This document shows positions 1-26,569 of a stretch of DNA of 26,569 nucleotides, in pieces (the stretch's first letter is position 1; each line of letters opens with the position of its first letter). Source of the DNA: an uncultured Chthonomonadaceae bacterium. Its GTDB lineage: Bacteria; Armatimonadota; Chthonomonadetes; Chthonomonadales; Chthonomonadaceae. The stretch covers positions 1 to 26,569 of the forward strand of contig CAZPZP010000001.1 in NCBI GenBank assembly GCA_964591025.1, written 5' to 3'. The position numbers and the translations under genes were made by a program. The notes under the pieces were generated by a model that had not been told where the DNA came from, ran no database searches, and worked only from the letters and a program-made list of their open reading frames with translations.

Positions 1-17
1 ATCAGATTTTCTCTACT

Positions 18-332
18 TTACCCCATCAATGATTTTTGGACAGCAAGAAAAATTTCATCCTCTAAAAAGACACTATCGCTCCAAGAGTTGTATGTCTTGT
101 GATGTGTTTGTTTGAATTGTTCAAGCAGATACAGTGACGCTTCAACAGCATCACTGCGACTTTTGAATATTGTATTGGCATGAATTCGTATAAAGCCATT
201 CTCAGAAAGTGGACAGGTTGCCCATCTGCTTATCCCCTCATTATCGAACCAATTTTTGGCAATTTGATAATGAGGATGCAACGGGTTGAGGAGAGCAAGA
301 AGCACATTGACATCAGGGAGTTGGATTCTCAT
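18..332 (-). CDS. PIN-domain (VapC-like) toxin, apparently C-terminally truncated
   Basis: N-terminal PIN motif LPDVNVLLALL, then HPHY..A..WF and WATCPLSENGFIRI, typical of VapC family toxins. Start overlaps the upstream stop (ATGA at 329-332). Ends at 104 aa before the usual TD-x-YLLALA segment. Confidence 0.75.
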   Translation of the reverse strand: MRIQLPDVNVLLALLNPLHPHYQIAKNWFDNEGISRWATCPLSENGFIRIHANTIFKSRSDAVEASLYLLEQFKQTHHKTYNSWSDSVFLEDEIFLAVQKSLMG

Positions 333-697
333 GCCGCTCTTGTCTCCTCGGCTTCTTTGGAGGACAGACTCGCTTCATACGCCTCCTGCATCTGCTTTGC
401 GACCTCTTCCCAATTTTCACCCAAGACCTCTTCCATTTCCAAGCGGTACATAAGTTCGTTGACTTGTTCCGGCGTCAGAGTGTCAGTACTCGGCATGCGA
501 ATGATGCCGTCTGAATCCCGGTACTCCGCGAACTCTTCGTCGTATCTTCGCTTGCGTTCGGCGTTTTCTTGCTTGGCTTTCATCTCTGGTGTCATCTCGG
601 CAACGGTGAGGCAGATTTCTGCGTCTTCGGGCAGGGAAAGTGACTCGAACTGCTTGAGGACTTCGGCGGGTTTGCCGGAAAGTTGGATCGGTGTCAT
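329..697 (-). CDS. Putative antitoxin of the VapC-like gene (122 aa, acidic)
   Basis: ATG at 697 preceded by AAGGAG. Acidic, helical protein whose stop overlaps the toxin start. The 243-aa ORF call extends into the divergent gene and is not credible. Confidence 0.65.
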   Translation of the reverse strand: MTPIQLSGKPAEVLKQFESLSLPEDAEICLTVAEMTPEMKAKQENAERKRRYDEEFAEYRDSDGIIRMPSTDTLTPEQVNELMYRLEMEEVLGENWEEVAKQMQEAYEASLSSKEAEETRAA

Positions 698-738
698 CTC
701 ATTCTCCTTTTGGAGCGCGAACGAGTTGTGTGTCTCTA

Positions 739-747
739 TGATACAAT
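739..747 (+). promoter_or_regulatory. Extended -10 element (TGATACAAT) for the thioesterase gene; overlaps a TATCAT hexamer on the minus strand facing the TA operon
   Basis: TGn-TACAAT about 35 nt upstream of the GTG at 781; no good -35. Confidence 0.45.
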
Positions 748-780
748 AGAACCGACAGAAAGAGAAGAGGGAGAGTTTCC

Positions 781-1347
781 GTGACTGAGAACACAACGCC
801 GCCAAACGGCAAATACGCCGACGAAACCGAAGTCCGCGCCGCGCAATTGATGGGAACCGAGTTTGCCAATATCTTCGGAAATGTGCATGGCGGGCAAGTT
901 TTGCATCTCGTAGACAATATCGCGTATGCGTGCGCGGCTCGCTATGCCCAAACCGTCTGCGTAACGGCGTCCGTTGATCGCGTAGACTTCTATGAGCCGA
1001 TTCATGTGGGAGAATTGCTGCATATCGTCGCACGCATTTGCTATGTCGGGCGCACCTCAATTGAAGTGGAGATCAACGTCTACGCCGAAGATTTGCACCT
1101 CGCCTCGACACGCCACACCAACCGCTGCCACTATACGATGGTTTCGCTCAAAGACGGCAAACCGAATCCCGTGCCGCGCCTGATATGCCGCACCCGCGAA
1201 GACAAAGCCCGATTTATTCAAGCGAAAATGCGGAGGGAAATGGGTTTGCGCTATCGGCAGGAGCGAGACGCCTTTCTCGCTCAATTCGACACGATGGACG
1301 ACACCGAACTCGACGCGCTTCTTTCACAGGAAGCCCCGAAAACGTAA
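781..1347 (+). CDS. Acyl-CoA thioesterase (hotdog fold, YciA-like)
   Basis: ANIFGNVHGGQVLHLVD..AYACAARYA and VTASVDRVDFYEPIHVGELL...GRTSIEV motifs. Confidence 0.9.
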   Translation: MTENTTPPNGKYADETEVRAAQLMGTEFANIFGNVHGGQVLHLVDNIAYACAARYAQTVCVTASVDRVDFYEPIHVGELLHIVARICYVGRTSIEVEINVYAEDLHLASTRHTNRCHYTMVSLKDGKPNPVPRLICRTREDKARFIQAKMRREMGLRYRQERDAFLAQFDTMDDTELDALLSQEAPKT

Positions 1348-1368
1348 ATTTTGCGCTCGCCACTGCGT

Positions 1369-1374
1369 TATAAT
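1369..1374 (+). promoter_or_regulatory. Consensus -10 hexamer (TATAAT) upstream of the DUF1559 prepilin gene
   Basis: Perfect TATAAT just after the thioesterase stop; no correctly spaced -35. Confidence 0.35.
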
Positions 1375-1649
1375 ACAACCTTAACCCGTTCTTAACCTTT
1401 TCATAAAGAAGGCGTGTCAGAATACTTTTGTCCTCACGATGGAAATTGCCCGCGTTGGCATTCTCTGTAACAGTTCACACTTGTCGGAGTAAACTGCCAA
1501 AACTGCCCTCTGCCCTTCTCCTTCGAGAGTGGAGAAGAGAGCCGCAAGGCGTTTTTGAGCGAAAATTCCAACAACCTTGGACTGTTACCATTCTCTTTCC
1601 TTGCCTCAATAAGAGTAAGGAGAATATCATCGCTTAAGGAAGAAACATT

Positions 1650-2489
1650 ATGAACAAACGCGCTTTTACTCTGATTGAACTGCTTGTCGTGATCGCCATT
1701 ATCGCGATTCTCGCGGCAATCCTCTTTCCCGTTTTCGCTCAAGCCCGCGAAAGTGCACGTCAAACGTCCTGCCTCTCCAATGGCAAGCAGATTGGGCTTG
1801 CCGCGCAGATGTACACCCAAGATTATGATGAGCAATGGGCTCCCGTAGGTTCCGCCATCGGAAACGCTCTTTTTCTCAATGGCAATATGACTAATGGAAA
1901 CGGACTGCCGTTCAACGGCTGGTCGCTCAATATCCTGCCTTACACCAAAAATCGGGAGATGTTTCGCTGTCCGTCTATGGATCGCGTGTTTCAGGGCAGG
2001 GGCTTCTGTGCGCCGTTCAATGGACAGCAGATGACCAACTCTTATAGTTACAACTGGTTCTTGGGATCGGACGGCTCGTATGGCAGTGCGGGCGATGGCG
2101 ATTATGGACAATCGCCCGATGGCTCATATCGCTGGACTTCCCCGATCAGTGCCGCTGCGATTGCACAGCCCGCGAATGTGATCGCATTTCTGCACTCCAA
2201 TTCGCTGCCTCCGTACGGAACGACATGGGGCTGTCAGTATGTCAGCATCGAGACGCCCGACTTCATCAACAAAATCCGAATGCGTGTACGCCACAAAGAG
2301 GGCGACAACTTCGCCTTCGCCGACGGACACTCGAAATGGTATCAGGTGAAAGACGGCGACAGCGGCGGACAACTGCGCCGCACCTATACCCGCACGGCAC
2401 AGGGCATCTGGATGGTTCCGCAGTATGTACCGAATTCTGTCGGAACAGACTTGGGCTACATTGCCCGCAACAGCCCGCCCGGACCGTAA
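1650..2489 (+). CDS. DUF1559-type prepilin N-terminal cleavage/methylation protein with H-X9-DG C-terminal motif
   Basis: [41 protein letters not shown]-terminus; C-terminal [17 protein letters not shown]; AAGGA upstream. Confidence 0.9.
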
Positions 2490-2496
2490 CAACACT

Positions 2497-2564
2497 ATTG
2501 TCCTATAAGGACAATCCGCTCCTCCGCGTCTCTTCCACAAGAAGCAAAACGCGGAGGAGTTTTC
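2497..2564. terminator. Probable (bidirectional) terminator between convergent genes
   Basis: 8-bp inverted repeat ATTGTCCT/AGGACAAT (2497-2515), then 11-bp inverted repeat CTCCTCCGCGT/ACGCGGAGGAG (2519-2529/2549-2559) followed by TTTT on the plus strand. Confidence 0.65.
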
Positions 2565-3712
2565 TATCGTTTGACGCCGAGTGCGGTCAGCTCCAGAACC
2601 AGCAATTGCAGGTTTCCCGCCGGGTCGCTTCCGAACAAGCCTGTCTCTTCAGTCACGCCGCCTTTGTTCGCCAGATCGCAGAGCAGCAGTTTTTCCAACG
2701 CCGCCGAGAGTTCATTCCACGTATAGTTTTTCGAGGTCGCGAAGAGTTCCGCTGCCTTGAACGCCAACTGCGCGATATTGCTTTCGGTGGGAAGTTCGGA
2801 CGCAATTTCGGCGGGCAGGTTGCGGACATCACGGGGATTGACCCGCTTTTCCGCCAAAAACTTCGCCTGCCAGATCATCCGGTATTGCCGTGCGAGGAGC
2901 GCGAGGAGTTTCCCTGCGACTGCTTGGGGCTTCGGGTCGTAGCGGTGCAGTTCCGCCAAAAGGAGTAGGGCGCGATCCGTGTGTCGCTTGGTAATCGCGT
3001 CAATCACGGTAAACATCACATCTTCGGGACTCGACGCGACCACTTCCGCCACATCTTTGCCCGTGACGCTCGCATTCTCACCGACAAAACAGACCAATTT
3101 GATGATCTCCTGCTCCAAAACCATCATTTCGTTTCCGGCGGCATCAACGAGTTGCTGTGCGGCGTCCGGCGCGATCCGCTTGCCTTCCTTCTGAACCCGC
3201 TCCTGCACCCAGTCAATGAGACTGCCGCCCTTGAGCGCGTTGCATACCACTGTCGCGCCGTATTTCTTGACCGCGTTATCGAGTTTGACAGAGACCGCCG
3301 TTTTGCGTTTGCCCTCGTCTTCTTCGGCGGCGGCGATCAAAATCAGGCAAATTCCGTTACCGAATCGAGCGATTCCTTCCGCCAATCGTTCGGCGTCGGA
3401 ACTCTTGCCTCGGTCACGCCATAACTCCATTCCGCGCACAACGACAACGCGCCGATCCGAGCCGAACGGAACCTGACTGGCGGCAGACAAAATCGCGGCG
3501 GCGTCTTTGTCGCTGGAGTCCATTTGCTCCAAGTCGAAATCGGCAAAATCAGCGTTGATGATTTTCGCGATCAGTGCTGCTGCCGCCTCGCTTTTGAGTT
3601 TATCTTCCTCTCCCCAAATCAGATAAACGGGCAAGACATCGGGTTTCCACAGCAACGCGGGCGACCCTGCTTTATAGACAAGTTCTGCGATAGTACTAAC
3701 CTCATACAGCAA
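2564..3712 (-). CDS. holA: DNA polymerase III subunit delta
   Basis: VYLIWGEED N-terminus, ASQVPFGSDRRVVVV, LEQEIIKL, EDVMFTVIDAI and AVAGKLLALLARQYR segments match HolA architecture. The exact start is uncertain. Confidence 0.88.
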   Translation of the reverse strand: MLYEVSTIAELVYKAGSPALLWKPDVLPVYLIWGEEDKLKSEAAAALIAKIINADFADFDLEQMDSSDKDAAAILSAASQVPFGSDRRVVVVRGMELWRDRGKSSDAERLAEGIARFGNGICLILIAAAEEDEGKRKTAVSVKLDNAVKKYGATVVCNALKGGSLIDWVQERVQKEGKRIAPDAAQQLVDAAGNEMMVLEQEIIKLVCFVGENASVTGKDVAEVVASSPEDVMFTVIDAITKRHTDRALLLLAELHRYDPKPQAVAGKLLALLARQYRMIWQAKFLAEKRVNPRDVRNLPAEIASELPTESNIAQLAFKAAELFATSKNYTWNELSAALEKLLLCDLANKGGVTEETGLFGSDPAGNLQLLVLELTALGVKR

Positions 3713-3764
3713 AAAGCCGGATACAAAATCGTATCCGGCGAAAGAACAAAATTGAACCCAAAAC

Positions 3765-4685
3765 CTATAGATCGTAGTTCAGCGGGAACGTATTCAGCGC
3801 GGTCTTCAAATCGAGCTTTTTGGCGCGACCATCGAGGAACAAAACCATCACACGCCCGCTGTTGCCAATCGCGGCATGATGGGTGTTGTAAGTGATGATC
3901 GTACGCTCTGTCGGCGGGTTCTTATATTTGAGTTGTGCGACATAGGGCTGATTGGCTTGATTGATATCGCAAGCCGCCCCGGCAAACCCAGTCCAGTCTG
4001 GCGTATAGTGAAGCGCGTAGACTTTGGTTGTCATATCCGGCAGAGTGACCCATCGCCCTGCTGCATCGATCATAGGACCGATGTCCATGCTGTCCATTTT
4101 GTAGAACCATTTCGCTTTTTCGGCATAATTGGGAGCGGGCATATCGGGATCGCCGTGAAGATCACAGCCTGTAGGATTATCCACATCAGGACGCCAAGTG
4201 ACAAGATTTCCTCCCTGCAAAACTCCATTGGCATCAACGCTTGATCCTGCACCCGATGGAGAGTTTGGAGGATAGTAGGCGACGGTCACCGCAGAGCGAT
4301 CCGTTACCTCTTCATCGCCGCTGAAAAATGACTGGATATTTTTGGCTTGATCACGGAACAGATAGGGATAGAGCGGATTGAGCGTAATGGTGTTCTGCAT
4401 TGGTACAAATATCGTATCGTCCCAGCGCGAAATTCGGTTAACACCATTCTCTTGGGTTTGAGCGTAACCGAACAGTGCCGTCGGGTAACGTTGCTCGTCC
4501 TCGAAATAGAGTTTAACGCTCTGATAGATCGACTGCATATTGCTCATTGTGCTGCTTTGGCGTGCCTGCTCACGAATAGTCGCAAAGACAGGGAAAAGTA
4601 TCGCCGCAAGCACCGCGATAATCGCGATAACCGTCAGCAGTTCGATCATGGTAAAGCCGCGTGTCCGTGCTATATTTTGTCTCAT
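3765..4685 (-). CDS. Type IV pilin-like / prepilin-type cleavage-methylation protein
   Basis: [26 protein letters not shown] class III signal; GGAG RBS; C-terminal H...VMVLFLDGRAK. Confidence 0.88.
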   Translation of the reverse strand: MRQNIARTRGFTMIELLTVIAIIAVLAAILFPVFATIREQARQSSTMSNMQSIYQSVKLYFEDEQRYPTALFGYAQTQENGVNRISRWDDTIFVPMQNTITLNPLYPYLFRDQAKNIQSFFSGDEEVTDRSAVTVAYYPPNSPSGAGSSVDANGVLQGGNLVTWRPDVDNPTGCDLHGDPDMPAPNYAEKAKWFYKMDSMDIGPMIDAAGRWVTLPDMTTKVYALHYTPDWTGFAGAACDINQANQPYVAQLKYKNPPTERTIITYNTHHAAIGNSGRVMVLFLDGRAKKLDLKTALNTFPLNYDL

Positions 4686-4777
4686 TATCCGTCTTCTCCA
4701 AAGTGTCGTGCCGCGTGCCGGACGACGAGTAGGGGAGCATCTTCTCTAAATTTTGCCCTAAGCCGAAGTGTTAGGAA

Positions 4778-5656
4778 TTAGTCCAATCGAAACGCAAGTG
4801 GTCCGCCGCCGTTTTGATGCGGCTGGAGGAACTGCTGCCTCGGAACCGGCTTGGCGGTTCCATTGAGCATCATGACCGGAATTTTGTCCGAATTACTGTA
4901 CCCCGTTTGATGCGTTGACCAAGTGATGACCGTCGAGTCTTCCGGTGCGTTGGGGTATTTGAGTTGGTTCGGGAAAAGGCGGGCATCTTCGCCGCCCAAC
5001 TCGTTGCCCGTCCAATCAATACTGTAGTGGAGTTCATAAACGGGCTGTCCATCGGCACGACGAACAATTTGCCCGTTCGCGTCCAATTTCGGTCCCACAT
5101 CGTAACTGTCATAGGAATAGAAGTAGGCGGTTTTTTCGAGCGGGATCGTATGAACAACGCCGTCTTTCGAGGTGCAACGCACGTTATTCGCAATGGTCTG
5201 ATTAAATGTAACGAGCTGCCCCGCCAAGAAGGAATCGGGCGATGCGGGAAGGTTTTCAGGATAGAGTGCTTCTGTAATCGGCGTGGGATTATTGACGAGA
5301 TTATCAGGTGAATTGAACTGACTCTTGTCAATATTATATTTTGTTCCCGCCGTACACGGACGATAGGTCAACTGTTCGATGCCGACAGGTGTCCCGTTCG
5401 TGCCTGTATGGAAAGCACCATCCGTGTTCTGGACATAACCGAGTAGCACCGCAGGATATTTGCCGTTGTCCGCAAAATAAAGTTTGATGTTGCGCTGAAT
5501 TTCGTTCATCTGACTCATCGTCGTCGTTTGGCGCACCTGCGCCCGAACCCGCCCAAAGACAGGGAAAATGATGGCGGCGAGTATCGCAATAATCGCGATA
5601 ACCGTGAGCAGTTCAATCAACGTAAAGCCCGATTTTCGGCGCGAATTTTTTCTCAT
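4778..5656 (-). CDS. Type IV pilin-like / prepilin-type cleavage-methylation protein (paralog of neighbour)
   Basis: [26 protein letters not shown] signal. Shares motifs with 3765-4685 (KLYF...YP..L.GY; DS.D.GP..DA.G; Y.LHY..DWTG; QLKY.N.P...T.IT...H). ATG 5656; TTG 5662 is an alternative start. Confidence 0.88.
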   Translation of the reverse strand: MRKNSRRKSGFTLIELLTVIAIIAILAAIIFPVFGRVRAQVRQTTTMSQMNEIQRNIKLYFADNGKYPAVLLGYVQNTDGAFHTGTNGTPVGIEQLTYRPCTAGTKYNIDKSQFNSPDNLVNNPTPITEALYPENLPASPDSFLAGQLVTFNQTIANNVRCTSKDGVVHTIPLEKTAYFYSYDSYDVGPKLDANGQIVRRADGQPVYELHYSIDWTGNELGGEDARLFPNQLKYPNAPEDSTVITWSTHQTGYSNSDKIPVMMLNGTAKPVPRQQFLQPHQNGGGPLAFRLD

Positions 5657-5658
5657 GC

Positions 5659-6861
5659 TCAACTTTTCCGTCCCTTCGCAGACGCACTCACAAAAAATTT
5701 CTCTTGGTTCGATGATTTTGACGCCGTGTTTTGCGCGATTGTTCCCGTCGCAGGGCGAATAATTGCTGTCGCTTCTTTGACGGGCGGCAGGGCATAATTG
5801 ATATACGACGCCACGATTTTTTCACCGACAAATAGGGTTAAGAAGAAGCCCACTATCATAAACGGACCAAAGGGAATCGCACTCGTCGGCACAATCCATT
5901 CGTCTTGTTCGCGCTGTTGGATCGCGATTTCCTCTTTTTGTGCCGGATTGACGAAGGTCAGATAGAGATAATTCCACAGGTCGCCGAGCCAGAAACACCA
6001 CAACACTTCATACAGCTGACCACCAAATGTGCCTTCGCGCTCGAACGACAACGCTTCTTCGCTTTTTGATGAGTTCGCCAATTCGCCCGACTTTGCCAGC
6101 AATTCCGCGATTTTGCGTTCGCGAGATTTGATCAGCGGCACGCCGATAATAATCCCAGACAGGCACGCTCCCAAAACCCAAACGAGATGCAGACGCACCG
6201 GACTGTAAGCGGCGGGAACCACAAGCACCAACATCGCGCCCATGCCTCGCGCCAGCAGAACGTCGCCAAGCCCCATCGCCTCGACGCCCTTCCACAGCCA
6301 GCCGACAATCCGCACGCCCCCAAATATCGCCATTCCAATCAAGGCACCGAAGATCGAGCGCGGCATCCAACCCCAAAGCAGCTCGAACCCCGTCTCATGT
6401 GTGGCAATGCCATAAATATCGCGCACCAACGGGATCAGCGTTGCGAGGATATTCAGCGTGTCGGGTATCTCGAACCGCTCATAATCAATGAAAAACACGG
6501 GAACCATAACAGCCGTGAACGCGCAAAACGTCACGGCATTGGCGACGTTATCGCGAAAAAACAGCGTCATCGCGAGAAACAAAACGCCCGTCAACAACTC
6601 CACGCCGAAGTATCGCCACGAGATTTGCTGCTTACATCCTCGGCACTTCCGATCTAAGAGCAAAAAACTGAACAGCGGCACAAGGTCAAGAGCCGTCAGT
6701 CGCCGCTTGCAGTTCGGGCAGAACGACGACTTCGGCTTGTTGAGATTAAGTTCGGGGGTAGCAATCGGCAGACGATAGATCACGACGTTGAGAAAACTGC
6801 CGATACAGGTTCCCACAACAAATGCCGTTGCTACCCAAAACCAAAACGGAACGCCGCCCAT
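5659..6861 (-). CDS. pilD: Prepilin peptidase / N-methyltransferase (A24)
   Basis: GSFLNVVIYRLP, CPNC...CRGC Zn motifs, catalytic Asp in FFIDYE and MGLGD, IPFGPF. Start placed at ATG 6861 because of the GGAG upstream; upstream in-frame sequence is repeat DNA. Confidence 0.92.
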   Translation of the reverse strand: MGGVPFWFWVATAFVVGTCIGSFLNVVIYRLPIATPELNLNKPKSSFCPNCKRRLTALDLVPLFSFLLLDRKCRGCKQQISWRYFGVELLTGVLFLAMTLFFRDNVANAVTFCAFTAVMVPVFFIDYERFEIPDTLNILATLIPLVRDIYGIATHETGFELLWGWMPRSIFGALIGMAIFGGVRIVGWLWKGVEAMGLGDVLLARGMGAMLVLVVPAAYSPVRLHLVWVLGACLSGIIIGVPLIKSRERKIAELLAKSGELANSSKSEEALSFEREGTFGGQLYEVLWCFWLGDLWNYLYLTFVNPAQKEEIAIQQREQDEWIVPTSAIPFGPFMIVGFFLTLFVGEKIVASYINYALPPVKEATAIIRPATGTIAQNTASKSSNQEKFFVSASAKGRKS

Positions 6862-6873
6862 TCGCACTCCATA

Positions 6874-6913
6874 ATGGGTCGTTGGGGCGTTAGGTGATTG
6901 GGTCATTGGGCAA
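6874..6913. repeat. Degenerate 8-mer tandem array (TTRGGTCR-like) x5
   Basis: ATGGGTCG TTGGGGCG TTAGGTGA TTGGGTCA TTGGGCAA. Confidence 0.75.
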
Positions 6914-6936
6914 TGCAGACACAACAGAATAAACGC

Positions 6937-6975
6937 CTCTGCTCGGGGCGTTCCGCCGTGTCGTGCTTCGCACTC
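6937..6975 (+). repeat. REP-like dispersed repeat, copy A (39-bp core)
   Basis: CTCTGCTCGGGGCGTTCCGCCGTGTCGTGCTTCGCACTC matches the core of the copy at 25144-25182 at 36/39 positions; contains the GTGC-TTC-GCAC mini-hairpin. Confidence 0.8.
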
Positions 6976-7005
6976 AAGAATCAGTGCATACGAACGCCAG
7001 TGGAA

Positions 7006-7053
7006 TTGCCCAATAACCCAACGACCCAATTACCTAATGACCCAACGACCTAC
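7006..7053. repeat. Degenerate 8-mer tandem array (YGACCYAA-like) x6, inverted relative to 6874-6913
   Basis: TTGCCCAA TAACCCAA CGACCCAA TTACCTAA TGACCCAA CGACCTAC; overlaps the pilC stop codon. Confidence 0.75.
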
Positions 7054-8279
7054 TTCTCGTCGTCGCCGCCACTGAGGTTTTCGATAACCGCAACCATCGG
7101 GAGCATCAGCGAAATAACGATAAATCCGACACAAACTCCCAAGAAGACGATCATGACGGGTTCAATCGCGGCAGTCAGCGATTGCAGCTGCGATTCGACT
7201 TCGCCCTCATAGAACTCGGCGATCTTAGAGAGCATTTGATCGAGCGCACCGGACTCTTCGCCAATCGAGATCATGTGCACGACCATCGGCGGGAACATTT
7301 TGCTCTTTTCAAGCGGCTCGTTGATTCGGTCTCCCTCTCGAATGCGGGCGCGGGCGTTCATGATCGCTTCCGCAATGATCGAGTTGCCGACGGTGCCGGC
7401 GACTGTTTCCATCGCTTGCAGAATCGGAACGCCGGAGACAAGCAGAGTAGACAGGGTACGTGAGAACCGTGCCAGACAGATTTTGTGACCGAGTTTGCCG
7501 AAGACCGGAATCTTGAGTTTCAAGCGGTCAATAACGCGCCGCCCGACTCGCGTTGTCCCGAACAGTTTAATACTCCAAACGAGAACGGCGATTCCGATCA
7601 GTCCGATGTACCATTTGTTCTTGAGGAAGTCGCTGAAATCCATGAGAAATTGGGTCGGCGCGGGAAGTTCCTTGACGCCCAAATCCTTGAAGAGTTCGAT
7701 AAACTTCGGCACGATAAAGGTACACAGACCAAGAACGATCATTAAAGCGACAATAACGACGATGACCGGATAGGTCAACGCCGATTTGACCTTGCGCCGC
7801 AGTTCCATATCCTTTTCAAGGAAGTGGGACAAACGCTGCAAGGCTTCTTCCAGTACACCACCGACTTCGCCGGCGCGGATCAGACCGATAAACAGATTGT
7901 TGAAGACTTTGGGGTATTTCGCCATGGATTTCGAGAGCGTTTGTCCGCTTTCGACTTCCGTTTGGATTTCCCGCAGAATTCGCTTGAGTTTCGGGTTTGC
8001 CGTCTGCTCGCCGAGAACATCGAGAGCGCGGACAAGCGACACACCGGCATCGATCATCGTCGAGAACTGACGGCAGAAGATCGAGAGGTCGTTGAGTTTG
8101 ACTTTGCCCCAGCCGCCGCCCGCTTTATTCCTTTTCGTTACGCCCGTCTGCTTAACATCATTGACGGTAAAGCCCTGCTCTTGCAGTCGCTTTTTAAGAA
8201 TTTCCTGATTTTCGGCTTCCGACGTGCCGGTTCGCATAGCTCCAGTGGCGTCGCGTACTGTATATTGATAAACAGGCAT
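7050..8279 (-). CDS. pilC: Type IV pilus inner-membrane platform protein PilC (T2SS F family)
   Basis: LSIFCRQFSTMIDAGVSL, GLIRAGEVGGVLEEALQRL, KVKSALTYP, ARFSRTLSTLLVSGVPIL, MISIGEESGALDQML. Confidence 0.95.
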   Translation of the reverse strand: MPVYQYTVRDATGAMRTGTSEAENQEILKKRLQEQGFTVNDVKQTGVTKRNKAGGGWGKVKLNDLSIFCRQFSTMIDAGVSLVRALDVLGEQTANPKLKRILREIQTEVESGQTLSKSMAKYPKVFNNLFIGLIRAGEVGGVLEEALQRLSHFLEKDMELRRKVKSALTYPVIVVIVALMIVLGLCTFIVPKFIELFKDLGVKELPAPTQFLMDFSDFLKNKWYIGLIGIAVLVWSIKLFGTTRVGRRVIDRLKLKIPVFGKLGHKICLARFSRTLSTLLVSGVPILQAMETVAGTVGNSIIAEAIMNARARIREGDRINEPLEKSKMFPPMVVHMISIGEESGALDQMLSKIAEFYEGEVESQLQSLTAAIEPVMIVFLGVCVGFIVISLMLPMVAVIENLSGGDDEK

Positions 8280-8303
8280 AGATTCCCTCCTCCGGTAACG
8301 GAA

Positions 8304-9578
8304 TTATCGCCCCGAATAGCCCGGTTGTCCGGGTTGCGGCATAGTCACCGTCTTGATCATTTTTTCCAGTTCCGGCGGGTTCATAGCGCGGGTCATGGCT
8401 TCCTCAAACGAGATGATACCCCGTACATAGAGATCGCGCAAGCACTGATCCATCGTTTGCATTCCGACGTTGGCACTGGTCTGAATCATGGACGTGATCT
8501 GGTGCGCTTTGGCTTCACGGATCAGGTTGCGGATTGCCGGTGAAGCACGCATGATTTCCAACGCGCAGACGCGCCCCGGTTGATTGGCACGCGGGATCAA
8601 CTGCTGGCACAAAATCGCTTGCAGGTTGTTGGACAACTGAAGGCGAACCTGCTCCTGCTGACCGCCCGGAAACGAGTCGACGATACGCTCAACGGAGGTT
8701 GCCGCCGAGTTGGTATGCAAGGTCGCGAAGACAAGGTGACCTGTTTCTGCGGCGGAGACTGCCATTTGCATCGTCTCAAGGTCGCGCATTTCACCGATAA
8801 GGATCACGTCGGGGTCTTCACGGAGGGCAGCGCGGAGCGCGTTTTTAAACGATTTGGTATCCTGCCCGACTTCACGCTGATTGATGACGCTGAATTTGTG
8901 GTTGTGCAGATATTCAATCGGGTCTTCGATGGTGATGATATGCTTGCTCGTCTCGGTATTGATCTGGTTGATCATCGCGGCGAGTGTGGTGGATTTGCCC
9001 GATCCGGTGGGACCTGTGACAAGGACAAGACCACGCGGCAAATGAGTCAACTCTTCGAGGATCGGCGGCAGTCCCAACTCTTTGAGGGTGGGAATTTTCT
9101 GCGGAATCTGCCGAAACGCCATCGCACAGTTGCCTTTATCGCGAAACACGTTGACGCGGAACCGGGCGGTGCGGGCAAGTTGGTAGGAAAAGTCGAGTTC
9201 CATTTCCGTCTCGAAGCGTTGAATCTGCTCGTCGGTCAGAATATCGTAGATAAGGCGTTGGGAGTCTGTCCCCGAAACTTTCTCGAAGGCGAGCGGAATG
9301 AGTCCGCCGTCTACACGTACGATGGGCGGAATGCCGACTGCTATATGGAGGTCGGACGAGCCTTTATCGTGCATGGCGCGAAGCAAGTCGTCGAGGTGGG
9401 CATCGTCGAGTGGTGTCGGACGTGCCGAAGCGGTAGTCATTGTGACCGGCTGCACTCCAGCGGACTGCATTCCTGACTGCTGCATTGACGGCATCCCTCC
9501 CGGCATTCCGGGTGCGCCGGGATTTCCGGGCAGGGGCGGCATACCGGGCGGCTGAGTCGGAAATTGATTATTGGACAT
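8304..9578 (-). CDS. pilT: Type IV pilus retraction ATPase PilT, with Pro/Gly/Met-rich N-terminal extension
   Basis: SDLHIAVG, RFRVNVF, GPTGSGKSTT, TIEDPIE, ALREDPDVILIGEMRD, AAETGHLVFATLHT, MQTMDQ. Confidence 0.95.
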   Translation of the reverse strand: MSNNQFPTQPPGMPPLPGNPGAPGMPGGMPSMQQSGMQSAGVQPVTMTTASARPTPLDDAHLDDLLRAMHDKGSSDLHIAVGIPPIVRVDGGLIPLAFEKVSGTDSQRLIYDILTDEQIQRFETEMELDFSYQLARTARFRVNVFRDKGNCAMAFRQIPQKIPTLKELGLPPILEELTHLPRGLVLVTGPTGSGKSTTLAAMINQINTETSKHIITIEDPIEYLHNHKFSVINQREVGQDTKSFKNALRAALREDPDVILIGEMRDLETMQMAVSAAETGHLVFATLHTNSAATSVERIVDSFPGGQQEQVRLQLSNNLQAILCQQLIPRANQPGRVCALEIMRASPAIRNLIREAKAHQITSMIQTSANVGMQTMDQCLRDLYVRGIISFEEAMTRAMNPPELEKMIKTVTMPQPGQPGYSGR

Positions 9579-9618
9579 GGACTTTCTCCCTCTGGTACGT
9601 TACTCAAAATCACTTGGT

Positions 9619-9665
9619 ATTATGGCATATCACCTAATTTTATCTCGAAATTATTGATGCGTCAA
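9619..9665 (-). promoter_or_regulatory. Sigma70-type promoter for pilT-pilC-pilD-pilin genes
   Basis: TTGACG (9665-9660), 17 bp, TAAAAT (9642-9637); a second extended -10-like TGCCATAAT at 9627-9619. Confidence 0.7.
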
Positions 9666-9697
9666 ATTTTCTCGAAGGACGGGCGCGTTATCAGCGG

Positions 9698-10510
9698 TTA
9701 TTCCGCCCTTTTGCCCTGCTTCAATCGCTCTAACTCGGCACGCAGTCGGACATTCTCCTCTTCCGCATTTCGCGCTCGTTCTGCTTCCGTATTTGCTCGC
9801 TCTATTGCGTCCAATCGAAGTTGCTGTTCGTCTTCGTAAGCCTGCCGAGTCGCTTCATAAGCCTGTCGAGTCGCTTCATAAGCCTGCCGAGTCGCTTCGT
9901 ATGCCTCCCGCGTCTCTTCCGGCGTTTTCAGAAATTCCCTTGTTTTCGGGTCGTAGAACCGGAAATCTTCCCCAATCATAACGAGAAACAGTTGAAGGTT
10001 CTGGCTGTATAGTCTGTCACCGTTTTCCAAAGGAATGGATTGATACTCGCCGCGCTCTAATCGAAAGCCCTGTAGTCGAGGATTGAGATAATCCCCTGTT
10101 GGGTCATAACGGAAATACTCATCTGCTTTCAGAACCTGCTCATACAGCGGAAATTTTACGTCATTATCATCGCCTTTAGTAGAATCCGATGTAAACTCGA
10201 ATATAACACTCGGTACAATGCCGTTTTCTGCCCACACTTTGTACGTCTTTCTCAGACGTTTCTCAACTCCGTAGACGACATAAACATCGGGCGACACAGA
10301 CTTCCTTGGATTGCCCTTGACATAATAAAGGAAATTGTTCGCTGCGACATAGACATGAGACTCGTCCCGGTAATAGGCTTGTAGGGTGAGCGTTGTCTTG
10401 GCACTCAGTTGAAAATGGACATCGCTTTCAGCTATTGGCTTACCATCTCCTTCCGGGTAATAAATTTCATCGGTTATCGTTTTCGCTTCAAGGAGCGGCG
10501 GCGGAGCCAT
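9698..10510 (-). CDS. Uma2 family (PD-(D/E)XK-like) putative endonuclease with coiled-coil tail
   Basis: YYPEGDGKPIAES..H, SPDVYVV, VIFEFTSDST, LYEQVL...EYFRYDP; tail with EATRQAY repeats. Confidence 0.88.
   Translation of the reverse strand: MAPPPLLEAKTITDEIYYPEGDGKPIAESDVHFQLSAKTTLTLQAYYRDESHVYVAANNFLYYVKGNPRKSVSPDVYVVYGVEKRLRKTYKVWAENGIVPSVIFEFTSDSTKGDDNDVKFPLYEQVLKADEYFRYDPTGDYLNPRLQGFRLERGEYQSIPLENGDRLYSQNLQLFLVMIGEDFRFYDPKTREFLKTPEETREAYEATRQAYEATRQAYEATRQAYEDEQQLRLDAIERANTEAERARNAEEENVRLRAELERLKQGKRAE
9832..9915. repeat. In-frame 21-bp tandem repeat x4 (three near-exact copies) encoding heptads
   Basis: CTTCRTAAGCCTGYCGAGTCG x3 plus one degenerate copy; encodes (E-A-T-R-Q-A-Y)n. Confidence 0.9.
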
Positions 10511-10551
10511 AATTCTCTCCTCATTCTCGTCAAAATGTCAATCTATACGGT

Positions 10552-11172
10552 TCAAGGCAAGAATATCTGTTCGGGCGTGCGGCGTTGCGGCTGATTGGCT
10601 TTAATGTTTTGTCCTGCCAACCGAACGGTTTCCTCAATGCGTTTTTGGCGTGTTTCAGGGCGTTTCGCGCTCTGTATCCAATACAGGATAACTTTCTTCG
10701 ATGACGGACTAAATTTCTCGAAATAGTTCCGTGCCGTCGCATTTTCGGCGAGGGCTTCCATTAAATCGGGCGGAACGATTAACTCTTCGATAGCATCGAG
10801 TACCGTCCATGTTCCATTTTGCTTGGCACGTTCGATTTTCGCCAGTCCGGGCGGCATCATCAATCCCTGCGCGATCAATACTTCGACGCGCCACTTGTTG
10901 ACTTTCGACCATGTGCTATTCGGCTTTCGCGGCGAAAATACCTGCTTGAAGCGAGTCGCATCCAGTGTATTGACCTTGCTGTCGATCCAAGCGAAGCACA
11001 ATGCCTCTTCAACCGCCTCGTCATAAGTTAATCGGCAGTTTCCCGCGCTGACTTTATCGTAGATGAGCCAAATCGGTGCGGTTTGAGTATGGTTTTCTGT
11101 GAGCCAGTTGCGCCATGCCTCGCGAGTGCCGGGATAAACGTGTTCCAGATCGTTTTCCGCTATAGTGATCAA
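10552..11172 (-). CDS. YdeI/OmpD-associated family protein
   Basis: AWRNWLTENH, YDEAVEEALCFAWID, FSPRKPNSTWSKVN, VPPDL..AL.EN..A...FE, WIQSAKRPETRQKRI. TTG start overlaps the upstream TGA. Confidence 0.88.
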   Translation of the reverse strand: MITIAENDLEHVYPGTREAWRNWLTENHTQTAPIWLIYDKVSAGNCRLTYDEAVEEALCFAWIDSKVNTLDATRFKQVFSPRKPNSTWSKVNKWRVEVLIAQGLMMPPGLAKIERAKQNGTWTVLDAIEELIVPPDLMEALAENATARNYFEKFSPSSKKVILYWIQSAKRPETRQKRIEETVRLAGQNIKANQPQRRTPEQIFLP

Positions 11173-12503
11173 CCCAGCAAATCCCCGCCGTAATCGGGAC
11201 TGAAAACGCGCAACGCTTCCTCTGGTGTTGTGACGTGGCTGGTCAATTTGATAACCAGATCATCGGAGAAAGTTTTCCAGCGACTCTGAAGCAATTTCTT
11301 GCGTAGAGGCAAGCCGTCATAATTCAGCAATGCCTCTACCGAATCGAATGATTTGTGCAGAAAATCGAAAACACCAACCCGTCCTAAATATCCGGTGTTG
11401 CGGCATTGTTCACAACCTCGCCCTCTCACCAGTGAAACCTTCTGCTCCGTGTTAGTCACGAGAAAACCAAAGCGGCGTAGATTAACGGCATCCTCCTCAT
11501 AATCCTCTTTGCAACGCGGGCAGACGCGCCGCACCAGTCGTTGCGCCAGCACACCGGAGACGCTCGAAGCCAAAACCGACGAGGAAATGCCCATATCGCG
11601 CAGACGAATCAACGCCGCCACAGAATCATTGGCACAGACAGATGCCAGTACAATTGTGCCGGAATGTGCCAAATCCAACGCCGCACGCCAAACATTCACA
11701 TCGGGAATCTGATCCAGCATTACAATACTGGGAGATTCGTAGCGCACTGCCGCAATCGCCTCTTCATAGGTTGAGCCCGCTTTCGGGTCAACTTGGACAA
11801 AGGCGACGCCACTGAGTTCATATTCCAAACGCTGACCAATGACGAAACTTGTCCGCTCGATGGTATTCATACGATTCAAGGCGTTAAACTGTGTTGTAGT
11901 TCGCCCGCTTCCCGTATGCCCCGCAAAAACAATCAATCCACCCGACTGAATCAATGCCTCCTCGAACATCCCTTGCGTTTCAGGCGTCATTCCCGATTTC
12001 GATAAACCAAGCAGTGCAGATACTTGTTTGCAAATGTGGAGAACAATTTTCTCGCCGTATTGTGTCGGCAAAAGATGCACACGCAACCGATAGTCCGTTT
12101 CCAAAAATTGAAAGGTGATCAAGCCTGATTGTGGAAGTGCGGTGCTTTCCGAAGGCAGCCCCATTATTTCTCTCAATCGAGCGATCAAAGGCTCTTGAAT
12201 GTACTGAGGAACGACTATTATTTCGTGTAAGATGCCGTCAACGCGATACCGAATGCGCGTATTGCGCTTGTCGGGTTCGATGTGAATATCGGAGGCACGC
12301 TCTTTGATCGCCGCTTGAATAATGGTATTGACTAAACGATTGATAGGCGGTTGTTCAATTTCATCATCAGCCATATCCTCGTCTTTGAAAGGGAATCCAT
12401 GCGTCGCAATCGCATTTTTCAATGCCCACGTTGTATCATCGTCGCTTTCAGATCGCGTGAGCCTTACTGAACTTTCTTGTTTTTTGCGCCACATCAACCG
12501 CAT
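11169..12503 (-). CDS. PilB/GspE-family paralog with degenerate ATPase motifs (probable pseudo-ATPase)
   Basis: Aligns along its length with the PilB at 13132-14919. Walker A GHTGSGRTT, no EDPVE, Walker B MLDQ, His boxes lost, CPRC/CEQC retained. ATG 12503 with GGAGG RBS. Confidence 0.85.
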   Translation of the reverse strand: MRLMWRKKQESSVRLTRSESDDDTTWALKNAIATHGFPFKDEDMADDEIEQPPINRLVNTIIQAAIKERASDIHIEPDKRNTRIRYRVDGILHEIIVVPQYIQEPLIARLREIMGLPSESTALPQSGLITFQFLETDYRLRVHLLPTQYGEKIVLHICKQVSALLGLSKSGMTPETQGMFEEALIQSGGLIVFAGHTGSGRTTTQFNALNRMNTIERTSFVIGQRLEYELSGVAFVQVDPKAGSTYEEAIAAVRYESPSIVMLDQIPDVNVWRAALDLAHSGTIVLASVCANDSVAALIRLRDMGISSSVLASSVSGVLAQRLVRRVCPRCKEDYEEDAVNLRRFGFLVTNTEQKVSLVRGRGCEQCRNTGYLGRVGVFDFLHKSFDSVEALLNYDGLPLRKKLLQSRWKTFSDDLVIKLTSHVTTPEEALRVFSPDYGGDLLG

Positions 12504-12536
12504 CGCGTCACCTCCGCACGAAGGCAAATCTTTTCA

Positions 12537-12797
12537 TCAGGCGGCTTGCTCTACAGCAGCAGACGATTCTGCCTGACGATATTTGTGGACGGCATACTTA
12601 CACATGGGAAATTTATTCGCAATATGATCAAGATGCTCTGAAAACTCTTGCGGAGTGCCGCGTAGTATCAAGGATACAAGATACTCTGCTTCATCCAATA
12701 GATTAGCAATATCCTTGGGATCGCGCCCCTCATATCCCATACTGCGTCCTGTGATGATCACCCATTGCAAGGCGTCAAGGGCGTTCTTTGAGTGCAT
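12537..12797 (-). CDS. Small hypothetical helical protein, candidate immunity protein
   Basis: AAGGAG upstream; overlaps the 3' end of the upstream ORF; about 86 aa with amphipathic helices; no recognised family. Confidence 0.6.
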   Translation of the reverse strand: MHSKNALDALQWVIITGRSMGYEGRDPKDIANLLDEAEYLVSLILRGTPQEFSEHLDHIANKFPMCKYAVHKYRQAESSAAVEQAA

Positions 12798-13122
12798 CAA
12801 TATCGTCTGCTCCTTCTACAATTACGTCTGTCAGCGGAATTCCTTTTACCCACTGACCGACTTTTATTGGGTCAACCTGAGTGCCATCAGAAGACACTCC
12901 TCGTTCCATAGAGCGAAAAACTTTACGCCAGCGGGCAAATCCTGAGCCTGATGCTTCGATGACAGGCTTCTCAGAGTACAGTTGATCAATGCTGATTGAT
13001 TGAGAACGAATTGGGACATCATTTTCCCAAACTTGTGCGGAAATCTCTTGATGCCCCAACTTTTCTGCTGCTTTCGCTCTGCGAACGCCGTCAATGATAG
13101 TGTATTTTTCGTCGGCTGACAT
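12775..13122 (-). CDS. Small ParB/Srx-like domain protein (motif order suggests circular permutation), candidate toxin domain
   Basis: YTIIDGVRRAKAAEKLG resembles the ParB IIDGxRRxxAxxxLG motif; starts 9 bp after the pilB stop. Confidence 0.6.
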   Translation of the reverse strand: MSADEKYTIIDGVRRAKAAEKLGHQEISAQVWENDVPIRSQSISIDQLYSEKPVIEASGSGFARWRKVFRSMERGVSSDGTQVDPIKVGQWVKGIPLTDVIVEGADDIDALKERP

Positions 13123-13131
13123 GGCTTCGGT

Positions 13132-14919
13132 TTAGTATCCAGCGGTAAAGACGACACGCATAACCTCTTCCGGTGTTGTCAGCCCTTCCAGAACCTTGAT
13201 CAAACCGTCCTCGCGCAACTCTTTCATGCCATGTACTTTTGCCGCCGCTTTGAGTTCGGTCAACGGGGCATTGCGGACGATCATATCTGCGAGTTCGCCG
13301 TTCAGAGTCATCAGCTCATAGAATCCAATACGTCCCTTGTAGCCCGTATTGCGGCACTGGTCACAGCCGCGTCCACGCGCCAGTTGAACCTTCTGATTTT
13401 CGTTCTCCGCTACAAACCCGAAACGTCGTAAGTTGCCCGCCTCTTCCTCATAGTACTCTTTGCAGTTAGTACAGATTTTACGTCCCAAACGCTGCGCCAT
13501 AATGCCGATACACGTCGCGGCGATAAGGAACCGCTCAACTCCCATGTCCGCCAACCGAATGGTTGCAGACGGCGCATCGTTGGTATGGAGCGTGGAAAGA
13601 ACAAGGTGACCCGTCAATGCCGCTTCGACCCCGATACTCGCCGTTTCAAGATCGCGCATCTCTCCAACCATGATAATGTCCGGGTCTTGGCGAAGGATTG
13701 AGCGCAATGCTCTTCCAAAGGTCAGCCCTGCTTTCGGGTTCATCTGCACCTGCGTGACACCCGAAAGTTGATATTCGACGGGGTCTTCGACGGTAACGAT
13801 ATTGCGCTCGATGGAGTTCAATCGGTTCAGGAGCGAATAGAGTGCCGTCGTCTTGCCGGAACCCGTTGGTCCCGTTGTCAAAATCATGCCGTTCGGCTGC
13901 TGCGAGAGTTCTTCCAGTTGCGACTGAACTTCGGGCGTCAAACCGAGTTTATTCATCCCGATCATGATGCTGCCCTTGTCCAGAATTCGCATAACGATTT
14001 TCTCGCCATGCAGACCGGGCAGACACGACACGCGCAGGTCATACTCTTTATTGTCGAATTTGACCGCGATACGTCCGTCCTGTGGAACGCGCCGCTCAGC
14101 GATATTCATTTCCGACATGATCTTGAAGCGGGCAATCATCGGAGCCTGAATATATTTGGGAACGACCATAGTTTCATGCAAAACGCCGTCCACACGATAC
14201 CGAATGCGGGTGTTGCGCTTGTCGGGTTCGATATGAATATCGGAGGCACGCTCTTTGATCGCCGCCTGAATGATGGTATTGGCGAGGCGGACAATGGGGG
14301 CGGACTCGACTTCTTTATCAACCACATCCTCATCCGTCTCTTTGGAGGCGTCGCCCTGCGAACCATACGATGCAATCGCCATGTTCAGAGAGGCTTTTGC
14401 GTCGGTATCCGCGATGTCGTCCCCGCCGCCCCCGCCCCGCATCGGATTCATTCCGGGCGAAGGTTTCTCGCCGCCAGCCTCTATTGTTGTTCCAGTATAG
14501 TATTTGCCGAGAGCGTCCTCGATTTGATCCGGTGCCGCGAGAACGCCGCGTACCGTACAGCGCGACACAAGGCGCAGATCGTCTACTGCCGCCATATTGC
14601 TGGTGTCCGACATTGCGACATAGAGGATATTGTTCTCTTTTTTGAGCGGCAGTACGTTGAGTCGTTTGACGACGTGTTCAGGAACAGCAGTGATCGCGTC
14701 CTGTGCAGGCTTGTAAACCGTCAAATCTACGAACGGGACGCCCATCTCCTGCGCCTTTGATTCGTAGACATCACGCGGATTGATTCCGACATTGATCAGG
14801 GCGTTGGCGAGATCGCCTCCGGTTGCCTGCTGCATTTTGCGGGATTCGTCGAGTTGTTCCTGCGAGGCATAGCCCTTTTCGAGCATATAATCGCCGATGT
14901 TTTTGCGTGCCATTACCAT
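13132..14919 (-). CDS. pilB: Type IV pilus assembly ATPase PilB
   Basis: ASDIHIEP, ERRVPQDGR, GPTGSGKTT, TVEDPVE, LRQDPDIIMVGEMRD, TGHLVLSTLHTND, CTNC/CDQC Zn site, TTPEEV; MshEN-like N-terminus. Confidence 0.95.
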   Translation of the reverse strand: MVMARKNIGDYMLEKGYASQEQLDESRKMQQATGGDLANALINVGINPRDVYESKAQEMGVPFVDLTVYKPAQDAITAVPEHVVKRLNVLPLKKENNILYVAMSDTSNMAAVDDLRLVSRCTVRGVLAAPDQIEDALGKYYTGTTIEAGGEKPSPGMNPMRGGGGGDDIADTDAKASLNMAIASYGSQGDASKETDEDVVDKEVESAPIVRLANTIIQAAIKERASDIHIEPDKRNTRIRYRVDGVLHETMVVPKYIQAPMIARFKIMSEMNIAERRVPQDGRIAVKFDNKEYDLRVSCLPGLHGEKIVMRILDKGSIMIGMNKLGLTPEVQSQLEELSQQPNGMILTTGPTGSGKTTALYSLLNRLNSIERNIVTVEDPVEYQLSGVTQVQMNPKAGLTFGRALRSILRQDPDIIMVGEMRDLETASIGVEAALTGHLVLSTLHTNDAPSATIRLADMGVERFLIAATCIGIMAQRLGRKICTNCKEYYEEEAGNLRRFGFVAENENQKVQLARGRGCDQCRNTGYKGRIGFYELMTLNGELADMIVRNAPLTELKAAAKVHGMKELREDGLIKVLEGLTTPEEVMRVVFTAGY

Positions 14920-15093
14920 TGCTTGTGTGTCTCCACCATTTCAAGCCCTGCAAGCAGAATGCAGGGAGCAGTCTCAAGTGTTGTGTTTGCGTTCGTTCGT
15001 TTGTTTATTTCGAGCCGCTCCCTGTCTTGCGACCGGGAGCAACTTTGCGAATTTAGAGGAAACCCGGCATCGAGGGACAAGCACGCCGGAAAC
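14920..15093 (-). promoter_or_regulatory. Structured 5' leader of pilB (candidate cis-regulatory RNA)
   Basis: Three hairpins (15064-15089, 15013-15044 with a GCAA tetraloop, 14946-14966) and a 10-nt alternative pairing between 15015-15024 and 14962-14971. Confidence 0.45.
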
Positions 15094-15098
15094 TCCCG

Positions 15099-15127
15099 AT
15101 TATAACATAGCCACTCTTTAAGTGCAA
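15099..15127 (-). promoter_or_regulatory. Sigma70-type promoter for pilB
   Basis: TTGCAC (15127-15122), 17 bp, TATAAT (15104-15099) with extended TG (TGTTATAAT). Confidence 0.75.
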
Positions 15128-15146
15128 GCGTGGACTTTTGTCTGTT

Positions 15147-16061
15147 TTATTGCGCCAGTCCTTGCAAGACCGCCGCTTCCATCACATCGGTTGGCGGAAA
15201 GTGTCCTGTCCACCGCTCGAATGCCAACGCTCCTTGATAAACAAGCATTTTTATGCCGTCCATCGTCTTGCAGCCGCGCCGTTTCGCTTCTTGCAATAGG
15301 CGGGTTTCGACAGGATTGTAAACGAGATCATAAACCGTCAATTCTGGGCGAAACGCTTCTAAAATCACGGGCGGCAATGCGTCCTCATTCGGATGCATTC
15401 CAACCCGCGTCGTATTAACCAGCAGTGTTGCCCTTGCCGTCGCCGTGTAATATTCTGCGGTATTGTCGAGCGAGAGGGTGCGAATAACAGCCGCGAACCC
15501 CGCGTCACGTACTGTCTGTGCCAGACGTTCGGCGCGTTCAAGTGTGCGATTGATCAGAACCACTTCGGCTCCTTCGCGCACCAAGCAGAAGACTACAGAT
15601 CGCGCCGCCCCACCCGCGCCCAAAACCACCACACTCTTGCCAGAAACCGAGAATCCCTGTTCGCGCAAGGGCAGAAAAAAGCCGCGCCCATCGGTATTGT
15701 CACCGATAAGTTTGCCCCCGATGCAATGGACGGTATTGACCGCACCCACATCGCGAGCCTCGTCGGTGATCTCCTCCAAAAAGGGCAGGACGTTCTCTTT
15801 GTGCGGAATCGTCAGGTTGACGCCGACGATTCCAAGCGCGGGAAGACTGCGGATAGCCGTCCCCAAGTTCTCCGGCGATACCGCAAAGGGTAAATAAATG
15901 TATGATAGCCCAAGTGCCGCAATCGCGGAATTGTGCATCGCCGGGGAGAGGCTGTGTTCGACGGGGAAGCCGAACACGCCGAGTATTTTTGTTTTGCCAT
16001 GAACGGGAGGCAGTTTGCCCGCAATACCTTGTGATACGATCACGTCGAAATCCGTCCCCAT
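15147..16061 (-). CDS. aroE: Shikimate dehydrogenase
   Basis: HSLSPAMHN, GVNLTIPHKE, GAVNT, GDNTDGRGF, GAGGAAR, NTTRVGM, DLVYNP, MLVYQGALAFERWTG. Confidence 0.96.
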   Translation of the reverse strand: MGTDFDVIVSQGIAGKLPPVHGKTKILGVFGFPVEHSLSPAMHNSAIAALGLSYIYLPFAVSPENLGTAIRSLPALGIVGVNLTIPHKENVLPFLEEITDEARDVGAVNTVHCIGGKLIGDNTDGRGFFLPLREQGFSVSGKSVVVLGAGGAARSVVFCLVREGAEVVLINRTLERAERLAQTVRDAGFAAVIRTLSLDNTAEYYTATARATLLVNTTRVGMHPNEDALPPVILEAFRPELTVYDLVYNPVETRLLQEAKRRGCKTMDGIKMLVYQGALAFERWTGHFPPTDVMEAAVLQGLAQ

Positions 16062-16117
16062 TCACTGATAAATAACCCTACGCAAGTCCCAATCAAAATG
16101 TTTGCGAGATTCACCCT

Positions 16118-16648
16118 CTACAAATGCCCTTGTCGGCGGAACATACGGAGCAAAAGACGTTCGGGCGGGCGACTGATAAAGCGGGTATAAGGAAATTCCC
16201 GTTTATGGATCGGCTTCACCATAATCGTGAATACGCCTGTGCGGTTTCCGCCCAAAACATCTGTGAACATTTGGTCGCCGACAATCGCGGTTGTCTCCGG
16301 TACGGTTGCCATAATCTCCATTGCCTTATGAAACCCCTTGCGGCGCGGCTTGCGGGCATCATGAACATAGTGGCAACCTAACTTTTCTGCGATTCGCTTG
16401 GAGCGTTCGCCGATGGGCGAGTTAGAGAGAATGCAGAGTTGAAATCCTTCGGTGAGAAGGAGATTCAGCCAATCGGAAATCTCCGAAGTCATCTCTTCCT
16501 TGCGCCATAGCACTATCGTATTGTCCAAATCCAAAATGACGCCCGTAACGCCTTGCTCGCGCAGTTCGTCGAGGGTGATCTCCGTGATCGATTCGACCAT
16601 GCGATGCGGACACAGCATACTGAGACCGCTTTTTTTGCGGCGTGCCAT
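16118..16648 (-). CDS. yqeG: YqeG family HAD IIIA phosphatase
   Basis: ILDLDNTI, ILSNS, ARKP, AIVGDQMFTDVLGGNR. Start uncertain (GTG 16687, ATG 16648 or ATG 16618). Confidence 0.9.
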   Translation of the reverse strand: MARRKKSGLSMLCPHRMVESITEITLDELREQGVTGVILDLDNTIVLWRKEEMTSEISDWLNLLLTEGFQLCILSNSPIGERSKRIAEKLGCHYVHDARKPRRKGFHKAMEIMATVPETTAIVGDQMFTDVLGGNRTGVFTIMVKPIHKREFPYTRFISRPPERLLLRMFRRQGHL

Positions 16649-16679
16649 TAGGGGAGTCGGCTCGTTTTCTTCTGCGGGA

Positions 16680-17735
16680 TTATCCACCGGGACGTTCCTC
16701 TGTGCGCCGACGTGCGGCGCGAACTCGTTTCTTCGCCTCTTCATGCTCCGCGAGCGTGCGCGTGAACACATGAGAGCCATCTGCCCGTGCGACATAATAG
16801 AGTGCGGTGCTTTCGGTCGGTTTCAACGCCGCTTCCAGCGATGCCATTCCGGGGGAGGCAATTGGTCCCGGCGGCAGTCCTGTGTGCCGATAGGTATTAT
16901 ACGCCGACTCGACCTCTAAATCCTTGTAGAGAACGCGATCTTTGTGCTTGCCCAGTGCGTAGAGAACCGTCGCGTCTATCTGGAGACGCATTTTCTGCTC
17001 TAATCGGTTTTTAATGACCCCGGCGATTTGGGCGCGATCCTGCGGAACCTGTGCCTCACGCTCGATCAGAGACGCGATGGTGATAATTTTGTGCAGATCA
17101 CGCCCACCGTCTGCGATTGCTTGTTGGTAAGGACGGGCGAACCGGTTCTCGAAGTTCGCCAGCATCTCCTCAATCACTCTAAGTGGGGGAGTATTCGGCT
17201 TAAAGCGGTAGGTATCGGGATAGAGATAGCCTTCGAGGGTCTCTTTTGGCAAAGGAAAATCGGCGGTCAAGCGTGCGAGTGTGGCTTTATCCGTCGCAAG
17301 GCGCAAAAACTCGTCGGCGTCGGCAATCTTTTTGTTCTGCAACGTCTCGGCGATCTTCTTGAGTGTGAAGCCTTCGGGAATCGTCACGCGAACGCCCGTA
17401 TCTGCTTGCGGACTTGACTTCAACTGTTGCAAAATGCGTGCCAGCGACATACTGCCGGAAAGCATGTAATGTCCCGCCCTGATTCGCTCGGCTCCGCCCT
17501 GATAGCGGGCATAGAATCGAAACGCCGTCGCACTCCGTACAATGCCATGCGACTCCAAAATCGTGCCGATGCGCTCCGGTGTCGCGCCCTTCGGGATCAC
17601 GATAGCAGCGGGCTTGGCATCGGGCGCGACAGGCAAGAACAGACTCCGCGCCCACAGCCCAAATACGCCGAGACAGCACAGACCTGCCAAGGCGATGCCA
17701 CCATACGGTTTTTTCTTCTTTGCCTTACGGCTCAC
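16680..17735 (-). CDS. mltG: Endolytic transglycosylase MltG
   Basis: N-terminal TM helix, VTIPEGFT, LEGYLYPDTY, TIASLIERE, NRL...MRLQIDAT, YNTYRHTGLPPGPIASPG. Confidence 0.95.
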   Translation of the reverse strand: MSRKAKKKKPYGGIALAGLCCLGVFGLWARSLFLPVAPDAKPAAIVIPKGATPERIGTILESHGIVRSATAFRFYARYQGGAERIRAGHYMLSGSMSLARILQQLKSSPQADTGVRVTIPEGFTLKKIAETLQNKKIADADEFLRLATDKATLARLTADFPLPKETLEGYLYPDTYRFKPNTPPLRVIEEMLANFENRFARPYQQAIADGGRDLHKIITIASLIEREAQVPQDRAQIAGVIKNRLEQKMRLQIDATVLYALGKHKDRVLYKDLEVESAYNTYRHTGLPPGPIASPGMASLEAALKPTESTALYYVARADGSHVFTRTLAEHEEAKKRVRAARRRTEERPGG

Positions 17736-18172
17736 TGTGCTGTTGCCCCCATGCTCTGGTTTTTTTCGTTCAGATAGGTTTGCAGGATGAGGCTTGCGGC
17801 GATAGAGTCAATCGTTTTTTTGCGATCTTCGGGACGCACGCCCGCCGCGATCTGCATTTGTTCCGCCTCGAAGGTCGTCAATCGCTCATCTTGAAAAAAG
17901 ATTGGGATTCGCACACTGTTTCGCAGGGTTGCCACAAAATCACGCACTTTCTGTGCCTGAATTCCTTCGCTGTCATCAAGCATAAGCGGCAGTCCCACCA
18001 CAATCGCACCGACGGCGTTATTCGCGATGAATTGACGCAGAGTCGCCATGTCGCGCTTTTTGCCTTCGTGCCGCAAAATCGTCGTGCCGGGAAATGCCAG
18101 CGTCTGCGCTTCATCTGAGAGCGCAATGCCGATAGTCTTGTCTCCAATATCCAAGCCTAAAATACGCGGCAT
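17732..18172 (-). CDS. ruvX: Holliday junction resolvase RuvX / YqgF
   Basis: ILGLDIGDKTIGIALSD, IVVGLP, FQDERLTT, IDSIAASLILQTYL; GTGA overlap with mltG. Confidence 0.95.
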   Translation of the reverse strand: MPRILGLDIGDKTIGIALSDEAQTLAFPGTTILRHEGKKRDMATLRQFIANNAVGAIVVGLPLMLDDSEGIQAQKVRDFVATLRNSVRIPIFFQDERLTTFEAEQMQIAAGVRPEDRKKTIDSIAASLILQTYLNEKNQSMGATAQ

Positions 18173-18203
18173 TTCTCCGTATGTTCCCTTCCGTAAGTGT
18201 TCT

Positions 18204-18212
18204 ATTATACCA
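18204..18212 (-). promoter_or_regulatory. Extended -10 promoter for ruvX-mltG-yqeG-aroE
   Basis: TGGTATAAT about 30 nt upstream of the ATG at 18172. Confidence 0.65.
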
Positions 18213-18240
18213 TAGTGGGTCATTGGGTCGTTAGGTCATT
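18210..18240. repeat. Third 8-mer array copy (TTRGGTCR x3)
   Basis: CCATAGTGGGTCATTGGGTCGTTAGGTCATT matches the 31 nt starting at 6869 at 27/31 positions. Confidence 0.7.
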
Positions 18241-18282
18241 AGACCTCTTGCAAGAGTCCAGCAGAATAAATTTCTCGTGCAA

Positions 18283-18462
18283 GTCTCGTCCCGCCATGCC
18301 GTGCTTCTTAAGCACTCCCCGTCCGCGCTTGACCGGAGGAGGGAGAAGGCGCAGAAGCGGCAAACACGGCACGCAACTGCTTGCGGTCAATCCGAGCGTT
18401 TTGTAGTCCTTGACTCACCTTGCACAGCGGGTACTAAAAGTACCTGCTGCGAGAGGTGAGAT
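18283..18462 (+). ncRNA. ssrS: Probable 6S RNA
   Basis: About 180-nt intergenic segment folding by eye into a rod: 5'/3' closing stem, central bubble, TTGACCG/CGGTCAA upper stem. CACCTTG-N3-AGCGGGTAC-TAAAA resembles the conserved 3' motif of bacterial 6S RNAs as I recall it. Not model-tested. Confidence 0.55.
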
Positions 18463-18497
18463 CGTAACATTCTGAGACATTTGTTGATTATCTTTTC

Positions 18498-19481
18498 TCA
18501 AGGCACAAGACGTGGCGGCGTCTCGCGCAGGGCTTGCGCCGTTGTTTCTGCCAGCGTATCGGTGATAAATGCCCCCGCCCCTGCCTCCGAACCCGCCAAG
18601 TATTTTAGTTTGTCGGGCGTGCGATAGGGCGGATAGAACTCGATATGGAACCGATAAAACCCCCAATCGCCTCCATCGGTAGGGCGTTGGTGCATCGCCA
18701 TAATGTAGGGCATCGAACGATTCCACAACGCATTATATTTTGCCATCACCGTTTTCATTATCTCGGCAAGGCTGCGCCGTTCCTCTGTTGTGAACTCAGA
18801 AATGGCGGTTCGGAGCGATTTCGGCAAAATATGAACCTCATAGGCATACCGCGCAAAAAACGGAATCACTGCCACAAAATGGGCGTTCTGCGCGACAATG
18901 CGCCGACCATCTGCGAGTTCTTCCTGCAAGACATCTCCGATCAAATCTCGTCCCGTCCGCTCAAAGTGTTTTTTTGCGGCGTTGAGTTCGCGCAGGGGAA
19001 TCGGCGGAATATACGGATAGGCGTAAATTTGTCCGTGCGGGTGTGCCAGCGTGACGCCGATTTCGCGCCCCTTATTCTCGAAAATGTAGATATAGTCTAT
19101 ATACTCCCGTTGCTCCAACGCCTCGAAGCGATCCGCCCAGACATGAATCAATTCGTTGATCTTTTCAACGGGCAATATCGCCAGTTCCGCGTCGGGTTGC
19201 GGCGTATAACAGACAACTTCGCAGACGCCCTGCGCGGGTAAGACCGGCATCAATTCAGACCCTTGAACCGCCGTTTCGGGTGCATTCCGTTGCAACGACG
19301 GAAATTTGTTCTCGAAAACCACAATTTCATAATCCCGCGCCGGAATTTCGGTGGGAAAGCCGCAGGGTTGCGTCGGAGCGAGCGGGTTATAGTCGGGCGG
19401 TGGAAAAAAGGTGCGGTCTTGCCGATGGGTTGCCGTGATAACCCACTCCTCTAAAATCGGGTTCCAGCGCAGTTCAGACAC
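18498..19481 (-). CDS. galT: Galactose-1-phosphate uridylyltransferase
   Basis: ELRWNP...WV....RQDR, FENKFPSL, FENKG..IG...HPHGQ active site, HIEFYPP, LKYLAGSE. GTG start at 19481 with AAGGAG upstream. Confidence 0.93.
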   Translation of the reverse strand: MSELRWNPILEEWVITATHRQDRTFFPPPDYNPLAPTQPCGFPTEIPARDYEIVVFENKFPSLQRNAPETAVQGSELMPVLPAQGVCEVVCYTPQPDAELAILPVEKINELIHVWADRFEALEQREYIDYIYIFENKGREIGVTLAHPHGQIYAYPYIPPIPLRELNAAKKHFERTGRDLIGDVLQEELADGRRIVAQNAHFVAVIPFFARYAYEVHILPKSLRTAISEFTTEERRSLAEIMKTVMAKYNALWNRSMPYIMAMHQRPTDGGDWGFYRFHIEFYPPYRTPDKLKYLAGSEAGAGAFITDTLAETTAQALRETPPRLVP

Positions 19482-19749
19482 GGGCGACAGTCTCCTTCTG
19501 CGGAAGTGTTTGTTCCGCACCGAGCCGCACGGCTTCCTCAGTTGCCTCAACGCCTGCATAGACTTCGGTCTGCTGTGCAGTGGCGGTTTGAGGCGCGTGA
19601 TAATAGATGAGAGTGCGCCCATCGTCTTTGGTGATCTGTTTCTTGGTCATATTCTGCCTTCTGTCCGAATTGCTGAGTACTGCTCACTAATTTACCTGAA
19701 ATTGCCCTATGAAGCAGAAATTCGGCGATCTCTTTGGGTATCATAAGCC

Positions 19750-22700
19750 ATGTTTTCACCGAAATCTTTCTCTTATCGAATCTTCTTTTGCACTCTTTCC
19801 GCCTTCGTTCTGCTGATGGCGGCGTTTGGGATCAGCGTCGCCGATACCGCGCAAGCCACCGAAGTCTTTGAGAAGCAAATTCGCCCGATGATTGTGGATC
19901 AATGCTTTTCCTGTCATGGCGGCGACGTGAAATCTCCCATGGGCGGATTGCGACTCAACAGTCGGGCGGCACTGCTCAAAGGTGGAATACACGGCGCGGC
20001 TATCGTTGTCGGCAGTCCTGAATCCAGTCTGCTGATCAAAGCGGTCAAGCATGGGGCAGGTGTCTCGGCGATGCCCCCTTCCGGCAAACTTACGACGGAA
20101 CAGATCAAACTGCTTTCCGATTGGATACGCAACGGTGCGGTCTATCCCGAAGCGAAAAAAGCCACAACAGCCGCCAAAGGTTTCGACCTCAAAGCCCGCC
20201 TGAAACATTGGGCGTGGCAGCCGATCAAGCGCACCATTCCGCCAACAGTCAAAGACGCGGCTTGGGCAAAAAATCCCGTAGACGCTTTTGTTCGCTCCAA
20301 ACTGGAGAAAAAAGGATTCAAGCCGTCTCCTGCTGCCGATAAGCGTGTTTTGATTCGCCGCATCAGCTTTGACCTCACTGGACTGCCCCCGACTCCCGAT
20401 GAAATTAAAGCGTTTCTTGCGGATAAATCCCCGAATGCGTATGAAAAAGTCGTGGATCGCTTGCTGGCAAGTCCGCATTATGGGGAACGCTGGGCGCGGC
20501 ACTGGATGGATTTGGTGCGCTATGCCGAAACCGATGGACATGAGTTTGATTTTGATAAGCCGGGAGCGTATCAATACCGCGATTATCTCATTCGGGCGTT
20601 CAATGCCGACGTGCCGTACAATCAATTTGTGCTTGAACACGTCGCGGGTGATCTTCTGCCAACTCCGCGCAGAAACCCTAAAACCCAATGGAATGAATCG
20701 ATTATTGGAACCGCGTTCTGGTGGTTTGGCGAAGGCACACATTCGCCCGTCGATCTCAAAGTGGACGAGGCAGAACGCATTGACAATCAGATCGACGTAT
20801 TCAGCAAAGCGTTTTTAGGCTTGGGCGTCGCGTGCGCTCGCTGTCACGATCACAAATTCGACGCAATTTCCACCAAAGATTATTACGCGCTGTCCGGCTT
20901 TCTCAAAAGTTCGCGCTATTACGTCGCTGATCTTCTGCCGCCGCTGACCGCCGCTCGCAAATCCGAACTCAAAGCCGCGATGACAACGCTCCACGAATCA
21001 GCGGCGAAACACTATGCTCCGCAACTCGCCAATCTGCCGCTTCCTGCCGATTTTGTATTGGCTCCCGTTCCGAATGAGACGCCCGAAGCGTTCCGCAAAC
21101 GCCGCGAAGAGCGAGTCGCTTCTCTTCGCAAAAAAGAGACTGATGCCAAAGCCGCATTCGCCAGAACAACAGTCATTGCCGACTTCTCCCAATCCGAAAC
21201 TTATACCCAATGGACACTGTCAGGAGACGCTTTCGAGACAGCCCCGATGCATGGCGTTACGCTTCGTTTTGATCCCGAAAAAGGCGAGAAAGTCACGGGC
21301 GTATTCGGTTCCGGTTTGGCATACAGTGCCGCGCTCTCCGAGGGACTCTCCGGCGCGTTGCGTTCCAAAACCTTTGTTCTCAAAAAGAACAATCTGCTGT
21401 TTCGCGTGGCGGGGCGCAGTGGCAAAATCAACCTCGTCGTTGACGGCTTTCAGCGTATACGATTCCCGATTTATGGCGGATTGACCCTCGATGTCAATAC
21501 TGCTGACAGAATGCAATGGTTCGCGATGAACGTCACAAAATGGGCTGGCAGTCGCGCCTATCTGGAATTTTTGGACAACGGCGCGGGCTATCTCGCGTGT
21601 GACAAAGTTCTCGCCTCCGATGGCAATGCCCCACCCGACGCGCCGAATTCGCTTTTGCTCGCTGCTCTCGATGATCCGAAACTGACGACGTATGATGATT
21701 ATCTCGGCGAGATGAAATCTGCTCTGTCTCAAGCGGCGTTGAGTTGGAAGAGTGGCACGCTCGCCCAAACCGAAAACAGCACGCCGACAGCAGAAGTTTT
21801 AGACGCACTGCTGACCAAACTCCCTGCCGCACCGGAAATCGCCGCCTTAACTGCGCCTGTTCGAGAGATGGTAAAGCAAATTCCCGTTCCCGTCGGCGTC
21901 CTTGCCCTCACCGATGGAACGGCGGAAAACGACTTGGTTCATCTGCGCGGCAGTGTAAAATCGCTTGGCAGTGAAGTTCCGCGCCGCTTTTTGGAGGGCT
22001 GTAAGGGTAATTTGGTTCCGCCGCCGCTCCAAGGCAGTGGTCGCCTCGTGCTGGCACAACAGATGACCGATACCGCCAATCCGTTGATGGCGCGGGTTAT
22101 CGTCAATCGGCTCTGGCAGCACCATTTTGGGCGTGGAATCGTTTCGACACCTGACAATTTCGGCTTACTCGGCGAACGTCCTTCACACTCTGAACTGCTG
22201 GATTATCTGGCATCGGAATTGGTACGGCAGAAATGGTCGCTCAAAAAACTGCACCGTCAGATGCTTGTGTCCCAAACGTATCGCCAATCCAGCAAACGCG
22301 CCGATCTCAAAACCGAAGAACGCGATCCGCTCAATGTGTTGTTGCACCGAATGCCGGTGCGTCGTTTGGAGGCAGAGGGGATTCGCGATTCGGTGCTTGC
22401 CGTGTCGGGGCGATTGGACAGAACGCTGTACGGGGCAAGCGTCATGCCGTTCCTAACAGAGTTTATGGAGGGGCGAGGGCGTCCGGCAAAATCGGGAGAG
22501 TTGGACGGGTTGGGTCGCCGCAGTCTGTATGTCGCTGTTCGCCGCAACTTCCTGACACCGTTCTTTTTGGCGTTCGATTATCCGGTTCCGTTCTCCACCA
22601 TCGGACGCCGCACCGTCTCGAATGTCCCGGCGCAAGCACTCGCCATGATGAATAATCCGTTCGTGACGGAGATGGCGAAGCATTGGGCAGCCCAAATCGT

Positions 22701-22911
22701 CAAATTGCCGCTCGCGCCGGAACAGCGAATCGAGGCAATGTACGAGACAGCGTTCGGGCGTCCGCCTTCCGTTGCAGAAAAGCAGGATGCCCTCTCATTC
22801 CTGACGGAGCAGGGCAAAGTTTATGCCGCCACTGATCCCAATGATGGGCGCGTTTGGGCGGATTTGTGTCATGTTTTGTTCAATGTGAAAGAGTTTATCC
22901 TGATTCCCTGA
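19750..22911 (+). CDS. PSD1 and planctomycete cytochrome c domain protein (PSCyt1 + DUF1549 + DUF1553)
   Basis: Signal peptide; CFSCHG heme motif; [86 protein letters not shown]. Confidence 0.92.
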
Positions 22912-22932
22912 CGGGCATCACAAGGAGCGAAG

Positions 22933-23979
22933 ATGAGAGTTGCGAGACGATTTGCGGGTTTGTGCCTGATGGCGGGCATTGGTTCGGTAGGCGGAATACA
23001 GGGCGCAGTGGCTCAAGGCGAGAATGCGGCGACGCGGGAGATTGCTCAGATGAACGCCCTGCCGATTTGGATGCCGAAAGCCAACACGGGAGATTTTCGC
23101 CTTGAGCCGCCTTATGCCAATCCGCCGGAAATGACCGCCAAAGAGGGCGTACCGAAGGGAATGGTTTATCGGTTCACGATGAATTCCACCGACAGCAAAA
23201 TTTATTCCGGCATCAGCAAAACCGCTCCCGGTCAGACGGTTCCGTATCAGCGGCGCGTTACGGTGTATGTTCCAATCCAATATGTTGCCGGAACGCCCGC
23301 GCCGTTTTTCGTCTCGCAGGACAGCATGGGCGCGAATATCCTGCCGACGATTTTGGACAATATGATCGCGGAAAAGCGTCTGCCGGTGATGGTTGCCGTG
23401 ATGCTTGATTCGGGCGGCGGGGATTCGTTTGGCAGCCAGCGCGGCTTGGAATACGATACGGTTTCGGGCAAATATGCGGAGTTTATTGAGACCGAAGTCC
23501 TGCCGAAAATCACGCAGGACTACAAAGTCACGTTCACCAAAGACCCCAAAGGGCGCATGACAATGGGCGGCAGTTCGGGAGGGGCGGCGGCGTTTTCGAT
23601 GGCGTGGTATCACCCTGAACTGTATGGGCGCGTGCTGTCCTACTCAGGAACTTTTGTCGATCAGCAATCGCCTGAAAACCCGGAATCGCCGAATGGAGCG
23701 TGGGAATATCACGAGCATTTCATTCCGCAAAGCAAGCGCAAGCCGCTCCGTATTTGGATGCACGTCGGGGAATTCGATAATCGCTACAAGGACGAGGAAG
23801 CCACTTTTCACAACTGGGTTTTGGCGAATCAGCGGATGGCGGCGGTTCTCAAGGCGAAGAAATACCCGTATCAGTTTGTGTATGCCCGCGATTCGGGACA
23901 CACCGATGGCAGGGTCATCGCGCACACTCTGCCGCAAGCGTTGGAGTGGGTCTGGAAAGGCTACCCGATTAAGCGATAA
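22933..23979 (+). CDS. Secreted esterase, alpha/beta hydrolase (Fes/enterochelin-esterase-like)
   Basis: Signal peptide; RGLEYD, GGSSGG nucleophile elbow, GEFD, GHT. Confidence 0.85.
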   Translation: MRVARRFAGLCLMAGIGSVGGIQGAVAQGENAATREIAQMNALPIWMPKANTGDFRLEPPYANPPEMTAKEGVPKGMVYRFTMNSTDSKIYSGISKTAPGQTVPYQRRVTVYVPIQYVAGTPAPFFVSQDSMGANILPTILDNMIAEKRLPVMVAVMLDSGGGDSFGSQRGLEYDTVSGKYAEFIETEVLPKITQDYKVTFTKDPKGRMTMGGSSGGAAAFSMAWYHPELYGRVLSYSGTFVDQQSPENPESPNGAWEYHEHFIPQSKRKPLRIWMHVGEFDNRYKDEEATFHNWVLANQRMAAVLKAKKYPYQFVYARDSGHTDGRVIAHTLPQALEWVWKGYPIKR

Positions 23980-24003
23980 CGTGGCAATCATAGGAGAAGG
24001 CAA

Positions 24004-24318
24004 ATGATGACATTGACACCAGAGCAGGAACACAAAATCAAGATCATTGCGGCGCGTCAACAAAAACCCGCCGAAGCCGTTCTCAATGAATGGCTGGCAG
24101 GACAAATGGAAGAACACCCCGATGCTGTCCTGCAACGGCGGGCAATCCAACGAGTGAAAAATCAAGCCGCCATTGATCTTTTGGACAAATGGAGAGCGGA
24201 AGATACAACCGATGATCCCGAAGAATTGGAACGCTTGAATCGTGAGTACATGGAATTCAAAGCGGCAATGAATCAGAACCGCGCCGATACTGGAGAGGAA
24301 CCGGTATACTGTGATTGA
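24004..24318 (+). CDS. Putative antitoxin
   Basis: GGAGAAGG RBS; small acidic protein overlapping the downstream PIN gene. Confidence 0.65.
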   Translation: MMTLTPEQEHKIKIIAARQQKPAEAVLNEWLAGQMEEHPDAVLQRRAIQRVKNQAAIDLLDKWRAEDTTDDPEELERLNREYMEFKAAMNQNRADTGEEPVYCD

Positions 24319-24781
24319 AGCCGTTTTTCTCGATACTTCGCCGCTGGGAACTGCCTCCAAACGCCCGAAACAGTCCCTTGAAGTCGAGCAGTGTCAGGCG
24401 TGGGTACGGTCTCTGTTGGATGCCGGTATTCGGGTTATTGTGCCGGAAATTGCCGATTATGAAGTGCGGCGTGAGTTGGTTCGCTTGGCAAAACGCTCGA
24501 ACAATCGGGACTCCGTTGACCGCCTCGACAATTTTCTCAAGACAGTAGAATATCTGCCGGTTGATACGGAAACTCTCCGAGATGCCGCCGAATTGTGGGC
24601 AGAATCACGCAATCAAGGATTCGTAACAGCGGACAAACACGCGCTCGACGGCGACGTGATCCTGTGCGCTCAAGTGCTTCGTTATCCGATAGCCGCATCG
24701 AATATTGTGGTTGCGACCTCGAATGTGCGCCATTTGGAACATTTCGTCACTGCCGCTCTTTGGAAGAGTATCGTTCCCTAA
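24311..24781 (+). CDS. PIN-domain (VapC-like) toxin
   Basis: FLDTSPLG, PEIADYEVRREL, LDGDVILCAQ, VATSNVRHL: the acidic PIN residues are present. Confidence 0.88.
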   Translation: MIEAVFLDTSPLGTASKRPKQSLEVEQCQAWVRSLLDAGIRVIVPEIADYEVRRELVRLAKRSNNRDSVDRLDNFLKTVEYLPVDTETLRDAAELWAESRNQGFVTADKHALDGDVILCAQVLRYPIAASNIVVATSNVRHLEHFVTAALWKSIVP

Positions 24782-24785
24782 TGTA

Positions 24786-24919
24786 CGTCTTACCTCACCC
24801 CCGACCCCTCTCCTGACCAGTCGCAAGCTCCTTAGGAGAGGGGAGAGTTTAGGTTTGATTCTCCCCTCTCCCAGTGAGGAACGAACTTCCGGGAGAGGAG
24901 TCGGGGGTGAGGTAAGACG
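24786..24919. repeat. Palindromic doublet repeat (REPIN-like; CCTCACCCCCGACCCCTCTCC...GGAGAGG type)
   Basis: Outer 28-bp inverted repeat 24786-24813/24892-24919 (27/28) enclosing GGAGAGGGGAG/CTCCCCTCTCC inner arms. Confidence 0.85.
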
Positions 24920-25127
24920 CTTGACTCATGCCGCGAGACGAAGCGGAACGGGAGTGCTGACCTCTTCAGGAACGCCGCCATACACGCCCGCGTTAGGTTC
25001 CCCGCTGACATGGGGGAGGTTGACGCGGGCGTTTGGGAAGAACCCGCGCCGTTGTGACAGCGTGTATTAGCGGTTGAATAGTCTGGGGGTTTAGTGGATA
25101 TTGAACCGAAATTGAGCATAATAAAGG

Positions 25128-25182
25128 ACAGCGAAATGAATTTCTCTGCTTGGGGCGTTCCGCCGTCCCGTGCTTCGCACTC
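25128..25182 (+). repeat. REP-like repeat copy B (left arm of 55-bp inverted pair)
   Basis: 54/55 identical to the reverse complement of 26455-26509. Confidence 0.9.
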
Positions 25183-25277
25183 TCAAGGCATTGCCCAAAA
25201 TAGATCAGTAACTACAAAGGAATTGGCTGGCTGGATCGCGAAATGGATATACATATAATTTCTGTCGAGGTTGCTCA

Positions 25278-26294
25278 ATGTTCCATCGGATAAAAATCGT
25301 TCTGCGAATCATTTTGCTATTGGTAATCTGCGCGATATACCCTATATCGTATAGTCAAACCAATGCCAACGCACAAACTTCTAAGCGTAAGCAGGTTCGC
25401 ACACTGAAACAGAATGATCGCGGAGTCGATATTGGAATTGTCAAAGTTGCAACCTCTTTATTTTCTGAACCGAGTGGAAATTCCACCAAAATCGGCACAT
25501 TTCGTAAAGGCAACTTGGCAGTATTGGTCTCAAGGCAAAAATCAAACGGCTGGCTCAATGTTGTTCAATTTATGTCTGGACATCAGGGTTGGGTCAAAGC
25601 AGAGAAACTCATACTGCGTTATACAAACCGTCGCCTGAAAGGGAAGGACTTTATCGGTGAAGCGTCAGGAACCTCTGAACCACCTAAAATAAAAGTGATC
25701 AACGCCTCTAACAAAATTTTGTATCTGCACATCAATGCAATGCCCGAAATTTCTGTTGCACCCAATTCGACGAAAACTATCACACTTCCTGCGGGACTTT
25801 ATACATACAATGGTGCTTCACCAAATGTCTACCCGGTTTTCGGGTCAATGTATTTTATTTCTGGATTTATATATACTTGGACGTTTACAATTGATTTGCC
25901 GGGTCGGAGCAAAAAGCGGAATATGATCAATCCAGCACTGATAGCGGAAAGCAAGCAGTTGCAAGAGGATATTAATAAGCACACACAAGAACTTAGCATC
26001 GTAAAACAGCAAATTGACGACTCGACAACTCAATTAGAGCAGCGGCGGAGAGATTGGAAAATAGACTCGGATACAATAGAGTTGAAACGGCAGACTCTTG
26101 ATCGCTCTGATGAAAGTGTCATTGCTGGATTTAACCAGTTCGTGGATACAACAAACAATAAATTGATCATCATCAAAGAGAAAGCGCAACAATTGGAGGA
26201 ATTAATTGCGGCATACAATTCTAACCTTAACTTCTTAAACGAACAAAGACGCCGACTTGAAAAGATTGCTAATACGATCAATATCCAAAGGTAG
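25278..26294 (+). CDS. Secreted protein: signal peptide, SH3b-like domain, beta-sandwich domain, C-terminal coiled coil
   Basis: Hydrophobic N-terminus; SLFSEPSGNSTKIG.F.KG....V.....GWLNV......GWV (bacterial SH3 pattern); heptad-rich tail. Sampled lines are 21-22 GC per 60 nt versus 28-33 in sampled core-gene lines. Confidence 0.7.
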   Translation: MFHRIKIVLRIILLLVICAIYPISYSQTNANAQTSKRKQVRTLKQNDRGVDIGIVKVATSLFSEPSGNSTKIGTFRKGNLAVLVSRQKSNGWLNVVQFMSGHQGWVKAEKLILRYTNRRLKGKDFIGEASGTSEPPKIKVINASNKILYLHINAMPEISVAPNSTKTITLPAGLYTYNGASPNVYPVFGSMYFISGFIYTWTFTIDLPGRSKKRNMINPALIAESKQLQEDINKHTQELSIVKQQIDDSTTQLEQRRRDWKIDSDTIELKRQTLDRSDESVIAGFNQFVDTTNNKLIIIKEKAQQLEELIAAYNSNLNFLNEQRRRLEKIANTINIQR

Positions 26295-26454
26295 TACGAG
26301 GCATTGCCTGTAATTATTCCATTTTACTTCTAATAGTCAGTTCGCGTGATTTTTAGCAAATCTACTCAGGCAAAATCCTGCCATTTGAGACAGAAGCCTT
26401 GAGAACACAAATACTAATCTTTAGGCGAACTGACTACTAATTGCAGCGCATTTC

Positions 26455-26509
26455 GAGTGCGAAGCACGGTACGGCGGAACGCCCCAAGCAGAGAAATTCA
26501 TTTCGCTGT
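26455..26509 (-). repeat. REP-like repeat copy C (right arm of 55-bp inverted pair)
   Basis: Reverse complement ACAGCGAAATGAATTTCTCTGCTTGGGGCGTTCCGCCGTACCGTGCTTCGCACTC. Confidence 0.9.
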
Positions 26510-26569
26510 GGTTCGCATTCCACCCGCCGCACTTGCGCCAATATACCGAGTATGCCGCCGCATAATGGG

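Follow-up and report, generated by a model that had tools for sequence, protein, structure and literature searches.

A degenerate second copy of pilB

The type IV pilus operon of an uncultured Chthonomonadaceae bacterium contains, downstream of an intact pilB, a shorter pilB-like gene in which most ATPase motifs are altered, raising the question of whether this copy is a duplicate in decay, an ATPase of an unconventional kind, or a protein kept for something other than driving pilus extension. A sequence-only reading of the locus had favored the last of these, proposing a dead subunit that co-assembles with PilB or binds PilC. We examined the gene in a 26,569-nt window (contig CAZPZP010000001.1, assembly GCA_964591025.1), the whole stretch of DNA analyzed, in which all coordinates below are given.

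ORF calling, translation and Pfam place the gene at 11169..12503, the coordinates previously assigned to it; its strand had to be corrected to minus. The product is 444 amino acids followed by a stop. The frame begins at an ATG at 12503, remains open 5' as far as a TTG at 12527, and is preceded by a GGAGG ribosome-binding site 7 nt 5' of the ATG (12511..12515, minus strand, read directly from the sequence), so the open 444-codon frame and ribosome-binding site described earlier hold. The N-terminus MRLMWRK is seen again in orthologs.

The protein consists of an N2D, a degenerate ATPase C-terminal domain (CTD) and a zinc finger, and is 46% identical to the neighboring PilB. Its sole Pfam match is T2SSE (PF00437; 253.8 bits, profile positions 4-369 of 370). 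Pfam did not find MshEN (PF05157), the domain that had been called missing, in this copy, whereas the resident PilB carries both MshEN and T2SSE; the stretch before N2D is about 50 residues long, compared with a PilB in which MshEN occupies residues 59-143. NCBIfam scores of 293.3 bits for TIGR02538 (PilB; cut-off 675.65) and 315.4 bits for TIGR02533 (GspE; cut-off 630.25) are less than half of both equivalog cut-offs. An AF2 model (pLDDT 88.6) shows a predicted PilB-core fold that is preserved, with PilB/PilF cores (5tsh, 5oiu and 5it5) as the best Foldseek matches (TM 0.84-0.89). Pfam and the AF2/Foldseek comparison both assign the protein to T2SSE, with N2D and a RecA-like CTD. In this N2D plus CTD fold it resembles ATPases of the PilB/GspE clade such as G. 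metallireducens PilB (5TSG/5TSH), T. thermophilus PilF and V. cholerae EpsE, from which it differs in having no N1D/MshEN.

All genes of the surrounding operon lie on the minus strand. The intact PilB (595 aa, MshEN plus T2SSE, all motifs present) is encoded directly upstream at 13132..14919, and Pfam identifies pilT (8304-9578), pilC (7050-8279) and pilD (5659-7029). A DUF8412/OmdA (YdeI-like) gene recognized by Pfam (10552..11172) overlaps the stop of the degenerate copy and is conserved downstream of it in the closest orthologous loci only. Spacing in the interval from pilB to the degenerate copy is tight, and no convincing terminator was found between the two.

Catalytic residues lost and kept

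Residues are numbered as in G. metallireducens PilB (PilB-Gm), through alignment to 5tsg and McCallum 2017 (PMC5424180), according to which the catalytic, arginine-finger and histidine positions are essentially invariant in the PilT-like ATPase family and serve both catalysis and inter-chain coupling. Relative to the neighboring PilB, Walker A GPTGSGKTT has become GHTGSGRTT (11895..11921, minus strand), exchanging Lys for Arg. The Asp box TVEDPVE has become VIGQRLE, in which EDP is gone and the Mg-coordinating Glu (E357) is retained. MVGEMRD has become MLDQIPD within the Walker B remnant IVMLDQIPD (11700..11726, minus strand), placing Gln at the catalytic Glu (E395), and GHLVLSTLH has become GTIVLASVC within the His-box remnant GTIVLASVCAND (11625..11660, minus strand), with H413 replaced by Thr and H420 by Cys. 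ERRVPQDGR reads STALPQSGL, and IVMRI reads IVLHI, so that arginine finger R286 is now His; the R257 position is Leu. Arginine finger R271 is present (in YRLRV), as is the P-loop frame GxxGxG(R)T, including the Thr that follows the Walker A Lys site. The alignment confirms all six substitutions listed in the sequence-only reading, whose statement that every catalytic motif is replaced was too strong: most are, and the P-loop frame, E357 and R271 are kept.

Several hallmarks of the PilB/GspE clade persist. The tetracysteine zinc-finger region (C328, C331, C364, C367; 11403..11522, minus strand) is intact and invariant across all dead copies, as we call this gene and its orthologs; the motif is specific to the PilB/GspE clade (McCallum 2017, PMC5424180). 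The four cysteines and the inter-chain arginine R480 (Gm R455) are present in 11/11 dead copies. In the window copy the translation contains the N2D, both CxxC pairs and the NLRRFGF...RGRGCEQCRNTGY motif, all of which had been reported as kept.

Four positions that are invariant in 26 PilBs and three other paralogs (E420, H438, H445 and D379 in P0002 numbering) are altered in all 11 dead copies, a pattern beyond chance. The catalytic Glu is absent from all 11 tandem copies and from 26/32 members of the wider dead family, and both His-box histidines are absent from 11/11. Walker A Lys is present in half of the wider family (16/32), and the six members that retain the catalytic Glu along with this Lys might have residual activity. 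Among ATP-site invariants the dead copies retain 36-61%, and among the other PilB invariants 57-70%, which makes the earlier description of a selective loss of catalysis only moderately true, with the reservation that the whole protein evolves fast. Alignment shows that the residues predicted to serve ATP hydrolysis and coupling between subunits are gone: Walker A Lys, catalytic Glu, the His-box histidines, R286 and the Asp-box EDP, all of which PilB/GspE proteins have. The window protein thus classifies by sequence as a pseudo-ATPase, a clear homolog of active enzymes without their catalytic residues, and as such it cannot be expected to act as an extension motor.

Distribution, origin and gene conversion

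Of 42 family genomes (Chthonomonadaceae by record names), nine carry a positional ortholog between pilB and pilT, representing 6 of 23 genera; it always lies directly downstream of pilB. The other 33 genomes are without a dead copy, a patchiness indicating that it is dispensable. The closer orthologs (P0004/5/6) share synteny with the window locus. A search of 1.84 billion representatives added about 20 degenerate short clusters (at 50% identity) from metagenomes; three of the four whose context was examined lie in a pil operon directly upstream of pilT-pilC-pilD, two of these three contigs having aroE-pilB directly upstream. The search for orthologs that had been suggested as a check therefore returned intact positional genes with the same kind of degeneration in six genera and some 20 metagenomic clusters. 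Top matches of about 1000 aa were considered as fusions of PilB with a dead PilB and rejected, as both halves have intact motifs.

In trees built from BLAST-verified ORFs, masking of the conversion tracts unites the dead copies in a single clade (SH-aLRT 98), and with core columns alone 31 of 32 group together, a monophyly that long-branch attraction could inflate. One copy (G011) grouped with its own PilB because of a 127-codon conversion tract; we rejected this grouping, which was lost after masking. The dead clade falls within family-f1 PilBs in the full-length tree and outside all sampled PilBs in the core-only tree, a conflict over the timing of the duplication that is likely due to long branches. 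A single ancient tandem duplication of the resident pilB in Chthonomonadaceae-like Armatimonadota would account for the dead copy, which also lies in the pil operon.

The two genes appear to have exchanged sequence since. In the window, codons 57-86 of the dead copy (12246..12335, minus strand), corresponding to PilB residues 212-241, are 91% identical to resident pilB at the nucleotide level, with third-position identity of 0.80-0.87 against a background of about 0.35. Tracts resembling the genome's own PilB (85-98% identical DNA) are found in 9 of 11 PilB/dead pairs, and in at least five lineages the tract is clearly nearer to its own PilB than to any other. All tracts fall within PilB residues 168-269 or 468-594 (N2D and the C-terminal part) and none within 270-467, the ATPase core. 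This confinement could simply reflect the need of recombination for sequence identity rather than selection on interfaces. The near-identical flank tracts, never in the ATPase core, and the frequently linked small-ORF pair discussed below are new points. As an evolutionary case the locus is a clean one: after tandem duplication, one copy has been free to diverge in its catalytic core, and its flanks have repeatedly been homogenized with the active gene.

Selection and alternative explanations

Might the gene be a functionless pilB duplicate that is turning into a pseudogene? Non-synonymous change across the whole dead protein is 7-20 times that of PilB, dS is higher and GC slightly lower than in PilB, and presence in the family is patchy, all of which a decaying gene could produce. 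However, the reading frame is intact in all of at least 32 dead-family members across genera, the start, ribosome-binding site and N-terminal motif are conserved, and seven independent metagenome contigs carry the copy with identical DNA (an identity that precludes a within-population dN/dS). dN/dS comes to 0.16-0.22 for the dead copies as a whole and to 0.16-0.18 for their degenerate core, above the 0.02-0.08 of PilB and PilT and far from the value near 1 that the sequence-only reading had set as the pseudogene expectation. These values and the intact orthologs in six genera support its claim that this is not random decay: the dead copy is held by purifying selection across lineages, and we regard the pseudogene explanation as close to refuted. 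A weak or unconventional ATPase, or an NTP-driven switch, would account for retention without invoking a pseudoenzyme, and the P-loop frame, following Thr, E357 and R271 of the window copy would suit it, as would the family members with Walker A Lys or catalytic Glu. We nevertheless judge it quite improbable: the changes K>R, E>Q and R286>H and the loss of both histidines affect near-invariant positions (McCallum 2017, PMC5424180), and replacements at the catalytic sites are heterogeneous across the dead family, a pattern that resembles released constraint more than a novel way of catalysis.

A different kind of alternative is suggested by two small genes between pilB and the dead copy: orf115 (115 aa, weak ParB_N-like match; 12775..13122, minus strand), which accompanies dead PilB in other genomes, and orf86 (86 aa; 12537..12797, minus strand), which overlaps orf115. 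The dead core, orf115 (ParB/Srx-like) and orf86 could form a separate accessory module in the pil operon, serving as a sensor, regulator or exclusion device and re-using the PilB-like fold as a binding platform outside PilB rings. One or both small ORFs adjoin the dead copy in seven loci (WIN, L046, L047, G021, L058, G014 and G045), and the pair lies directly upstream of pilT in G051. Within the family, orf86 is found in 5/42 genomes, confined to pilB-pilT intervals; it is always beside a dead PilB where the contig spans the full interval, and it is absent from the genomes shown to have no dead copy. The GC content of the cassette is slightly below that of its flanks. These linkages hint that function is perhaps centered elsewhere than on PilB, with the caveat that the co-occurrence counts come from related genomes and are not independent. 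Against such a module, five dead-copy loci (G001, G011, G054, G046 and L059) are without these ORFs, which are therefore not obligatory partners, and neither small protein has a significant family match. We consider the accessory module doubtful.

A possible role in the pilus motor

Since hydrolysis residues are lost and the gene is nevertheless kept by selection, its product probably serves the pilus machine in a non-motor capacity, as a regulator or a structural partner. The explanation we favor, with somewhat better than even confidence, is a catalytically dead PilB paralog without N1D, derived from one old tandem duplication, selected between pilB and pilT, and acting through contacts with the pilus motor. 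The best reading of the available evidence is that it may co-assemble with PilB, as a brake or scaffold; the inter-chain Arg, the zinc finger, the operon position and gene conversion of N2D and the C-terminal part lend indirect support to co-assembly or PilC binding. The protein would work by protein-protein contact, most likely by joining or capping PilB rings via the N2D/CTD packing interface or by competing for the PilC/PilM platform. By either route it would tune pilus extension while itself being no motor. The combination of K>R and E>Q with a retained Mg-binding Glu in the window copy would suit a subunit that binds ATP and does not hydrolyze it. Its interfaces may have drifted as well, given that 30-43% of non-catalytic invariants are lost and that dN exceeds the PilB value 7-20 fold.

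A bolder version, which we hold to be unlikely, combines these elements in a mixed ring of PilB and dead-core subunits, alternating 3:3 like F1 alpha3beta3, for example. Recurrent gene conversion would match the contact surfaces of the paralogs, while the core would be kept inactive by selection. The dead subunit, which might hold ATP and not hydrolyze it, would set motor stepping or gating, and the products of orf115 and orf86 would regulate its admission to the ring.

In the prevailing view, PilB-type motors work as homohexamers whose ATP cycle is coordinated and has two-fold symmetry, and we know of no mixed ring described for the PilB family in which a dead paralog takes part. Rings that mix active and non-catalytic paralogous subunits exist elsewhere, in F1 (alpha3beta3) and in clamp loaders (delta-prime). 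As in these, a P-loop subunit has here been duplicated and one copy is non-catalytic, known in our case from sequence, with assembly only proposed. Engineered ATPase-dead PilT reportedly still permits PilU-driven retraction, a precedent for a hydrolysis-dead PilT-like ATPase as a pilus-platform adaptor, although PilT and PilU are retraction motors and the dead forms laboratory mutants, whereas the dead PilB is a natural, long-conserved paralog of the extension motor.

The archaellum offers a further parallel: ArlH/FlaH is reported to be a KaiC/RecA-like protein that binds ATP without hydrolysis and binds the PilB-like motor ArlI/FlaI (PMC5019145). It too is a non-hydrolyzing P-loop protein encoded beside a PilB-family motor, whose nucleotide-dependent modulation by ArlH has been proposed; unlike ArlH, which is no motor paralog, the dead copy arose directly from PilB by duplication and could take PilB's place in the ring. 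Known cofactors and inhibitors of PilB include PilZ-FimX and phage Tip/Aqs1, according to a review (PMC11656802) whose searched text contains neither the term 'heterohexamer' nor a dead PilB paralog among the cofactors. The dead copy would resemble these proteins as a proposed modulator of PilB-driven extension; unlike it, they have unrelated folds. No description of a dead PilB paralog was found in the full-text literature searched.

As natural subunit-like paralogs that selection maintains and that cannot hydrolyze ATP, the dead copies would either make up an unrecognized class of regulators built into pilus extension, as a genomically encoded dominant-negative or adaptor subunit, or show that heteromeric rings exist in the PilB-type ATPase family. 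Genome annotation labels the dead copies 'ATPase, T2SS/T4P/T4SS family' or PilB, as it does ordinary PilB-type ATPases, and pilus motors are overcounted as a result.

A degenerate PilB paralog within a type IV pilus operon

The degenerate PilB paralog (dead PilB; window 11169-12503, minus strand) is, as claimed from the sequence, an open frame of 444 aa. It is located in a tightly spaced minus-strand type IV pilus operon consisting of aroE (15147-16061), intact pilB (13132-14919; MshEN and T2SSE domains), the small ORFs orf115 (12775-13122; 115 aa) and orf86 (12537-12797; 86 aa, overlapping orf115), dead pilB, a DUF8412/OmdA (YdeI-like) gene (10552-11172) and a Uma2-family putative endonuclease gene (9698-10510) between dead pilB and pilT, then pilT (8304-9578), pilC (7050-8279) and pilD (5659-7029), all on the minus strand. 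A simple scan found no convincing terminator between pilB and dead pilB. The frame stays open as far as a TTG at 12527, but the proposed start at ATG 12503 holds, because it is preceded by GGAGG (12511-12515) and the resulting N-terminus, MRLMWRK, is found again in orthologs. GC content between 9800 and 13000 is 0.47-0.50, slightly below the flanks, and the OmdA gene is conserved in this position only in the closest relatives (loci L046 and L047). The same genome encodes a further short PilB-family paralog (G000:C911:306-1421; 445-aa frame), 27% identical to dead PilB.

Dead PilB is 46% identical to the neighboring PilB over 426 residues (BLASTP). The alignment begins at PilB residue 170, so the MshEN N-domain (N1D) is absent as proposed, and Pfam finds T2SSE only. 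All six motif substitutions listed in the sequence-only reading are present in the translation and the BLASTP alignment. We mapped them to G. metallireducens PilB (Gm) numbering by aligning the window PilB to 5tsg (chain offset 20), with residue roles taken from McCallum et al., 2017 (PMC5424180). The Walker A lysine is replaced by arginine, Asp box E353/D354 by Gly/Gln, catalytic E395 by Gln, pore residue E400 by Asn, His box H413 and H420 by Thr and Cys, R257 by Leu, and Arg finger R286 by His. Mg-coordinating E357, Arg finger R271, inter-chain R455 and all four zinc cysteines are kept, the last as already noted from the sequence. At the sequence level, then, residues for hydrolysis and inter-subunit coupling are lost while the zinc finger, inter-chain arginine and N2D remain; that every catalytic motif had been replaced was a slight overstatement, given E357 and R271. 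The Lys-to-Arg and Glu-to-Gln changes with the Mg-coordinating Glu kept would suit ATP binding without turnover.

Dead PilB is a PilB/GspE-clade protein by descent, yet it fails tests for a functional PilB, scoring 293 bits against the NCBIfam PilB cut-off of 676 and 315 bits against the GspE cut-off of 630. Its AlphaFold2 model is confident (pLDDT 88.6, 71-sequence alignment) and shows a predicted PilB-core fold, superposing on PilB/PilF cores with TM 0.84-0.89. Against the N-terminus of intact PilB, the model for the MshE-type c-di-GMP-binding motif (NF053729) scores 26 bits, below its cut-off of 38, so PilB may be c-di-GMP responsive; this type of domain is altogether missing from dead PilB.

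Distribution and origin

Whole-genome searches found a short second PilB-like frame directly 3' of pilB in 9 of 42 same-family genomes (6 of 23 genera), and none in the 16 genomes analysed from two sister families. Closer metagenomic orthologs, P0004 (64% identity), P0005 (60%) and P0006 (48%), share the N-terminus, degenerate motifs and gene order. Among 1.84 billion representative proteins, a profile search picked out about 20 more clusters (50% identity) whose short members (440-520 aa) are PilB-like and have degenerate sites. Three of the four members with fetched context lie in a pil operon directly 5' of pilT-pilC-pilD: P0252 and P0246, with ruvX-yceG-HAD-aroE-pilB directly upstream, and P0254, whose contig begins at the dead gene; P0250 is located elsewhere.

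All 11 tandem copies have lost the catalytic Glu, both His-box histidines and the Asp-box Asp, and all 11 retain the four cysteines and R480 (P0002 numbering; Gm R455). Replacements at catalytic positions differ among 32 members, which fits released constraint rather than a new catalytic solution, and the ATPase core has few conserved residues specific to dead copies. Less degenerate clade members (L055:3003-4466 in genome G054, P0249, P0255, P0263 and P0265) retain the Walker A Lys, in some cases along with the catalytic Glu or a single His, and look like intermediate states of decommissioning.

In a full-length tree, 10 of 11 dead copies form a single clade; that of genome G011 is drawn to its own PilB by a final stretch of 127 codons that is 98% DNA-identical to that gene. 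Masking the G011 and window tracts brings all 11 into a single clade (SH-aLRT 98). A tree restricted to columns of the ATPase core recovers 31 of the 32 dead sequences as one group and places all PilBs in a clade of their own. These clades and the constant location between pilB and pilT support a single old tandem duplication as the probable origin, with long-branch attraction as a caveat.

Selection and gene conversion

By the Nei-Gojobori method, dN/dS between window dead PilB and P0004 is 0.22 (dN 0.27, dS 1.19), and 0.16-0.22 in other orthologous dead pairs, compared to 0.08 for PilB and 0.06-0.07 for PilT. The degenerate core gives 0.16-0.18 in the least saturated dead pairs (window/L046 and G045/G046) versus 0.02-0.03 for the PilB core of the same genome pairs. 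Dead PilB, operon-linked to pilB, is thus constrained by purifying selection, although its nonsynonymous evolution is 7-20 times faster than that of PilB. The ortholog search and dN/dS check suggested earlier therefore support the sequence-only view that this is not random decay. Selective loss of catalysis stood in part: dead copies keep 36-61% of ATP-site invariants versus 57-70% of other PilB invariants, a moderate selectivity. At synonymous sites dead copies diverge about twice as much as PilB does in the same genome pairs, and in G046/L058 their dS is saturated, against 0.40 for PilB; the dead gene may be under weaker codon constraint or turn over much faster.

A tract at 12246-12335 (dead residues 57-86) is 91% DNA-identical to pilB, with third-position identity of 0.80-0.87 versus about 0.35 elsewhere. 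Similar tracts occur in 9 of 11 PilB/dead pairs. All 17 fall within PilB residues 168-269, comprising the linker and the N-terminal half of N2D, or 468-594, comprising the zinc finger with the C-terminal helices. Residues 270-467, where the Arg fingers, Walker A and the Asp, Walker B and His boxes are located, contain none. The tract is clearly nearer to its own PilB than to any other PilB, and nearer than PilBs are to one another, in at least five lineages (window, G011, G021, G054 and L059); these are real conversions, not merely conserved sequence. The chief inter-chain contact in PilB hexamers is between N2D and the neighbor's CTD (McCallum et al., 2017; PMC5424180), and a subunit that co-assembles would require an N2D that stays matched to the resident PilB. 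The flank restriction could also arise mechanically, since the diverged core has lost the identity on which recombination depends. In P0241 (664 aa, 3.1-kb ENA contig) an MshEN N-domain precedes a dead core that almost matches the dead copies of G023/G001; this is either a true recombinant of PilB and dead PilB or a chimera produced by assembly across a conversion tract.

Possible roles of dead PilB

If the ATP site of PilB-type ATPases lies between N2D and CTD of one chain, with Arg fingers in cis, the losses of a dead subunit would disable its own site only. Dead PilB probably works through contact with the motor or platform of the pilus, either as a putative non-hydrolysing subunit within or upon PilB rings, or by competing for PilC/PilM, and may serve as a brake or as a scaffold. 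In a ring, it would interrupt the two-fold sequential cycle as a natural dominant-negative or pacing element. The earlier observation is confirmed, and its interpretation gains partial support.

Residual activity seems improbable, as the hydrolysis and coupling residues are gone and their replacements are heterogeneous across 32 members, and ongoing decay is very hard to reconcile with the low dN/dS and intact orthologs across genera and clusters. That dead PilB and the small ORFs constitute a separate module is somewhat less far-fetched but still unlikely. The overlapping pair (12537-13122, minus strand) recurs across several genera, upstream or downstream of dead PilB (L041:6772-7688, L058:7393-7984, L046:7369-7959, L047:516-1149, L061:437-971), and orf86 homologs, often with orf115 homologs, adjoin the dead copy in L046, L047, G021, L058, G014 and G045. 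Some dead-copy loci lack both, making them frequent rather than obligatory companions. Within the family, the orf86 protein turned up solely in intervals between pilB and pilT (5 of 42 genomes), which argues for a link to the pilus locus and against a free-standing toxin-immunity cassette. In G051 the pair lies just upstream of pilT, at the contig start. Neither ORF has a significant family match; orf115 has a weak N-terminal match to ParB_N.

No dead PilB paralog is described in the literature searched, nor in the searched text of a 2024 review of PilB cofactors (PMC11656802). Analogues in principle are ArlH/FlaH alongside the archaellum motor, non-catalytic subunits of F1 or clamp loaders, and the support of PilU by ATPase-dead PilT. 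What sets dead PilB apart is that it is paired in tandem with intact PilB in a canonical operon, has lost N1D and shows concerted evolution restricted to its flanks. Among the top 25 representatives, about 14 (within P0231-P0245) are chains of about 1000 aa that contain a pair of complete PilB-like ATPase cores. Walker A and the Asp, Walker B and His boxes are intact in each core, so covalent tandem PilB cores exist in other lineages.

Follow-up and report, generated by a model that had tools for sequence, protein, structure and literature searches.

Near the right end of the window (the whole stretch of DNA that was analysed, 26,569 nt), a single AT-rich gene is enclosed by two inverted repeats that face each other. 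The initial annotation regarded this arrangement as a repeat-bounded non-autonomous cassette, either an element that captured and moves a passenger gene or a REPIN whose spacer acquired foreign DNA. The locus raises the question of whether gene and repeats have travelled together. According to the reading preferred here, to which a probability of about 0.5 is assigned, they have not: the bracket of REP-A repeats is static, or arose by chance, around a horizontally acquired gene. The bracketed unit comprises the following features.

25128 to 25194 (core 25128-25182), + strand: left REP arm, a copy of the repeat REP-A (repeat search, BLAST, DNA fold)
25278 to 26294, + strand: enclosed gene, 338 aa (ORF list, Pfam, structure model)
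26330 to 26440, no strand assigned: MITE-like element of 111 nt beside the right arm and inside the bracket, bounded by 12-nt terminal inverted repeats (TAGTCAGTTCGC) and flanked on each side by CTAA
26443 to 26509 (core 26455-26509), - strand: right REP arm, an inverted copy of REP-A (repeat search, BLAST, DNA fold)

The arms were recovered by repeat search as an inverted repeat of 67 nt (91% complementary, 1248 nt apart), and their 55-nt cores were identical at 54 of 55 positions in inverted orientation (BLAST against the own genome, E 5e-21), which confirms the inward-pointing 55-bp copies that had been described. As a sequence match, the arm pair is far beyond chance; the pairing of the arms is itself not beyond chance, because the genome contains at least 198 copies of the repeat. 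DNA folding yielded three small hairpins per REP-A unit, which in the left arm read CAGC-GAAAT..ATTTC-GCTG (hairpin 1), GGCG-TTC-CGCC (hairpin 2) and GTGC-TTC-GCAC (hairpin 3), followed by a weakly conserved inner extension up to 25194. The fold energy of REP-A is by itself non-significant (z -0.9 to -1.3). Across subfamilies and genera, the stems of hairpin 1 (GAAAT/ATTTC, GGAAT/ATTCC, AGAAT/ATTCT) and of hairpin 2 (GGCG/CGCC, AGCC/GGCT, GGCC/GGCC) are exchanged by compensation. Double changes were detected by RNAalifold in 5 of 11 pairs, with hairpins 1 and 3 staying paired through them; hairpin 2 was missed by this program, the alignment slipping by one column, and is based on direct reading of the sequence. 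When the flanks of the bracketed unit were read directly, GG alone was common to both sides, with no target-site duplication beyond these two nucleotides. No Rfam family was matched anywhere in the 26,569-nt window. A 10-nt direct repeat (AGGCATTGCC, at 25187 and 26298) was discounted, being roughly at chance level for 1.3 kb.

To place the arms in their genomic context, the segment 25120-25200 was compared by BLAST with the whole genome of origin (G000: 942 contigs, 4.87 Mb, 94% complete), in which the window is contig C1. At least 198 REP-A matches were obtained on 167 contigs, and 118 of the 198 lay within 200 nt of a contig end, which identifies REP-A as a main cause of the fragmented assembly of this genome and probably of those of its relatives; C1 itself stops 60 nt beyond the right arm. 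REP-A is mostly extragenic, with 13% of the copies located inside crude ORFs, vs 82% of the genome, and in metagenome contigs the depth of the arms reached approximately 400-700 times that of unique sequence. The near identity of the two arms had been taken to suggest a recent, joint origin. The partner arm matches at 54/55 positions, yet several unrelated copies match at 53/55; judging by these sequences, near identity is a property of the REP-A family and not of the arm pair. The third, shorter and diverged copy that had been noted at 6937-6975 proved to be real (36/39, or 45/55 over 6921-6975), and a second repeat, REP-B, was found to be more abundant in the genome than REP-A.

6921 to 6975, + strand: solitary diverged REP-A copy between inverted arrays of 8-nt repeats at 6875-6914 and 7005-7044 (repeat search, BLAST)
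G000 C9:3773-3935 and C50:3793-3969: examples of REP-B

The solitary copy belongs to a composite of a REP-A core with 8-nt arrays (GGGTCRTT / AAYGACCC; window 6869-7053), which recurs on contigs C184, C540, C342 and C62. REP-B gave 448 matches, including 58 inward doublets that mostly have spacers of about 80 nt, and no cognate Y1 gene was found for it in the G000 assembly. The family is mosaic, many REP-A copies facing a REP-B copy, and the 5' half of REP-A (hairpins 1-2) also forms tandem arrays with a period of 45 nt (G000 C355:4990-5102 and C876:1-104). Short, REPIN-like inward doublets of the REP-A family were detected on contigs C762 and C84 (spacers of 106 and 114 nt) and in the relative G010 (spacer of 64 nt), where C1060:458-637 and C799:10682-10861 represent two copies of one inward doublet of 185 nt with unlike hairpin 2 stems in its two arms (GGCC/GGCC left, GGCG/CGCC right). 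Near-complete genomes of relatives contain the repeats scattered both as single copies and as inward doublets, the latter with 24-81 nt between their arms; over all clear doublets of the family, the spacer length is 17-130 nt.

A partner (RAYT or IS) with the same ends as the bracket was sought by a Pfam Y1_Tnp search of the genome. Three intact Y1 genes were recovered, one of which, on contig C37, lies between copies of the same repeat.

G000 C37:122-580 (locus C37:1-660): Y1/HUH transposase gene, 153 aa, between two 64-nt, 100% identical inverted REP-A copies
G000 C134:5751-6452: second Y1 gene, between its own inverted repeats of 75 nt
G000 C326:2896-3486: third Y1 gene, between its own inverted repeats of 44 nt

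The C37 protein matches PF01797 (79 bits, C37:152-493) and contains the HUH motif DHIHL and the tyrosine motif YIANQKQHH, corresponding to Y---Q--HH. It passes the NCBIfam IS200 model NF033573 (64.7 bits, cut-off 55) but not the RAYT model NF047646 (40.3 bits, cut-off 80). Its arms have the same geometry as those of the window, inward with hairpin 1 outermost, and the locus thus constitutes a REPtron-like arrangement. The REP-A subtype at C37 differs (hairpin 2 reads AGCC-TTC-GGCT), and the G000 assembly yielded no Y1 gene with the majority REP-A subtype at its flanks; such a gene may have been lost in contigs of less than 1.5 kb. An orthologue of the C37 protein from another metagenome (87% identical) carries the same REP subtype on its left side, its 719-nt contig stopping 15 nt into the right arm. 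The three G000 Y1 genes show mutual identities of 42-51%, and each is a single-copy gene between inverted triple-hairpin arms that match each other perfectly or nearly so; the repeat of the C134 type has 35 copies, 13 of which are inward doublets. Within the host family, Y1 homologues were detected in 26 of 41 genomes (one to seven per genome, 28-58% identity), all with the Y---Q--HH signature, and 16 of the 22 loci inspected had flanking inverted repeats of 42-75 nt, most of them built on the same three-hairpin plan. The inward orientation is common to all REPtrons and REPIN-like doublets of the host family. It is thus very likely that the arms belong to a dispersed family of REP-like repeats that has a Y1 partner in the genome.

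This family shares several properties with the REP/REPIN-RAYT systems and their REPtrons (PMC2817692, PMC3116915, PMC3333891), namely hairpin-forming repeats that are short, lie outside genes and number in the hundreds, doublets whose inverted members are closely spaced, a Y1/HUH gene in single copy between inverted copies of the repeat, a separate repeat type for each Y1 paralogue, and BIME-like mosaics that include another REP type. High copy number, extragenic location, hairpins and a Y1 locus of the REPtron type were all found for REP-A. However, its unit comprises 55-67 nt with three small hairpins, vs one palindrome of 20-40 nt, and direct reading of the REP-A consensus revealed neither a GTAG nor a CGTC tag at the foot of a palindrome. 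RAYT class 2 has a Y---NP motif, in contrast to Y---Q--HH in the C37 protein, which thus falls outside the RAYT clade. The window pair is further set apart by its gene-containing 1.25-kb spacer. The signature Y---Q--HH defines subclass 1.2 of the TnpAY1 proteins, which are non-IS, low-copy and mostly cyanobacterial or from Bacteroidetes (Quentin et al. 2018, PMC6006769), and for which neither an association with repeats or REPs nor a function was reported in that study. The host-family Y1 genes resemble this subclass in their signature, in their low copy number per genome and in the lack of IS-like behaviour, but differ from its description in being nearly always flanked by dispersed inverted repeats.

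Likenesses to other systems are more limited. TIRYTs and TIRtrons (Di Nocera et al. 2013, PMC3733652) likewise combine a tyrosine transposase gene with long terminal inverted repeats and moderately abundant repeat families, but they correspond to subclass 2.1 of Quentin et al. (PMC6006769), whereas the arms studied here consist of REP-like hairpins in about 200 copies. IS200/IS605 elements and PATEs have in common with the present system a Y1 enzyme, hairpin ends, the absence of target duplication and derivatives with a gene other than tnpA. In contrast, the ends of IS200/IS605 are not inverted repeats of each other but non-inverted subterminal hairpins, and the whole element, including tnpA, is present in multiple near-identical copies, whereas the single Y1 genes of G000 are 42-51% identical and each is located between inverted arms. 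The label MITE-like, which the initial annotation had considered for the bracket, fits the arms insofar as these are short, non-coding and dispersed and the unit is bounded by inverted repeats; it is not supported in view of the missing target-site duplication, and the sole partner found with the same ends is the Y1 gene. The MITE-like sequence at this locus is instead the 111-nt element at 26330-26440. G000 has another copy of this element, 99% identical, at C532:2704-2814, and in mat metagenomes the element forms its own contig at approximately 12 times unique depth (fold z -3.8).

Between the arms, only one ORF (25278-26294) was detected. The GC content of this segment is 0.404, vs 0.534 for the genome (0.41 for the gene), and only 0.24% of the 1.25-kb windows of the genome have a GC content of 0.415 or less, in line with the AT-richness reported before. 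A single gene without a transposase was also borne out: no transposase domain was found in the enclosed gene by Pfam, the sole transposase match (E 0.1) lying within a coiled coil. By contrast, the designation as an SH3-domain gene is weakly founded, since the Pfam SH3_3 match (E 0.016, 15.8 bits) stays below the 27-bit cut-off; look-alikes of the protein in the Atlas belong to SH3_3 clusters (score 0.90), which is taken as a lead only. At its N-terminus, the protein has a hydrophobic helix; a weak SH3_3-like beta domain, another beta domain and a C-terminal coiled coil follow, the last being confidently predicted to be antiparallel (residues 219-336). A fold search with the model was set aside, the model being poor outside the coiled coil (pTM 0.37). 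Among 5.8 billion proteins, only four homologues were identified (42-48% identity). They are encoded in unrelated genomes and contexts, and none of these loci has flanking inverted repeats. With the same query, 67 other genomes of the order yielded no match to the gene. Because of its foreign composition and its absence from these 67 genomes, we infer that the gene was recently acquired by horizontal transfer.

Nothing shows that the enclosed gene has moved as a unit. Contrary to the proposal that the repeats captured and move it, the bracketed unit was present once in G000 and at the same single locus, with the same junctions, in every metagenome contig recovered, and no joint skipping the unit was found in the contigs of four metagenome runs, a test of low power because Logan contigs break inside every REP. 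No empty site was detected in relatives, the closest of which belong to other genera (approximately 78% DNA identity in cofH, no synteny; PSD1 is multi-paralogous). Among metagenome contigs, only two matched a 25-mer from the left flank exactly, and both were occupied; the contigs matched by the neighbouring PIN and HNH genes stop short of the arms. Thus, neither a second context nor an empty site nor an excision product of the unit was recovered from this material, which consisted of contigs and of genomes from outside the genus. With a spacer of 1248-1272 nt, vs 17-114 nt in genuine doublets, the unit also falls outside the dimensions of a REPIN doublet.

Depth in metagenome run X6 was uneven across the locus, reaching 21.4 in the left flank (with 6 SNPs over approximately 1,200 nt), 16.6 in the right flank and 8.7, with 0 SNPs, in the gene contig. 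This gap hints at a co-resident strain without the enclosed gene. A 204-nt contig of the same run departs from the window after 25063, and together with the depths it may reflect a second strain with another allele at the site.

The orientation of REP-A copies was compared between neighbours up to 4 kb apart. Pairs were distributed as ++ (10), +- (6), -+ (6) and -- (4), and those more than 1 kb apart showed no orientation bias. In the relative G021, two inward-facing copies separated by 2.3 kb have ordinary PadR and AhpC genes of host GC content between them, and long inward pairs around DNA of host GC content were found for REP-B too. The initial annotation had itself stated that abundant, nearly identical and randomly oriented copies, together with relatives holding the gene without the repeats, would point to pairing by chance, and this is largely what was observed: the copies are abundant and near-identical, pairs with more than 1 kb between them have random orientation, and the distant homologues, which sit in unrelated genomes, lack the repeats.

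The bracket would be explained most probably, although no more than evenly weighted against all else, by REP-A copies occupying both intergenic spacers around a newly acquired gene. The several hundred REPs would fill about one in seven spacers and bracket several genes by chance; from about 200 REP-A copies distributed over some 4,500 intergenic spacers (the latter number being estimated), several genes are expected to have REPs on both sides. The Y1 enzyme would have spread the repeats one by one, using single-stranded hairpins as substrate, as has been suggested for RAYTs, and the enclosed gene would not have travelled with them. The locus is thus probably a REP-bracketed, recently acquired gene that is static. 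Several observations run against this reading. Of 144 low-GC islands in G000, only the island in the window has REP-A at an edge, and it does so at both edges and with the copies facing inward; random placement would yield approximately 3.3 islands with a REP at any edge, and an inward pair at both edges with an expectation of 0.005-0.07 (rough estimate). Moreover, both arms represent sub-variant A1 (GAAAT/ATTTC stem, T24), which was seen in only 3 of 46 full-length copies. The inward orientation, common to the REPtrons and doublets of the host family, and the depth gap in run X6 also weigh against a static bracket.

A second reading, less probable than the static bracket but worth serious consideration, is that an inward REP-A doublet or a Y1 locus existed beforehand and that a foreign segment of 1.25 kb landed between its arms or replaced the Y1 gene. 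The arms would then be of joint origin, and the present unit need not be mobile. The shared rare sub-variant agrees with this idea, as do the inward doublets of the same family in G000 and G010, and the change in GC content falls exactly at the right arm and within approximately 45 nt of the left arm. REPtrons of this family are organized as arm, 60-100 nt, gene, 15-50 nt and arm, and the window provides spacers of 96 nt and, after subtraction of the 111-nt MITE-like insert, 49 nt; the Y1 gene with the majority REP-A subtype is missing from the assembly. In addition, the right inner segment (window 26421-26454) has GGCGAACTG and GCATTTCGAG in common with the interior of the G010 doublet, and REPs are documented as insertion targets (PMC1525189). 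On the other hand, the enclosed DNA lacks an integrase, a transposase and terminal repeats of its own, and the similarity between the arms drops just past the 55-nt core, to 7/12 in the inner extension, a decay also shown by singlets. Elsewhere, copies of the majority REP-A subtype stand alone or pair with REP-B but do not form homo-doublets, and the inner flanks of the bracket have no sequence similarity to those of the C37 REPtron.

It appears unlikely that the unit is an active non-autonomous cassette, i.e. a REPIN with a passenger, whose inverted REPs would pair in single-stranded DNA and whose 1.38 kb would be excised and reinserted by a Y1 enzyme provided in trans. Such a partner with the same end geometry is encoded in the genome, the absence of a target-site duplication is expected for Y1 transposition, the gene has about 40% of the depth of the left flank in run X6, and the island is the sole bracketed one among 144. 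These points favouring mobility fail to separate a moving element from an old doublet or gutted Y1 locus that received foreign DNA. The cassette is further disfavoured by its restriction to a single locus in every assembly, with neither a second copy nor an excision or empty joint, by the different REP-A subtype around the resident Y1 gene, by the 17-130-nt spacers of all clear doublets of the family and by the report that REPtrons do not transpose as units (PMC6006769). Least probable is an assembly artefact in which an AT-rich segment from elsewhere was joined via the high-copy repeat. In favour of it, the 942-contig assembly breaks at these repeats, no Logan contig crosses an arm, and flank and gene depths differ in X6. 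Against it, the arms are crossed, with the same junctions, by JGI contigs assembled independently from different samples (L035 and L036 both arms, L076 the left arm), and the depths agree within approximately twofold in run X1.

What the analysis establishes for this genome is a well-populated REP/REPtron system with a three-hairpin unit and an enzyme bearing the subclass 1.2 signature, which provides orphan Y1 proteins of this subclass with a testable candidate substrate. The usual view of REPINs is that they contain no genes and persist in genomes by vertical inheritance. If, against the odds, the unit were a REPIN-type element with a 1.25-kb passenger gene that can still be mobilized in trans by the subclass 1.2 Y1 transposase, it would be a cargo-bearing REPIN that moves genes and the first example of a REP doublet capturing and transporting a gene, and the depth gap in X6 would correspond to a presence/absence polymorphism resulting from excision or insertion. 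The surroundings of the unit form an accessory-gene neighbourhood.

24004 to 24318, + strand: antitoxin-like small ORF, overlapping the next gene
24311 to 24781, + strand: PIN-domain gene
24786 to 24919, no strand assigned: dispersed repeat left of the bracket, unrelated to REP-A (28-nt inverted repeat, 96%, with a 78-nt loop)

Farther to the left, the planctomycete hallmark domains PSCyt1, PSCyt2 and PSD1 are encoded at window 19750-22911. The region beyond the right end of the window was read from L035, a JGI contig of 7.5 kb that is 99.9% identical to the window, and from G000 contig C673, and it contains an HNH gene, an ORF of 78 aa and a cofH-like radical SAM gene. The HNH protein (L035:2014-2412, - strand) is a stand-alone protein of 133 aa, the start of whose gene is overlapped by the 78-aa ORF, and in NCBIfam it comes closest to the HNH domains of IscB and Cas9, with scores far short of the cut-offs. 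A linkage of the HNH gene and the enclosed gene as a pair was rejected, as the HNH gene beside a distant homologue of the latter is unrelated to the one on L035. The repeat at 24786-24919 has a depth of approximately 25-30 times that of unique sequence; metagenome contigs break there, and matches to it are found in the relatives G006 and G015.
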